From: Fimbriosthenelais zetlandica
Lineage: Eukaryota
DNA: 64,000 bases
NCBI GenBank assembly: GCA_977030845.1
Contig: OZ365110.1
Coordinates: 10,540,001 to 10,604,000, forward strand
Direction of reading: 5' to 3'
Shown here: piece after piece, positions 1 through 64,000 of the stretch
Position numbering within the stretch: the stretch's first letter is position 1
How the letters are laid out: each line of letters starts with the position of its first letter
Program-made: the position numbers and the translations under genes
Notes under the pieces: generated by a model
The model's database searches: none
Told to the model about the DNA's origin: nothing
What the model saw: the letters and a program-made list of their open reading frames with translations, nothing else

Positions 1-71
1 ATTAATTATATATTATTAAAGGGAAATGGTAGGGTAGCGCACGTAATATCATTTAGATGGGAAAAAAGCAT

Positions 72-153
72 AGGCCATGCCTAGATTCGAACCATCAACA
101 TGAATATTCCAAAACTCAGAAGACATGCACCCAAACCACTTGGCCATGCAGCC
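72..153 (-). mobile_element. Degenerate tRNA-like sequence (SINE head or tRNA pseudogene)
   Basis: Minus strand reads GGCTGCATGGCCAAGTGG...GATGGTTCGAATCTAGGCATGGCC: A-box-like TGGCCAAGTGG and B-box GGTTCGAATC at tRNA-like spacing. The cloverleaf is not clean. Confidence 0.5.
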
Positions 154-601
154 AGATGGTTGATCCTATCATATAAATGGGTGCACTAGGTATGATTCCA
201 TAAAACTAGTGGTGGAAGCAAAGACTGACAGTATAATTATTTTAGTCCTGGACTTGTAAAACAGGTTCCTGGACCAGCAAATATCACGCAGTTTGAAAAT
301 GGACTCTTCCATTCACAGTGGGGTTCCTTAGTTTAATAATCTCACATATTTTACATAAAGAAAATTTAAAAAGCAACACCGACAATCCTGACCAGGTATT
401 TGAAGATATTTAGTCTATTTTTCTTCAATTCTTAAGTTATTCTATACAGCATAGGCATAATGAACTTCAGTTCCAACCTGAAGCCCCTTTTCTACTAATT
501 TAGAAAAAGGACAGAGGATAAAAGGACAGAGTTGACCAGCTGAGATCACAGCTCTTTCAGAGCATCAATCCTTCACATCTACCAACCAAGATCAACTCAA
601 C

Positions 602-3600
602 ATGTGGCGCTGTCTAGCATTGTGTTTGACTTTGCTCGTCGCCTATGGCGTTGGTAAGTTATTATTCCTTGGCAAATGCCTTTTTGCCTATTTTCTACTT
701 GGGCCAATTTAGGTTGATTTAGTTTTTATGTAAAATGGTAACTGCGATTTTAAAATAGGGGGCATTCTGCAAAATAAAGGCCTATATTACAGGATGTAAT
801 TGTCTCAATATTTTTTTATTCAGAGAGCCGGTCTTTATTTGGTATCCGGGAGATATCCACTAAGCCTATAGTGGATATGACCGAGCTTGAGGTTGGGCAG
901 CTGGCTGCCGCCCTACAGGAAGTGTGGAGGACGACCGCCGCTGGAATGACCTGTCCTGAAAGGGCCAAGAATACTATTGCTTTTGGTAATTAATTAAGAG
1001 ATAAACTCTCTATTATACTCAGTTACTCAGTTTTGCCATCAATTCCACATGATTTGGAATCGAAAATTAAACTGATGCTAATTTGAATGCTTTGATTACA
1101 GGATTTATGTACCCCAAGGTTGTCGTTAGTAAGGCTGTGATCCACCGTATGGCGTTAAAGTCTGTAGCCTTTGTACCGGCTGGAGCTGAGGTCCACATTG
1201 CTGCACTGATTACTGATGCCGTCAATGGCTACTTTGCTCCTGTGCATAACATAGCAGGATACCCAGCTATGTCCAGTGGTAAGCCCTTGCTTCATTTAAA
1301 GGTTTAATTTGAACATGTAAAATAATTAGCATGGCCCTGAGCAATGTTATATATGCAAATACTACAGGTTTCGGTGGAGTGAGTGCTGGACTACATGATT
1401 TAGTCAAGATGGCAGTTGAGGCACCCGAGAGTGTAATGTGTCCTGAAATCGTGGAGCGTTTTGAAGAAATTGTGTCGTCAGTAGCATCTGTACCCTGTGC
1501 TGAAATGATTGGAGAAACCCAGCTGTGGAGCATTATGGAAGAAACTGATGCAATGCTTGGAATGTGAGTAACTGCTGTGAAACGCTGGTCGATGATATTT
1601 AATTCGAGTTGAAATTATTAGCTCACCAAATATAGACTTAATATAGCGAGTAGTATAGAATTACTCTATCCTTTAATAGGGGTAAAGGTGTCATTGGAAC
1701 CCCAGTTATGGGACGAATCACTGCTGCTGTGAAGGCCATCGTAGTTGACCCAGCCCTCACCCCAATTGTAACACGGGACATAATTAGGACCATTCACTAT
1801 ATCGTCCATGGAATCCTGGCCAATGCTGATCACATTGCTCTGACCCTTCCCCAAAGACTACCTATTGGTAGCTTCCTCCACAATATCGGTAAGATCCTTA
1901 AACTAAGTTGCTCAGCCTAATGTTAGAAGCTATCGGATAAGTAGCCTATATGTCTTACTCTATGGCATTTGCCATACGGAAATGTCAACTATCACAGAAT
2001 TCATTGGGAATGGACTCGCTGTTGACCTTATTGCTCTTTCTTATACAGTGGGTATGATCCGACCAAATGCAGGCTTCATTAAAGTGGCTCCAGAAATGGC
2101 TTTCACCGGCATGGCTCCAGAAATGGCTTTCACCGGCATGGCTCCAGAAATGGCTTTCACAGGCATGGCTCCAGCTGTCATGGGAGATCCATCTATGATG
2201 GGAGCTCTGGCTCCAGCTGTCATGGGACATCCATCTATGATGGGAGCTCTGGCTTCAGGCATGAGATACCCTGTTATGGGAGCTGACATTGCTGCTTCTG
2301 GACTTAACTTCCCGCCAATCACTGATCCCTGCTTTCCTTACATCAAGGCTGCCTACCATGCGGGTATGTACAAAGAATTATTGTGCTGAATTTAGATGAC
2401 TAACAAACGACAAATTTAATATCTAGTTTCTTTGTGAAGAAGTTAACTGAAAACTGATGAATTTCTGATGCAGCGTTAATAAGGACCGTGGGTATCATGC
2501 ATGAGAAGGCCATTAAGATTGCAGTACCAGGGATTAACATTGGTATTGCAACAGCTCCATTTGCCAATGACTGGATCGCACAAGAACTTACTGCTCATAA
2601 TGCTGTTAATGGTAAGCAACCAGGTTTATTATGATGGCGTTATTAGAATAGAACTATGTGAATACGAAATTTAATAGAACTATGTGAATACGAAATTTAA
2701 AACCTACTACTGACTCTTTTCAATACTTTGTAGCTCTTGCCATTGTGAGGAAGATGTCGTGGATGGCTGTGAGGGCATTGACTGTACTACAGGAGGAAGG
2801 CGGGCTGACAGAACCAGCTGTCATTGGGGTTTTCAACCACATCATTGCTGCCATCAGACCTGGTGCAATCTGCCATGTAGAAGCAGGAATTCTAGTTTCG
2901 GCCGTCAACTCGGCAATCGTCCACTTCGAAAAAAGGTAACCAATTATAAGGTGTAGCCCCAAGGGCATATATATAATTGGACAGCATGTGACATTAGTTT
3001 AAATTTAGCTTTAACTTCACTAAATTTGTAACTTTTTTGCTTTGTATGGTTAGTGTGGCAATTGGTGTACCCAATATGATCGCCATGCACTATGGAGGAG
3101 CTGTTCCAGCCATCACCAAAGCTAAGGTGGGTTGTCTACATGCTTGAATACAATTACATGGTAAGCCCTTGACTTATATTTTTGAATATTTGTATTTGAT
3201 TTTATGCAGATTGTGCAAGTTGTGGCCCCAATTGTCGAAGCATGTAGTGCTGTGATAAATGCTGTCAAGGTTGAGACTGTGAGCAATATCATTAGCAACA
3301 AACCAATTGTGGGCATTGCCAATGCATGGGGCTTGATGTGGACTGCAGCCAAACCTTCACCTGCAATCTTTGGTGAGCTTTGTTTAAAATGAAGACTAAA
3401 ACAATGGTAGATGCTTTGGGTATTGGTGTATGTCCAGTTGCACTTACTTTGATAGGCATTTCATGAACAACTGTTAATTTTGTTGCAGAACCTACAGTAG
3501 CCACAGTACTAGCTGCACACGCTTTGACCGGCTATGAACCCTTGGCATCCATTCCTCCATATGTTCTTGGACAAATTGTTGCCCCTTTTGTAAAGGAGAT

Positions 3601-5488
3601 TGCAGTGGCGATTCCTGTGTCTTGCCAGAAGACCATCGCTGCAAGGTTTGCTGCAGGTAGGTAAAAGTGACCAACTGACATTGTATTGTGTTGCCAGACT
3701 TGTGCCAATAATATAGTTCGTACTGCCGTGATTTACCACTGAAGGTAAATTATTACCCTTGCAGGATTCCTACCCACATTCATCAAAAGTAGCTTCATCA
3801 CAGCCCGAGTATCTGTAACCAGCATCCTACACAAGGCCATAGCCAACAACTACATGACGATGCCAGTCAGTGAAGCAGAAATTGACACAGCTGTGACGGC
3901 ATTCTTTGCCCAAAAAGAGGCTGATATCGTATACCACTTAGCAACCATTGCAGGTGAGAAATATTAGCCAATTAAATGTTAGAGAATCAAGGGCATCTAG
4001 ACCATGAATAAAAGGACAAACTGGCACCGAATCAGCAGGTGAAACTTGTAGCCAGAGAATTTAAATTCAAGAAATCTAACAATTATATTTCAGATACGGC
4101 TCTTACTCCACTAGCTTCTACTTTGCCCATTGATTGGAGCACAGCCACAGTTGCTAGTGTCTTGCCAGTAGTGAAGGCCCATGTGACGGCTGTAGTGAAG
4201 AAGGAAGTGGCGGCATGTGGGACTGTAACGCCAGCTATTACAGCATGGGAGAAAGTGGTCCTTGTTGACTTGCCTGCCAGGTAGGTAGTAGCAACTGAAA
4301 TAACTAGTATTTGTAAATGAGGGGAAACTGATATGGCAAAATGACAACTTTCAGCTAGATTTACTAAAACTTATTCTCTGGACACTTAGTGTCAAGAGGA
4401 ATTTTATAACTTATAAAGTCAACAGCAATTGAAAGCATTTCCCTTAACAGGATTCGGGCTGCATTTGGACCGACAGCTGTGAGAGGATGGTTATCGGGCA
4501 TTGTTGGGACCGATATGGCAACCATTGCTGGCATCGAGGCTCGAGTAATGGCACCATTTGAGGCCTTGGTAAATGATGTGGCGGTGGCACTAAAACCAAT
4601 TGCTACCATGGAAGACGAGGCCATCGTTCGTAACTGGTTTGTGAAACAAATTGGTAAGTATCTATTGCATATAGTAACAAATTACAAGCCAAACCTAAGA
4701 CCATGAATTTAGGTTGCATTATAATTTGATATCTATTATTGCAGTAATGCACATGGCTGGACCCTGTGCTTTAACTGGATCTTGTGGAGGAATTGGTGCC
4801 CCTGTCATGACCGCTGATGCTGTTTACACCCATCCCATCATTGCTAAATTTGGTACCAAATATGCTGAAATGTGAGTATGACAAAGTCTATGATCCGAAC
4901 GCATGGAAACTGTCTAGAACTGCCTGATTGAATTCATGATGAATGATAATTTGTTTCATTGACAGTTTGAGTCGAGCTCTGGCCAGCAGCACGACCAAAA
5001 TGGTTACCGCAGCAGAGATTGAACCAATTGTTGTTAATGTGGTTAAGAAGATTGTGGCCATCAACAGTTCTACTCTAGGTAAGTAGATTATGTAGAATAT
5101 TGTATTTATGCCATACAAATGATGCTTCAATGGGAACCTTTGCACATCATAATGGACATTTATGTACTTATTTTAGTGCCTTTTGGATTGAGTGTGGCCC
5201 CTGTTGGGAGAATATTTGCTACCCCTGGCTTTATCAATGAATTCCAAATGAGGTAAGATCTTGATTAGTAAATTCTGGTAGCTAAAAGACATATTTCACA
5301 AAAGGTTAATGCTACATCCACATGATTAACTGAAATTAAAATCAATTGAAACTGGTCTTTTCAGCCTTGGCACACAGATCATGCCCATCACAGCCATTCC
5401 TGCCAACATCCTCAGGGTGCATATTGCAGAAGCCTACATCAAGACTGTACACAGCCTTGGACTACCAGCCATACCAGCCCTCTATTAG
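602..5488 (+). CDS. Secreted Ala/Val/Ile/Pro/Met-rich protein of unknown family, 18 coding exons, 974 aa
   Basis: Exons 602-653, 824-985, 1102-1278, 1368-1563, 1680-1888, 1998-2363, 2474-2611, 2734-2935, 3054-3126, 3210-3372, 3489-3656, 3765-3953, 4094-4280, 4451-4653, 4745-4871, 4966-5078, 5177-5252, 5365-5488. All introns are GT-AG and phase-compatible; 2925 nt open to TAG. The N-terminus MWRCLALCLTLLVAYGV is signal-peptide-like. AATAAA at 5601-5606. Confidence 0.9.
2095..2250 (+). repeat. Coding tandem repeats in exon 6: 27-bp (MAPEMAFTG) x3 and 42-bp (APAVMGxPSMMGAL) x2
   Basis: Visible directly in the DNA and in the translation of ORF 1982..2389. Confidence 0.9.
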
Positions 5489-5678
5489 ACGACTTTATGT
5501 ACAGTAACTGTATGTAACTGTTACTGGACTCGTGCTTGACTGGAAGCTTTTAACCATTCATAAGTGGATTCACTTAGTCGTGTGTAAATACAAATGGCAT
5601 AATAAACTGAAAGCAAACCAAATTACTGACTTGCACTTTATCACAGACTGGCATCCCATGATACGATTAATAAAAAGG

Positions 5679-5898
5679 AGGGAGTTGGTTAGAGCGCCAA
5701 CTCGTACACTTTTGTACATAATGTTCTAGAGCACATGCACCTAGAAATATCCATTGCACAGAAGGCAATGTAGCAATGCACTTAGCAAGAGCCCCCAGCT
5801 GAAAATCATACGAAAACTTGATTAATCAAGAGTGTGAGCTGGTATTCACCCATAACGGGCTCTATAAAAATTCTAACTAAATTCTAACTAAAAAAAAA
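5679..5898 (+). mobile_element. tRNA-derived SINE, internally deleted copy
   Basis: Matches the body and tail of the full copy at 27827-28131 (TTCTAGAGCACATGCACCTAGAA...GGCTCTATAAAAATTCTAACTAAAAA). Part of the A-box and the B-box region are missing. Confidence 0.85.
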
Positions 5899-7131
5899 CG
5901 TGGACATTTGAGTAGAAGGAACCTTAATTAAATAGATTAATTAAATGTTGTATCGAGATCAAGTATTGAACTGCCTTGGCAAATGTGAGGCTTAATCCAT
6001 GTCATTGTCTCTTAATGGACAATGAGGTGCACTTTGAATCGAATCAAGGTCGGGTGTTCGATAGTGATTTTCTATTTAGTTTGCATTTGTGGAATAACAT
6101 GAATACCACTGCATCGGGGGGGGGGGGGGGTAATTAACATATCTTCCTTTAACCAGTTAAGATTTAATAGCATAAAGTAAAATTTTGCATGTAAGAAAAT
6201 GTAAACATTACTCTTTAACAGTAGGGTAGGCCCTAGAATAGCTATTCCTACATAAACTCGGTGTCAGCTATGCAGTGCCCACTCGTACATCTCAAAAGGC
6301 GACATTGAGATTCTACATGCATGCTTCTCGCCATACAGTATAATTTTACATATTGTTGGCCTTTCTACAATATCCCATTAAGCTAGACTGGGGTGGAAGT
6401 TGTGAGGGCAAACAATTAAGTGGACCTGTACATAATAATGAACAAGGGTACTATTTAAAAAGAATGTAGAATTGTACTGGGCGATTTCAGTTTTATTCCA
6501 TCATGTGGGAAAGGCTTAAATTCACATGGAAAATAAATAAAAGTGAATATAAGTCAAGGAGTTGTATGTGTATTACACCAAGGTAGTCCTGCTTAATAAG
6601 ATGCTTAAGAATAAATGTTTGTTATAAATACTCGGCAAAACATCATGGAATCTATATGCATAAAATAGGAAAAGGGTAAAATATAGAAACAAATCTTTAA
6701 AAATGTCTAAGGTTAATTAAATATATTAATAGGCGGGGAGTAGCAGAACAATTTTATAGTGGACCAGCAGATCCTTGTCCAGGAGGGGACAGAAACATAT
6801 ATTAACCCAACTCGGGTGCTCATTAAATTGGGGCTTAATTATCTCTGCCTCGTTATCTCTGGCAACATGTTCCCTTGGCTACTATAATTTTCCTTTGTTT
6901 TTATGTCCTTTCTTATGTTAAGTATGTATCTCAAGACGAGAACTCATAGGTTCCCAATTATTATTATGTACAGCGATCAATAAAAATTGGCCTGGAGGAT
7001 CAGTCAAGATGGGAAAGTCCTCATCATAAAAATAATCAAAGTCTGGCAAAAGTCCCCTTAGCCTGGAGGGTCAGTGGAGATGGGAAAGGTCTCATCATCA
7101 GTAAGGATTGTTTGTCAGGCTAGGCCCCTGT

Positions 7132-7506
7132 CGGTGTAACAATTTCACATTATCACCTCACATTATGTCCCTCCCAGGAATTTGAAAACGTTTTCAAATT
7201 CCCCCCAGGAATATAAAAACGTTTTCAAATTACCGAGGGGGGAATGTGAAAACTGTTCTCAGATTCATGCCCCCATTTTTACACCAATCCCCGCGGAATT
7301 TGAAAATTTTTCAAAATACCCTCCCCAACCCACCAGGAATTTCAAAAGGTTTTGAAATGTATAAAAGGGGGTTAATTGAAGGCAGAATGTTTGGGAAACA
7401 TCTAAAACAATCTCCTATGTTTTCATCTTCCTGCTGGGAGAATTTGAAAAGGTTTTCAAGTTCCTGGGGGTAACTTGAATAGAGGCGATTCCAAATTGTT
7501 ACACCG
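7132..7506. mobile_element. MITE-like element with 14-bp TIRs and internal palindromes
   Basis: CGGTGTAACAATTT (7132-7145) and AAATTGTTACACCG (7493-7506). Repeated internal palindromes such as GGAATTTGAAAACGTTTTCAAATTCC. No clear TSD. Confidence 0.7.
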
Positions 7507-7519
7507 GGTCTGTCTTTTC

Positions 7520-8530
7520 AGTCACGTGAGTCACCAGTCAGGTGACCTAATTTGCTTCTCATAAACGCGCGACCTTTCAGCTCAGAAGTTCTCTGGACAC
7601 AAGACGATTCAGACATACGAGGACTCAGCTAGTGGGTATTTCAAATGTAAGTATATATAACGTTTCATTCTGTTACATTTATATTCCAGGGCGTACTTAA
7701 TTGTGACTGACAGAATTCCTATTATCTCTTACTTTATGCATGACGTCTCGGATTTTGCTTTAAACATTTTCCTAAAATTTAATAATTGTTTCCTTAACTA
7801 ATGTCTGGTTTAAGATATAAGGTGAACACATGTATAGGCTACTACAGGCTACCTATTATAAAAGTATTAAATTATACCTTCATTCATTGTAATTCTTCAT
7901 ACAAATAAGGAGGTCTACACTTTGTGCACTGTACTTAATTAATTACAAAATAAGATACATGAAGTCAAAAAGCACTGATAAAAAAACCCACTGGAATTTT
8001 ATCGGGCACCACCTGGCTATGCAGTTAGATTTTCTGGTGTAGGTAGCTATATATATTTATAGTCTTTAAAGTGGTAGAGATTTGGGTGGTCAGCCCAATG
8101 CTTATCAAGTCTATTTTTGAAGGTGGTCAGGGTTGGTGTGGTGACTACACTTTCTGAATAGTTGCTTTGTTGTGGTGCGACATGATCTATTTTCGAATGA
8201 TCAATTCATAGACGGGCCTATTTAAGACGCACCTTTCAATAGTTTGAAATTTATTGACATAATTGGCATCAGGTTCTCAAACTTATAATCTTCAAAATAG
8301 TTTAGAACAAGTTTTATTCTAAAAAGGCTATGTCATGAATTTAAATTTTTTTTTTTTTGTATTTTCTCACTTTTATGTGAAAAATACAGTAAATTAGTCA
8401 TACAAAATTCCACATTTATTGACGCATTAACTTTGTCTTTTTCCAGTCACACCGCCGTCTGAGCTGATTATAATATTATTAAGAGCCAGTCAAGCCCTAG
8501 GAAAACACCTGAACCCAGCTATTCGTCAAA
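7520..8530 (+). other. Putative promoter and two non-coding exons of the transposase-derived ORF
   Basis: CACGTG/TGAGTCA at ~7523-7532; donor TCAAAT|GTAAGT after 7646; exon 8447-8530 bounded by TTTTTCCAG| and |GTAAGT; acceptor TTTTCAG| directly before the ATG at 8995. Confidence 0.5.
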
Positions 8531-8727
8531 GTAAGTGACTATTTTTTTATCGATCTTATTACTTCAAACAATTTACATAATACATAATTGTAGGCTAAAT
8601 AGGTGAGCTTGTTGGAAGAGTTACAAGTTTCAGAAATTTGGGGAACTAACTGGATAGGAGGATAGCAGGGGCAGATCCAGGAATTTTCAAAGGGGGGTGG
8701 GGGGGGGGGGGAGGGGTGGGGGGCCTT

Positions 8728-8820
8728 ACCTACAGTCTGTTCGCTCTAAGTTGATCCGAAACCACAGTACATATACAGTATGGTGGTTTCGGATTAACTT
8801 AGATTGAACAGACTGTAGGT
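8728..8820. repeat. Near-perfect hairpin / tiny MITE
   Basis: ACCTACAGTCTGTTCGCTCTAAGTTGATCCGAAACCAC ... GTGGTTTCGGATTAACTTAGATTGAACAGACTGTAGGT. A related half-arm occurs at ~44598-44630. Confidence 0.8.
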
Positions 8821-8994
8821 TATTAATATTTACTTAGCTAGTCTTTGTTAATATTGCAAGCATTGGTTGTGACTAGAAATAATATTGCTAGTCACTGGGC
8901 GATAGCGATAGTTTCACCCAGCTATCGCTTATAGGAAATCGCCTCTATGGGGCCCGGCATATAATAACTGTATGAACTGATCAACAATTTTCAG

Positions 8995-9411
8995 ATGCCC
9001 AAGAAGAAAATGGCACAAAGTAAGAGCAGCAAAAGAAGTAAAAAGAAGCGTTATCAGCAGAATTGTCAGACAAATGCTTTGGGAGATATTCAACAGAACG
9101 TCCAACCGTCCGACAGTAACAATGATGATTTGGGAGATGTTCAACTTAAAGTCCAACCGGACAGTAACGATGGCCCTTTGACATACTCAGAGGCGCATGC
9201 CATAATAAGTGCTGGCCTTCCAGGGGGACTACCTGTGCTCCGCAGTGAGTACCAGAAAACAAAATTTACGGAGGGCCTAGCTGACTGGGCCAAATCTCAT
9301 TCAGATGACGTTACTGATAAAGCTGTGAATGAGTTACTTGATATTATGCGACCATTGCGCCCGTTTCTTCCTAAAGATTCGAAAACCCTAAAAAGCCATG
9401 CATCTAACTAA
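8995..9411 (+). CDS. 138-aa ORF: basic N-terminus plus an N-terminal fragment of a CACTA/EnSpm-like transposase
   Basis: LADWAKSHSDDVTDKAVNELLDIMRPLRPFLPKDSKTL fits the LxxWAxxxxxxxxxxxxLLxILRxxxPxLPKDxRTL segment I recall at the start of animal EnSpm/CACTA-type transposases. The ORF stops immediately after it, with no catalytic domain. Confidence 0.6.
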   Translation: MPKKKMAQSKSSKRSKKKRYQQNCQTNALGDIQQNVQPSDSNNDDLGDVQLKVQPDSNDGPLTYSEAHAIISAGLPGGLPVLRSEYQKTKFTEGLADWAKSHSDDVTDKAVNELLDIMRPLRPFLPKDSKTLKSHASN

Positions 9412-9471
9412 TGTTATGTTGCTGGAGGTAGATATGTGCATTTAACCACCAAGAGCGTACTGGCTACTTTT

Positions 9472-9783
9472 AAATGAGCGTTTGTAAATCGTGAGAGAAA
9501 ATGAGCGTTTGTAAATCGGGTGAGAAGATGAGCGTTTGTAAATCGGGAGAGAAAATGAGCGTTTGTAAATCTGGAGAGAAAATGAGCGTTTGTAAATCGG
9601 GAGAGAAAATGAGCATTTGTAAATCGGGTGAGACAATGAGCGTTTGTAAATCGGGTGAGAAGATGAACGTTTGTAAATCGGGTGAGAAGATGAACGTTTG
9701 TAAATCGGGTGAGAAGATGAACGTTTGTAAATCGGGTGAGAAGATGAACGTTTGTAAATCGGGTGAGAAGATGAACGTTTGTA
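9472..9783. repeat. 27-bp minisatellite, ~11.5 copies
   Basis: Unit GAGAAGATGAACGTTTGTAAATCGGGT. Early units carry ATGAGC and late units ATGAAC. It explains the repeat ORFs 9442..9849 and 9501..9914. Confidence 0.95.
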
Positions 9784-10086
9784 CAGCGCGTGCTTTGGGC
9801 TTAGATCAGGAGAGACAATCAAACTCCTATCTGTTTTCATGTGATCCAATGATTACCCAAGGTTTTCAAGTTTCAGGAACAAACCTTAGTATAGTGTTTA
9901 TCTGCAGTATGTAGTAGTAAGGTATCTAGGGGGGATCCTAGGGGAGGGTGGACCCCCTGCGCACCCCCCCCCCCCCCCAACCACACTCCACCCTCTAAAT
10001 CCACGCCGCCTATCTAAGTATAATATCTAGTCTCGTACATGTATTAAGATACAAGTAGACAATAGACCTGGTAACAAATAACAGGG

Positions 10087-10309
10087 TGTTGTACAAGTAA
10101 ATCGTCAATGGCGAGGGTCGGCGAGGGTATATGCTCGTCGAGCGATTGTATTGTACATGCGAATTTTTAAGAAAAACAGTGCTTGGACAATGCAATATCA
10201 AGCAATTGCCCACGCAATTTTTTTCAAGAGAACTGTACTTGAACAAAGCAAACGCTCGACGAGGTTGCCCTTGCCGAGCCTCGCCATTGACGAGGTTCTT
10301 TGTAAAACA
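10087..10309. mobile_element. Palindromic non-autonomous element (TGTTGTACAAG / CTCGCC family)
   Basis: Inverted ends TGTTGTACAAG...CTTTGTAAAACA with internal GGCGAGGG/CCCTCGCC inverted motifs. Related copies at 37692-38073, ~36780-36875 and ~40700-40790. Confidence 0.7.
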
Positions 10310-10413
10310 GGGGGATAGTAGAGTGCGAAGTTAATTTCCATGAAAATGGCGGTGCGTAGATATCCGTACATCAGTTTAGTTATAGTTGTTTAAAAGACCG
10401 GTATAGGACTTAC

Positions 10414-13400
10414 CTGGTAAGGGTTTGGTCTTTGGTCTTTCTACAGGCATCTCCCTCCATGTGTCTTGGTCTTCATGCCCTCTTGATAACCAGTGTGCAC
10501 ATTTGAAGATGTATGTTTCATTAGCGTTGACATCCCGGAGTTTAACCTGTTGATATTAAAAGTCGCATTAGGAAATCACTGTGACAGTCAATTTGGAGCA
10601 GTGGAATCGATAAAACTGTTTTGTAGCAATGGAATGTACGAATCAATTATATTCTCAGAAGAAGAAAAAATTCAACATCAACCACTGGCTCATGTATCAC
10701 GTATATTAAGACCTTTTGTTTTATGCATCTTTCTTTGTCAATAAAAGTTTTTAAAAATCATAAATTGATTTCTTAGTCTTTCCTCGCGGCTTATATTCCG
10801 GCAAATACGGTATTATCGCATTCATTATTATAGAAAGTCGGGTGCGCATTTTCATACATTTCGCGAGGTCTTTTAGCTGGAACTTGTGACAAATTTTTGA
10901 AAATTAGTCACAACATGGCACAACACAACAAAGGCTGCAATTTTCCATGAAAGATTACTTAAAAATAACACAGCAACGTCTTCCTTTTGCATGCCATGCA
11001 GTATCAATTTACTTTCCGTTGTAAAATCAAAAAGTTACGTACCTCTTCCAGGAACCAGCCTTGTTTGACGTCGGGATTGTCATGACCAATCCTGATTTTA
11101 TACAATTTTCCAATATCCTTTTCATAATTGATCTTAAACTCGTCCAATTGACCAGCCCTGAAAGGTTCCTTACCACTGACCGGCTGATCTAATAGTATGG
11201 GTCTGGTGTGGTCTTTATCACCATAGGCTATTAATACAATGTCAGCCTTACTTCCCATGTCCTTCTTATCACCAGTCTTAATCCATGCTCTCCATTCATG
11301 TGCTGAAGAGTAAAAAAGACTATCAGAAACATAAAGTCGTCACCAAAATTGATTATTTGAAAAACATTTGGGATATCAGAGAGATAGGGGGAGACCTAAG
11401 GGGAGAGGAGAGATAGAGCAAGCAAGAGACTGAGAGGTCAGGGGGACGGTCAGAAGAGAGAAAGAGAAAGTGAGTGATAGAGAGGGAGGAAGAGGGAGGG
11501 AGGAAATATCACAGAGCTGCCGACAAATTTAATCTAATGTACAAAACCTGGAACACACTAATCCGATTCTCTATCCGGCGCCATCTAATAGCTGTCCGAA
11601 ACTATATTTCTATTCAAACGAAATGCTTGTATTAGAGTTGTTCCCTACTCCCAACAGTTGGACGTCCTGAAATGAAGAGGCAAAGCCAAGAAGGGTCTTT
11701 ACTATATCAGGCTCATAACCAAACAATCTCTTTTAATTGGACACGTCAAAAATAAACTAAACCAGCCTGCCTGCAGGAACAGCAGGGCTGCATGCATGGT
11801 GTCGGTTAGGCCAGAATAAATCGTTCTTTTTTATACTGGCTAGTTATTGTTTAATTTATAGGAAATTACTAAGACAAAAAAACAGATTTACCCACATGGA
11901 AGAGTGCTCAATAAAACTGACTATTTGCGTTACGGTAGATAGGTCTTTTTTTGCAGTACTAACTTAGATTCATTGGATGATTGATTCTGGTGAAATTAGT
12001 TTATGCAGCCTTATCCAAATACAATTGGGAATCCTCATTTACATACCCAAATACAATTGGGAATCCTCATTTACATACGACAGTAGCAAGCAGTGCATGG
12101 GCGTCTACAGTGGGAAATACTGTTGTCCTACAGTTGGATCCTACAGTAGCTACAGGCTAGGCTTCAAGTCAACATGAGGGACAGGGTAAGAGGAACGATA
12201 ACAGATCAGGATGTAACAGCCTACATGGAAGCAAACCTCTATGGCAATGATTGGAGTTTTTAACAGCCGTCATGAGAATCTGACCTTTTTCGAGGACTTC
12301 CCACAGGATTACCCGGCCAAAGTACCCATTAAAAACCAGGAGAGCATATCTTAAAATTTGTTTACAAACCAATTATAAAATTTTCTACATGTAGAATGAC
12401 ACAATCTCTTCATTGGATATATACCCTTTTTTACCTTTAAGTTTTCAAGGAGGAAAATGTGGAAAAGTAACAATTCTCCTTGAAATAATATTGAGGATTA
12501 GCCTACCTAACCACTCCAGTCCATTGCTCCCCGGACGGATTAAAGAATCGGGTTAGTGTATTCGAGGCTTTAGACTAAGAAAGACAAAGAGTCAAAGAGA
12601 AAGACAGAGTGATGGAGAGGGAGGAAGTGTCAGAGAAGAAATATCACAATGACATAACTGCCTAAAAATTTAATCTAATGTATAAAGGGGAATAAATTAC
12701 AGTAATTTCTATGCATTTTAACATTTTCTCGGCTCACATATGGTTATTGCATCTTGGTAAAACTAATATCACTTACGTTGAGGCTTTTCCTCTTCTTGTA
12801 CTGGCACTTGTGGTATAGCAATGGGACGATAACCTGAATTATTTAAATGATCAACTATGAATTAGTTATGTTGCATTCTACATGATTTATAATAATATTA
12901 TACGAGTTATATAATCTACAATGTTATTGGGTGCTTTCCAAAATTTAGAATTCATTAATAAATAAGTGTCATAACTGGTTAGAAAGGTTATAGTTTGTAT
13001 GATATTATTTTCAAATTATTATTCAGAGTAAAGACATTTCTGGTTGGTGCAATAAAATGAGAGGAAGCATGAATGTCACACATAGAAAAATTCATTTCTA
13101 GAAAAGAAATTCTATAATATAGAAAATACAACTATTCATCATCAATAACGTCAAAACATCAAAGAATGGAAAATCTCAGAAAATGGAGAAGCTGAAACAG
13201 AATATTATCATTTCTAATCATGTGATTGATCTGCAAAAACTGCATATATTGACTTCGGGAATAGTTCATCTGTATAATTTATCAGTTGAACATGAATATT
13301 TAGGAGACTGGAACAAAATATCGCGCTGCTGTAAAATTATAGGTAAGTGTAAGCCTACATGCATGCACATAATTGAGTTGAGGATAAATAATATTAGTCA

Positions 13401-16400
13401 TTAGTCATGAAAATGTCCCCTCTCTGAAAAACCACAGTTAAAATAATTATGAACAGAATATCCATCAGAATACAGCCTATGTGTACATTGTAGTAAAAAC
13501 AATATATATTGTCGATGGTTCTTTCTTGAAATCCTCAAAAAGGTAATTTACAGATCAACATTTTTTATCAAATCCTCAAATGGAGAAAAGGTATTTTGTC
13601 AATAAAGTGATTTCCAATATTTTCGCCGAATGTCGATGCCTCCCTAAATACATTTTTGCTGAAATCCTTAATGGCCCGTGTCCACGAGGCGACAAAATAC
13701 ACATTTTTTGTAGCTGAGCCCCAAAAATGCTGTCGCTGGCTTTTGTAGCTGTATGAAAAAGACACAAATTATTGATGAACAAAATGATTACTAATAGAAA
13801 GTCGCTACGTGAGCCTGATTTCTCAGCGAATTAGTGCTTAATTAGGTCGGCGCCAATGTTAGGGTCATCAAAAGTTAATTAGGTCATGTCGCTGACAATT
13901 TTGTCGCCTCGTGGACACGGGCCATAAGAAGGGAAAGGGTCGATATAGAGCTACATGTATATTTCTTTCTTGAATTCCTCTTTCACTGGATCATAATATG
14001 AAGATGCCTCTGTAAAAAATTATGATCAAAAAACCATTACGGTATACAGTATGGATCAGAATAAAAAGTGCCACCTCTAAGAAATTCAATAATAAAATCC
14101 CTTTTTCAGACCACTCAGAGATAATATGTTTGGATCAGATTAAAGCCACAATGAAAATAATGAAGACATCCCAAATATTGGTATGGGGAAAAAAGTTTGA
14201 AAAGGGAACTGAAAAATAAAACTCACCAATATACGGTAATTTGTCATTCACTTTCACCCAACCTATGTTCCACACCAAGGAAAATTATATTCAGATTAAC
14301 AGTCTTTAGAATCTATGTAAAAAAAGATGCGCTGCATCAGTTTGAAGATAAATGATTCAAATATTCTTGCAAATACACGCGGTATACTCCCTTCCTAAAT
14401 GGACTAAAACACTCACCAAAACTTAACATGGTTGTTAATTCCCTGGCGACTTTGATCCATCCTATCACAAAATCAATGATTTATTAGCATCTGTATCACT
14501 ATCAGTCTTCAATATTTCAACCAAAATAAATAATTCGGACTTTTAAGTGATATACTTTGGAAGATAAATGAATCAACCCTCACCAACCCATTAGAGATTA
14601 ATTTGGAATGGAATCGGATGTTCGGCACTTGCCATTATAATCCCTTTCTAAATGGACTAGAACACTCACCAAAATTTAACATGGTTGGTAATTCCCTGGC
14701 AACTTTGTTCCATCCTATCACAAAATCAATGATTAATTAGGATCTGTATCAGTCTTCAATATTTCAACCAAAATAAATAATTCGAACTTTTAAGTGATAT
14801 ACTTTGGAAGATAAATGAATCAACCCTCACCAACCCATTAGAGATTAATTATAGGAATGGAATCGGATGTTCGGCACTTGCCATTATAATCCCTTTCTAA
14901 ATGGACTAGAACACTCACCAAAATTTAACATGGTTGGTAATTCCCTGGCAACTTTGTTCCATCCTATCACAAATTCAATGATAACTTATTAAATAGCAAC
15001 CAAATTAAACAATTTAAACTTGTTTTGCTTATAATTCTCTCCATTAAAATTCAAAAAGAAAAAGTTCAAGAAGTGACATCAAAATATGACTGTCACTTAC
15101 CAGCACTGTTAATGCGTGTCAAGTTGTCACCGACTTTACGCCAACCTTGACGAATAATTAAAAACATTTTTCACAAACATTTGTATGAAATAGAAACGGT
15201 TAAACTATATCTTAATGGCTCTGCAGAGAGTCGCGTATTCACTAGCGAATTCACTGGCGGATAACCATCCCGCTGGTTTTCCGCTAAGGGCCCTAGCGAA
15301 AATTGAGACTAACACCTTGCGAAAATCGTAACCATGTTCAGACTTTCAGGGCATTTAGACGCACGTAAATTTAATTGCGTCTGAAATCATTAGTGTTTGC
15401 AGAACCCTTTACAGAGCTGGAACGTTCTTGGAATGTATGTTTTCTGGAAGTTTTCTGGGATTCCAGGCTGGCATATAGAGGGAGGGCCTCAGATCATTAT
15501 TTAGGCATCAGGCATCAGTAAATATTGTGGAGGCGCTAAACTATTCCAATTTAACTTATTGCAACCACCATAGGCATACATTGCACTCACCTCCATTTTG
15601 AATTTGGGACAGATTTTCACTCAATTTGTTCCAACCTTTAAGACAAAAGCAGAATGTTGTTTCATTGGCTATTCAAAATTATTTGTCAAAATAATTAGAT
15701 ATTATTTTCTGGGGAAAAACTATTTAAAAAGTGACATTATTGCCACTTACCAGTATTGTTTATGTGAGTCAGGTTGTCACTGACTTTACGCCAACCTTTA
15801 CGCCGCAAAATAAACCAAAATAATTATTTACATAGTCATAATTATCCCTCAAAATTCTTCAAAATAAGCATGGGAACTCTCTCATATATGGATTCTTAAC
15901 CAAATTGCTAATATACCATTAATAGCAAATTAAGTAATATGCCATTCCATGGCTAGTTATAGGCACTTACCAGAGGTGCTTATATGTGGGATGTTAACGG
16001 TAACTTTATGCCAACCTTTAAAAATAACAAATAATATGATTGTGAAAATAGTAATGGCCACCCTGGATAAAAATCCAGTATGGAAGGGAATTAATTTGAA
16101 CCATAATAATTATATAATCTGTATGGGACGAAAATGAAATGTTTTTGTAACTTTTTTGTTCATTTCCTGCTAACAATTTTTGAGTGGGCGCACACAATAA
16201 TTTTTGTAGCAGATGAAATGAGAACTCACCCCTGTTCAACATATTATGCAGGTTGTCATGCACTTTGCTCCAACCTTCGATATTCAAAATTTGGGTAAAA
16301 AAGCGGAATATGTTATAAGCTTTGACACAACTCATATATTTCTTAACTAAATACGCAACAGGTAGTTGCTTCTACAATTCTCCCTTCCAACAGCTCTGCA

Positions 16401-19400
16401 CAATTCCAATTTTCATCATAATTTTAATACTTTTGATACCCAAAGATCTATACTTAAATTACATTTAAGAGATTTTATTGGATTAATTTAGGTTTTCTAG
16501 CATTTTGCGAAGAATATAATAAATTATAAACCCTATTATACTAGACAAACTATCATCATTTTATGTCAAATATATTGAAACTCACCATTTTTCGATATAG
16601 CCGATAAGTTCTCATTAGCCTTTTGCCAACCTGTTGTATATTACGTAAACACAATTATAAATTTCATGAAAAAAAAAATTCATGAAAATATCAATGAATC
16701 TTTTATAAAAACCAACCTCGAGGAGAAATACTGCATCCAAAAAAAACTATTTCAAAAAAATTGTGTAATAAAAGATCAAAAACCCAAGATTCCCCATTCA
16801 GGGGGAAAAGTCAGAGCATAGATTTCATCCAAAAGAAACTGGAGGCAGTAAGCAACAAAGATTCAGAGACACGAAAATGACGAATAAGAGAATAATGTAA
16901 AAAGTAAATGTTGACTGGAAATTTTACTGACAATCTTTGCCTTTAAAATCTTCTGAGTTGTATTTGACTGATGGTTTTCAAAATCCAAATTCCCTGATTT
17001 TCCAGTGGTAATTTCCTGCATAGTTATATTGGATATGTTTCCACTTGCAGTTGACTGAATTATTGTCCATGATTTTCGGATTCTCTTTTACGAATTTCCT
17101 GAATTTTCCAGGACTGGAAATAGAGAAAATCACGTTCCCCGATTTCCATGTATAATGATTGGAACCTTGAATGCTGGATACTTAGCATTGTCTTGCACTG
17201 TTTTTTTTTATCTTGGCAAGGAGGACAAAAGCGTTTTTCAATATTGTATAAAATATTCAATTCAATAAAATATTCACCGAAAAACATGCTCTGAAAGAAG
17301 AGGTTCACACATAAATACATGCATATAAATACCACTCAGCTCACCCTGAGAATTTATCTCAGTTAGGTTCTGACTGACCAGTTCCCATCCAGATCTTACT
17401 ACATTTGTAAATGAAATAAAACATAACTTATTTATCCAGCCTGTGATTTCTGTATCTAAATCTTGTGATTTCGATGCCGAAAAGTAATAATATCTTGCTT
17501 TGCTTGATGTCCTACTGCGGACGTTGATTTTCTAATAATTATGTTAAAATTACACATGACTGTCTATCATCTTTATCTTTGCTTATCTTCTAAACACGTT
17601 CTGCTATTAAAGCCTTATTAATCAGTAAATCTGTCCGATCTACAATATGTTTTTGAGATTCAGCATATCAGCATAGTGATATTTTAAATTTGAATCATTT
17701 CAGGGGGTTTTTCATGCAGAGTTGCTCACCTTTCATTGGATTCAGGTGAGATTTTACTGCCAGAGCTGCTCTAAGCATTTTCCAGCCCTGATTTTTTGCT
17801 ACATAAAAATAATGTGTATAATTTAATTACTATATGGTAAATAAAAACTATTGATTTCCATAGGAATTATTGTCATCTTAGACCGCTTTTCCAATTAAGT
17901 TGTATATATTCAGTCATGGAAAAATACCAATGAACTTCAAAATTTCAAAAATCTTCAGAATTATGTGTCTCACCTTTGGGTAAACTTAAAGCCTTTATGG
18001 CCTTCAAGTGGTCATTGACACTAACCCATCCATTTCCTCAAAGATAAAAGCCATTATAGATTATAATGCAAATCATATATGCATGAGATATCTTTAGGCT
18101 GAATAATTTGAATTATATTTGAGTGGGGAGTTTTTCATGCAGATTTGCTCACCTGTTATTGGCTTCAGGTGAGATTTTAGTGCCTGGGCTGCTCTAAGCA
18201 TTTTCCAGCCCTGATTTTTTGCTACATAAAACAATGAGCATGAAAGAATTTAACTACCATATGGACATAAAGAATTTCATGAGAATTATTGGTGTCTCAG
18301 ACCACTTTTTCAATTACGTTTTTATATTAAGTTAATATAGTCAGTCATGGAAAAGACCAATTTATAATTTCAATAGCCAAAAGCAATTATGGCCTTGAAG
18401 TGGTCATTCACAGTAGCCCGTCCATTTCCTCAAAGGTAAAAACCATTTAGTATATCAACAGATTTTGGCTTGTAATAAAAAAAAGTAGCCTGTGTTGAAA
18501 TAGGCAGCGTTCAATGATATGAACTAATGAATATTATTTCCTATTTTTGCAACATCAGATTGCTTTCTAGAGATAAGCAAGTCTTAATGGTTGTAACTTG
18601 TAACCATTCTCACATTTTAGTTCTCCTTGCAAAATATCTGGCAGGTGTTCAGCAACTTTCTGCCAACTATTTGGTTCTACAGAAAATGTATTCATTTAAA
18701 ATTAAGTTAATGATACTGCTATAGAGTAAATTTAAAAAAAAAAAACCTTTCTTCCCAAAAGACCCACACTAGTGAAAATACACGAAATAATATTAAAGTT
18801 TCACAGAATATACTAATTGCTATTTTGTAACCGTCCCAGATAGATATGATACCAGAAAATAAAAAGGGATTCAATTGCTGAGACATTATACATGAACACT
18901 CAGGAAATAACCAGGGAAGAACATCTAAGCCATGTAAATCTCACCAGATTTTGCATTGATGATTTCTGGCAACTTCTCATTGATCATACTCCAGCCATTC
19001 GGCTCCGACCCTGTTCACAAATTGATAATTTAGCCATGATGCACTCTATCCCCCCATTGTACAAGGAACCTCGCCAATGGCGAGAGCTTAGCGAATAAAG
19101 TAGTTTGCTCATTTTAATGCCTCTACCCATTTAAATAGTATTTTCAGCCATTGTGACAACCAACCCCTGTGACAACCAGCCCCGGCCTCCCCTACAATAT
19201 TAGGATCTAGATAAACAACAGTATGTTAATGGGGCAAAGCAAAAGTATCAAAACAGAAAGTTCACAAGGTCTGAAAATGCAAAAGATGTTAAACGGATGA
19301 AATCAAGGGCTGAGCAAGAAATAAACAAGTTGTTGTATACAGTGCTCAGCATAGAGGTCCATCCATATTCTAATTCTGTAATTAAGTGAATAAAAGTAAG

Positions 19401-22400
19401 AGCTTCTTTCTCTCCGGGCCAAGAATGTTCAACGAAAGCTAGGCACAGACATAAGGATATACATGTACAGTCGGTTCACTCTATAAGTCCGTGTCATCTA
19501 TTGCTGCTCAAATTCTGGAAAATGAAATAGACTAAAAAGTTTCAATTTGAAAGCATGCAGACATTCCATGTAGAAAAAATCTGAAATTAAAGTACACTGG
19601 GATATTTTCTTGACGCATATCAAAAGAAGTAGACAGTCAGGCTAGCTACCATATGAATGGCTGACATATAATAGTCCTGCGGTCGTTAATACAATGCATG
19701 TTAGTCGGCAGAAAAAAATACAAATCAGATCACTTACCTTCACAGTATAGAACCGTCTCAGTGATCCTTTCATCAATACCAGTGTCAAGCCACCTGAAAC
19801 AAAATTTAAAATTGCAATTTATTTGATTCAAGTCAGTGATTAACAGTATTAAAAATACTTTTAGGTCCAGTTCTTATAAAACTGCTTTCTTATAAAATCC
19901 AAGACAAAAAATTCAAAAAGTGTTTAGCCAAGGCAAATCATATACACGATAATTGTGGTAAAATTATTATTTTCCATGCGTTCTTCAAGAGATTGACTTT
20001 CCATGAGTAAAAGAATGAAGAATTTGAAGAACATTGACAGTTTTCATATTGGCCTATATATGTGACCTGTTTTCATGAAAGGAGTCTAAAGTCGCACAGG
20101 GCCATTCGGAGCTACAGGCCTGAAAGCGTTGTAAACAAACCACTTATTTCTCTTAGCATTTTCGCAATAAAAGCAAGGATGCGATATTTTTACTATTTTT
20201 GTGAGAGAAATTGAGAAAAGTTCAGCTTTGTGTGTGTTGTTCCTTCAAGATTTCTTCCAGTAGGTCTGAAATTGGCATTTTCTCTAGTTTCTGCAGTGAC
20301 TACTTTTATTCTTTGAAATTTTATAAGAAATAATGTTTCACATCTCCTTGCACTATACATTTTTGCGACTTTAGACTCATTTCGTGAAAACACGTCACAT
20401 TTCTGTAAAACTGATTTATTACCTGTTGCACATGAAGACCCACTCATGAGTGGGTTTCTGGCCAGGCTTGCTGATCTCTCTAATGATGACTTTCTCACAC
20501 AGCCAGCCCTCTCCGGGATCCAATCCATCATGGGCCACGGCGCACTTATTAATGTCTCCTAGACAAACTGCTTCTATCATGAACTCGTCACACTGTAGTG
20601 AAAAAACAAAGGTCAAAGTTAAGCGAGTTGTCTATTTCATGCCAATTTTGGAGTCAACTTGAATTATAGAAATCTTTAGGAAAACAGCGTAGAATCAAGT
20701 CTAAAGCAATGGTATTCAGAAATCAGGCAATACAAATATCGAAAGATTCATTATGTATACGTGACCATCTTTTTTGAGTGGGTAAATGATCGATAATAAC
20801 TTGAGAATTAGTCCTGGAATGCATGAATGCATGTGTATCCTAATATAATTCAAGGGTAAATAGGATCCACAAAAGTAAAGTCCTGAAATCATGAAAGAAA
20901 ATTTGAAATTTCAAAAATCGGGCAGTTGAAAGAAATTTGCCTTTGTGATAAACACATTGAAAAGATAGGAGAAAAACAGACCCCTCCACGTTCAAAGCAA
21001 TCTTTGGTGGTTGGTAGTAGGTGTCGCTTTCCCCAATCTCCCTTTTCGCCAAAAGCGATCATGTAGACATTGGCGTCCGTATCGGCACAAGGTTCATCAG
21101 CCGTATAGACCAACACCTGGTATTTCACCACTAGATAATAACAAAATAAAACAATCTTTTAATATTTTATAGGCGTTAATTAGGATATTTTTTACGAATT
21201 ATTCAACCCCTTCACAATATCTGATTCTCAACAAAAATGGACATAAATAAGGAATAATGAATACAAAAAAAATATTTTCCTTTTGATAGGGTAATACAAA
21301 CAAATGAACACGTCAGTCCATGTTTCAATACATTTTTCTTAAAAATACAAAAGGCCTATCAGATATATCTTAGAATATTTTAACAAAACATGTGGACGAT
21401 AGGCCTAATTAAACTAAATGGAATGCTAATAGAAAAACTGGAGATATATAACTTGTCTAAATTTTCAATAAAAAGAATCAATTCATTAGTGAACCAAAAC
21501 AAGTTTACGACAACGTCCGACAAATATTGATGATGGTGCCCTGTTATCTAGAATGTTTTTCTGTAGAATTGTCATGCAAGCATCAGCATATCCATAGAAC
21601 ATTAAATTTGAATCAGTTGAATACATTCAAAATTATAAGTAAAAATATAATTGCATAATGTAGGATGTTAATTAGTGTACCGAATGCATGACCAAATCAA
21701 TTTAAAGATATTAATATGTTTCTAATTTGTGAAATATATGGAGTATATACAGTTGGCGGTAGAATTTTGAAAGCATGCTTATTGGCAAAATGTTTCATTT
21801 GCTCATGATAACCACAACACAAAAGCAAAACTTTAATAGAACTAATCGATTTATGCTTTTGTTTTTGGCTTTATTAAAAACACAATTTTACGAATAAGCA
21901 TACAATTCATTTTAATGGGTTTCGGATAATGCTGCAGCCAACCGCAGAATATACTATAATAATTGATGTTAATGTTACAATGTGTTGCATGCAGAATAAT
22001 GCGTTGAATATGAAAGAAAAATCTTTGTTTTACAATGAATTACATTGTCACAACATTTAGTTGCAAACCTTTACGTCCCGCTACGACTCCTAGAAAGGGA
22101 CATAAAATATTCCAAAGAATGATTCAAATTTTAGAAATTGACAATACTTATCATCATTACAAGGAGGTGAAGCCTGGAGCACACTAATCCGATTCTCTAT
22201 CCAGCGCCGAATCGATAGGTGTCTGAAACTATATTTCTATTCACACCAAATGCTTGTAATTTGAACTGACATTTACACCTAGCTAAAGCTAACCACTGAA
22301 ATTGAAAACATTCCGATCATTATAGATGCCATTAGAAATGGGGATCGGCCGGCTACGGATAGGAGAATCGGATTAGTGTGTTCCAGGCTTAAGTAGTGAA

Positions 22401-25400
22401 ACATTTAACAGAATTTTAACAAAATTATCCCTGAAAAGATTATTAATATTAGAATCATAAATGCATCATGCAAAATGGAGTTACCATATTTGCGGGTGTA
22501 TAAAACGTGCATTTTTCGTATTTTGCCTTATAAAACAGTCCGTGTTATATCAGCAGGAGAGAATGTAATTTGGCTATAGACATCAGTAAATTGACCAAAA
22601 GGTGTACATAAGTATTTTAAAACACAGGTCTGCACTTTACAATCACATGCATATTACATGTATGTAATACATGGATTGTTTTAGGATTTTAAATTTTCGC
22701 TGCTACACTTAATACCACAGCAAATATGGTAAATAAAATATTTTACAAATTAAGAAAAGTACAATTTTTTATAAAGAATAGTTTACCTGGTGGAATAGAC
22801 TCTTTTGGTTTTATGGCTGGCAGTTCTCTTATCAGATCTCCATCATCCTTATCTCTTGCAAGCCAGCGGTTGAAGATAAACCTATAGGTTTCTTTGGTCG
22901 TCATGTTTTTAGCTCGAATCTGGAACGGAACTCAGCTTTATTTATAATATAATAGGCAGAAATGCAAATATACATCGGAAATTATGCCCGTAGCTAGGAT
23001 TTTTCATGGGGGGCGGGTGCATATAATTTCCCAAACAAGCTGGGGATCAGGAATGGGTTTCCGTGAAGTGGGCTCAGAGGCGGGAGATGCTGCAACCTGT
23101 CACAGATGGTTTGCAGATCTGTCACCGATGTATTGCTGATCTGTCACAGATGTGTTGCTGATCTGTCACAGATGTGTTGCTGATCTGTCACAGATGTGTT
23201 GCTGGTCTGTCACAGATGTGTTGCTGATCTGTCACAGATGTATTGCTGATCTGTTACCGATTTGCTGCTGATCTGTCACAGTAAATAGAGGGAAAAGGGG
23301 GGGGGGGGGTAGGAGAGTGCCAGGGAAGGAATGAGAGGAGGGGCAGAGAGAAGGGATATGGGGACAGGGATGCAGAGCAAAATAATAGGGTTGCAGAGCA
23401 GAGAGTAGAAATATGGAAGGTGGCAGAGAGGGGAGAATTTGCTGTTGAATTCAACACTTTTAACTTGCTCCAGGATCTTGTACAATCAATGAGTCAATGG
23501 TCAATGGTGTCATCATCAGTAACTGTACCCTTTACAACCAGCACCCACCACATATTCCTAGACTCACACTTTTCTTGGTCCTTGCACCTTGTATATTGCA
23601 TAAACGGTTGAGCAATGAATGTTTACTTACATCTTTTACTTTCCAGGATGGTTCCATTTCCTTGCATGTAGGCCGTAACTCAAGTCTCATTTTATATAAT
23701 TTACCTATAGTGCGAAGATTGACCTGAAAGGAAAGGGCGATTAATGTGAAAACATCAATTGTTATGGAATAACGGGACACCCTTATACACAGTGGTCTAT
23801 AACAGGGTTCCCAGCAGTTGATGAAAACAAAATTTCCTGAGTTTTCCCTGATTTATTCCCTGACTAAGCCCTTGTATTCCATCAGATATTTTAGTCATAT
23901 GAAGAATTCTGAAATTCAGTGACGGGCATGAAATTCCCTGAGTTTTCCCTGTCTGGAAAAAGTGAAGCTCATTTTCCAGAGTTTCCCTGATATAGTACAG
24001 AGTCACTGGGGACCCTGTATAATAATTTAACATAATTTTGTCCATTTTAGGGGACATTTTATTACCATATGTGACGTCTTTTCACTAAAATTGGGTCTTA
24101 AGTAGCAAAAAGTGGATTTTATGTTTCTTACAGATTCGTATAGAGCAGATCACGAGCGTTCCAATGAATTCATTTAGTGAAAACACATCATATATCTGAA
24201 CGAAAATGGAATGAACAATAAGAAATCATATATTCATGGTATACATACCTTAAATTGGTCTTGGTTTCCACTGGTGAACATATCATTATCGCCGGCTGTG
24301 CCGAGGATGATGGGGCCGGAACTACCAGCATCACCGTAGGCAGCAAGAACAACATCAGCGTTCTCTGCTCTCTCGAGTGTGTTGATCCATACCTTCCAGT
24401 CACCATCTATTTGTACAGTAAAACAAAACACATTCAATTATGGACTTGGAGACCAGAACCAATTCACTTTCTATAATTGCAATCAATTGACCCTACTCAT
24501 GACAAATTATTTTTTGAAATTTTGCCAGTGGGTACCTGTGGGCCTATATTGACTCCATGGCAGAGTTTCTTTACAAATAAAACTAGTCCTAACATGTCTG
24601 ACAGATAGGTATTTGGTGAACTGATCTGAAGACCTGATGCATCAGCCTCTACAAATTGTCAGATGAGGACCTTGGATTCCCATATTTACACCAGTAATGT
24701 CTTTGCAGTTGCGCTCATGGCACAAGGCAGGCAAATTTGTATAACAACTCTCCGGATTTTGGCCGGAGGCTCTGGCTTTTTGGGGTCTAAAAATGCCTGT
24801 CTCCGGCTTCCGGCCTATGGGCAGCCAAAGTCCATTTTTCCCCGTTTTTTTTAGACTAAAAACATTTAGGCTTAAGAGACCCGTGTTCAGTTGGCATTTC
24901 CATTGTTTCTGGTGGTGTCCAAATTAAAGCAAAATATAATATTATGTTGATATAATGGTTACACAAAGTTTACAGTTCTATTGAAAAGCAATAGACTGAG
25001 TCAGAAGTATCAAAAAGTAAGCAAAGAATCTATGGATCAAAATGGACAAAATTATAATGGAAATTTGCATGTGGCGGCATGGATAGACTCCGGGATTTTC
25101 AAAAAGCCCAAAATGCCAGAAAGAAAGAAAGCTGGAACACGCTAGACCTTTAAACGTTCCCATCGATTCTTAATCATGTACATGTAATTCAAAAAATATG
25201 AAAAACTCTTAATTGAAATAGAATAACAGTCTAAAGCAATGGCATAGGATATGGTCTCACAAAATTGAACAATTAACTTGAGTACATGGTACATGTACAC
25301 CAAAATGTGGACATTTTTACAACTTATAATGACAACCCGACCCACACTTATTTATATATAAATGTACATTCTCACGTGCAGAACAATACAAAATATTTTA

Positions 25401-28400
25401 TATCTAGGATACAACAACCTAGTACAAAACAAACATACAGCTTTAACAAAGTCTTTTTCTGCACAGAGTAAAAGGGTTGAAACAATGGATCTTTTCATTT
25501 TTCCTGACCAAATTATCAATAAATAGTCAGATGACACTACTTAATTTCTCTAACCCTACATTTTTCTCTAACACAAATCTACATAGTGTCTATGGGTTGG
25601 GGTCCAAAGTCATAGGGAGGGCGATTTTCAGTTTACGTTCGAATCTGTTTCTGAAACTGTATGAAAAATCGTTGACTATTCCCATACTTTCCAAATTTGT
25701 CCACCCAAATTCTTTGACCCCAATTCTTAAAAAGCCAAGCTATATTTAGCGTTCAGAATTATTCAAAACTGCTTAGTGGATTAAATTAGTCATAATAATA
25801 ATATATGTACCAGTTTACCCCAGGGGAAACAATAAATTATAAACTATAATACAGACATATACATACAATGACTATCAATTTGAAATTGCACAGTTACCAA
25901 ACATAGTGACCATACAATTTGCTGAAAAGATCGCGCAATGCAATTTTGTGTAGTAATGGTAAAATTATTGACATTGATGCCTTGAATCCCGTTCATCGCA
26001 ATCTCATTTTTCTCATTTGAATTTCATTTATATATCACAATGGGCAGATTATCAAATTCTTTTACAGAAAAATTATCTTTAAAATTCTATAAAAATATCT
26101 TTCCATAAACATTGGACAAATATCAGCGGGCTGTTTCAGAACAACCATTATCAATGCTAAGTCTATGGGAAATTATTGCGCTGAAACAGGCCCCTGGGTT
26201 ATCCATACTTTGGATTATTCAAATTCTTAGGATTCAAAACGCATGTACATGTACATAAGTGAACACATGTAAAGAGAAATAGTTAAGGCTTAATGTAGGG
26301 AGGGGATTACTTACGGCCAAACTCTGGTTAAACCAATAAAAAGCCATTTTTGTGTCTTTAGATTAGAGCCAGTAATTTTCATAAATTATATATATTTCTG
26401 GAATTAATATTATCATGAATTATACAAAATTACATGAACAATTACTGGCTATGTATGTATAGGCTTACGTGCAATAAGCTCGGGTAGGTCAGGAAGCAAA
26501 CAAAAATTATGTAAATTATATCTTTAAAATACCATGTATAATACAAACACTACAGTTGGAAGCGAAATTATCAACGCCCACATTTTGCACTTGTTTAAAA
26601 AGGCATAATTTAAAAGATAAAAAGAAACATAGGTCTGTTTAAATTATGTTTTTGTTTTGAGGATATCACAAACGGCTGCAAAATATTACGATTTGCTGAG
26701 TGATAAGGATGAATTGAGATGGGAGTTGAATAATTATTGCTGTTAACTGTAATACGCATGCGTCAGTAATATTTCATAGCACCATTCATTTCATGCAGAT
26801 TACATTGATAGTTATTGCAGCTACAAACAAGTTGAAAAATATACCGTAATTAAAATAGTAAGGAAGATAACCCTAATTCCTCATATTTTTGGAGTCAGGG
26901 ACGGGGTGGGGGCAGGGAAGGGGTGTAGTTGTTTTGTTTTTTTGCTGTTTTGGTTTTTTCAAAATTATTTTTGGACAGATTGTAACATTGTTATCATAGT
27001 CTATGGAGGTATGGGGGTCGGATTTTGAGTTCGAGACAACTTTAAACTTATCAAAATCAAACTCGATTTTTGAGTTATCTCAGCTTCTAATAATAATTTC
27101 TTACTTAAATTTAGTCCATCACCATATAAAGCGAAAACATACTCTAAACAGAAGCATATATGAGGGTTTACAATTAGGGATCCCAGATGATCCCAGAAAA
27201 AAGGTTTCAGCAACAAGTGGATGATGGGTCTATATATTGGGAAAGATTTTATAAAATAGGGAAGAGAGAAATAGGGGCGATGTATAGTGAGGTAAGGTCT
27301 TACCTTCGTACACAGTGTCTTGACGCTCTTGTTTCGCAGGAGGCTCTTCGATTGGAGGAGGCACTTCGGGTTCCGCTGGGATAGGTACAGGCAGGACTTG
27401 AGGTGGCCGTCTCTTCCGTCTTGGTTGAGGGAGTTGAGTAGGCTGAGGGGGCTGAGGGGAGGGTGGGAGTAGTTCTATGGGTGCCTCGCCTTTTTTATCA
27501 CCAACTGTAAAACAAAAATGCAGACTGCACTAAAGCGATGATGAATTGATAAATTAACAGGGTTCTCAGCAGTTCGTGAAAACAGAATTCCCTGAGTTTT
27601 CCCTGAGCCCTTAAATTCCAGGAGATATTTTAATCATATGAAGCACTCTGAACTTCAGTGGCGGGCATTGGATTGTACGTGTCAACCTCTGAAAAATTAT
27701 CCCACTGAATCAGTGATGAAATTCAAAGAGTTTTCCCTCATTTTTCAAGTGTTTCTCGAGTCTAATTCCCTGGGGTTTCCCTGTCTGGAAAAAGTGGAAC
27801 TCATTTTCCAGGTTTCGCCTAAGGGAGGGGAGTTAGCTCAGTTGGTTAGAGCGCCAGCTCATACAGGGTGATTGACCAATGATCGAAGGGTCGGCGGTTC
27901 AATCCCCCGAGCTGTCCAAGGCATTTCCAATGCCTCCCTCCTCAGGGTGTTGGTGTACGTATGTTCTAGAGCACATGCACCTAGAAATAGCCATTGCACA
28001 GAAGGCAATGTAGCAATGCACTTAGAAAGAGCCCCCAGCTGAAAATCATACGAAAAAACTTGAGTAATCAAGAGTGTGAGCTGGTATTCACCCATAACAG
28101 GCTCTATAAAAATTCTAACTAAAAAAAAAAACAATTTCCAGAGTCACTTGGAACCCTGAAACTTAATCGGATACTCACATTCTATGATTTCTGGGTAGAA
28201 TCGAGTATTGACTTCTCCCGTGTCGGCAGTGGGTTTAACTTGGCCATGGGGTAACATACCCAGGAACACCCCCTCATTACTCATAGACTCCAGAAGGATG
28301 CAGGCTTCTTCACGGATACGTCTTACCCTAAACTGACAGTATACGTCACCATCACCCTAGAAATGAGACAAAAATATACCATCATCATTTGGGAAAGTAA

Positions 28401-31400
28401 ATTTTATGTCAGTGACATACCAGAAGTGTGGAAGATTGGGAGGCTCTTTAAGAGATTTTAAGATTTGGTTAGAAATGTATTATTATGGACGCCTTCATAG
28501 TGTTGGCAGCACCCATATGGCAAAATTCCCTCATCCGGTATTTGACTGCAGCGATTTTTATATGGAATTTTATACAAAGCAGCGGTTCATAATTATATGG
28601 ATTTTAACCTTAGCGACCAGGGGGTGCGGCCAAATATCCGGTAGCATTGTTCAGATGCATTTTCAGGGTTCCAGCAGTTCATGAAAACAGAATTCCCTGA
28701 GTTTCCCTGATTTTTCCCTGGGTAAGCCTTTAATTAAATTCCAGGATATAACTTAGTCATATGAAACACTAGCTCTAAACTTCAGTGGCGGGCATGGCAT
28801 ATTGTACGCGTCAATCTCTGAAAGATTATCCTTCTGAATCACTGTTAAAATTCACTGAGTTTTCTGATTTCTCCAGTTTTTCTCAAATTCCCTGGGTTTC
28901 CCCTGTCTGAAAAAAGTCTGAAAAGCTCATTTTCCAGGCTTTGCCTGATTGCCAGAATCGCTGGGAACCCTGCTTTTGAAACAGGCTTTCCATGGATCTT
29001 ATGAAATGTATATAATTATGTACATATCTCACATTTCACATGTAAAAATATAGAAATTATACAGAAATATTTTATGAATTTGTGTCTTACATTGGCGTCA
29101 CAGATTCCTTCCTTCATACGGAGGAAGTGTCCCGGGGAGACGACGCTCTCAAACATGCGCACTCCACCCACATCCACCTTGTGAATACGGTAATGTGCAG
29201 CCCGGTTACGCTTGCCTGTAGATACGAGCTGGTTATCTTCATCCCTAATCAGGGTTTGTGAGAGAGAAGTGCACATCATGACAATGCCACGGTCACGGGT
29301 GATGCCCTGGAGGAGAGAGTTTCAATATTTTATCAGATGAAAAAAGTTCAGAAGACTTTAAACAGAAAGCAATAACCTGACTGACCAACATATATCACAA
29401 TATATATTATATACGAGGGGAGTTAGCTCAGTTGGTTAGAGCGCCAGCTCATACAGAGTGATTGACCAATGATCGAAGGGTCGGCGGTTCAGTCCCCAGA
29501 GCTGTCCAAGGCATTTGCAATGCCTCCCTCCTCAAAGTGTTGGTGCGTTGTACATATATATGTTCTATAAAGCACATGCACCTAGAAATATTCATTGCAT
29601 AGAAGGCAATATAGTAATGCACATAGAAAGAGCCGACAGCTGAAAATCATACGTAAACTTGTGTAATCAAAAATGTGAGCTGGTATTCATCCATAACAGG
29701 CTCTATAAAAATTGTAACTAAAACTAAAAATATATATGATATAGGTATGTTTCAGTATTTGATGATATTATATTGATCTATCTTTGTATGGTTATGTTTC
29801 AGATTATAATATTGTGTATTTAAATTCTCAAATTCACCGCGATAAAAATACGTTCACCATTCTGGTCTCTCAATATAACAAAATGAGATTAATATGGAAG
29901 CATGGATTTCCACATGTCTGCAATAGAATTTTACAAGGCAGTAGTATTAGATTGTCTACTTTTACTCCTCTATAACTATTTTGCACCACATTTGCTCTCA
30001 ACTATAGTTAGCACCTTAGACACAGCACCAGGCTGAAAACTTTGTAGAGTTATTCTGCCCTGTGAGCCTAGACTATAAAATGCTGTATAAAAATCCTAAA
30101 TAAAAATAAACATTTTGCTCACCTTGCAGTAAACGTAGAATCGTTTGATGTCATCCACTCTTTGTCCCATACGTGGATCTTCTGCCTTGCCGTTAGGTTT
30201 CATTGCCAGGTGCTGGTTCAAGTACTTGACAGATTCAAACAGAATACTGCGATCTGGCTGTACACGAACTTTCAGCTCACTGTACGCACCCCCTCGTCCC
30301 TGGAAGGATCAACAAGTTCATCAGAATTTCCTAATTTCAGAAGAAAATGTACTATTATGGGTTTCACATGTCGAAAATAATATTGCGTTGGTTGCGGAAT
30401 CACGATTGGCTTGCAGAAACAAATTCTGCTCGCCCAAAAACGGTGTTGGCGAGCAGTTTGCGGCCAGAAAATGTATGCATGATTTCAGAAACCCATCGCT
30501 TGTTGCGAATTTCTGCTCGCCAAGATTAGGCCAAATGTATTTCGATGTGTTGTTGGCGAAACACATCGTAATAATTAGAAAAAATGGGTGATTTAGCGAT
30601 GCAAATCGCCAAAACATATTTGGCGATGTCGAATCACAAAACATTATGCAAAGCCAAAATCTTTCTGCAACCCACGGATTGCCTAATGGCATGTTGTATG
30701 TCACAGATGGCATGTAGGGAATCTATGAAACATTGAATTAACAACGAACAAATCATTCTGGAAGATGAACTTGATCATAGTATTATTTTATACCAACATT
30801 AAACAAGGAAATCTAGGCTAAATCATTCAATTTTATAATCTATGAATTGTATCAGTAATATTCGCAAGAGAGGAATCATTGAATATCGGCAGTCTGAACA
30901 GAGGATCGAAATCCTGTCCATTTTGCCACAGAGATACAACATGTCTGCCTCAATTGGTGCTGGTGTGATACTATAATCAGTTCCCACAACTGGATTCCCA
31001 CAATTAAGACATCATCTACCATAGACAGAACATCAGTCAGTGAAACCGGCCACAGTGAATCACACACTTAAAGCCGGGCCTCCACTGCTGCGATTTTGCT
31101 TGCAGCACCTCTGAGATAAGGGCGATGGTTGTGTTCCATTGACAGATTTACCATTAGAAGACGGCCTTAAAGCCTTGGATACTTGGACCACAATTTATAA
31201 ATTTTATTCTAACACAAGCATCAGCTTTATCGCAGTAGTGTGGCAAGCAAAATCGCAGCAGTGGAGACATGGCTTAAGCCATGCAATGACTGCACTAAGT
31301 CTTCATAGATTGTACTTTGATTACGCAGTATTAGTTTATTTGTGCGCTCTCTAGCCTACTTTTAGGCCTTCGCCTATATGCCTACAATTGAAAGCAAAAT

Positions 31401-34400
31401 TACTCGATCCCCTTCATAATTTACGCTTGATGGTAAAATGATATAATATATTTTTGAAAATTTCACAAATTGCATAGATCAAAATTGATGGTAGGTAACG
31501 GTAATAATAACGGTTTTAATTATACTTGAATTGGTATATTATAATTATTTAAATTGTTTAGGTTGGTTTAAGTTAGAAAAGTGTACAATTTGATATTTGA
31601 CACAAAAGGTGTTAAATAGTAATTTTGCTTTCAACGGTATAATCTACAGGAATGAAGTATGACTGCATAGATCTAGAGCTATTTTAAAATGTATTTAAAC
31701 TAATTTCACTCATAATTGTTTAAAAATTAAATCAAATATAATCATGTCAAAGAGTACAAAACTAATTCCTCAGCTCAATGCAGAGAGAGAAGGTGAATTT
31801 GGTGATATCTTGAATTGGGTACAATTATATCTATAGGGTGCAATTCATTCGTGTCCAATTACATTATATACAAGACATATTTTACCTGGTATTTGGTCTA
31901 AAGAATGCAAAATGAAAATCATGCGCATGTCAACACCGTCATGTCATAAATCTGAAAAACCATGGCGTTTTGCCATTTGCAAATGTCGCCCATCTTTGTT
32001 ATGAAACAAAAGATTTTCACACAAAGTAGATTAAATGGGCAGAGGATTAGAACCCATTTCATAAAGAAAATTGACACCTCATCAGCCATTCTCATTGATG
32101 AATTGTGATTTTCAAAATGTAGAAAAATTCAGGATCACCATAAATATATAGTGGATCCTAATTTTGTCTTTGTATAAAAACAACCATCACAAATGTGGAA
32201 TGATAGACAGTTTCAAGTAAGGAAATTACTAAATTTTGGAATATACGTCATGTAAATGTTTTAATGACCATTTCAGCGCATTAGAGGTTATTTTACAATG
32301 AATATTCGCGAATTATTACTTCTGGTGTATTTGGGCCCTCAAATTTCCCATTCAATAAAAGTTACAATTTTAAAATGATTGTATATACCCTTCACAAGAA
32401 AACCACTGCCAATGAAACACGATCATAACTTATAAGTTATGATACGTTATTGGCAGAAGACATTTGTTATTTATGATGGCCAGGTCGATAATTATGATGG
32501 TTTCATGCTGCTATTTAAAAAAAAATCCTTTTACAATTTTACGCACTTTTGCTTCATTCCAATCGTAATGCAACTTAAATCCTTTCTATTCACATGGCGC
32601 ATTGAATGTAGAAATACATAAGATATCAATTATGACAAAGAAGTGTAAGACATTCTCTGTTCCAAAGAATTAATTTCACAAGGAATTCATAATATGAATA
32701 TCACTATAAAGTCAAGGCGTGTGACAGATCGGAAAGAAATGAAAATTCGGATCCAAGTAAGAAATTTCAGCCACAAACCCCTTCCTGGACAAGCAATTCA
32801 CCGGATAGTTTGGATTCAATTTTGAAAAGAAATTCGAATCCAATATTGAAATAAATCTCAATCAGAAAAACCTCCCTTGGACAAGTAATTATTCGTAATA
32901 AAATTTTTGTATTTTTTTTTATCAATGAAATCCTTACAATGAAACCCTAGCACAATGTCATTTATGAGAATTTTAGTATAGGGTTTTCATCGATGAATCT
33001 GGGGATGTTTTAAACAGAGTTTTTTCACTTTTGGGGGTTAATTGGTAATTGACTATCAGTTAGTGCGCTTGTCCTGGTCGGTTATTAGCAATACGGAAAG
33101 TAAAAATAAAAAGTCGAGAGAAACTGTAAATTTGGTACTCGTAAAAATGGAAATTCTCCCTGTAGCTCCTGCGATGCATAATTCCATTATCTTAATATTT
33201 AACTTCATAACTAACATTTCACAAGCTCTTAATAGACCGTGAAAATTATAAGGCAATTTTCTAATAATTATTATTTGACTCAAACATTAGGCTAATTTAC
33301 ACACTTTCTGTAAATTGTTTTTACCCTGTACTATTTATAGGTCTTATATTTTAATTATTACTTTTTAGAATTAGAAACGTTGGTCACCAAGAGAATGCAT
33401 ATTCGAAAGTTTGTTTTGTCTTGATATTCAATATAATTGTAGATTTAAATAAAATTGTTTAGGAACGACTTACCTGTCCCAAGATTTTGGCATTATCTAT
33501 GGCCAGGTGGAAACGATCGTGGTTTAAACTCTGGAATACTCGGATGTTACCTCGGCGTACTATCGGTCTGAATATAGCTATAAAAGGTTTTAAACAAAAT
33601 TATTAATAACTTCGAATACTAATTGAATAAACAGAATTAACTCAATTTTAACATATTATAAGATAAAATTGATTATGTACTCACATTGTTTCATCAAAAC
33701 TGAACGAGCTGAAATGTAACAGAATAAATGATTTTACTACATTTAGAAAAAATAAGGAATGCATTTTCGGTAATACAAAATTACCTTAATTAAGAATTCG
33801 GTTAAATATATCAATAATATACTGTTACTGATAAAAATACACAGGAATTAATTTTACGATAGACAAACTGCCATGTTTTAGGCCCTATCAATCTCATTAG
33901 ATTCATCACCAACATCAAAAGTTGTTAAATTAATTTATAATATCTAAACTTAATATCTTACACATTTGATCCCCATAGTCGCCGTCAGCCCCAACTGTAG
34001 CATCTGGTTTGATGCGTACAGGACGGTTAGACGAAACGGAGTACAGACGTACCTGGTTACCGTTGTCAAACTTCCACTTTTCATACTCAAACTGACAAGA
34101 AAAACAGGGCATAATTTACTTAGAAAAACATACATATCAATCTTTGCTATGCAAGATGATTTTGCATAGAAATCAAATGATTTTGCATAGCAATTACTCT
34201 TTTGCCACTCGAAGAATGCAGATAACATGTATCAAACAAATCGAAATGCTAATTAGAGCTTATATCGCAAATACATTAAATACCGGTTAAATACCGGATA
34301 AATTATACCCTCAAAAAAAAACATTTTTATCTTTTATTTTGGGGACTCAGATACCGTATAGTAACTACTATTATAAAGGAGAAAATAGACTTCTTTGGTA

Positions 34401-37400
34401 GGTTGCAAGGAGCATGCGATTTATTGCAATTGATCGCAAGAGCCTTGCAATAATATTGCTTGCAGTTGAACTTGAACCTTGTGATAAAAAAATTGATCGT
34501 TCTAGTAAAACAAGATTTTTACCGGTAGATCTATAAAAAAAAAAAATTAAAAAAAATGAGGAAATCATCAATTGACAGCTTACTAGTTTCTTCTCAATGT
34601 AATCTTGAATATGTTGATCAACAGGCTTGACTTCCCTAACTGTCTTTCCATCTTCCTCTCCTTCATCAAGCCATCTGATTAAAAAATAACAATGTTTCAG
34701 GGAAAAAAACTTGATTGAAAAGTGAATAACCATTTTCTTACCCGGCCCTAAATATAAGACCCAAGTAGGATAGGTTATGCTGTATTTTCTGGTATTGTCG
34801 ATTTTTTAACTAAATTATTTATATTATTTATAACCGAAACAATGAAAAGTGAATTCCGGTGCATTGCTTTCTAAACTTACGTAAGAACACACATATACAA
34901 GTACACACATATAACCGAGAATAATTCCCCTAAACATATTTCATTAATAATAGCATGAATTGCTGATAACTGACCTGTTACAATAAAATTCCCATCGTCC
35001 ATGGGTCCTTCCTCCCGTCTCAGCCACAATGATCCAGTCCAAAAACCATCCATTACCTAAAATCACCACAAAATGAAGTTTAGCTGAAACAAACCTAATC
35101 GAGTAGTCTCTTGCAGATAAAAAATCTGCAGAATATCCTGCAGACAATCTACTGGAGGCACGATCACTCAGATTACAGATCACAGTCTCCTGCAGACAAG
35201 TGTCTATTTTAGTACGGATCTCCCGGGGAAACGATTACAATCTGCTGCAGACTTTCAAATGACTAATCCCTATTGGGTACTAGGCTTTCTTAGAGCTTTC
35301 TTCGTTTTTGTCCAGGATTCCTGCGGTTCTGAGATCTATGATAAAATTTAAGACTTTTGACTTTTTAAGACATATGATTCCTTACTTTTAAGACACAAAC
35401 TTCAAACAAAGTATGTACTCTTCTGTATACGTTATTATGAGGTAATCATGGAAACAATCGTCAGTAGTATTCTCGAATAAAATGCAAATATTTCAGACTC
35501 TTGCCACAACGAAATTTAAGATTTTTAATGGGGCGCAGGAACCCTTGAGCCCGTTCCATAAGCCATTCACAATAGATGAAACATGCCCCTGTAGTTATTG
35601 GATATAAATTTTAAGGAATTTGGGACAGAGTGTTTTCCTAGGTAGTTCTGACCTTAGATGATTTCACTACAAATATTGGCTGGCTGATGTCTCAGTATAG
35701 AGAAATTAATTCCTAAACGCCCCAGAGTATGAGATTCATGAGGGTCAGCCATCTTGGATGTAACATGGATGTAACATGGATATAACATGGTATTGGTTAG
35801 CCAATCATAATGAGAAAGGGACAGGGCTTTGGCATTTTTCTACACAGGGGGGCACCACCGAGCTGAATCGGACTGTTTGGCATGCCTTTAATAAGCATGT
35901 ATTAAATTATTGAATGGCTATATTTTATTCTTTACCTGCATCACCGGCATCGTGACCAATTATCACCCGAGTTATATTCCCTAAAAGTACTGCCTCCACA
36001 TGGAATATGTCCGTCTGAAATTGAATGTGTTATATTACAGAAGAAGGCCATCGAAATATTTCCCGTAGTGAAAAAAATACAGGAATTTAAAAGAATTATG
36101 AATAGGCCTTACATGTACAAAGAAATTATGAATGAATGAATTGCGAATGTAGGAGGTTTATATGCATCGGACGAATTAAAAAAATCGATCTTGTTCTTGA
36201 TCCTCTTTTTTCCTTTTTCATACGCAAACAAAGTGATCGTTGGTGTCTTAAGATCAGAAGGTATAGGATGGATTGGACAGTGTTTTTGGAGACAGTACAG
36301 CAATAGAATTGCAATAAATATCAGCGGAGAGATATCCAAGCGTCCTCGCCGAAATATTTTGGAATTGTCGTTAGAAGAATATTGTAGAATATTACAGAAT
36401 TCTCATCAAACCAAGCCCTGAAGAAGCCTCACTGAGGGTGAAATGTAGACCACCAGTGAATTTATAGCTGTGCTTGCTTGATTTCATATATTCTAATATA
36501 AAAATTTACAGAATATCTCATACCTGTCCTTTTAAGAATCTGTCCTCCCGCCTGTCTCGAGCCAGTCGTCTCACTCCCGTGTCGCCATTCTCACCATAGA
36601 TGGTGATGTAAACATTACCGTCTGTAGCAGCGTTCCACAAGTCACCAGTGACAGTGGTCACCTCGTACTGCAGCACTAAAATCACATTGATATTAGCATC
36701 ATTTCACATTATTTCACACTGTGTTCAAGAGCTGTTTTCTTGAAAAAAAAAAGTACCCAAACCATAGCTTATTATTTCATTGTCCAAGCACTAACTTTTC
36801 TCAAAAATATTGCTTGTACAATACAATCGCTCGACGAGGGTACCCTCGCCCTCGTTGATTTTCTTGTACATTACAAGCAAAATCTCAAATTTGCGTGTTG
36901 TTTGTGAAACCCCCAAAAAGAAAATAAATAGTTCAGCTAATGCGAACCAGTATTTGTCTAATGTAAATAGTACATCATTCTAATGAAAACTGCCAGACTG
37001 TTGTTCACCTACCCGGTAGAGTAGCTTGGTTTTGTCTCACAGCGGGCAGTTCCCGGCACAGCTCCATGTCATCTTTGTCATCAGCGATCCAACGGCGACA
37101 CTCGAAAATCAACTCCTCATCAGTATGTCTGTCTCTCATCTTAATCTGTAATGAAAGCATATTAATAATTCACTAGGATAAACAGAAAAAATGACTAAAT
37201 ACCGTTGTTTTAATCCTTCAAATTAATGCCGGACCCTAATAGAAGGGACTGTTCATACATGCCTTAAATTATGTTAATGATTATTATGATAGTATATACA
37301 TTAAACCCCAACATTACAAAGCGAAATATTATCAAAAGTAGCATGTCTTAGCTCAGTAAAATTAGTAAGAAACAGAGGTCCTGGAATGACACTGATATTA

Positions 37401-40400
37401 ATAGACAAATGGAACGAAACAGTCGTGCATTTGAACTGATGGCACAAGCCGCAAAATGAAATAGTCCAAATTGTTTATCCATATATCATAAAAAATTGCA
37501 AACATGAAATGAGGATAAGAGAACATTTATATTATTTACCTCATCACAGAGCCAGGGTGGGTCGTCTCCACTGTTGTCATGGGAGACGCGGACCTTGTAT
37601 ATGTCGCCGATGTTCCCAACGTTTATCTAAAAAGAGACAAAAAAAGATCTAGATCGAAATTTCTTCCAGTCTCAATGGCTGTTGTATAGGGTGTTGTACA
37701 ACCATAGCCTAAAACATTGATGTACAACAATAGTCTAAAGCATTGTTGTACAACCTTAGCCAGAATAATGCAATAATAAGCAATAGTCTAACTATTTCAT
37801 AAAAGTACTTTTTCATAAAAAACAGTACTTGAACAAAAACGCTCGACGAGGTGGCCCTTGCCGACCCTCGCCATTGGCGAGGGATCGGCGAGGGTGCCCT
37901 CGCCGAGGGATTGCATTGTTGAAGTCCTGCTTTTTTGAAAAAATTGCTTCGACAACTGCTTGTTATTGCATTGTCCAAGCACTGTATTGTCAAAAACATG
38001 GCTTGGTCAATGCAATCGCTCCGCGAGGGTACCCTCGCCGATCCCTCGCCATCGACGATTTTCTTGTACAACAGGGGGTATGAGTCATAATTATGAGAAA
38101 CCAATCGTTCCAACAGAAACAATAATATTTACTCCTGAGATTGTACAAATCGAGAGATGATCAGACTTCTTAATTCACTTCCTGATTACTCAAAAAACCG
38201 CCTGGTGAAGACCACCCACGAAATTAAATTCAGGCAAATAAAGAATTCTTCCATTTATTTTTAGCTGCTACCTTTTCAAATAAAATCGATTAAATCTAAA
38301 TTGCCACTACAGCCAAAGCAGTCGGGAGAGTGAAATAGAGAGAGTTTGTATCTTTGTTGCTAGTCTGCAATATACTCTGAGGCAAACAGATAAAAGCAGA
38401 AACAAGGTACAGAGAAGATTATAGGTAGAATTCTGTTAGTTTTCCTATAGAGACGCACAAACATTGAAGACCGTCAAGGTGCTGAATTTTTAATAGCTGT
38501 CTTTTTAACATTGGCTTTTCAACATGCTTCATCTCGCCGATAATGATAGTTCTGAATGATTGAGGTTCATCAATCAGCTATTAAAAAAATATGGGTGTGT
38601 TCCATCTGAGTTATTTTCTATAGACTTTCTTATGTTTGCCCTCATTGTATGTCAAACATTTAATACTCCGTTGTGTATTAATCTATATTTCATATTTATT
38701 TCATCTGTCACTTAGGCCTACAATGAGCTAAGATGTTTCCGAATAATATAGTAGGCCTACAGTAACTATCATAATCATTTTCCAGAATAACAAACAGTTC
38801 CATTTGTGTATTAGCATCTCCACATGTAGTTGAAATCGGCTTATCTTTTCAATGAATAATGGCATCCGAAACACCACATAATTAAATTGAGAAAAATGAC
38901 TGGAAATGTCTGAATTCAGTCGACTTGACAACTTAATTGTATCCCTCAATATTTTTTTAATTTATGAAGTTAATGTCCACATTGTTCTATCCCTCTAAAG
39001 GTTATGTACAGTTGGAAGTTAGTTTTGTCAACCCCTATCAAAATTTAAGGTTATCAGCGGTGAAATGTCAGATTTTGACATATTAAAATATTACAGATGA
39101 GTAAATAGAAAACGGAATGAAATATTATTACCAACTTAGTCTGATATGTTTACAATTCTTAAGTGCCTTTAGCCTCATTCATCTTGTTCCCACACTATAG
39201 GCTCTCATAGTGCTCAGAAAATCAATGAATCAATGGTTAGAGGTTCCCGATGGACGTATATATGTTCATTAAATAATGCACGGGACAGGTATCTCTAACA
39301 AATCATGAGGAGTGAAATACTTAGATACTCTATTTATCCTCCTGGTTGAACCAGGGTTTACATCAAAGCCTGATGGGTTCAAGGGGTGGATATAGTCAAT
39401 GATGGGTTTTACACTTGACCAAACAAAACGTTTAGTATAGATGTCCAATATGTAATACACATCTGTAGGATATGTCGTCATAGCTCGAATTCATTAACTC
39501 AAGGATGCCTATTATACAGGTTGGCAATGAAACCCACAGATTTTTTTCGTTATGCAATAAACACATGATTGTTTGAACAGAGGTGTACATTGACCAGTGA
39601 CGTCACCTTTGTCGAATTAGTGTCGGAAGCAAAATCGCAGCAATGGAGCATAGGATTAACGGTCGGACCCGACTGCTGTGTTAATAAATAGATTGATAAA
39701 ATAAAGAATGGAATTGGAAGTGGATGGTTGGATAGATTGATGCATAAAGATTATAATATATAGATGAAAGGGTTGATATATCATAAGTGAATGGAATGAA
39801 TGTATGAATGACATGATTTAATTAATGTATGAATCGATTAATGAAGCAATCGATGAATGAATGAATGAATGAATCGATCAATCGATTAATGAAATGAATT
39901 AATAAGGCAATGAATGAATGAATGAATGAATGAATAAATCGAGTTCAATCAATCAATCAATCAATTAATCGGTGAATCATATAAATAAATCATGGATGTA
40001 GAGGGGAGATCAAAACTGATAGCCAGTTGACACAGATCGACCTAATAATTGTGGGACTGCGACAGACTGGTAAACAAAAAGCGACATTCTATCAAGCGAT
40101 TCTATCAAAATTATATCTCTTAACGAAACGATAGCTATGGATCGGGGGAAATATGGCGGAGTCCAGCAGATAAACATCTTCGCTTCAAATTTCAGCTTAA
40201 GTGGATAACCATTGAATGCAATAATAGGATGGGAATGGCAGAGACAGCAAATGGGAAGAAGGTGATGAAAACATCAAGACTTACATCAAATTTAAATGGA
40301 TCAAGACTTACATCAAATTTAAATGGATCAAGACTTACATCAAATTCATCTGTGTTGCCAGGAGCAAAGGCTCCATCCTCACAGAGTGGGATGACGGGTG

Positions 40401-43400
40401 ACTGGCCCTTGGTGCCGTACGCCTGAAGCATGACATTAGCGGTAGTCCCAGCATGAGGGGATTCGTTAGTTGTAACCCAAGTCTGCCACTTGCCTCCTGC
40501 ACCAAAAATAATTATAAAAATGTGAAAAAATAATATTATGTCAACAGATGCAGGAATTAAAAGTAATTAGAGTCGATTAACTGTAATCGCAACTGCAATA
40601 CAGAAGGATCCTAAGGATTGTTAGTCTTAAAATTCGTCATTAGAAATACTTGTTTGTCTTGTTTGTTTTTTGTCCGTTTTTTTTGTGATAACAAGCAATA
40701 ACAAGCAATTCTCCGAGCACGTTTTTCAAGGAAACAGTACTTGAACAAAACAAACGCTCGACCATTGGCGAGGTTTCTACAAGAAGGGAATGATCAGTCA
40801 TCATAACCATCATTCATGAGCTAAATTTCTTCTTATAAATTTTTCTTGGCACACTTCCACATAGGGAGTGATCAATACTATCAGGAAGGTGTTCTATATT
40901 CTATAACGCCATGGTTATTTAATCTCTAGGGAGTGGAAACTTAGGTGTGGCCATATTTGTGCGACGGTGCTGAGTTTGCAGCTCTGCATTGTTGTGGGCA
41001 ATGGGCACCACACTTATCGCTCATCTCGCTTAAATCTTGTGGCGAATTAGAAGCACGACGGTCAAGGCCCGGAACGCTTATAGGCTTCTCAAATATGTTG
41101 ATAGAGGTCATGGTTTAGATGGAGAAATGCCAAAGACAGACTGGGATTCGAACCGGCAACATCGAGGTCAAAACTCCGAGGGAAAGTCGAGTGATGGTGC
41201 CTTCATGTGATAGTGAGCCCGATGCTCTTTTATATAGTGCTGCCTGACTGAGGTAGCCTATCACGTTGCAGCCACATGATCAGATACCCAGTCCCATTAT
41301 CCCGGAACCAGACCTGTTTCAAGACAATGCTTTAGCCTATTGTTATGAACCAGGTATCATGTCGCAGGCACATGGCATGATACCTCAAACAGCCACATTA
41401 TCCCGACATCCCAAAATAAGGACGGGACTCGGAGCCCAGTCCTGGAACACACTAATCCGATTCTCCATCCGGAACTATTTGATAGCTGTCCGAATCTATA
41501 TTTCTATTCACACCAAATGCGCGTAATTTGAACAGTCAATTAAATTATTAGTATTAGTGTGTTCCAGGCTTTAGAATACTTGCACTCACTGCGTGTCCGT
41601 GCAAGTGCTCCTGGGTCAGAAAGAAAAATCTTGCAATTTTCAAGGTGATCGTAATAACAAAGTTCCACTGTATAGCTTTGTATAGCTCAAGGTTGTTTGT
41701 CTTCACTACGCTACAAACTGATCATCAAAACACTAAGACCAATAAAAAAAAACCTTTGATGATTAATTAAACCAAATTTGATCCTTGAAATTGTCCAGGC
41801 CATTTTGGCACACGCTTTCCAATGAAACTCCTTTAAAACCAAAAAGCAAATAGCTTCACTTAATCTGTCAAAAGACCCAGGGATGAAACAATAGTGAAAT
41901 GAATCTATCTTAATGAAAAGAAATCTCTGAGAAATTTCTGTCATCCCTTCCACAGTCCAATGCAGGCAGGTGAAACAGCAGAAGTAAAATAATCGTTCGT
42001 TACGATGTTGCTGCAGTTACCGTAACCTTCCCTGAGTAAAAAGTTTGCCAAAGAAGATTGATTCAAAAGACTAGAGTGACATATTCCATTAAACCTTTAT
42101 TTAAAAAAAAAACAGATTGATCTAATAATTTTGCTAAGGCCATCACTGCGGCAATGCTTTAGACAGAGCCACCATGGCAGCAATAAATAAAGTATAAAGT
42201 TAATAAAATATTTAATTTAAAAATGTAGTCTAAAAATTAATAAAATATTTTACGATTATACCTTAATTATATATAGAATCATATTCCACAAATGCATTGT
42301 CACGAATAATCATAGATATCACTTCCTCTATAGAAGCTCTTGATGCGTTTTTGTATTTGTAAACAATGGCTACTGCGGATTGGAAAATATTGTTTGGGAC
42401 TGTGGAAGGACTATAAAGCATAACAACATGAAGCAATATGTGGATCGATACTTTGCACTTTGATCCCTGGGCCACCTGTACACATGGCAATTTACTATTC
42501 ATCAAGAGAAAGGAACAGGAAGGTTTCATGAAAATAAAGGCGTGGGTAGCTAAGGCTTGTATTCAGAGAACTGGGAAGGTTAATTAATTATGAATGGGTT
42601 CTATAGAGCATGGGAGGATTTCAACTTTCACAAGATCAACAATAGATACCGGGTAGTTGAGGAAGAGACAACATGTGAGGTTACAGAAGGAAAGTCTATT
42701 TTAACTATTTTAATTTGTAGGTTCTGCAGAAAATAATGTTTGACAAAAAAAATCGATTGTAGACTTTTTACAAATAATTGATTTGGAATCTAAATTATGC
42801 ATGCAGCTGCCATCAAAATTTATGTGCACTAGAACAAATAGAACAATGTCAAATTGTGGAGTTGTTTTGGATAACGCAAAAACAAAATATCCGTTATGTA
42901 TAATTATATAATAATTTCGCTTCCAAATGTATTATCATTAATGCGTTGTAATACGAACTTAATATAATTAGGAGAAATTAAGTTTGTAGAAAATAAATTG
43001 AATTTACGTCTATATGTGGAGCAGGTTTTGTCGAAATATAAATTATTTAAATTGTTTTGTTTAGAAAAGTGTACATATTCCTCAGATTGCGAGAGATTCA
43101 TAGACCAAATATTATGAAGTAATATAACCTATACACATGACACCATCGAGCATTTTTGCTCGATGATGACACTTCGAACATTAAACCTACTATTATAGTA
43201 CTATATGAGTGTTCAATATTGTCCATTCACCACAAGAGGCTAGAAGTAACTAACTGAGCCAACAAATTCACATCCCAGATGATACTAACCTATTGAAATG
43301 ATGGATCTACTGTGAAAACTGTCAGACCTATAGTGTCTTAAACAGACGAGCTAGGATTTGTGTGGCCCCGCTCATGACAGAGGCACCTTTTTATAGACAC

Positions 43401-45458
43401 ATGCGTCAGCGTGTTTCTTTGCTAAGAAAGCGATAAAAATACAAGCAAACAGAGGCATTCACAGTCTGTTCCAGGCATAAAATGTTCCTGTCGCAAATCT
43501 TGTGCAATTGCCAATAGCCCTATTGATTACTATTACTAGAATTTGTGATTCATTAGTTTTGTGAAGAATATTTAAAAACACGAGAAAGAATGCAGAACAT
43601 GTTCGTCCTATTCTGCACAAAGAATATGGGCTGGTGACACAGTAAAAGTGTGACAATTGCTTATATACAGGGTGTCTCAATACCAAACTTTATAGGACCA
43701 TCATTTTCAAACCATCTAGGAAAAAAGAAGGTACCAACAGAAAGTAGAAAGAAATTAGTTCAAAATGATACAATTATTACTGTCCTAGGGTCACGCATCA
43801 TCGAGCAGCATTGTTGTGCTGGGTACCTGCTAGTTTGCAAATGGTGGCCCTATAAAGTTGGGTACAGTTTTTATTGCGACACCCAGTTACTTGCAGGACA
43901 TGTTTCCTATAGACATGCTACATACCAATTCTGATATAGCCAGACTAACAGAAGTTACTCACGCGTTTTCATTTTTTCTTTTGCCTTTTGTTTTTCCTTT
44001 TGCTCTCGTACTACATCCAATATAAAGTCATGAGTTGTTTTTTTTTACTTTCTAACTTCAGCACTAGAACCATTTTTTCAGGATTTCAAAGAATAAATTG
44101 TTGATCTTTATAACAATTAACCGAATATGATCTTATTATATAGAATATAATTATAAACTTTTGCATAGAAAAAGGACAACTATGGTATATTATAATATAG
44201 AACTAACCAATGGGTAGTATGCGCTGAGGATAAATGGGAGGGCTTTGGCCCCAAGGTTTTAACCCCAATTAAGAATTCATTTTAATCTCATGGACAATAA
44301 ATATCAGGGATAGCATAAAATTAAGGATAACTTACGGGTGCGCAATTGTTTCTCTCTTGAATCCTTGAGTTTTTCAGCCACAGTCGGCTGGTGAGGTCGT
44401 GACTTCTTTTTGGATTCTCCCCAGGCTGCTAGTGGCTTGGGACTCCTGTCTTCATTAATAGGATGTGCCGGTGGATGAAATGATTCAGTGTCAGTACCAA
44501 CCAGGAAACAGTCTGGGCCTTTCAGTATTTCATCCAATGATCCTATCTAAAATAGAATAGAAGAGGTTGTTTTACTGAAATTACTGAAGTTTTTGCAGTA
44601 TGTTCACTCTAAGTTGATCCGAAACCAATTTGTTGTTGGTTGGAGTGGCAGGTCTGGGTAGGGTATATGATCCTGGGGCTTCCTGGGGCTGGATGTCCCT
44701 TGGGCTACGCCCTCGGGACACCCCTCCACCCTCAGGACATACCACCAGTCAGACCTGCCCTCGCTCAGTTCTATATATTTATGAATACTCACCTCTTTTC
44801 CCTTCTCTGTGAAGATTTTGCACGCCGGAATCCCAAAGCTTTCACCAATGTCATTGCTGAATTCAGGGAATTCTTGTGACGTTGCACGATTGAGAAGAAA
44901 TACCCTGCGAAACTCTGACTCTCCATTCCGGATGAATGTTAACTTTTTGGGTGGACGCTTCTTTGCATAGTACCCCGGATCAGAGCGCACACGGCCGACT
45001 TTCCTCGAAGCCGCTGCAGCTGGTTGAAGATAGCGATGTCGTCCACTCTTCAACTTCCCAGCATGCCAGGGTTTCAACCCACGTCTGGGAGACTCAGAGC
45101 TCTGTCCATATCTCTTACGACCTTCCATACAGAGGTAGGTCCGGTTTTGTTCGAACTGATTGAAGTCAGTGATGGTCCTCTTGCCACTGTGCGTCCGGAT
45201 GCCATTAACGGGGATTTTGACTCGCGCGCTGAGGTAATCATAGAGGGAGTCGAAATGTGGGAAACACTTTTGGTTGATGGAGACGATTCTCTCACAGGCA
45301 AAGGGGTTATTTGAGGGGATGAATTTCACCCGTCGGCTCACCTCCATGGCATGGGCAGCGTTGAAGGCATTTGCGATGGAGTAGAAATTGAGGTTGTCGG
45401 GGGCAGACTCAGTGGTGTCCTCCCCCATGGATGGGTCGGTGTCGTCAGTCTGAGACAT
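10414..45458 (-). CDS. RP1: RP1/RP1L1-like protein, long form: DCX-DCX, PLAT x2, beta-trefoil-like x2, Pro-rich linker, PLAT x2, micro-exon repeat array, PLAT; 3' end unresolved
   Basis: Core exons (minus): 45458-44793, 44546-44336, 40496-40339, 37626-37540, 37145-37013, 36675-36524, 36014-35936, 35056-34975, 34674-34584, 34091-33962, 33577-33474, 30299-30123, 29306-29091, 28356-28179, 27504-27304, 24406-24249, 23723-23631, 22919-22787, 21130-20982, 20592-20423, 19793-19738, [16 micro-exons], 12833-12777, 11302-11043, 10546-10414. All junctions are GT-AG and phase-consistent. DCX-like segments: RVKFIPSNNPF..FDSLYDYLSARV and KKLTFIRNGE..VFLLNR. PLAT motifs: YEVTTVTGDLWNAATDGNVYITIYGENGDTG, IGHD..GNGWFLD, RWLDEGEEDGKTVRE. 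About 1290 aa of core plus up to 275 aa from micro-exons. The symbol means a co-orthologue of RP1/RP1L1. Confidence 0.85.
11545..12569. mobile_element. Degenerate ~1-kb element with the termini of the AGCCTGGAGCACACTAATCC MITE family
   Basis: Left end AACCTGGAACACACTAATCCGATTCTCTATCC at 11545; right end GGATTAAAGAATCGGGTTAGTGTATTCGAGGCT at ~12537-12569. Confidence 0.5.
13672..13924. mobile_element. PIF/Harbinger-type MITE (copy 1)
   Basis: 27-bp TIR TGGCCCGTGTCCACGAGGCGACAAAAT with TAA on both sides. Nearly identical to 48130-48376. Confidence 0.9.
14227..19010 (-). CDS. Array of 16 symmetric (phase 1-1) micro-exons of the RP1-like gene, each encoding a GWxKVxxxLxxI-type peptide
   Basis: 19010-18945 GSEPNGWSMINEKLPEIINAKS; 18676-18614 EPNSWQKVAEHLPDILQGELK; 18221-18153 xKNQGWKMLRAAQALKSHLKPIT; 18036-17974 GNGWVSVNDHLKAIKALSLPK; 17798-17730 AKNQGWKMLRAALAVKSHLNPMK; 17398-17345 VRSGWELVSQNLTEINSQ; 16630-16586 GWQKANENLSAISKN; 16274-16230 GWSKVHDNLHNMLNR; 16015-15971 GWHKVTVNIPHISTS; 15795-15751 GWRKVSDNLTHINNT; 15635-15591 GWNKLSENLSQIQNG; 15145-15101 GWRKVGDNLTRINSA; 14963-14919 and 14714-14670 GWNKVARELPTMLNF; 14461-14417 GWIKVARELTTMLSF; 14262-14227 GWVKVNDKLPYI. 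Each has AG| and |GTRAG, a length divisible by 3 and no stop. Confidence 0.85.
14390..14985. repeat. ~250-bp tandem triplication, each unit carrying one micro-exon
   Basis: Units start near 14390, 14641 and 14891 (CCCTT(C/T)CTAAATGGACTA...). Units 2 and 3 are nearly identical. Confidence 0.9.
17640..18450. repeat. ~420-bp tandem duplication carrying two micro-exons; one duplicated exon has decayed
   Basis: 17700-18050 aligns with 18120-18445. The copy of the GNGWVSVNDHLK exon at 18428-18370 reads GNGRATVNDHFKAIIAFGY*, with an in-frame TGA and no donor. Confidence 0.8.
20061..20399. mobile_element. MITE family with TGTGAC(C)TGTTTTCATGAAA TIRs, TA-flanked
   Basis: TIR pair TGTGACCTGTTTTCATGAAA..GAGTCTAAAGTCGCA / TGCGACTTTAGACTC..CGTGAAAACACGTCACA. 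Other copies at 24070-24192, ~45810-46143 (partial) and 57795-58203 (TA on both sides). Confidence 0.8.
22171..22389. mobile_element. PIF/Harbinger-type MITE (AGCCTGGAGCACACTAATCCGATT family)
   Basis: TIR AGCCTGGAGCACACTAATCCGATTCTC...GAGAATCGGATTAGTGTGTTCCAGGCT, flanked by TGA/TAA. Other copies at ~41439-41570 and 51425-51606 (TAA on both sides). Confidence 0.85.
23095..23283. repeat. 22-bp minisatellite (~8 copies) with a palindromic core
   Basis: Unit CTGATCTGTCACAGATGTGTTG; the core ATCTGT-C-ACAGAT is self-complementary. Confidence 0.95.
23803..24017. mobile_element. hAT-like MITE (CAGGGTTCCCAG...CTGGGGACCCTG)
   Basis: CAGGG termini and repeated TTCCCTGA subterminal motifs. Related copies at 27558-28158 and 28664-28972. 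No clean 8-bp TSD. Confidence 0.7.
27558..28158. mobile_element. hAT-like MITE interrupted by a SINE
   Basis: CAGGGTTCTCAGCAG at 27558 and TTGGAACCCTG ending at 28158. Removing the SINE (~27821-28131) restores colinearity with 23803-24017. Confidence 0.75.
27827..28131 (+). mobile_element. Full-length tRNA-derived SINE
   Basis: GGGGAGTTAGCTCAGTTGGTTAGAGCG (A-box), GGTTCAATCCC (B-box), a hairpin-rich body and an A-tail after TTCTAACT. Four copies in the window. Confidence 0.9.
28664..28972. mobile_element. hAT-like MITE, third copy
   Basis: CAGGGTTCCAGCAGTTCATGAAAACAGAATTCCCTGAG...CGCTGGGAACCCTG. Confidence 0.75.
29417..29730 (+). mobile_element. Full-length tRNA-derived SINE, more diverged copy
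   Basis: Same head and body as 27827-28131. Flanked by TATATATTATATA / TATATATGATATA, a possible TSD. Confidence 0.9.
31072..31274. mobile_element. PIF/Harbinger-type MITE (AGCC..CTCCACTGCTGCGATT family)
   Basis: TIR AGCCGGGCCTCCACTGCTGCGATTTTGCTTGC...GCAAGCAAAATCGCAGCAGTGGAGACATGGCT with TAA on both sides. Second copy at 46272-46473. Confidence 0.85.
37692..38073. mobile_element. Palindromic non-autonomous element (TGTTGTACAA family)
   Basis: TGTTGTACAA...TTGTACAACA ends and internal CCCTCGCC/GGCGAGGG pairs; homologous to 10087-10309. Confidence 0.7.
39790..39975. repeat. Compound (GAAT)n/(ATCA)n microsatellite
   Basis: Runs of GAATGAATGAAT and ATCAATCAATCA are visible directly. Confidence 0.9.
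40279..40345. repeat. 27-bp tandem repeat that triplicates a 5' splice donor
   Basis: Minus strand TTTGAT|GTAAGTCTTGATCCATTTAAA repeated, giving GT donors at 40338, 40311 and 40284. Confidence 0.9.
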
Positions 45459-46271
45459 GGCTGCTAACAGTCGTCTACCTCAGTGTTATGCAACAGGCTT
45501 CTCCCAGAACTGAAAAAAAGCAAAGATAACATTTTAAGTCAGCAAAATAGGTCAGAAAGATATATACTTTTATAGATTTGGTGGCCAATTATTTAGGAGT
45601 CAACAGGACTTCCAAGTTAGAAAATATAGCAGTCCACCCCCAAATCGAGGAGTCTGCCATATTTTCGCTTGTCAATAAATAGATCTAGAACCGACCAAGG
45701 TGTGGGACAGGGGGTGGGGGGGGGGCGATATCAACACATGTCACATATAGGTGTTGATATCCAACACTAACTGCCACATCCCAAACCAAAGTCAGTTCTG
45801 GATTTACCTTTGACCATCGAAAACAATAAAACACGAGCGTTCCAATGATGTATAGCACAAGGAGATGTGAAAAAGGTTTATATTTTTAATAAAATTCCAA
45901 CAAATTAAAGTAGTGACTGCAAAAAGTAGAGAAAATGCCCATTTCAGACATCTGGACGAAATCTTGAAGGGACAACACGCACCAAGGTGAACTCTTCTCA
46001 ATTGCAATCTAAACAGTGTATAATTGTTTTTAATGCCAAAAATGCTAAGAGAAATAAATAGCTTGTTTACAAAACTTTCAGGCCTATAGAGCTGAATGGC
46101 CCGATGCATCGACTTTAGACTCATTTAGTGAAAACACATCACATATTGTATTCCTTATAGGCTTAAATAAAAAATAGACTACATTTCAAGAGTGCATCCT
46201 GGATATAGAGGAAGTACGAAACAGGCCATTTCCACCTTTTCATTATAAATTGGAACTCAAAGCCGGCTTAA

Positions 46272-46473
46272 AGCCAGTTCTCCACTGCTGCGATTCTTCC
46301 TTTGGATACTTTTGCGACAAAGGTGATGCTTGTGTAGGAATAAAATTTATGAATTTTAATCCAAGTATCCAAGGCCTTAAGGCCGTCCTCCAAAGGTAAT
46401 TTTGTTATTGAAACACAAGTTATCACCTTTGTCATTGAGGTGTAAGCAATATCGCAGCAGTGGAGTCCCGGCT
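46272..46473. mobile_element. PIF/Harbinger-type MITE (family of 31072-31274)
   Basis: AGCCAGTTCTCCACTGCTGCGATT...AATATCGCAGCAGTGGAGTCCCGGCT, flanked by TAA/TTA. Confidence 0.8.
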
Positions 46474-47016
46474 TTAGATTAACTGTACATTATACCTGGA
46501 ACCTGAAGGGACAAGTTTGATTGTTTCCAAACATGCAATAAAGTAATGGATATCACCAGGTCAAACTGACTAATAGTCAGGGTTTGGAACATTTGATATT
46601 GGTGTTTGATTTTGTAGCAGCAACAAGGGTCATTTTACATCCTGGAGAAAACATGTTACCGGCATGGCTACTTAGCCTACTCGTGGGTATTTCGATTCTC
46701 AGGAGGGACAGTGGAAGACATTTCTCTCCCCATCCCTCTCTCGCTATCTATCTGTCAATCTCTCAGTTTATCTGTCTGTCTACTCTTTCTATCTCTGTAT
46801 CTCCCTCCCTCACTCAACTCTCTCTCTCTTTTTCTGCCCATATTTAGAGACAACTTAAGCTCAGATCATTGAAGAATAGTATATACTGTTCCATTAAAAA
46901 AAGATGGAATTAGCCTAAACAGTACTATAGAATATGAATTATAAAACTCATATCTAGGCTATCGATAAAGAATTGTGGCAAGTAAATTCTAACTGAGGGA
47001 TAGCAAAAGAAGAAAA

Positions 47017-47055
47017 ATCATTTCTTATCAGTTTAGGAGGGCCCTGATAAGGGCC
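47017..47055 (-). terminator. Histone-type 3' stem-loop plus HDE-like element (copy 1)
   Basis: Sense strand: CCTAAAATAA-GGCCCT-TATC-AGGGCC-CTCCTAAACTGAT-AAGAAATGAT. The stem-loop is at 47055-47040, 43 nt after the stop codon. Confidence 0.75.
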
Positions 47056-47098
47056 TTATTTTAGGTAGGTAGAGACGCTAAAGTTGATGATGAGGTCA

Positions 47099-47422
47099 TT
47101 AGCCCTCCAGATCAGCGTCACAAACGTCCTGCCAATCGATGTCATACTTGTCTAGCAAATCATCCTCCATAGCGTCCAGTTGATCAGCGCTATCTTCTGC
47201 GTACTGTGTAAACATGTCCCTCACACCCTCCAGGGTGAGAATGCGCAGTCGCAGGTTGTAGCGCAGTGTTTTCCTGTCGTCGCGGAGGGCGCGCTGGTAA
47301 CGAGCGTTGATGGCCCGGATGTTGTTGTTCATCAGTATCAGCTGACGACAGACGCCGTTAAAACGACGTTCCATGACGCGCATCTTCTGGATCATTTCAA
47401 CAGCTCCCTGTGAAGTTTCCAT
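47099..47422 (-). CDS. Intronless 107-aa uncharacterised helical protein with a basic core and acidic tail (copy 1)
   Basis: TTGCCATGG start context; METSQGAVEMIQKMRVMERRFNGVCRQLILMNNNIRAINARYQRALRDDRKTLRYNLRLRILTLEGVRDMFTQYAEDSADQLDAMEDDLLDKYDIDWQDVCDADLEG*. GC content is high relative to the flanks, and the ORF is intact in a second copy. Confidence 0.8.
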   Translation of the reverse strand: METSQGAVEMIQKMRVMERRFNGVCRQLILMNNNIRAINARYQRALRDDRKTLRYNLRLRILTLEGVRDMFTQYAEDSADQLDAMEDDLLDKYDIDWQDVCDADLEG

Positions 47423-47685
47423 GGCAAATTTTGTTGGGTTTGAGACAAGGTGAAAAAGAAAAGGTTCTGACAATGTCAATGAGACCTGTTTCTTCTTGGT
47501 AACTTCAATGTGGAACTGAACGTGGAAGTGGGAGGTTTATTTCTCTTTACTGATGGAAGAATGTAATGGAGTAGAAGGCAGTAGAATATTCTGTAATATA
47601 GATGATAGTAGAATATAATTGATTGCTGGTTGTTGTTTGCTGATTAAGCAGAAGACAAGTTCTGTCTGCTAACCACATTGTCTGG

Positions 47686-47822
47686 TGTATTTATATGCCC
47701 CGAGGTGTCTCCCTCGTCACTCAGGTGAACGTCGCGCGAATCATTGACACCTGAGATGTCATGTGTCAAAATCACAATCTGCGATTAGCCTCAGTGTTAA
47801 AATGTCCAGATCGCGCGAACGT
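47686..47822 (-). promoter_or_regulatory. TATA box and conserved upstream motifs of small-ORF copy 1
   Basis: TATAAATA on the minus strand (47695-47688). TCGCGCGA at ~47736 and ~47811. The block is conserved in copy 2. Confidence 0.6.
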
Positions 47823-48129
47823 CGCTACAGTATGTCTTTCACACCTGCTGATATTAGTGAGTAGCTTGAGCAATGAGTAGACTTGTCACTTTTTGCGTGG
47901 CGGCCGGCTAATACCGGAAATTACAGACAGCAATTATTGTTGACGTTTTAAGGAATCACCTATATTTCCGCTTCCTGTTCTTCATCAGTTTTCCATGTAT
48001 GAGGCCTCATAGGAAGGTATACACAAGGACTGCGATATAAATAACATGGCTGATTTAATGGACTTCCCTTTACACTATGAGAAGAACTTAAGATATGTCA
48101 TCCACTGAATAGTGGAAAGGCGACATTTA

Positions 48130-48376
48130 TGGCCCGTGTCCACGAGGCGACAAAATACACATTTTTTGTAGCTGAGCGCCAAAAATGCTGGCTTTTGTAG
48201 CTGTATGAAAAAGACACAAATTATTGATGAACAAAATGATTACTAATAGAAAGTCGCTACGTGAGCCTGATTTCTCAGCGAATTAGTGCTTAATTAGGTC
48301 GGCGCCAATGTTAGGGTCATCAAAAGTTAATTAGGTCATGTCGCTGACAATTTTGTCGCCTCGTGAACACGGGCCA
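48130..48376. mobile_element. PIF/Harbinger-type MITE (copy 2 of 13672-13924)
   Basis: Same TIRs, TTA on both sides. Differs from copy 1 mainly by a 6-bp deletion and a few substitutions. Confidence 0.9.
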
Positions 48377-48939
48377 TTACTAATACACCTTTAGGAGAGG
48401 TTTTTGGTGTGAAACGTTTGTGTATTTCCCACTTCTGCCTCCTTTTCCCTTTCACGTCTTTCTTTCCTACTACTAGTACTACTCACCTCTATTTCTCGTC
48501 ACTGTCCATCCTCTTCTCTTCCACTCTCATAATTATGAATCTTTCTCCCTTTCCCCCCACGATAATTATTCCTTTCTCTCCCCTCTAGAGCTGCCTTAAT
48601 TTCTCTTCAAACTTAGGCCTATACCTATCCCTATCCCTCTCTATTTTCTCCATCTCCATCCCCATGTATTCTCCCCAGCAAGATGATTGACACCTAGATA
48701 TATTATATTTCAGATCATTAAAAACATCTCTCCCTTCACTCTCCCACTTCGTCATGCTATCTCCGTTTGTCTCCCTGTCTGTCACACTCTCTATAGGCTA
48801 CATCCCTGACCCCTTTTACTCTGGCATTTATATAGTCATATTGATTAAATAAATCACCAATATACGAGTTCCTGGTGTAGTCATGTCGACTATACAAATG
48901 ACTGCCTAATTGCCATTAGGTGTGCTTTGATGAGTTTAG

Positions 48940-49210
48940 GCTTTTTTTTCTTTCTTTTTTTTCTAGTTAGAATTTTTATAGAGCCTGTTATGGGTGAATA
49001 CCAGCTCACACTCTTGAGTACAAAAGTTTCTCGTATGATTTTCAGCTGGGGGCTCTTTCTATGTGCATTACTACATTGCCTTCTGTGCAATGGATATTTC
49101 TAGGTGCATGTGCTCTAGAACATATATACACCAACACCCTGAGGAGGGAGGCATTGGAAATGCCTTGGACAGCTCGGGGGATTGAACCGCCGACCCTTCG
49201 ATCATTGGTC
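48940..49210 (-). mobile_element. tRNA-derived SINE, 5'-truncated, reverse orientation
   Basis: Reverse complement of the 27827 copy from GACCAATGATCGAAGGGTCGGCGGTTCAATCC to the A-tail. It explains the paired spurious ORFs 49061..49387 and 27859..28134. Confidence 0.9.
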
Positions 49211-51109
49211 GTTGGCTTGGAAGTTGGAACTCGATATTACCCTCTTAAGGATTTCCGGCGAGAACTATACACCATCAACAGTATATTTTCGGCTTATTCA
49301 GGTAGAGCAAGGCCTAGCAATATAAGAAACCAGAAATTGCAAACCTTGATCGCAAATAGTATGTTTTGTTCCCAAAGCCACAGGTAAACTTATGTGAGAG
49401 TTTACTATCGCTTTGCGATGCTACTGTATCCTCTATAAAGAAGTAGATTATAAAAACTTTGCATCGGTGTTCACATGTTTATGCTGTGAAACTTTTTATA
49501 ATATGATTTTCTATTTTCAAAAATAAAAAATCCTTACGTTTATTATCTTATTATCTCGTAGAACATCAAATCGCAGGAAATTCCTACGTAATTTTCTACG
49601 AGCTCTCGCTGGGCCTCTAACAACTGAAATGCCGCGAGCGAAAAAATGCTGCGAGGGGTGTCATATAATTACTGGGGGATGTTCCATTAGTTCCAACGAA
49701 ACAAGTGATGTGCAAGTGGTAGTCAGCTAGCACTCGTTGGACTGCTCGCAGAATTTTCTCTGCGATTTTATTTTCTACTAGACTTGGCCAGAGAGCGCTC
49801 GCTGAAGTTATGCAACGGGGTCGTTGAAGTCTTTCTGAGAAAGGCTGGGTTTTGGGCATCGACCGGCAGCCCAGAGCACTGTAGGCCTACATGTGCATTC
49901 TATGTAGGCGTCCATTTTTCCATAGATCACCTACAAAAGAGCACTATATAGCTCAGCTGACAGCATGTAGCTTACATCGTATTAAATACAATGGATGGGA
50001 AGCCATTGTTAGTACCTATTATATTCTGCATAATACCGGTACCACATGAACTCCGTTCCACGTGCTAATTGGAAATAATTTTAAGGAAAATTTGTTTGCG
50101 GATATTTCAATAAATGGACGGCCATGATAACGCCTTCTATCTAAAGCCTAATTAACTCTAGTAATTGGCTTAATGTTCGAGATCGCATATCACGAACATT
50201 GACAATAAGTGTCCTACCTGCAGACGAGCCTAATTGGTTTAGGCATATAGAAATTCATATGTGTATAAAGGTTGGAGCGGGGGATGGAGAATGGTGGTGC
50301 ACTATTCCACATCGAGTGTAGGCCTACTTCTCTCGTGCCGTGCAAAGATGACGCTGTGAAAATCACTTTTCTGCAGCATCTCTCCGCCAGAACATCCAAT
50401 ATAGAGCTCACCTCTCTGCCAAATACGTATATAATCATACAGGCTCTGGACCTACAACAGGTAACGTTTACTTCTATTCTCTTCTTTTACTCCACTGTCT
50501 GATGAAATAATTGTATAAATTCAGACAAAAAGGTTCCGTAATATTATGTAATCCAACTTTTACAGAAATATTTAAGCACAGTTTTGTCGGGTTGGCATAA
50601 ATTTTTCTTAGAATTGATAAAAAGTGAAAAAGGAGAGATACTGTTCGAAAGACTCATGCCAGGATGTTTTTTTCTAGGTCACAAAGACATTCGATCGCTA
50701 TTTTTGCTGTTTCAGCCAAGCCCGTTTTGGGAATTTCTTTTTGAACATATAAATTTATTCAGGAGGATTGCATCACAATAAAAACACATGACAAGTCAAA
50801 ATCAGGACCAAGGTCCTGATGTTCCTTTGGCTTCCTGACCAAAAATAAAATTTGCGCGGTAACTGACTAAATTAACATTTAAATTTAAATTAACATTTAA
50901 CATCTAAATTTAATGATATAAGAATGCACTTTAATGCATGAAATTAGAATATAATTGTCATAATATGTCGTTATTATTATAACATGTAATCTAGCACATA
51001 CATGTATTCTATTCCAGGAGTAGCCCTAATTTCTTATTCAATCTAATACTAGATTTTTAATGTTTACAGGGAAAGACAAGTGTAGGCATAGCCTATACCT
51101 GCAGTGAAG

Positions 51110-53016
51110 ATGAACAGTACAAGTAATGGTAGTAACGTTGGGGACACTGAGCTATCCGTGGCTGATATGGTCATTGAATCGTGTGTATTATCTACCATTA
51201 TTCTGGTGGCTTTATTAGGTAATGGTTTGATCCTTTCCTATAACATCCTCACCAAGAGAAGAAACTTGTTGAACCCAATTGACATCCTCATACTCAATTC
51301 AGCCCTGGCCGATTTTATCGCCACTCTAAGCGTATACCCTGCTCAGGTAAGATTTATTCAATAATAGGTTTGAAGATTGTGAGTATACAGTCATGGACAT
51401 GTATCATTAAGTTAACATCAGTAAAGCCTGGAGCACACTAATCCGATTCTCCATCCAGTTCGATCCGATAGCTGTCCCAAACTATATTTCTATTCACGCC
51501 AAATGCTTGTGATTTGAAAAGACCATTACACTCATGTTAGGCGAACCATTGACGAAATATCAATCATTGGATATCAATAGAAATGGGGATTAGTGTGTTC
51601 TAGGCTTAAGTCTGCACATAGTGATGTTAAGGACATAACCGTTTCATTTTAATATAGATGTATGGGGTACTGATGCAGTCGTGGAAGTTGGGTGAGTTGA
51701 GCTGTCGAATTGTCTACATGATTGGATTTGAGAGCATCGCCACTTCTGTGAATTCCAATTTCTTGATCAGCATCTTTTGCTTGTACACTTGCATTCTTCG
51801 ACCTCAAGCCGTCATCCGTGTAAAACACGCGCTCTATCTGACCATCGCGTTATGGCCTTATACATTTTTTTTGGCACACCACAGTGTCCTTACTGGGCAT
51901 GTTGATATTGCATTTGATGACCAGATCATGTATCTTTGCTGGGCCGGTCGCGACAAGAACTTTCACAGGCTTTTATTACAGTCAGTATTGCCCGTAGGTT
52001 ATATACCAATAATCCTCACTTGTGTCACCTATGTTATAATTTTTGTTAAGATAAAATCGCTGACTTTTCACATGAACCAGGGAACTAATGTGAAGTTAGC
52101 TCACTGTACTCTGGGTATTATTGTACTCTATATGATTTGTTACATGCCAAGCTTGATTCTCAAACTGTCAGGTTTGGACAGACTTTCACAAGTTTGGGTC
52201 AAAATACTTCGATATTCGCAGTATCTTCTCTATTCAAATGCTGCTTGGAATCCTCTCTACTATCTCTACAGGATGAATTATTTATTCCCTCCATGGGTGA
52301 GGAATAGTTTAACGAGAAATGTGGTATCGGTGGCTTATGGAACAAATGAAGCGCTTGGTGTGAATAGCCAGCCAGGAGGCAGCAGGTCTGTAACAGGGGA
52401 AGGGGTAGAGGGCATGGGTGTGACAGGTATCTCATGTATGACATGTAGACCTACTCTGACAGGTATTTCAGGTATGATAGGTAGACCTGCTCTGACAGGT
52501 ATTTCAGGTATGACAGGTAGATCTGCTGTGACAGGCATGTCAGGTATGACAGGTAGATCTGCTGTGACAGGCATTTCAGGTTTGACAGGTAGATCTGCTG
52601 TGACAGGCATTTCAGGTTTGACAGGTAGATCTGCTGTGACAGGAATCTCAGGTGTAACAGGTAGATCTGCTGTAACATGCATCTCGGGTATGTCACATAC
52701 ACCGGCTGTGACAGGCATCTCAGTTATGACAGGTAGACCGGCTGTGACAGGAATATCAGGTATGACAGGTAGACCTGCTGTGACAGGCATCTCAGGTATG
52801 GCAGGTAGATCTGATGTGACAGGCATCTCAGGTATGGCAGGTATAACTGATGTGACAGGTATCTCTAGTACTAGTGGTAGACCTCATGTGACAGGTATCT
52901 CAGATACGACAGGGATCTCGGTTTTGACAGGTAAGCCAGATGTACCTGGTGCAATTGGTGTTAAGGCAGGCGTGCAGCATATAATGGTCAAAGAATTAAT
53001 AAAGTCGGATGAATAG
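51110..53016 (+). CDS. Class A (rhodopsin-like) orphan GPCR, 2 coding exons, 531 aa, long repetitive C-tail
   Basis: Exons 51110-51346 (|GTAAG) and 51658-53016 (TATAG|), phase 0. N-terminal NST/NGS sequons; TM1 LLGNGLIL, TM2 NSALADF, TM4 LWPY, TM6 ICYMP, TM7 NAAWNPLYY. No DRY motif. An upstream acceptor ending at 51069 implies a further 5' exon. Confidence 0.88.
51425..51606. mobile_element. PIF/Harbinger-type MITE in the GPCR intron
   Basis: AGCCTGGAGCACACTAATCC...GGATTAGTGTGTTCTAGGCT with TAA on both sides. Confidence 0.85.
52420..52935 (+). repeat. Coding 36-bp minisatellite (TGISGMTGRSAV, ~14 units) in the GPCR C-tail
   Basis: Visible in the DNA (GTGACAGGCATCTCAGGTATGACAGGTAGATCTGCT) and in the translation. 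Confidence 0.95.
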
Positions 53017-53789
53017 AGTAAGATGACCAGGGGAAAGTTATTTTTCAAAATAGACAATGTAGTGGCGAAATAGTAAAAGAAGTTAAGATACTGGGTAACA
53101 TAATTATTAAATATTAGGTAAATTGAGCAAAACGTATACAGTGCATGCTGTGATTAAATCGTCTATAAACCGACCAAGAGCCTAGCCTATAAGGAGGACA
53201 TAAGGATGTTGACATCGCATTGATTTCCCCCAACAGTCTCCTGGTTTCGGCAAGAGAGGAGGCAAATGTTTTGTGTTGTGAGGTTTCTTAGGGTTTATGT
53301 TGCAGGAAACTTTTACAATAAAATCTTTACATGGTCTGACCATGTCAAGATTTATAAATAATTTTCTGAATACTATATATTTCTAAATACAATAGGGTCT
53401 ACATAATTATACTGGGTATCTTCTGACATATTATGTAATGTTAATCATTATTAAATAGATATTATGATAACTATACTTATGACACCAGCAGGGATAAAAG
53501 TTAAGCTATAGCTATGGCATATAGATCATATCTCAGGTATCTCAGGTTTAAATTATAGTCAGTCTTTTTGTTAAGATATCTCAGTTAATCCAGATAATCT
53601 CCAGTACAATGCAATGATTAAATAGAAGTTAAATCGACGTGACATATTGTAAAATTTGTTATTAGTAAACGGAACTTTGGATATATTGAAACATAATTGG
53701 AAGTCTGTGTTAATTATAGCAAGGATAGTAGAGTTACTATTGTAAATAGAGTATCCTTGATTATAGTACGTAATCAGTATTAATAAAGT

Positions 53790-54000
53790 ATGACAGGTAT
53801 CTCATGAGTCTTAGTCGATGACCTGCTGTGACAGACATTTCATGTATTGCTGGAGGACCTACTGTGACAGGTATTTCAAGTATTACTGGAAGACCAGCTG
53901 TGACAGGTATCTCAGGTATTACTGGAAGACTTGATGTGACAGGTACGTATCTCAGTTATTACTGGGAGACCAGCTGTGACAGGTATCTCAGGCATTACAA
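53790..54000 (+). repeat. Degenerate non-coding second array of the 36-bp GPCR-tail repeat (~5 units)
   Basis: GCTGTGACAGGTATCTCAGGTATTACTGGAAGA units, with a stop and a 4-bp frameshift. Confidence 0.8.
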
Positions 54001-54431
54001 ATAGGCTTGGCACCATTATACACAAGAAGGCATAATTTGTTACTCATTCACAGAATGTAAAATATTGTCAAAATATTGTGATAAATATGTAACAGTATTA
54101 TTATGTAACAGTAATACTAGATAGATTATTAGATTTTGAGACAGAACTTAAGGCCCATATTCTGAGATCTGTAATTTTAGTTAGAGATCTCAGATTCTAA
54201 AAAGGTCAATCGCTAACCACTGTTGCAACGCGCTGGGTCCTTCCTATATATTATTTCGCCCAATCAGTTTCAATTCATTGTACCGATGTTCTGATGGTGT
54301 ACCCCATGTACCCAGCCTATGATGTATGACTGATTTTGTGAACAATTGGTAATGAAATAAAAAGAAGGAGAATTTAAAAAAAAATATATATATAGTTGCC
54401 TTGGGTAATTATGTATTTCAAAACACGAAAG

Positions 54432-54470
54432 ATCATTCCTTGTCAGTGAAGGAGGGCCCTGATAAGGGCC
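54432..54470 (-). terminator. Histone-type 3' stem-loop plus HDE-like element (copy 2)
   Basis: Sense strand: CCTAAACAAAAA-GGCCCT-TATC-AGGGCC-CTCCTTCACTGA-CAAGGAATGAT. The stem-loop is at 54470-54455, 51 nt after the stop codon. Confidence 0.75.
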
Positions 54471-54521
54471 TTTTTGTTTAGGTAGGTAGTGACGCAACAG
54501 CTACAGTTTGTGACGAGGTCA

Positions 54522-54845
54522 TCAACCCTCCAGATCAGCGTCACAAACGTCCTGCCAGTCGATGTCATACTTGTCTAGCAGATCGTCCTCCATAGCGTCC
54601 AGTTGATCAGCGCTATTTTCTGCATACTGTGTAAACATGTCCCTCACACCCTCCAGGGTGAGAATGCGCAGTCGCAGGTTGTAGCGCAGTGTTTTTCTGT
54701 CGTCGCGGAGGGCGCGCTGGTAACGAGCGTTGATGGCCCGGATGTTGTTGTTCATCAGTATCAGCTGACGACAGACGCGGTTAAAACGACGTTCCATGAC
54801 GTGCATCTTCTGGATCATTTTAACAGCTCCCTGTGAAGATTCCAT
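54522..54845 (-). CDS. Intronless 107-aa uncharacterised helical protein (copy 2)
   Basis: About 12 nt differences from copy 1 over 324 nt by manual alignment; 5 are amino-acid changes and all lie outside the central RQLIL...TQYAE core. Confidence 0.8.
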   Translation of the reverse strand: MESSQGAVKMIQKMHVMERRFNRVCRQLILMNNNIRAINARYQRALRDDRKTLRYNLRLRILTLEGVRDMFTQYAENSADQLDAMEDDLLDKYDIDWQDVCDADLEG

Positions 54846-55122
54846 GGCAACTTCTGATAGGTTTGAGACAAGGTGCAAAAGAAAAGATTCTAGGAAATGA
54901 AAATCTCAATGAGAGTTTCTTCTGGGTCAATTCAAACCTAATTGTCAATGTGGTAGTGGGAGGATTCTGTCTCTTTGCTGATCCAAGAATGTAATGGCGT
55001 AGAAGGCAGTAGAATATTTTGTTATAGAGTAGAATATGACTAATTATTGGTTGTTGTAATGTTTGCTGATTGAGCAGCCGTTGAGCAGAAGACAAGTTCT
55101 GTCTGCTAACCACATTGTCTGG

Positions 55123-55270
55123 TGTATTTATATGCCACAAGGTGACGCCCTCGTCACTCAGGCGGATGTCGCGCGAATGATTAACACATGTGATGTCAAG
55201 ATCACACTCTCTCAATTTTAGCGATTAGTCTCAGTGATGAACAGACTTGATGGTCGTCGCGCGACCGTCA
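55123..55270 (-). promoter_or_regulatory. TATA box and conserved upstream motifs of small-ORF copy 2
   Basis: TATAAATA on the minus strand (55132-55125). The CCCTCGTCACTCAGG..GTCGCGCGAAT block is shared with copy 1. Confidence 0.6.
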
Positions 55271-58200
55271 CTATAGGTTGTAACACCTATGAAGTCAGGA
55301 ACTAGCAATGAGTCACATGTCAAATGTCGCACTCAATCGCACGTTTTGCTAATAGTCAGTGTAGCTAAGCTTTGGTTGAATCGACTTGAAGTTGTCGGGT
55401 GACGGTCGCTATATGTTACAGTAATACACATTCACTTACAAGAACTAAATGCTATAAGAAATACTTTGAAAGACATCTATCAGCCATCGGAAACAGAAGC
55501 AAGGATTTCAAAGGAGGTTATAATAAACCACATGTTTTGCTTTTGGACAAACATAGTGCATTTTTTCCTCGATTTCTTCGGGTAAGAGAAGTAAGTTCAT
55601 GTCTGAAGATAGCTTGCAAAGATTCATTGATAGAATGAAAGGATGTTGTTTTCTAGTGAGCTAAATAATAATAATAAAAAATTAAAATGTGACATGCAAG
55701 AAACTGGTTATATCCGTCTACATGTGTAGTCCATATTAATTCTTTTTAGGTCGACACAAAAATGTGAGTATCAATTAATAATTAACTGGTTAGATCGTGC
55801 TCCCAGTTTCCTCTTGCATCGATTGGATCATTCTAGAGAATATGCGATCATGAAACTGGGTAGAAACATGAATGGGCTCCAGACCCCCCGACCCCAACTC
55901 TGCAGTCTATTCCCCGCATTAAATGTTATATACACGCGAGTGGACAATTAAGGTGAAAAAATAAAACCATCCAAAACAAGGCAGATTGATTAATAGGATA
56001 GAAATAAAGAAATTGTAGTTCTTCTATCCCTGATGAACAGTCTATCAAAATAATCTGTGAGATTGGAGAATATCTATTCAGGTTCTGCGATCAATGGGAG
56101 TGGGTCTTGCAACTTTACAAAAGTGTAAACTGAATCAACAGAAATTGCAACGGAACCTCAATAATCATTATGGCAAATACTAGGGATAGCTAATCCAGAA
56201 TACGAAACAAGAAAGTAACTCAAAAACATGCATTTGGAAGTGAAATTATTCACGCCACATCACAATTTATGCTGATTTGTAAAATGCGGATCCATAACAT
56301 TTTTCCGGTTATCATAAACAATTGCAAAAATGGACCCTCATCATTAATAACAGCCAAAGATTAAAGCTTACAATTTAATAAAATTTCATGAAAATATAAT
56401 AAAATACCTGAAAATAATGTAATTTGCTTTGAACTATTGCATCTCTATAAAGTGCACGTGAACGGATATAATGCTTGGCAACCATCGTTCCTCTAAGATA
56501 CTATTTATCCATGGCTATAATGCATTAACGGTTAGTGAAATGGGGCTTTTTAATGATGTATAACGCATAATTTGTTGTTAGTGACGACGAACAATTTCAC
56601 CACACATGTGATGCACTTCGCGGGGTCGTTGCTCGCGGGAAAGCAGAACCGAACGCGCATATATCATTAGAACAATAGGCTTAGCTAGGAAGACATTATT
56701 AATATGATATGATAGAGGGAAGTGTAATGCATACTGTATGCATTTCCTTAAGCTGGGTCATAAACTCCAAGGAAATGGTTTTGCTATCGTTTGTAAGTTG
56801 TAAATACATGAATGCTTATAATCATAGACATAAAGGAGATGTCTATGTTATAATGTAGTTGCTTAGAGTTGGAAGTGAATTATCAAATCCCCATGGCACA
56901 TTTGGTTCATTAGTTAATTATATATTGTAGGCCCTACAATTTGGGATTGTTTGTTATGATAACCATATAGTGCCACACAAGATCAATGTGCGATTTCGTA
57001 AGCTACATGGGTATAGTTATCAAAAGCAGCTGCAAATTTGCCAATAAAGCGAATACATTGTGATGATTGCCTTTGATTATTAACAAATAATAATTTTTTT
57101 CTTTCTGTTTATCATATCCCAACCTCAATACTGTACAGTGGATTCTCATTTAACGATCAATTCACTAAAGCGACCATTCCAGTAGCCGACCACTAAAATG
57201 ATCAGAACCCAGTGTTTCAACATCCAATATGTATGTTTTATACATACTCACTAAAGAGACCATCCAGTAATACGACTGCAATTAGTTCATTCGGATCTTG
57301 AGTGGTCTCATCAGTGAGATTTCACTGTACATACAAGGTCATCCCTTTCAGATCTTTCTTTCTCTCCTTGCCCTTGGCCACCAATGTTGTGTCTGCGACA
57401 TTACACGCATGTGTGGATCTAAGTGGAAGGAAATGCAGCCGAGCATGGCGGGGCAAGAGGTGGGAGCGTGGCAATGTTTATTAGGAAAGTAACAGTTACT
57501 AACGTATACCAATAAGGAAGGCTGAGGTCTGGGATGATCAATACAATAGGCCGTATCGATCACAACCTGTGGCTGTGGTTTGATCTTTCAGGCAGGCTTT
57601 GTTAGTGGTAAATTATACCTGCCAGGCTTATATAATTTTATCTCATAATGATGGGTTGTTTCAAACGCTGGCCGGTAATTCACTAATTGATGATGTAATA
57701 ATGTATGTAATTATTGCTTGGATTTGTATTGCTCATATAAACATGTCTTAATAATTGTACCTCCAATCTGATAATTACATGTAAATACCATATATGTGAC
57801 CTGTTTTCATGAAATGAGTCTAAAGTCGCAAAAATGAGATTTGGAGTTAGGTACACATTCGTATAGTGCATATTATGAGCTTTTCAATGATATATAGTAA
57901 AATAGGTGAAAAATAGTTATATTTTAAAAACAATTTCAAAGAATAAAAGTAGTGACTGCAGAAAATACCCATTTCAGACAATTCTCTGTCCAACTGGAAG
58001 AAATAGTGAATGGACAAGACGCACAAAGTTGAACTTTTCTCAATTTCACTCACAAAAATAGTAAAAATATCGTATCCTTGCTTTTAAGGTGAAAATGCTG
58101 AGAGAAATAAGTAAGTTTGTTTAGTTTACAACGCTTTCAGGCCTGAAGCTCCGATTAACCTGGTGCGACGTATGTTAGACTCATTTCATGAAAACACATC

Positions 58201-60039
58201 ACATATGAGAAACATTATTGTAGAAATGATTGACTCAGTGGTTTAGTGTCACGGCTTGCCCAATAGCCCAGGGCAAGTAATTTCACCTGGCGGGCAAGTC
58301 ATTGTTATCCTAGGTGGCCCCCTCTCAGTCAAAACATCGTTTTTATCATCAAATTACGAGCGATTTTCTTGATGGATAATTGACGTAGACCTGTATTGCT
58401 CATATTAACATATCTTAATAATTGTACCTCAAATCAGGTAATTAAATACGGGTACCGTAAAACGGGGTTACTTTGGCCCACTTTTTAAATAATTTTCTCA
58501 AATTCCCTTATTATTCATGTTCCAATAATATAATACTTTATGTCAATATTGAGCCCCCTGATACTGTTATCAAACCCTATATGCATATTAAACGATATGT
58601 CTATGGGAGCTATGTACCGGTACCATTTATGAAAAAGTATTATTGCAGAAGTGATTGGTTTTTAAAATGGCTTGCCCAATTGCATAGGGAAAAAATAATT
58701 TCACCTGGCAGGCAAGTACCCTAGGTTGCTCTACTCGGAAGTGAAACTTGGTGCTCAGTCGACACACTCAAATTTAGAACCGAAAATAGTTTGAAATATT
58801 TTGGCAGTACAAGATCGTAATTAAGGACCATAAATCAATGAGCTAGTTATTCTACTCTAGAAACCGTAGATCACTTTAATGGTAGGTGCTTATGGCTCAT
58901 CCGATCGCCTATAGCAGATCGGCTCTATACCAAGGGACGAGATTACATTTAATCAATATAATTATATTGATCTGCCTCTAATTAACCTTATTATAATTAA
59001 CTGACGTTAAAACTCTAATTATCGCCATAGTAGGGGCAGGCATAATTAAGCATTCATTACCAACAACACATTTAAATGGCCAGGTATCGAGGGTCAGGGA
59101 TTGAGGCTATCAAGTTGATCTGACCAAGGAGATATAGAGTAGCCTATAGAACGAGGTATTCTAAACATGTACTTTGCTGCTGTGACCAATGGGATATAGG
59201 AAGCAAATCGTAGGCCCGGGGCAAATTCACTAAACAATATATCAAATGACATTGGATCCATTATAATACCCATTGATCATTGTTTTAATATTATGAATCA
59301 TGTGTTAATTCATGTGTTATTATCAATATAATTAATATATTCCCCATCCCAAACTCCTTGCACAAATTCCAAGAATAATGACTGTATGCCTATTGAAGTG
59401 ATAATGTGATTTTGGGTAAAGATTGGGCAATATGAATCTTGAAGAATGTAGAATGATCATATACCGTATACAAGGCAAAATAGGATCCCCTCACCCCCAC
59501 CCCCAATCAAAGCCGTTACTATTATTATCGACCCCACTACCCCCAACCCCTCTTCCTACATTCGTTATAAAGGTACTAGGGTTTACATCATTGCCATTGG
59601 TTTATCCACACTTAACACTTCCTGATCAGCCCAGCAATATAATAGTGAAAATCAACTATCATGGTGAGCATGGCTCAGAGTGACCCATATCAATATTTGA
59701 ATACGGTAAGGCTACCGTAACAATGGTCATTATACTATCCCTCGTATCAGCTGTTCATAGAATTATGCTTAGGTCGTGATATCAGGATATATATAGCGAG
59801 AAATATTTTGTAATGTGCACCGCTCTCCTGATATCAATTTTCTGATTCATAATAACGTTACTTGGAGTTGTAAAGATTTTTTTAATTCTTTTTCCTAATA
59901 CCGGTGGTAAAATATTAGGCATATTCGAGAAGGGAAAAAAGACAACATCATAATTATTTCGACAAAGATGTTAAATTTTAAAAGCTTACCTACCTGATGA
60001 TTATTGTGCGGTTTCTAGATTGGGCTAAGACACAGATAT

Positions 60040-64000: not shown

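What the first reader, a model, noticed from the sequence alone, without database searches (positions are those of the whole stretch)
14227..19010. Array of 16 symmetric micro-exons encoding a GWxKVxxxLxxI motif inside an RP1-like ciliary gene
Seen: what looks like one 7-kb intron between PLAT4 and PLAT5 contains 16 cassettes of 36-69 nt (nine are exactly 45 nt). All are phase 1-1 and stop-free, with GTRAG donors, and each carries one Trp-anchored peptide with hydrophobic residues at about positions 1-4-8-11. The peptide motif is conserved while the intronic flanks are mostly unrelated. Six cassettes use weak AAG/GAG acceptors. Inference: either a 275-aa tandem array of short amphipathic helices, or a combinatorial/mutually exclusive splicing system reminiscent of Dscam arrays or schistosome micro-exon genes. 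Binding to calmodulin/EF-hands, microtubules or membrane is speculation. None of these exons is recoverable as such from the ORF track.
Basis: partly seen in the sequence, partly recalled or inferred. Interest (0 to 1): 0.88.

Follow-up and report, generated by a model that had tools for sequence, protein, structure and literature searches.

The report
Array of sixteen repeated micro-exons
One 7-kb intron of a worm gene for a large microtubule- and membrane-binding-type protein holds 16 related mini-exons that show protein-coding constraint and could add up to 275 amino acids between two domains; this is a clear but not unprecedented case of a gene growing by copying an exon.

Summary
On the minus strand, between the last exon of PLAT domain 4 (19793-19738) and a short linker exon (12833-12777), lie 16 homologous cassettes of 36-69 nt, nine of them 45 nt. 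All are phase 1-1 and stop-free, with AG acceptors and GTRAG donors, and each encodes a G-W-x-K-V-x-x-N-L-x-x-I type peptide.

Similarity stops exactly at the splice sites. Third codon positions vary most. pN/pS is 0.54 in the claimed frame against 1.1-1.2 in the other two. That frame has 0 stops in 259 codons against 21-26. At least the older cassettes have therefore been kept as translated exons.

The host gene belongs to the bilaterian DCX + PLAT-repeat + FGF-like-trefoil family ("LOXHD1-like" or "oxygen-regulated protein 1" models). None of 421 homologues, nor the Capitella locus, has the repeat. Most orthologues checked have a short acidic linker at this site, so the array is a lineage-specific insertion.

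It grew by tandem exon duplication with birth (cassettes 13-15) and death (one decayed copy). This fits earlier scan notes of pervasive splice-junction copying in this genome.

No transcript or close-relative data could be reached, so whether the exons are constitutive, skippable or combinatorial is unresolved. No Dscam-type signal was found. Function is inferred only.

The parts
19738..19793 (-). Constitutive exon ending PLAT4 (WLDTGIDERITETVLYCE); its donor is in phase 1
   Evidence: Aligns to WLDxGxDDKKIERxLxVKE of orthologues
18945..19010 (-). Cassette 1, 66 nt, CAG acceptor, GTGAGA donor
18614..18676 (-). Cassette 2, 63 nt, TAG acceptor (SW instead of GW; ends in T)
18380..18428 (-). Decayed copy of cassette 4 (4'): Trp codon changed to Arg, a 34-nt deletion removed the 3' end and donor, and the frame runs into a stop
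   Evidence: motif score only 5.6
18153..18221 (-). Cassette 3, 69 nt, TAG acceptor; young paralogue of cassette 5
17974..18036 (-). Cassette 4, 63 nt, GAG acceptor
17730..17798 (-). Cassette 5, 69 nt, TAG acceptor
17345..17398 (-). Cassette 6, 54 nt, TAG acceptor
16586..16630 (-). Cassette 7, 45 nt, CAG acceptor
16230..16274 (-). Cassette 8, 45 nt, AAG acceptor
15971..16015 (-). Cassette 9, 45 nt, AAG acceptor
15751..15795 (-). Cassette 10, 45 nt, AAG acceptor
15591..15635 (-). Cassette 11, 45 nt, AAG acceptor
15101..15145 (-). Cassette 12, 45 nt, AAG acceptor
14919..14963 (-). Cassette 13, 45 nt, TAG acceptor
14670..14714 (-). Cassette 14, 45 nt, exon identical to cassette 13
14417..14461 (-). 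Cassette 15, 45 nt, 4 nt different from cassette 14 (3 nonsynonymous)
14383..14982 (.). 249-bp tandem duplication unit x2.4 (94% matches) that carries cassettes 13-15 with their intron flanks; the youngest growth zone
14227..14262 (-). Cassette 16, 36 nt, TAG acceptor
12777..12833 (-). Phase 1-1 linker exon (YRPIAIPQVPVQEEEKPQ); matches the short acidic linker found in most orthologues checked
11043..11302 (-). First exon of PLAT5
   Evidence: Pfam PLAT E 1.9e-12; boundaries
10414..10546 (-). Second exon of PLAT5

Best explanation
The 16 cassettes are genuine translated micro-exons of the host DCX-PLAT gene. One phase 1-1 micro-exon arose in the ancestral phase-1 intron that splits the short PLAT4-PLAT5 linker. 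It was then copied many times by local tandem duplication of exon-plus-intron units. Old copies kept their splice sites and peptide motif while their intron flanks diverged to background identity. Copying continues (cassettes 13-15, and the pair 3/5), and some copies die (4'). Each cassette ends with the first base of a Gly codon (G in 15 of 16) and most begin with the other two bases followed by the Trp codon. Any run of cassettes therefore splices in frame and in most junctions recreates Gly-Trp. In the mRNA several to all cassettes are included. This turns a roughly 20-aa acidic linker into a basic repeat region of up to 275 aa (net charge +18, rich in Asn, Lys and Leu). The region consists of about 15-residue units, each a short amphipathic helix followed by a Gly/Asn/Ser turn. 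Shown here: the anatomy, homology of all 16 cassettes, coding-type constraint, absence from homologues, and ongoing birth and death. Inferred: actual splicing and the degree of inclusion, the helical structure, and any binding role. The most likely role is a length-adjustable spacer between PLAT domains that could interact with a membrane or microtubule surface.
For: Open joint frame and correct phases. Column identity is 0.56 in the exon and 0.90 at the donor but about 0.30 in flanks, with sharp edges at the splice sites; codon positions 1/2/3 give 0.59/0.63/0.39. pS 0.74 and pN 0.40 (ratio 0.54) in the claimed frame against ratios of 1.24 and 1.12 in the control frames; 0 stops against 21-26. 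All 16 share 49-58% core nucleotide identity against 26% by chance. The motif occurs only in this intron, strand and frame. Both flanking exons are phase 1 and match orthologue sequence on either side of a short linker. Tandem 249-bp units carry cassettes 13-15, and a decayed copy lost its Trp and donor. Donors are uniformly strong, 16/16 GTRAG against about 11/17 in the rest of the gene. Introns of 115-714 nt suit intron-definition splicing. The same gene has a 100%-identical tandem copy of a donor junction at 40273-40346, so the duplication process is active here. Helical hydrophobic moment is above shuffles, mean z 1.7.
Against: There is no RNA evidence and no close relative, so splicing is not shown. 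Three protein searches plus one exhaustive search found no protein of this species or of a near relative. Acceptors are weaker than in the rest of the gene: 6/16 AAG/GAG against 0/17, and CAG 2/16 against 12/17. This argues against fully efficient constitutive inclusion. The youngest copies differ mostly by nonsynonymous changes (8 of 10), so they show no purifying selection yet and may not all be used. Pro at repeat position 10 in about 7 cassettes weakens the simple helix model. The motif profile and pairwise statistics come from paralogues that are not independent.
Confidence: 0.7

Rival explanations
1. The cassettes form a regulated alternative-splicing module. They are individually skippable (combinatorial) or chosen one at a time (mutually exclusive), giving many linker isoforms rather than one long repeat.
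For: All cassettes are symmetric phase 1-1, so any subset stays in frame, and the skip product equals the orthologue state. Acceptors are significantly weaker than in the constitutive exons of the same gene. Cassette sequences have diversified into subfamilies. Seven cassettes also carry an in-frame internal AAAG acceptor 12 nt downstream.
Against: Against strict mutual exclusion: introns are at least 115 nt, so there is no steric block. No docking/selector complementarity exceeds shuffled controls. Flanks hold no conserved element. Cassette lengths differ (36-69 nt). Cassettes 13 and 14 encode the same peptide. The array lies in a linker rather than replacing part of a fold. Simple combinatorial skipping cannot be excluded from sequence alone.
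Confidence: 0.18
2. The cassettes are non-functional by-products of this genome's habit of copying splice junctions in tandem ('mirage'-like decoys). They are rarely or never included in mature mRNA.
For: Earlier scan notes report pervasive junction copying in this genome. A perfect donor-junction triplet lies in this very gene. Cassettes 13-15 form a typical young tandem array. Young copies show no excess of synonymous change. Amphioxus mirages do not disturb normal splicing (PMC3087553).
Against: Decoys would not keep an open frame over 259 codons, a codon-position pattern, a pN/pS below 1 in one frame only, and both splice sites while the flanks decay to background identity. The one copy that lost its donor also lost its Trp and frame, as expected if the others are maintained.
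Confidence: 0.09
3. The cassettes belong to a separate small gene nested in the intron, for example a secreted micro-exon gene, rather than to the DCX-PLAT transcript.
For: Micro-exon genes with symmetric exons exist in flatworms.
Against: No ATG-initiated exon with a phase-1 GTRAG donor exists in the 727-nt intron upstream of cassette 1. The cassette phase matches both flanking host exons. The cassettes are on the same strand as the host gene and lie entirely inside one host intron.
Confidence: 0.03

Closest known systems
Tandem exon duplication arrays that extend repeat proteins (collagen 45/54-nt exons, titin PEVK, nebulin, obscurin, Drosophila dumpy)
   Same: Homologous short exons are copied in tandem with their introns. 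They have symmetric phase and are all included, giving a repeat region whose length evolves by unit gain and loss. About 10% of animal genes hold tandemly duplicated exons (Letunic et al. 2002 as cited in PMC9013439).
   Different: Here the units are micro-exons of 36-69 nt that encode a new 15-residue Trp-anchored motif. They were inserted as a lineage-specific block into the linker of an otherwise conserved multi-domain gene. Inclusion is not demonstrated.
Dscam1-type clusters of mutually exclusive exons
   Same: A tandem array of homologous exons inside one gene, generated by exon duplication.
   Different: There is no docking/selector pairing signal. Multiple inclusion is frame-compatible. 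Exon lengths differ. The array is in a linker rather than replacing part of a domain, and the orthologue state has no such exon at all.
Schistosome micro-exon genes (MEGs)
   Same: Runs of very short symmetric exons separated by much longer introns. Any subset stays in frame (bioRxiv 10.1101/2023.06.21.545858 abstract).
   Different: MEGs are small dedicated genes for secreted proteins, most of whose coding sequence is micro-exons. Here the array is an internal module of 275 aa at most in a large DCX-PLAT protein, whose full-length orthologue models are about 2,500-5,700 aa. The exons are homologous repeats of one another.
'Mirages': minisatellite-like tandem copies of exon-intron boundaries (amphioxus Adh3, globins; PMC3087553)
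   Same: The same kind of local tandem duplication centred on splice junctions. [quoted passage not shown] A true mirage lies in this gene at 40273-40346.
   Different: Mirage units are 81-100% identical, span one boundary and are not spliced. Here each unit is a whole exon with both sites, most units are old (flanks at background identity), and the exon parts show coding constraint.
DCX + PLAT-repeat + FGF-like trefoil proteins annotated 'LOXHD1-like' or 'oxygen-regulated protein 1' (e.g. Capitella CAPTEDRAFT_225952, Lineus longissimus, Owenia fusiformis, Physella XP_059163011.1)
   Same: The host gene is collinear with them exon by exon: DCX, PLAT1, PLAT2, trefoil, PLAT3, PLAT4, PLAT5. Identity is 45-60% per exon.
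   Different: None of 421 fetched homologues has the GW repeat. Their PLAT4-PLAT5 linkers are mostly short and acidic.

Membership tests
DCX-PLAT-trefoil family ('LOXHD1-like' / 'oxygen-regulated protein 1' gene models) | N-terminal doublecortin (PF03607) domain | tested here: met
   First exon 45479-44607: DCX E 1.8e-08, 34.8 bits, above the cut-off of 22
DCX-PLAT-trefoil family ('LOXHD1-like' / 'oxygen-regulated protein 1' gene models) | Several PLAT/LH2 (PF01477) domains | tested here: met
   PLAT hits on exons at 40.5, 36.7, 21.1, 20.6 and 11.3 kb. PLAT3 was identified by homology
DCX-PLAT-trefoil family ('LOXHD1-like' / 'oxygen-regulated protein 1' gene models) | FGF-like beta-trefoil (PF00167) between PLAT2 and PLAT3, with collinear domain order | tested here: met
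   Pfam found nothing on two of the three trefoil exons (29.3 and 28.4 kb); the third, at 30.3 kb, was not scanned. All three align at 45-59% to the PF00167-bearing region of homologues in the same order
RP1 / RP1L1 (true oxygen-regulated protein 1) | Two tandem DCX domains and no PLAT repeats | tested here: not met
   One DCX match only, and at least five PLAT domains. The name comes from automatic annotation of homologues
Dscam-type mutually exclusive exon cluster | Docking site and selector sequences able to pair, one selector per variant exon | tested here: not met
   Best 8-10-mer complementarity (with G-U) between the first or last intron and the inter-cassette introns does not exceed shuffles. 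This short-word test would miss imperfect long duplexes
Dscam-type mutually exclusive exon cluster | Variants are interchangeable (same length, same structural slot) and double inclusion is prevented | tested here: not met
   Lengths are 36-69 nt, all phase 1-1 so multiple inclusion stays in frame, and introns are at least 115 nt
Dscam-type mutually exclusive exon cluster | Exactly one variant per mRNA | not testable with these tools
   No transcript data for this species could be reached
Schistosome-type micro-exon gene (MEG) | Symmetric micro-exons, each a multiple of 3 | tested here: met
Schistosome-type micro-exon gene (MEG) | Small dedicated gene: most of the coding sequence is micro-exons, with a signal peptide and a secreted product | tested here: not met
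   The array lies inside a large multi-domain gene. No own first exon is present in the upstream intron
Mirage (tandem copies of an exon-intron boundary) | Minisatellite-like units of high identity (81-100%) spanning one boundary | tested here: not met
   Only cassettes 13-15 lie in a high-identity tandem array. The other flanks are at background identity, and each unit holds both splice sites. Definition taken from PMC3087553
Known protein repeat families (Pfam) | Significant match of the cassette peptide to a curated repeat model | tested here: inconclusive
   Cassettes 1-5 alone gave no hit (best E 0.13, below cut-off). The spliced 275-aa product has no reference and was not searched

The most novel reading that the evidence does not exclude
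The array is a working combinatorial module. Weak acceptors and strong donors would let the cell include variable subsets of 16 frame-compatible micro-exons. That would tune the length and charge of the PLAT4-PLAT5 spacer of a cytoskeleton-membrane linker protein. The array would also be a caught-in-the-act example of this genome's splice-junction copying ('mirage' process) creating new, selected coding sequence.
Probability: 0.2. Interest if true: 0.7.

Novelty: new variant of a known kind. Interest (0 to 1): 0.45.

Why it matters
If the cassettes are spliced as the sequence implies, this locus shows within one intron every stage of how a conserved gene gains new coding sequence by exon duplication. 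It holds old, diverged and constrained copies, copies a few mutations old, and a dead copy. It also links the pervasive tandem copying of splice junctions noted elsewhere in this genome to a productive outcome. That outcome was proposed for amphioxus 'mirages' (PMC3087553), and none of the papers read here documents a case. The array is also a practical warning for annotation: none of these 36-69-nt exons is visible to ORF-based or homology-based gene finding. The protein-level consequence, a basic 15-residue Trp-anchored repeat between two PLAT domains, is new as a motif, but its function is unknown.

Tried and rejected
1. Orthologue evidence. An exhaustive HMMER search with the PLAT5 exon and three word-indexed searches seeded with this window's own exons covered lengths of about 70-5,800 aa. 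They returned 421 homologues. None came from this species or a close relative (best per-exon identity about 66%), and none held the GW repeat. Transcript or annotation support therefore could not be obtained.

2. The first alignment used as a query (A1) was scattered by MAFFT and gave a degraded profile. Later queries (A3, A7) were built to stay compact.

3. The Owenia protein was not on record for locus retrieval. The Capitella locus was fetched and has no cassette.

4. A Dscam-like docking/selector search gave nothing above shuffles. A first version of that script timed out.

5. A search for a nested-gene first exon found none.

6. Pfam on cassettes 1-5 gave nothing.

7. Relation of the motif to other exons of the gene, such as the PLAT N-terminal (G)xW(K/R)xW strand: no exon scored above background with the motif profile, so it was rejected as the detectable source.

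8. Resemblances considered and not pursued: the bacterial choline-binding GWxK repeat, LIR (WxxV), SxIP and PxIxIT motifs. Each shares only 2-3 residues by eye, the full patterns do not fit, and none was tested.

9. Not done: structure prediction, Pfam, PDB or database searches with the spliced 275-aa product.


Full report
**Observation**

The gene lies on the minus strand. Between the exon that ends PLAT domain 4 (19793-19738, WLDTGIDERITETVLYCE) and a small linker exon (12833-12777, YRPIAIPQVPVQEEEKPQ) lies a 6.9-kb interval. Their lengths are 66, 63, 69, 63, 69, 54, nine of 45, and 36 nt.

Spliced together with the two flanking exons they give one open reading frame with a 275-aa insert. 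Acceptors are 2 CAG, 8 TAG, 5 AAG and 1 GAG. Donors are all GTRAG, and 10 are GTRAGT. Introns between cassettes are 115-714 nt.

**Is it more than chance?**

- A profile of the 15-residue core, searched over every stop-free stretch in all six frames of the 64-kb window, scores the 16 cassettes at 15.6-28.5 bits. The next best hit scores 8.7. The profile was built from the cassettes, so this shows uniqueness, not independent discovery.
- The claimed frame has 0 stops in 259 codons. The other two sense frames have 21 and 26, and the antisense frames have 8-15.
- Open phase-1-1 AG...GTRAG candidates occur at 3.3 per kb in the array against 0.41 per kb elsewhere in the window.
- All 16 cores share 49-58% nucleotide identity against 26% expected from composition, so they form one homologous family.

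**Are they coding?**

For the seven non-redundant 45-nt cassettes (7-13), column identity is 0.29-0.32 in the distal flanks (beyond 20 nt from the splice sites). It is 0.45 in the last 20 nt before the acceptor, 0.56 in the exon and 0.90 over the donor hexamer. It returns to 0.31 immediately after the donor. Identity by codon position is 0.59, 0.63 and 0.39.

Pooled Nei-Gojobori proportions over eight distinct 45-nt cassettes are pS 0.74 and pN 0.40, a ratio of 0.54 with pS near saturation. The two other frames, used as controls, give ratios of 1.24 and 1.12.

Sharp similarity edges at the splice sites, third-position wobble and frame-specific constraint are what translated exons show. Decoy splice sites, transposon fragments or RNA genes would not show them. 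I conclude that at least the older cassettes (1, 2, 6-12 and 16, and probably the ancestors of the younger ones) have been maintained as protein-coding exons. This is inference from paralogues within one genome. No RNA was available.

**The host gene**

Pfam finds a DCX domain in the first exon (45479-44607) and PLAT domains on exons at 40.5, 36.7, 21.1, 20.6 and 11.3 kb.

An exhaustive search with the PLAT5 exon and word-indexed searches place the gene in a bilaterian family with DCX, an FGF-like trefoil (PF00167) and many PLAT repeats. Automatic pipelines name these models 'lipoxygenase homology domain-containing protein 1-like' or 'oxygen-regulated protein 1'.

The window's exons are collinear with them in the order DCX, PLAT1, PLAT2, trefoil, PLAT3, PLAT4, PLAT5. 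Per-exon identity to orthologue models is mostly about 40-60%. The best matches are the annelids Capitella and Owenia, the nemerteans Lineus and Tubulanus, and Lingula. An earlier scan note calls this genome a probable annelid, and these matches fit that.

The gene is not RP1 proper. It has one DCX domain, and it has PLAT repeats.

**The array is lineage-specific**

None of 421 homologues has two or more matches to the motif, and the best profile score among them is 2.3 bits.

In most orthologues checked the sequence after WLDxGxDDKKIERxLxVKE runs straight into a short, mostly acidic linker before the PLAT5 start, GEWKxWV. The linker is about 20-60 aa in Lineus, Tubulanus, Owenia, Mytilus and Ylistrum. 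The window's exon 12833-12777 is the counterpart of that linker. The ancestral mRNA therefore joined 19738 directly to 12833, and the cassettes were added inside that phase-1 intron.

The complete Capitella locus (L001, 22.5 kb) has no cassette; its best score is 6.8 bits, which is background. The Capitella model does have a linker of about 275 aa at the same site. It is unrelated low-complexity sequence encoded by six small exons after a long first one. Either this linker is a recurrent site of exon gain or that old gene model is poor.

**How it arose**

Tandem Repeats Finder reports a 249-bp unit x2.4 at 94% identity covering cassettes 13-15.

- Cassettes 13 and 14 are identical in the exon and nearly identical in the flanks.
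- Cassette 15 differs from cassette 14 at 4 exon positions: 3 nonsynonymous and 1 synonymous.
- A two-cassette unit was duplicated to give [4', 3] and [4, 5]. Cassettes 3 and 5 differ at 6 of 69 nt (5 nonsynonymous). Copy 4' has its Trp codon changed to Arg and a 34-nt deletion that removed its 3' end and donor, and it reads into a stop.

The array therefore evolves by birth and death of exon-plus-intron units.

The same gene carries a perfect 27-nt x2.7 tandem copy of the PLAT1 exon's donor junction at 40273-40346. This is the 'mirage' type of repeat described in amphioxus (PMC3087553). Earlier notes of this scan report such repeats as pervasive in this genome. I verified only this one case.

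That paper proposed that such units could turn into real exons. The GW array looks like that outcome, with the difference that each unit already contains a whole exon. The origin of the first cassette is unknown, because no other exon of the gene resembles it.

**How it probably works**

The upstream constitutive exon and 15 of the 16 cassettes end with G. The 45-nt cassettes and cassette 16 begin with GT or GA followed by TGG. Any cassette spliced after any other therefore stays in frame, and across those junctions the Gly-Trp pair is recreated.

Donors are uniformly strong: 16/16 GTRAG against about 11 of 17 for the gene's other exons. Acceptors are weaker than in the rest of the gene: 6/16 AAG or GAG against 0/17 (p = 0.007), and CAG 2/16 against 12/17 (p = 0.001). 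When paralogue groups are collapsed, the CAG contrast gives p = 0.04. The boundaries of the other exons were read from homology and are approximate.

Short introns with strong donors favour intron-definition splicing of every unit. The weak acceptors leave room for skipping.

Strict one-of-16 choice is unlikely for several reasons:

- There is no steric constraint, because introns are at least 115 nt.
- No conserved intronic element is present.
- No docking/selector complementarity exceeds shuffles.
- Cassette lengths are unequal.
- Two cassettes encode the same peptide.

A separate nested gene is also unlikely. No ATG exon with a phase-1 donor lies upstream of cassette 1.

**The peptide**

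The consensus of the 45-nt class is G-W-x-K-V-x-x-N-L-x-x-I-x-x-x. Gly, Trp and Lys are invariant, and the hydrophobic positions are 2, 5, 9 and 12. That 3-4-3 spacing fits a short amphipathic helix closed by a polar or Gly turn. So does a helical hydrophobic moment above shuffles in most cassettes (mean z 1.7; moment higher at 100 degrees than at 170 degrees).

Pro at position 10 in about seven cassettes would end or kink the helix after two turns.

The 275-aa product is basic (37 K+R against 19 D+E) and rich in Asn, Leu, Lys and Ser. The ancestral linker is acidic.

Pfam has no match for cassettes 1-5.

A role as a length-variable, surface-binding spacer between PLAT domains is my best guess and is untested. 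Calmodulin, tubulin or membrane binding remain speculation.

**Limits**

No transcript, no close relative and no population data could be reached. The spliced product could not be submitted to structure prediction or database searches, because it has no contiguous reference. The selection statistics rest on paralogues that share ancestry. The youngest copies (8 nonsynonymous and 2 synonymous differences in all) show no purifying selection and may be too young to tell.

**Verdict**

The cassettes are most likely real, translated, tandemly duplicated micro-exons forming a lineage-specific repeat insert in a DCX-PLAT protein (confidence 0.7). Their inclusion regime is open.

This is a new variant of a known kind, tandem exon duplication. 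It is of moderate interest as a clear birth-and-death series and as a possible productive outcome of this genome's splice-junction copying.

Noticed in passing
window 40273-40346: A 27-nt unit repeated 2.7 times at 100% identity. It contains the donor junction (GAT|GTAAGT) of the first PLAT1 exon. This is a 'mirage'-type copy of a splice junction inside the same gene, giving two extra in-register decoy donors.
   Followed up: partly
window 13671-13925 and 48131-48375: A MITE-like element of about 250 bp with 28-nt perfect terminal inverted repeats (ATGGCCCGTGTCCACGAGGCGACAAAAT). One copy lies in the intron after cassette 16. A second copy lies near the small intronless gene at about 47-48 kb.
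   Followed up: partly
window, cassettes 8, 9, 10, 12, 13, 14, 15 (e.g. 15783, 15133, 14951): Each has a second in-frame acceptor-like AAAG 12 nt inside the exon. If used, it would give a 33-nt exon lacking the G-W-x-K residues. Conservation of the Trp argues that the upstream site is the main one.
   Followed up: no
L001 5882-9438 (Capitella teleta KB308242.1): The Capitella gene model also has a long PLAT4-PLAT5 linker of about 275 aa. It is unrelated low-complexity sequence encoded by small exons of 36-159 nt. The linker may be a recurrent site of exon gain, or the model may be unreliable.
   Followed up: partly
window 23097-23281: A 22-nt unit repeated 8.4 times (90% matches) within the PLAT3 part of the gene, between the exons at about 23.6 kb and 22.9 kb.
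   Followed up: no
window 9417-9911: A long tandem repeat, open in several frames in the six-frame translation (for example a repeated GEKMSVCKS peptide). It lies just downstream of the last recognised PLAT5 exon. Its nature was not examined.
   Followed up: no
window 51658-53013 (+) and 52338-52883 (-): A 452-aa intronless ORF on the plus strand overlaps, on the opposite strand, an open repeat of PVTADLPVIPE-like units. Neither was examined.
   Followed up: no

Follow-up and report, generated by a model that had tools for sequence, protein, structure and literature searches.

In animals, the combination of a 3′ stem-loop and a downstream box has been reported solely on replication-dependent histone mRNAs, and the two factors that act on it, SLBP and the U7 snRNP, are treated as dedicated to these messages. 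In marine invertebrates, the early histone genes are arranged in tandemly repeated arrays. A full-text literature search returned no report of a non-histone gene with a histone-type 3′ end, and neither a preprint of 2026 on how the pathway evolved nor a 2026 review of histone gene organisation mentions non-histone genes of this kind. A conserved non-histone family with the complete signal would break the histone exclusivity of SLBP/U7. Here we consider such a case, a gene present in two copies within a 64-kb stretch of genomic DNA, referred to throughout as the window. The best reading of this gene is that SLBP/U7-type cleavage quite probably yields a poly(A)-less mRNA from a gene that does not encode a histone. 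With somewhat less assurance, but still as the likelier case, we propose from the comparative sequence data that a mollusc-centred spiralian family of non-histone hairpin proteins, whose messages would be poly(A)-less products of SLBP/U7, would constitute the first non-histone clients of the pathway.

Both copies lie on the minus strand, and the coordinates of their features are collected in Table 1. The original prediction had described copy 1 as an intronless ORF of 107 aa with a TATA box and an AUG-poor leader, no AATAAA nearby, the sequence AAAATAA-GGCCCT-TATC-AGGGCC placed 43 nt past the stop and a further element about 13 nt past the stem, and each of these is found where it was said to be. 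In copy 1, the TATA box stands 273 nt from the ATG, and the single ATG between the two, at +17 from the TATA box, falls upstream of the expected transcription start, so that the leader of about 245 nt is AUG-free; copy 2 likewise has a TATA box and an AUG-free leader of about this length. The start codon of copy 1 lies in the context GCCATGG, and the protein that it opens is basic in its N-terminal half and acidic in its C-terminal part. Both genes are intronless and have short 3′ UTRs before the stem-loop (43 nt in copy 1 and 51 nt in copy 2). A motif search found neither AATAAA nor ATTAAA within 740 nt of the copy 1 stop, the nearest occurrence being at 741 nt, and neither motif within 1500 nt of the copy 2 stop.

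The two copies are paralogous, lie 7.4 kb apart on the same strand, and share a block of about 830 to 860 bp (47004-47830 against 54419-55276, 84% identity), which starts upstream of the promoter, ends 36 nt past the stem and is bordered by unrelated flanks. Within this block the coding sequences, between which the alignment shows 5 non-synonymous and 6 synonymous differences, are 97% identical and the 16-nt stem-loops are identical, with the leader and the remaining UTR being less conserved and carrying indels. Each promoter contains two copies of the TCGCGCGA palindrome, and these 4 are all of its occurrences in the window, where 0.14 would be expected. A mobile element was considered as the nature of the duplicated unit and rejected, the edges of the block fading rather than stopping sharply. 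A GPCR gene, with its best match in a mollusc-dominated cluster, sits between the copies.

Table 1. Features of the two gene copies (coordinates within the window)
Feature	Position	Strand	Remarks
Copy 1 distal TCGCGCGA palindrome, promoter	47811..47818	minus	from the motif count in the 64-kb window
Copy 1 proximal TCGCGCGA palindrome	47732..47739	minus	37-44 nt upstream of the TATA box; conserved in copy 2
Copy 1 TATA box TATAAATA	47688..47695	minus	inside a block of ~100 nt nearly identical in copy 2
Copy 1 predicted 5′ leader, AUG-free	47423..47665	minus	transcription start predicted
Copy 1 coding sequence	47102..47422	minus	107 aa, uninterrupted; from the ORF list and 575 homologue clusters
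Copy 1 stop codon TAA	47099..47101	minus	
Copy 1 stem-loop GGCCCT.UAUC.AGGGCC	47040..47055	minus	starts 43 nt past the stop
Copy 1 spacer	47027..47039	minus	
Copy 1 HDE-like box AAGAAATGAT	47017..47026	minus	
Copy 1 end of block shared with copy 2	47004	minus	
Copy 2 distal TCGCGCGA palindrome, promoter	55257..55264	minus	
Copy 2 proximal TCGCGCGA palindrome, promoter	55169..55176	minus	
Copy 2 TATA box	55125..55132	minus	
Copy 2 coding sequence	54525..54845	minus	107 aa; 95% protein identity to copy 1
Copy 2 stem-loop, same 16 nt as copy 1	54455..54470	minus	51 nt past the stop
Copy 2 spacer, HDE-like box AAGGAATGAT and end of shared block	54419..54454	minus	box at 54432-54441

The hairpin itself is of the histone type in both copies: a 6-bp stem with a GG base and a U-A top pair, closed by the loop UAUC with U at positions 1 and 3, and preceded by an A-rich 5′ flank (AAAAUAA in copy 1, ACAAAAA in copy 2). 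It is the minimum-energy structure in both the 41-nt and the 97-nt contexts, at -10.9 kcal/mol. The exact 16-mer occurs at two sites in the window, one per gene copy, against an expectation of 0.02, and a strict histone-type pattern (GG at the base, 6 bp, U-A as the top pair, U at loop positions 1 and 3) finds just these two sites on both strands of the window, where shuffled sequence gives a mean of 0.38. The Rfam model Histone3 had been proposed as a check on the hairpin. In a whole-window scan at a permissive E-value threshold, it matched solely at the two stem-loops, on the ORF strand (copy 1, 24.1 bits, E 0.023; copy 2, 24.9 bits, E 0.012), and was the sole Rfam family to match at both of them, but the scores are below the Histone3 cut-off of 34 bits, and the whole-window scan at the gathering threshold gave no match. 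The shortfall is due mainly to the 3′ flank, which at both window stem-loops is CUCCU in place of the usual ACCCA (neither ACCCA nor ACCA is present there), together with an A at loop position 2.

Downstream of the stem, both copies carry the purine-rich box AAG(A/G)AATGAT at a distance of 13 nt, within a stretch that is 80% purine; on its sequence the box is a short, HDE-like element. How far such an element extends can be judged from eight paralogues from one metagenome source, for which mean pairwise identity was measured by position relative to the stem-loop. Identity is 0.26 at -60 to -31 and 0.38 at -30 to -1, rises to 0.89 in the stem-loop, holds at 0.85 from +1 to +12 and again at 0.85 from +13 to +32, and falls to 0.35 at +33 to +52 and 0.26 at +53 to +92. 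The conserved island in these paralogues thus consists only of the stem-loop and the 32 nt downstream of it, and its purine-rich core, AAAAAGA(G/A)AU, begins about 13 nt past the stem. The island would reach about 27 nt past the cut expected for a histone mRNA, as would be expected of a U7-binding element and not of an element of the mature mRNA. In the organism that harbours the paralogues L001, L003 and L033, the shared core is a different one, AGTTGR followed by a T-rich stretch, and lies 16-17 nt past the stem, with spacers that differ; a distinct core of this sort fits a partner that may be species-specific.

The original prediction had described the product as an R-rich helical hairpin with an acidic tail and no histone fold, and as to the fold AlphaFold2, Foldseek, Pfam and a PDB profile search agree with it. 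The AlphaFold2 model, built on a 61-sequence alignment, has a pLDDT of 94.3 and consists of two antiparallel helices (residues 2-48 and 51-93) and a short C-terminal helix (97-106). As modelled, the 107-aa protein is thus a helical hairpin, with neither the core-histone fold nor the winged helix of H1. Pfam has no family for it, the one match being a sub-threshold one to Noelin-1 (E 0.2-0.6), and adds no further domain when the longer family members are searched; the PDB profile search with the 107-aa protein returned coiled coils only and no histone. Foldseek against PDB and Swiss-Prot likewise returned no histone, only generic helical hairpins such as PspA, the arm of seryl-tRNA synthetase and prefoldin, all at E > 0.1 and rejected as homologues. 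Against the AlphaFold DB clusters, the significant Foldseek matches, again without a histone among them, are uncharacterised proteins only, at 25-33% identity, with accession ranges that we take to be those of Mytilus, Mizuhopecten and Crassostrea.

The 107-aa protein is one of a large, unnamed family that is found above all in molluscs and is represented in an annelid and a nemertean as well. A single-sequence search of proteins clustered at 90% found one relative, and it was an exhaustive phmmer search that revealed the family, which counts 575 cluster representatives with E-values of 1e-3 or less, 104 of them at 1e-10 or less. Its members are mostly 90-200 aa long and have a conserved core of about 75 residues. 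Those that carry a taxon name come from the bivalves Mactra antiquata and Tegillarca granosa, the annelid Lamellibrachia satsuma and the nemertean Tubulanus polymorphus, and a structural neighbour in the ESM Atlas belongs to a 51-member cluster in which the commonest phylum is Mollusca. Look-ups of the family clusters gave no protein names, the profile search gave only the name "hypothetical protein", and a feature search of the ESM Atlas gave weak, unrelated matches only. A scan of viral contigs found no relative of the 107-aa protein. Moreover, a histone motif scan of the window and of all fetched loci detected no histone genes, and hence, as far as the examined flanks extend, the genes of the family do not lie inside histone clusters.

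The question on which the reading of the window turns is whether the hairpin accompanies the family. The comparative set comprised the genomic DNA around 29 family loci, both window copies included, some of the related loci having been found with a 10-sequence protein alignment, and the region past each stop was inspected. A histone-type stem-loop follows the gene at 18 of the 29 (both window copies, L001, L003, L033, the L006-L008 arrays counted once, L009, L015, L017, L018, L020, L022, L026, L027, L029, L030, L031 and L036, with L009 and L010 listed together as stem-loop loci). The stem-loops lie 7-130 nt past the stop, and the genes that they follow encode relatives 34-72% identical, in several other organisms. 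L036 is the Mactra antiquata gene; L001, L003 and L033 are paralogues of one organism, L033 having two stem-loops in tandem; and the stem-loop of L031 is a degenerate 5-bp copy. In one organism (L006-L008) the gene occurs in tandem head-to-tail arrays of more than 25 copies with a period of about 1.84 kb, each repeat with a TATA-like box and a stem-loop/HDE. Histone3 scores across the family loci range from 21 to 36.4 bits, and three exceed the gathering score of 34 (L036, 36.4 bits; L017, 35.0; L030, 34.4). The hairpin that the original prediction rested on is, in short, conserved beside homologous ORFs.

Searched over 379 kb on both strands, the strict pattern gave 45 matches, of which 44 stand directly after family ORFs, and the chance of a strict match in any given 150 nt is about 4e-4. 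In an alignment of 15 stem-loops, none of the 90 pair cells is left unpaired, and all sequences have U at loop positions 1 and 3. Stem position 3 shows C:G and U:A in 7 sequences each, and position 4 is changed on both sides once. Since the stem-loops were chosen with a pairing pattern, the figure of 100% paired holds partly by construction, but the placement after ORFs and the covariation do not. The 3′ flanks in L009, L017, L022, L026 and L030 are ACCAAA, ACCAUA or ACAAAA. Moreover, the L033 hairpin, GGCCCUUUUCAGGGCC, is identical to the wild-type competitor used for human SLBP (PMC1635294), and the L009 hairpin, GGTCCTTTTCAGGACCACAAA, is the start of a Drosophila stem-loop/HDE reporter cassette (PMC4105754).

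Among the members that have no stem-loop, six (L011, L012, L032, L023, L024 and L028) carry AATAAA or ATTAAA no more than 100 nt past the stop, and two (L016 and L019) carry a downstream GGTGAGT, a possible sign of introns in the 3′ UTR. At L021, L034 (Lamellibrachia) and L035 (Tubulanus), neither a stem-loop nor a poly(A) signal was found near the stop. Counted over the whole set, a stop with AATAAA or ATTAAA in the next 100 nt is found at 1 of 18 stem-loop loci and at 6 of the 11 others (Fisher p = 0.0055, with paralogues that are not independent); in Mactra antiquata, an AATAAA abuts the stem-loop. The absence of the stem-loop from L034, from L035 and from the close paralogues L012, L032, L016 and L019 means that it is dispensable for the family. 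In a maximum-likelihood protein tree the stem-loop type does not form one clade but appears in at least 3 separate subfamilies, and a single origin of the stem-loop on this tree was rejected, since well-supported branches force at least 3 changes. Because the signal is a composite one, repeated loss from an ancestor with the stem-loop seems more likely than repeated gain. The association thus looks ancient within the family, with losses to poly(A) signals on several occasions, and the best explanation of the pattern would be that a histone-type 3′ end is old and widespread in the family and that ordinary poly(A) signals have repeatedly taken its place.

Put together, these observations point to the following scheme. 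Each copy in the window would be an intronless RNA polymerase II gene complete in itself: a promoter and a leader, then the ORF of 107 aa and a 3′ UTR that is short. The pre-mRNA would be cut a few nucleotides past the stem-loop by the histone machinery, instead of undergoing cleavage and polyadenylation: SLBP would sit on the stem-loop, the U7 snRNP would pair with the purine-rich downstream box, and CPSF73 would make the cut. The product would be an mRNA without poly(A) and with the stem-loop at its end, the synthesis, translation and decay of which would be tied to SLBP, that is, to S phase and/or to maternal storage. From the arrangement of the DNA we infer the binding of SLBP and U7, the point of cleavage, the absence of poly(A), the coupling to the cell cycle, be it to S phase or to the oocyte, and any chromatin-related role of the protein. 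The original prediction had proposed that a non-histone gene may use the SLBP/U7 pathway, and at the level of sequence that proposal gains support from the conservation of the hairpin beside homologues and from the non-histone fold.

What has to be weighed against SLBP/U7 cleavage is, above all, the possibility that the stem-loop is a true SLBP site on mRNAs that are mainly polyadenylated further downstream, so that it would act as an internal 3′ UTR element or as one of two 3′ ends, as in H2A.X. Dual processing of this kind, by stem-loop and by poly(A), is documented for H2A.X (PMC7807067) and for histone genes of differentiated tissues (PMC5100578), and the AATAAA abutting the Mactra stem-loop and the signal 741 nt past the copy 1 stop are both what this account would need. 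Even so, the long signal-free stretches past both window stops (740 and 1500 nt) and the end of conservation at about 32-36 nt past the stem, seen in the window and in the eight paralogues alike, fit a cleavage signal better, and we regard downstream polyadenylation as a possible but unlikely explanation. Far less probable is the suggestion that the hairpin is only histone-like, bound by another factor or by none, with SLBP/U7 uninvolved. It would account for the sub-threshold scores of the window copies and their want of an ACCCA flank, and GGCCCT/AGGGCC is nearly palindromic, so that the hairpin forms on both strands. Yet the Rfam matches fall on the ORF strand only, all the positions on which SLBP is known to depend (GG at the base of the stem, U-A at its top, U at loop positions 1 and 3) are kept across divergent paralogues with compensatory changes in the stem, a purine-rich box is conserved at a fixed distance, three homologous loci exceed the gathering score, and some of the hairpins are identical to tested SLBP ligands.

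The remaining accounts would derive the signal from a histone gene. If the protein were a very divergent relative of a histone or linker histone, its 3′ end would simply be inherited, and the intronless structure, the TATA box, the basic helices and the tandem arrays of one organism would all be unsurprising; but a two-helix hairpin modelled at pLDDT 94 is neither the helix-loop-helix-loop-helix fold nor a winged helix, Foldseek, Pfam and the PDB profile returned no histone, and histone motifs are missing from the window and from the fetched loci, which makes a divergent histone, an outcome that the original prediction had itself allowed for, very improbable. We give just as little credence to the recent capture of a 3′ cassette from a histone gene, by recombination or on a mobile unit, with the cassette carried along as a neutral passenger. 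The small size of the duplicated unit in the window, just ~830-860 bp between unrelated flanks, is in keeping with it. The stem-loop is found, however, in at least 3 well-separated protein subfamilies and in several organisms, the edges of the unit fade gradually, and conservation is higher in the stem-loop and HDE than in the UTR that adjoins them.

If cleavage by SLBP/U7 does generate the 3′ ends of these messages, the family would offer more than an exception to a rule. Close paralogues that differ in having a stem-loop or a poly(A) signal amount to a natural experiment on what the pathway confers. The basic hairpin with its acidic tail and the arrays in one organism suggest, and here we speculate, that replication or cleavage divisions call for large amounts of the protein. 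The results point to an unstudied protein whose supply in molluscs appears linked to DNA replication or to the cleavage of the embryo; it would be needed in step with replication or early cleavage and is possibly an unrecognised abundant component of chromatin or of replication.

The closest known system is in any case the replication-dependent histone gene. The window copies depart from it in what they encode, a helical hairpin of an unnamed family and not a histone, in the CUCCU that replaces ACCCA with scores of 24-25 bits, and in a leader of ~245 nt that is long for a histone-type gene. Early histone arrays and the L006-L008 arrays are both tandem, but the L006-L008 unit holds a single non-histone gene, and the two copies in the window are, unlike either, dispersed, a GPCR gene lying in the 7.4 kb that separates them. 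As for H2A.X-type genes with dual ends (PMC7807067), the likeness is that stem-loop and poly(A) types coexist within the family, and the difference is that the alternation here is between non-histone paralogues and not within one gene, except in the Mactra gene. In the signal, nonetheless, the likeness to replication-dependent histone genes is extensive: the 6-bp GG-base stem, the 4-nt loop with U1 and U3 and the A-rich 5′ flank are those of the histone 3′ end (RF00032), the purine-rich, HDE-like box ~13 nt past the stem, the short 3′ UTR, the intronless structure and the missing poly(A) signal are those of the genes that bear it, and some of the hairpins beside homologous genes are identical to the histone stem-loops of human and Drosophila.

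On contigs from ENA ERZ26222911 (L006, L007 and L008), more than 25 copies of a member of the helical-hairpin family are arranged head-to-tail with a period of about 1.84 kb, every one of them with a histone-type stem-loop and a CAGAAGAG box. The public gene calls on these contigs, at 160 or 186 amino acids, run past the TGA stop, and the real product has 105. At L033, a single family member is followed by a tandem pair of histone-type stem-loops with 16 nt between them, and in Mactra antiquata (L036) the 5′ side of the stem-loop is immediately adjoined by AATAAA, a contact that could allow dual use of 3′ ends. In two close paralogues that have no stem-loop (L016 and L019), GGTGAGT occurs in the 3′ region, 185 to 295 nt past the stop, and may mark 3′ UTR introns; if so, these would be ordinary genes, spliced and polyadenylated.

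Other features lie in the window besides copies 1 and 2 (see table). The rhodopsin-type GPCR encoded between them has as its top Atlas cluster a GRL101-like one, mostly from Mollusca, and its C-terminal tail is built of tandemly repeated TGISGMTGRSAV-like units, each about 12 residues long. A search of 5.8 billion proteins with the 284-aa ORF a short way downstream of copy 1 found no relative (threshold E <= 1e-5). The dispersed repeat that flanks the gene region is unrelated to the gene unit of the two copies. Farther off lie a palindromic element, probably a MITE-like inverted repeat, and a minisatellite with a coding look.

Features in the window and at two family loci
Feature	Position	Strand	Remark
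TCGCGCGA palindromes	47732-47739, 47811-47818, 55169-55176, 55257-55264
Palindromic element	7163-7247		both strands match plant-miRNA families, sub-threshold
Overlapping ORFs	9442-9914	both	short tandem peptide repeats (e.g. SSSHPIYKR)
284-aa ORF	44604-45458	-
Dispersed repeat	45835-46146, 57877-58206		~320 bp, 70% identity
452-aa GPCR ORF	51658-53016	+
Tandem stem-loops	L033:1830-1902
AATAAA/stem-loop	L036:10353-10374

The palindrome TCGCGCGA occurs 4 times in the 64-kb window, against an expectation of 0.14, and all 4 occurrences fall inside the promoters of copies 1 and 2, where each TATA box is preceded by one palindrome at a distance of about 40 nt and by another at about 120 nt. Three of the 4 read as TTCGCGCGA, which is similar to an E2F-type core, and such E2F-like sites would fit transcription at G1/S.

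Follow-up and report, generated by a model that had tools for sequence, protein, structure and literature searches.

The locus of Fimbriosthenelais zetlandica analysed here raises the question of whether genes that do not encode histones may have their mRNAs ended in the manner of histone mRNAs. The stretch under study (64 kb, hereafter the window) carries two copies of a small protein-coding gene, each followed by a histone-type hairpin. Histone mRNAs are described as the only cellular mRNAs with a stem-loop end (PMC4604434). Their pathway, as characterized by Marzluff and colleagues, comprises binding of SLBP, cleavage directed by U7 snRNP and the absence of poly(A) (PMC4604434, PMC5435866), and cross-linking of SLBP in human cells revealed no bona fide target other than histone mRNAs (PMC4604434). 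The most recent evolutionary survey was confined to the regions that follow histone coding sequences (10.64898/2026.10.14.759114), so a case like the present family could not surface in it. No report of a non-histone gene family with this stem-loop was found in the open-access literature; an earlier description elsewhere is possible.

Organization of the two gene units

Two similar units of about 0.8 kb were found on the minus strand, copy A at 47010-47824 and copy B at 54425-55270, their bounds being given by the alignment of one copy with the other; outside the bounds of copy B similarity is about 50%. A tblastn search showed exactly two copies of the gene in the 64-kb window. They are spaced by about 7.42 kb, and a gene for a rhodopsin-type GPCR (51104-53016, plus strand; Pfam 7tm_1) is located between them, in agreement with an earlier note on this DNA, which had described units of about 800 bp lying 7.4 kb apart and bracketing the GPCR. 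The order of elements is the same in both units: two TCGCGCGA palindromes, a TATA box, a leader, an open reading frame (ORF), a 3' UTR, the hairpin and a purine-rich tract.

The TCGCGCGA palindrome occurs four times in 64 kb, against 0.14 occurrences expected, and all four are in these two promoters, two in each. The distal palindromes occupy 55257-55264 in copy B, 132 nt upstream of the TATA box, and 47811-47818 in copy A; the proximal ones, at 55169-55176 in copy B and 47732-47739 in copy A, are both 44 nt upstream of the TATA box. Its distribution makes the palindrome a candidate regulatory site. A likeness to cell-cycle promoter elements would be no more than a possible lead: of short E2F-type motif strings, only the substrings CGCGCG and TTCGCGC matched. 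The TATA boxes (TATAAAT at 55126-55132 in copy B; 47689-47695 in copy A; both on the minus strand) are situated within a 50-nt block that is common to the two copies and identical between them.

The leader is about 250 nt long in both units. The putative 5' UTR of copy B (54846-55105, minus strand), whose start is placed about 27 nt past the TATA box, contains no ATG; the sole ATG upstream of the ORF, at +17 from the TATA box, probably precedes the start site. The ORF, located on the minus strand at 47099-47422 in copy A (107 codons and TAA) and at 54522-54845 in copy B (107 codons and TGA), is intact and intronless in both copies, and its start context is GCCATGG. Longer TTG-started ORFs (47479, 54878) were rejected because the first ATG is backed by the family alignment. 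GC3 of the coding region is 63%, versus 38% GC for the window. The stop codon of copy B is followed by a 3' UTR spacer of 51 nt (54471-54521, minus strand), and AATAAA was not found near either copy.

Other features of the window were also annotated. The C-terminal tail of the GPCR is encoded by about 20 tandem 18/36-nt repeats (52308-52997), the repeat encoding a Gly/Ser/Thr-rich unit of 12 residues with a weak collagen-like Pfam match; further copies of this repeat are present at 53784-53981, about 0.8 kb beyond the GPCR stop codon. An ORF of 284 codons at 44604-45458 (minus strand) contains a doublecortin (DCX) domain (E = 1.7e-8), and no relative of its 284-residue product was found in a word-indexed search of 5.8 billion proteins. 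A palindromic hairpin at 7163-7247, probably representing a small transposon of the inverted-repeat kind, matches MITE-derived microRNA families below threshold on both strands (MIR1120, 39 vs 86 bits). Direct repeats that are short, dispersed and unrelated to the gene units, with 81-89% identity, were found at 41441-41542/51427-51528, 45867-45928/57906-57967 and 57725-57780/58392-58447; they are possibly interspersed repeats, and one copy falls in the intron region of the GPCR. No tRNAs were found in the window.

Divergence of the copies and selection on the protein

Identity between copies A and B is 77% upstream of the TATA box, 86% in the leader, 96.6% in the coding sequence (CDS), 85% in the 3' UTR and 100% in the hairpin. 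In the 30 nt past the hairpin it is 80%, after which it falls to about 50%, that is, to background, similarity ending about 40 nt past the hairpin. The CDS is thus less divergent than its flanks (96.6% identity versus about 85% in the UTRs; Fisher p = 3e-6 for the CDS against the leader). The indels that had been noticed in the 5' leader amount to 34 gap columns in 301. The CDS differences comprise five replacements, six silent changes and the change of stop codon TAA/TGA, close to the earlier estimate of about seven silent and five replacement changes, and the invariant central core described at that time corresponds to residues 24-76, which are identical.

For the CDS, dN is 0.020 and dS is 0.092, with a dN/dS ratio of 0.22. 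Non-synonymous sites are conserved far above the UTRs (p = 6e-8); for synonymous sites, no significant difference to the UTRs was seen. The protein is under purifying selection. Given the ATG-free leader and the intact, constrained ORF, both copies look like working genes. The identity gradient has its maximum in the CDS and fades out shortly beyond the regulatory elements. Its shape suggests selection together with gene conversion, as in other concerted multigene families, and the two copies probably owe their likeness to both, with conversion centred on the CDS.

Histone-type hairpin in the window

The 16-nt hairpin GGCCCTTATCAGGGCC, with a 6-bp stem and a 4-nt loop, is located on the minus strand at 47040-47055 in copy A and 54455-54470 in copy B. 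The statement that it is identical in both copies is correct, and these are its only two matches in 64 kb, against 0.02 expected. On the sense strand it follows the stop codon after 43 nt (copy A) or 51 nt (copy B), the same values as had been read from the sequence earlier.

The top Rfam match on the coding strand is RF00032, the histone 3' UTR stem-loop, with 24.9 bits for copy B (over 54429-54475) and 24.1 bits for copy A (over 47014-47060). In scans of 300 nt the E-value is 5.6e-5 for copy B and 1.1e-4 for copy A; over the whole window it is 0.012 and 0.023, respectively. Both hairpins score under the curated Rfam gathering threshold of 34 bits, and for this reason a default Rfam scan of the window returned no family at threshold. 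The window hairpin folds as predicted; its stem geometry, its A-rich 5' flank and the invariant positions of its stem and loop agree with RF00032, whereas its second loop base and 3' flank deviate from the model in both copies, and, unlike the known element, it stands on a non-histone ORF. An antisense or plus-strand role was rejected, since the Rfam match is on the minus strand only.

Conservation of the hairpin among relatives

DNA of twelve relatives from eight other sources (nine with the window) was searched for a histone-type hairpin on the sense strand after the stop codon. One such hairpin was present 6-129 nt past the stop in 10 of the 12 relatives, belonging to six other sources, including the annelid Lamellibrachia satsuma. 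Four of these genes, all obtained in a single set of sequencing runs and with 44-72% protein identity to that of the window, carry the hairpin at 90 nt (P0001, 21.3 bits with RF00032), 129 nt (P0002, 30.5 bits), 6 nt (P0004) and 64 nt (P0006, 25.3 bits) past the stop. P0004 has two hairpins in tandem (L006:1830-1845 and 1862-1877), the first of which starts 6 nt past the stop, and the better one scores 27.1 bits. The hairpin is 46 nt past the stop in P0011 (32.9 bits), 29 nt in P0024 of L. satsuma (24.6 bits) and 41 nt in each of four clustered P0178-type copies (22.9-38.0 bits), which are 33% identical to the window protein. Over all hairpin-bearing relatives, identity to the window protein is 33-72% and the RF00032 score is 21.3-38.0 bits, just one hairpin, of the P0178 type, exceeding the curated 34 bits; RF00032 was the top Rfam match in every stem-loop-bearing locus scanned for the element.

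A small covariance model, R1, was built from 13 family hairpins. It gives 35.3 bits for copy B and 34.5 bits for copy A, and it also recognizes hairpins outside its training set, namely those of P0175 (23 nt past the stop, 35.7 bits) and P0151 (48 nt past the stop, 23.2 bits). Scanning the rest of the window with R1 revealed no further hairpin, and no other strong hairpin was found in the 12-20 kb flanks of relatives (L013, L014, L016, L017), so that hairpins and family genes are paired one to one in flanks up to 20 kb. A weak orphan hairpin (L014:17620-17650; 20.9 bits with R1) lies in the largest gap of the four-copy cluster, with no family ORF detectable beside it, and may be the remnant of a decayed copy.

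All stem cells of the 13 hairpins (78/78) are standard pairs, and compensatory changes were found in two of the six pairs; the stem of P0011 differs from that of the window by a compensatory pair. At stem pairs 5 and 6 neither base varies among the 13 hairpins, nor does the 5' G at stem pairs 1 and 2 or base 3 of the loop; base 1 of the loop is shared by 12 of them. It is to these invariant positions that the Histone3 model gives most weight. The hairpin is therefore conserved, with covariation, across the family. Because the relatives keep it, the whole protein family appears to use the mRNA ending and timing otherwise specific to histones.

These data also bear on a simpler account of the window pair, namely that its hairpins are identical owing to recent duplication or gene conversion, without any selection on the RNA. 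At 15% UTR divergence, 16 unchanged bases would be expected by chance with p of about 0.07, and an identity gradient topping in the CDS is what conversion would give; selection on the hairpin is therefore not proven by the window pair taken by itself. The proof comes from the comparison across species, since the hairpin is kept in relatives with only 33-72% protein identity and unalignable UTRs, and its stem shows compensatory pairs, which leaves this account with almost no credibility. The proposal of the earlier note that selection acts on both the protein and the RNA element is accordingly borne out, on the side of the protein by the dN/dS ratio and on the side of the RNA by the retention of the hairpin with compensatory stem changes.

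Two members of the family, P0005 and the 325-residue P0017, have no hairpin. In P0005, AATAAA overlaps the stop codon, and in P0017, ATTAAA-type hexamers are present downstream (L007:1440-1470; L015:6978-7100). By analogy with canonical and variant histones, the hairpin-less members suggest that two expression classes may exist in one family, P0005 and P0017 with their poly(A)-signal-like hexamers being comparable to the polyadenylated, replication-independent histone variants.

Purine-rich tract downstream of the hairpin

The HDE-like tract reported earlier for copy B, for which a likeness to the sea-urchin HDE had been proposed, is indeed present, as CAAGGAATGA at 54432-54441 (minus strand), and its counterpart in copy A is TAAGAAATGA at 47017-47026 (minus strand); both are purine-rich and occupy +14 to +23 after the stem, which is the distance expected of such an element. 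Within 80 nt, the 10-mer richest in purines begins at +8 to +14 in 13 of the 14 family copies that carry the hairpin, the block extending from +8 to +25. The purine share is 0.66 at +11..26 versus 0.41 at +31..80 (p = 0.0015, or 0.004 when each lineage is represented by a single copy). A downstream block is common to four paralogues obtained in a single set of sequencing runs, while the 40 nt before their hairpins are not alignable. A species-specific U7 pairing site would look like this, and the shared block may be a candidate for one. The tract of copy B is without simple AAA/AAGA marks, which served as the operational HDE criterion in one survey (10.64898/2026.10.14.759114).

A hairpin of this kind could also be conserved for stability, localisation, translation or the binding of another protein, with the mRNA polyadenylated farther downstream. 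This would be compatible with the scores of the window copies under the Rfam threshold, with their atypical 3' flank and with the poly(A) signals that some relatives appear to use. We nevertheless regard it as unlikely: the invariant positions are the heaviest of the Histone3 model and RF00032 is the top match at all stem-loop-bearing loci scanned, the purine-rich tract stands at a fixed distance, and the similarity of copies A and B stops about 40 nt past the hairpin, with no conserved poly(A) signal beyond.

The protein and its family

No Pfam family was detected above noise for the two window proteins or for 72 family members. Relatives are represented by 612 clusters at E<=1e-3 and 116 clusters at E<=1e-10 (HMMER, 1.84 billion cluster representatives), mostly of 90-200 residues, and the sole names given to them by any source are those of hypothetical proteins of L. 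satsuma. A scan of JGI metagenomes with a smaller family profile yielded no confirmed locus. Among 72 aligned members, seven positions are conserved at the level of >=90%: F21, R41, A45, R58, E65, R68 and Y74 (window numbering).

The AlphaFold model obtained for copy B with the family alignment (pLDDT 94.2) contains a pair of long antiparallel helices (residues 2-48 and 51-93) and a third, short one; as modelled, the protein is a helical hairpin and not a histone fold. The basic body (residues 1-70) has a pI of ~11, and the acidic tail (residues 71-107) one of ~4. Speculatively, the conserved arginines of the basic hairpin and the acidic tail might equip the protein to bind nucleic acids or histones. 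The profile search against PDB returned just coiled-coil noise, and Foldseek searches against PDB and BFVD gave generic hairpins, none at E <0.06. TM-scores of 0.7-0.8 to the model were obtained for the PspA/Vipp1/ESCRT-III core, the STAT coiled-coil and sperm microtubule inner proteins; for all of these generic helical hairpins E is >=0.24 and identity is 9-17%, with no PDB profile link, so that the likeness is one of shape and no evidence of kinship or shared function.

One might see in the protein a histone, or a chromatin protein of histone type, that has diverged very far, with a hairpin inherited from an ancestral histone gene. The architecture of the gene is like that of histone genes, and the body of the protein is basic, with conserved arginines. 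The confident helical model is at odds with this origin, the sequence and fold searches of PDB give generic hairpins only, and the Histone family of Pfam gave no match up to E = 1 with the window proteins and none up to E = 0.1 with the 72 members. We therefore consider descent from a histone very improbable.

Groups of these genes occur in other genomes. P0009-type genes form head-to-tail arrays with a period of 1.84 kb and 8-10 or more copies on each of two contigs (ERZ26222911), some copies encoding 186 residues instead of 160, and L014 contains four units of about 0.7 kb, 2.1-4.0 kb apart. Of the small dispersed or clustered family that had been surmised from the window, such clusters and tandem arrays support the clustered form. 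ORFs are uninterrupted in all loci, and TATA boxes are found 70-290 nt upstream of the ATG in most of them.

The same note had added that the units were possibly of mobile or viral origin, and they might accordingly be cargo of a mobile element or virus-derived, spread by transposition and not by virtue of a cellular function. The duplicated segment is short, self-contained and sharply bounded, and copy number is high in some genomes. This part of the earlier suggestion found no support. No relative was found in IMG/VR with either a single protein or a nine-sequence profile, BFVD gave no match at E<0.06, and PHROGs gave one noise-level match. No inverted repeats of >=40 nt were detected at the ends of the units. 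Domains of transposase, integrase, reverse transcriptase or capsid proteins were not found in the ten other longest ORFs of the window (>=100 aa) that were scanned, nor in the Pfam record of the genes called near relatives. The unit consists of a promoter, one ORF and a 3' signal only, and purifying selection and deep conservation fit a host gene, which makes a mobile or viral origin highly doubtful.

Proposed mode of expression

The two units are probably paralogues within a widespread invertebrate family of cellular, intronless genes, the mRNAs of which receive their 3' ends through the SLBP/U7 pathway of histones. The replication-dependent histone genes of animals (H1, H2A, H2B, H3 and H4) share with them the absence of introns, the TATA promoter, the short 3' UTR, the 6-bp/4-nt stem-loop with a purine-rich tract after it, the arrangement of many copies in clusters or tandem arrays, and a GC-rich coding region in an AT-rich genome. 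They differ from the present family, the product of which is a helical hairpin with an acidic tail and the leader of which is about 250 nt long. No histone gene was found in the window or in the flanks of relatives.

We infer processing by SLBP and U7, coupling to the cell cycle and a possible link to chromatin. According to this scheme, the hairpin would be bound by SLBP, and U7 snRNP would pair with the downstream tract, so that the transcript is cut a few nucleotides beyond the stem. The resulting mRNA, about 650 nt long, would have the hairpin at its end and no poly(A), and its abundance and translation would therefore track SLBP, that is, S phase or maternal stores.

A broader interpretation, to which we give somewhat less than even weight, is that of an ancient invertebrate non-histone family with mRNAs made and timed by the SLBP/U7 pathway, the first non-histone clients of that pathway. 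The family might have stayed unnamed in part since hairpin-ended mRNAs drop out of poly(A)-selected transcriptomes, and its protein might be required when DNA is replicated or during the early cleavage divisions, acting, for instance, together with new chromatin. If this is true, histone mRNAs are not the only clients of the stem-loop pathway in some animals, genes of this kind escape annotation that relies on poly(A), and the family points to an unstudied protein produced in step with DNA synthesis.
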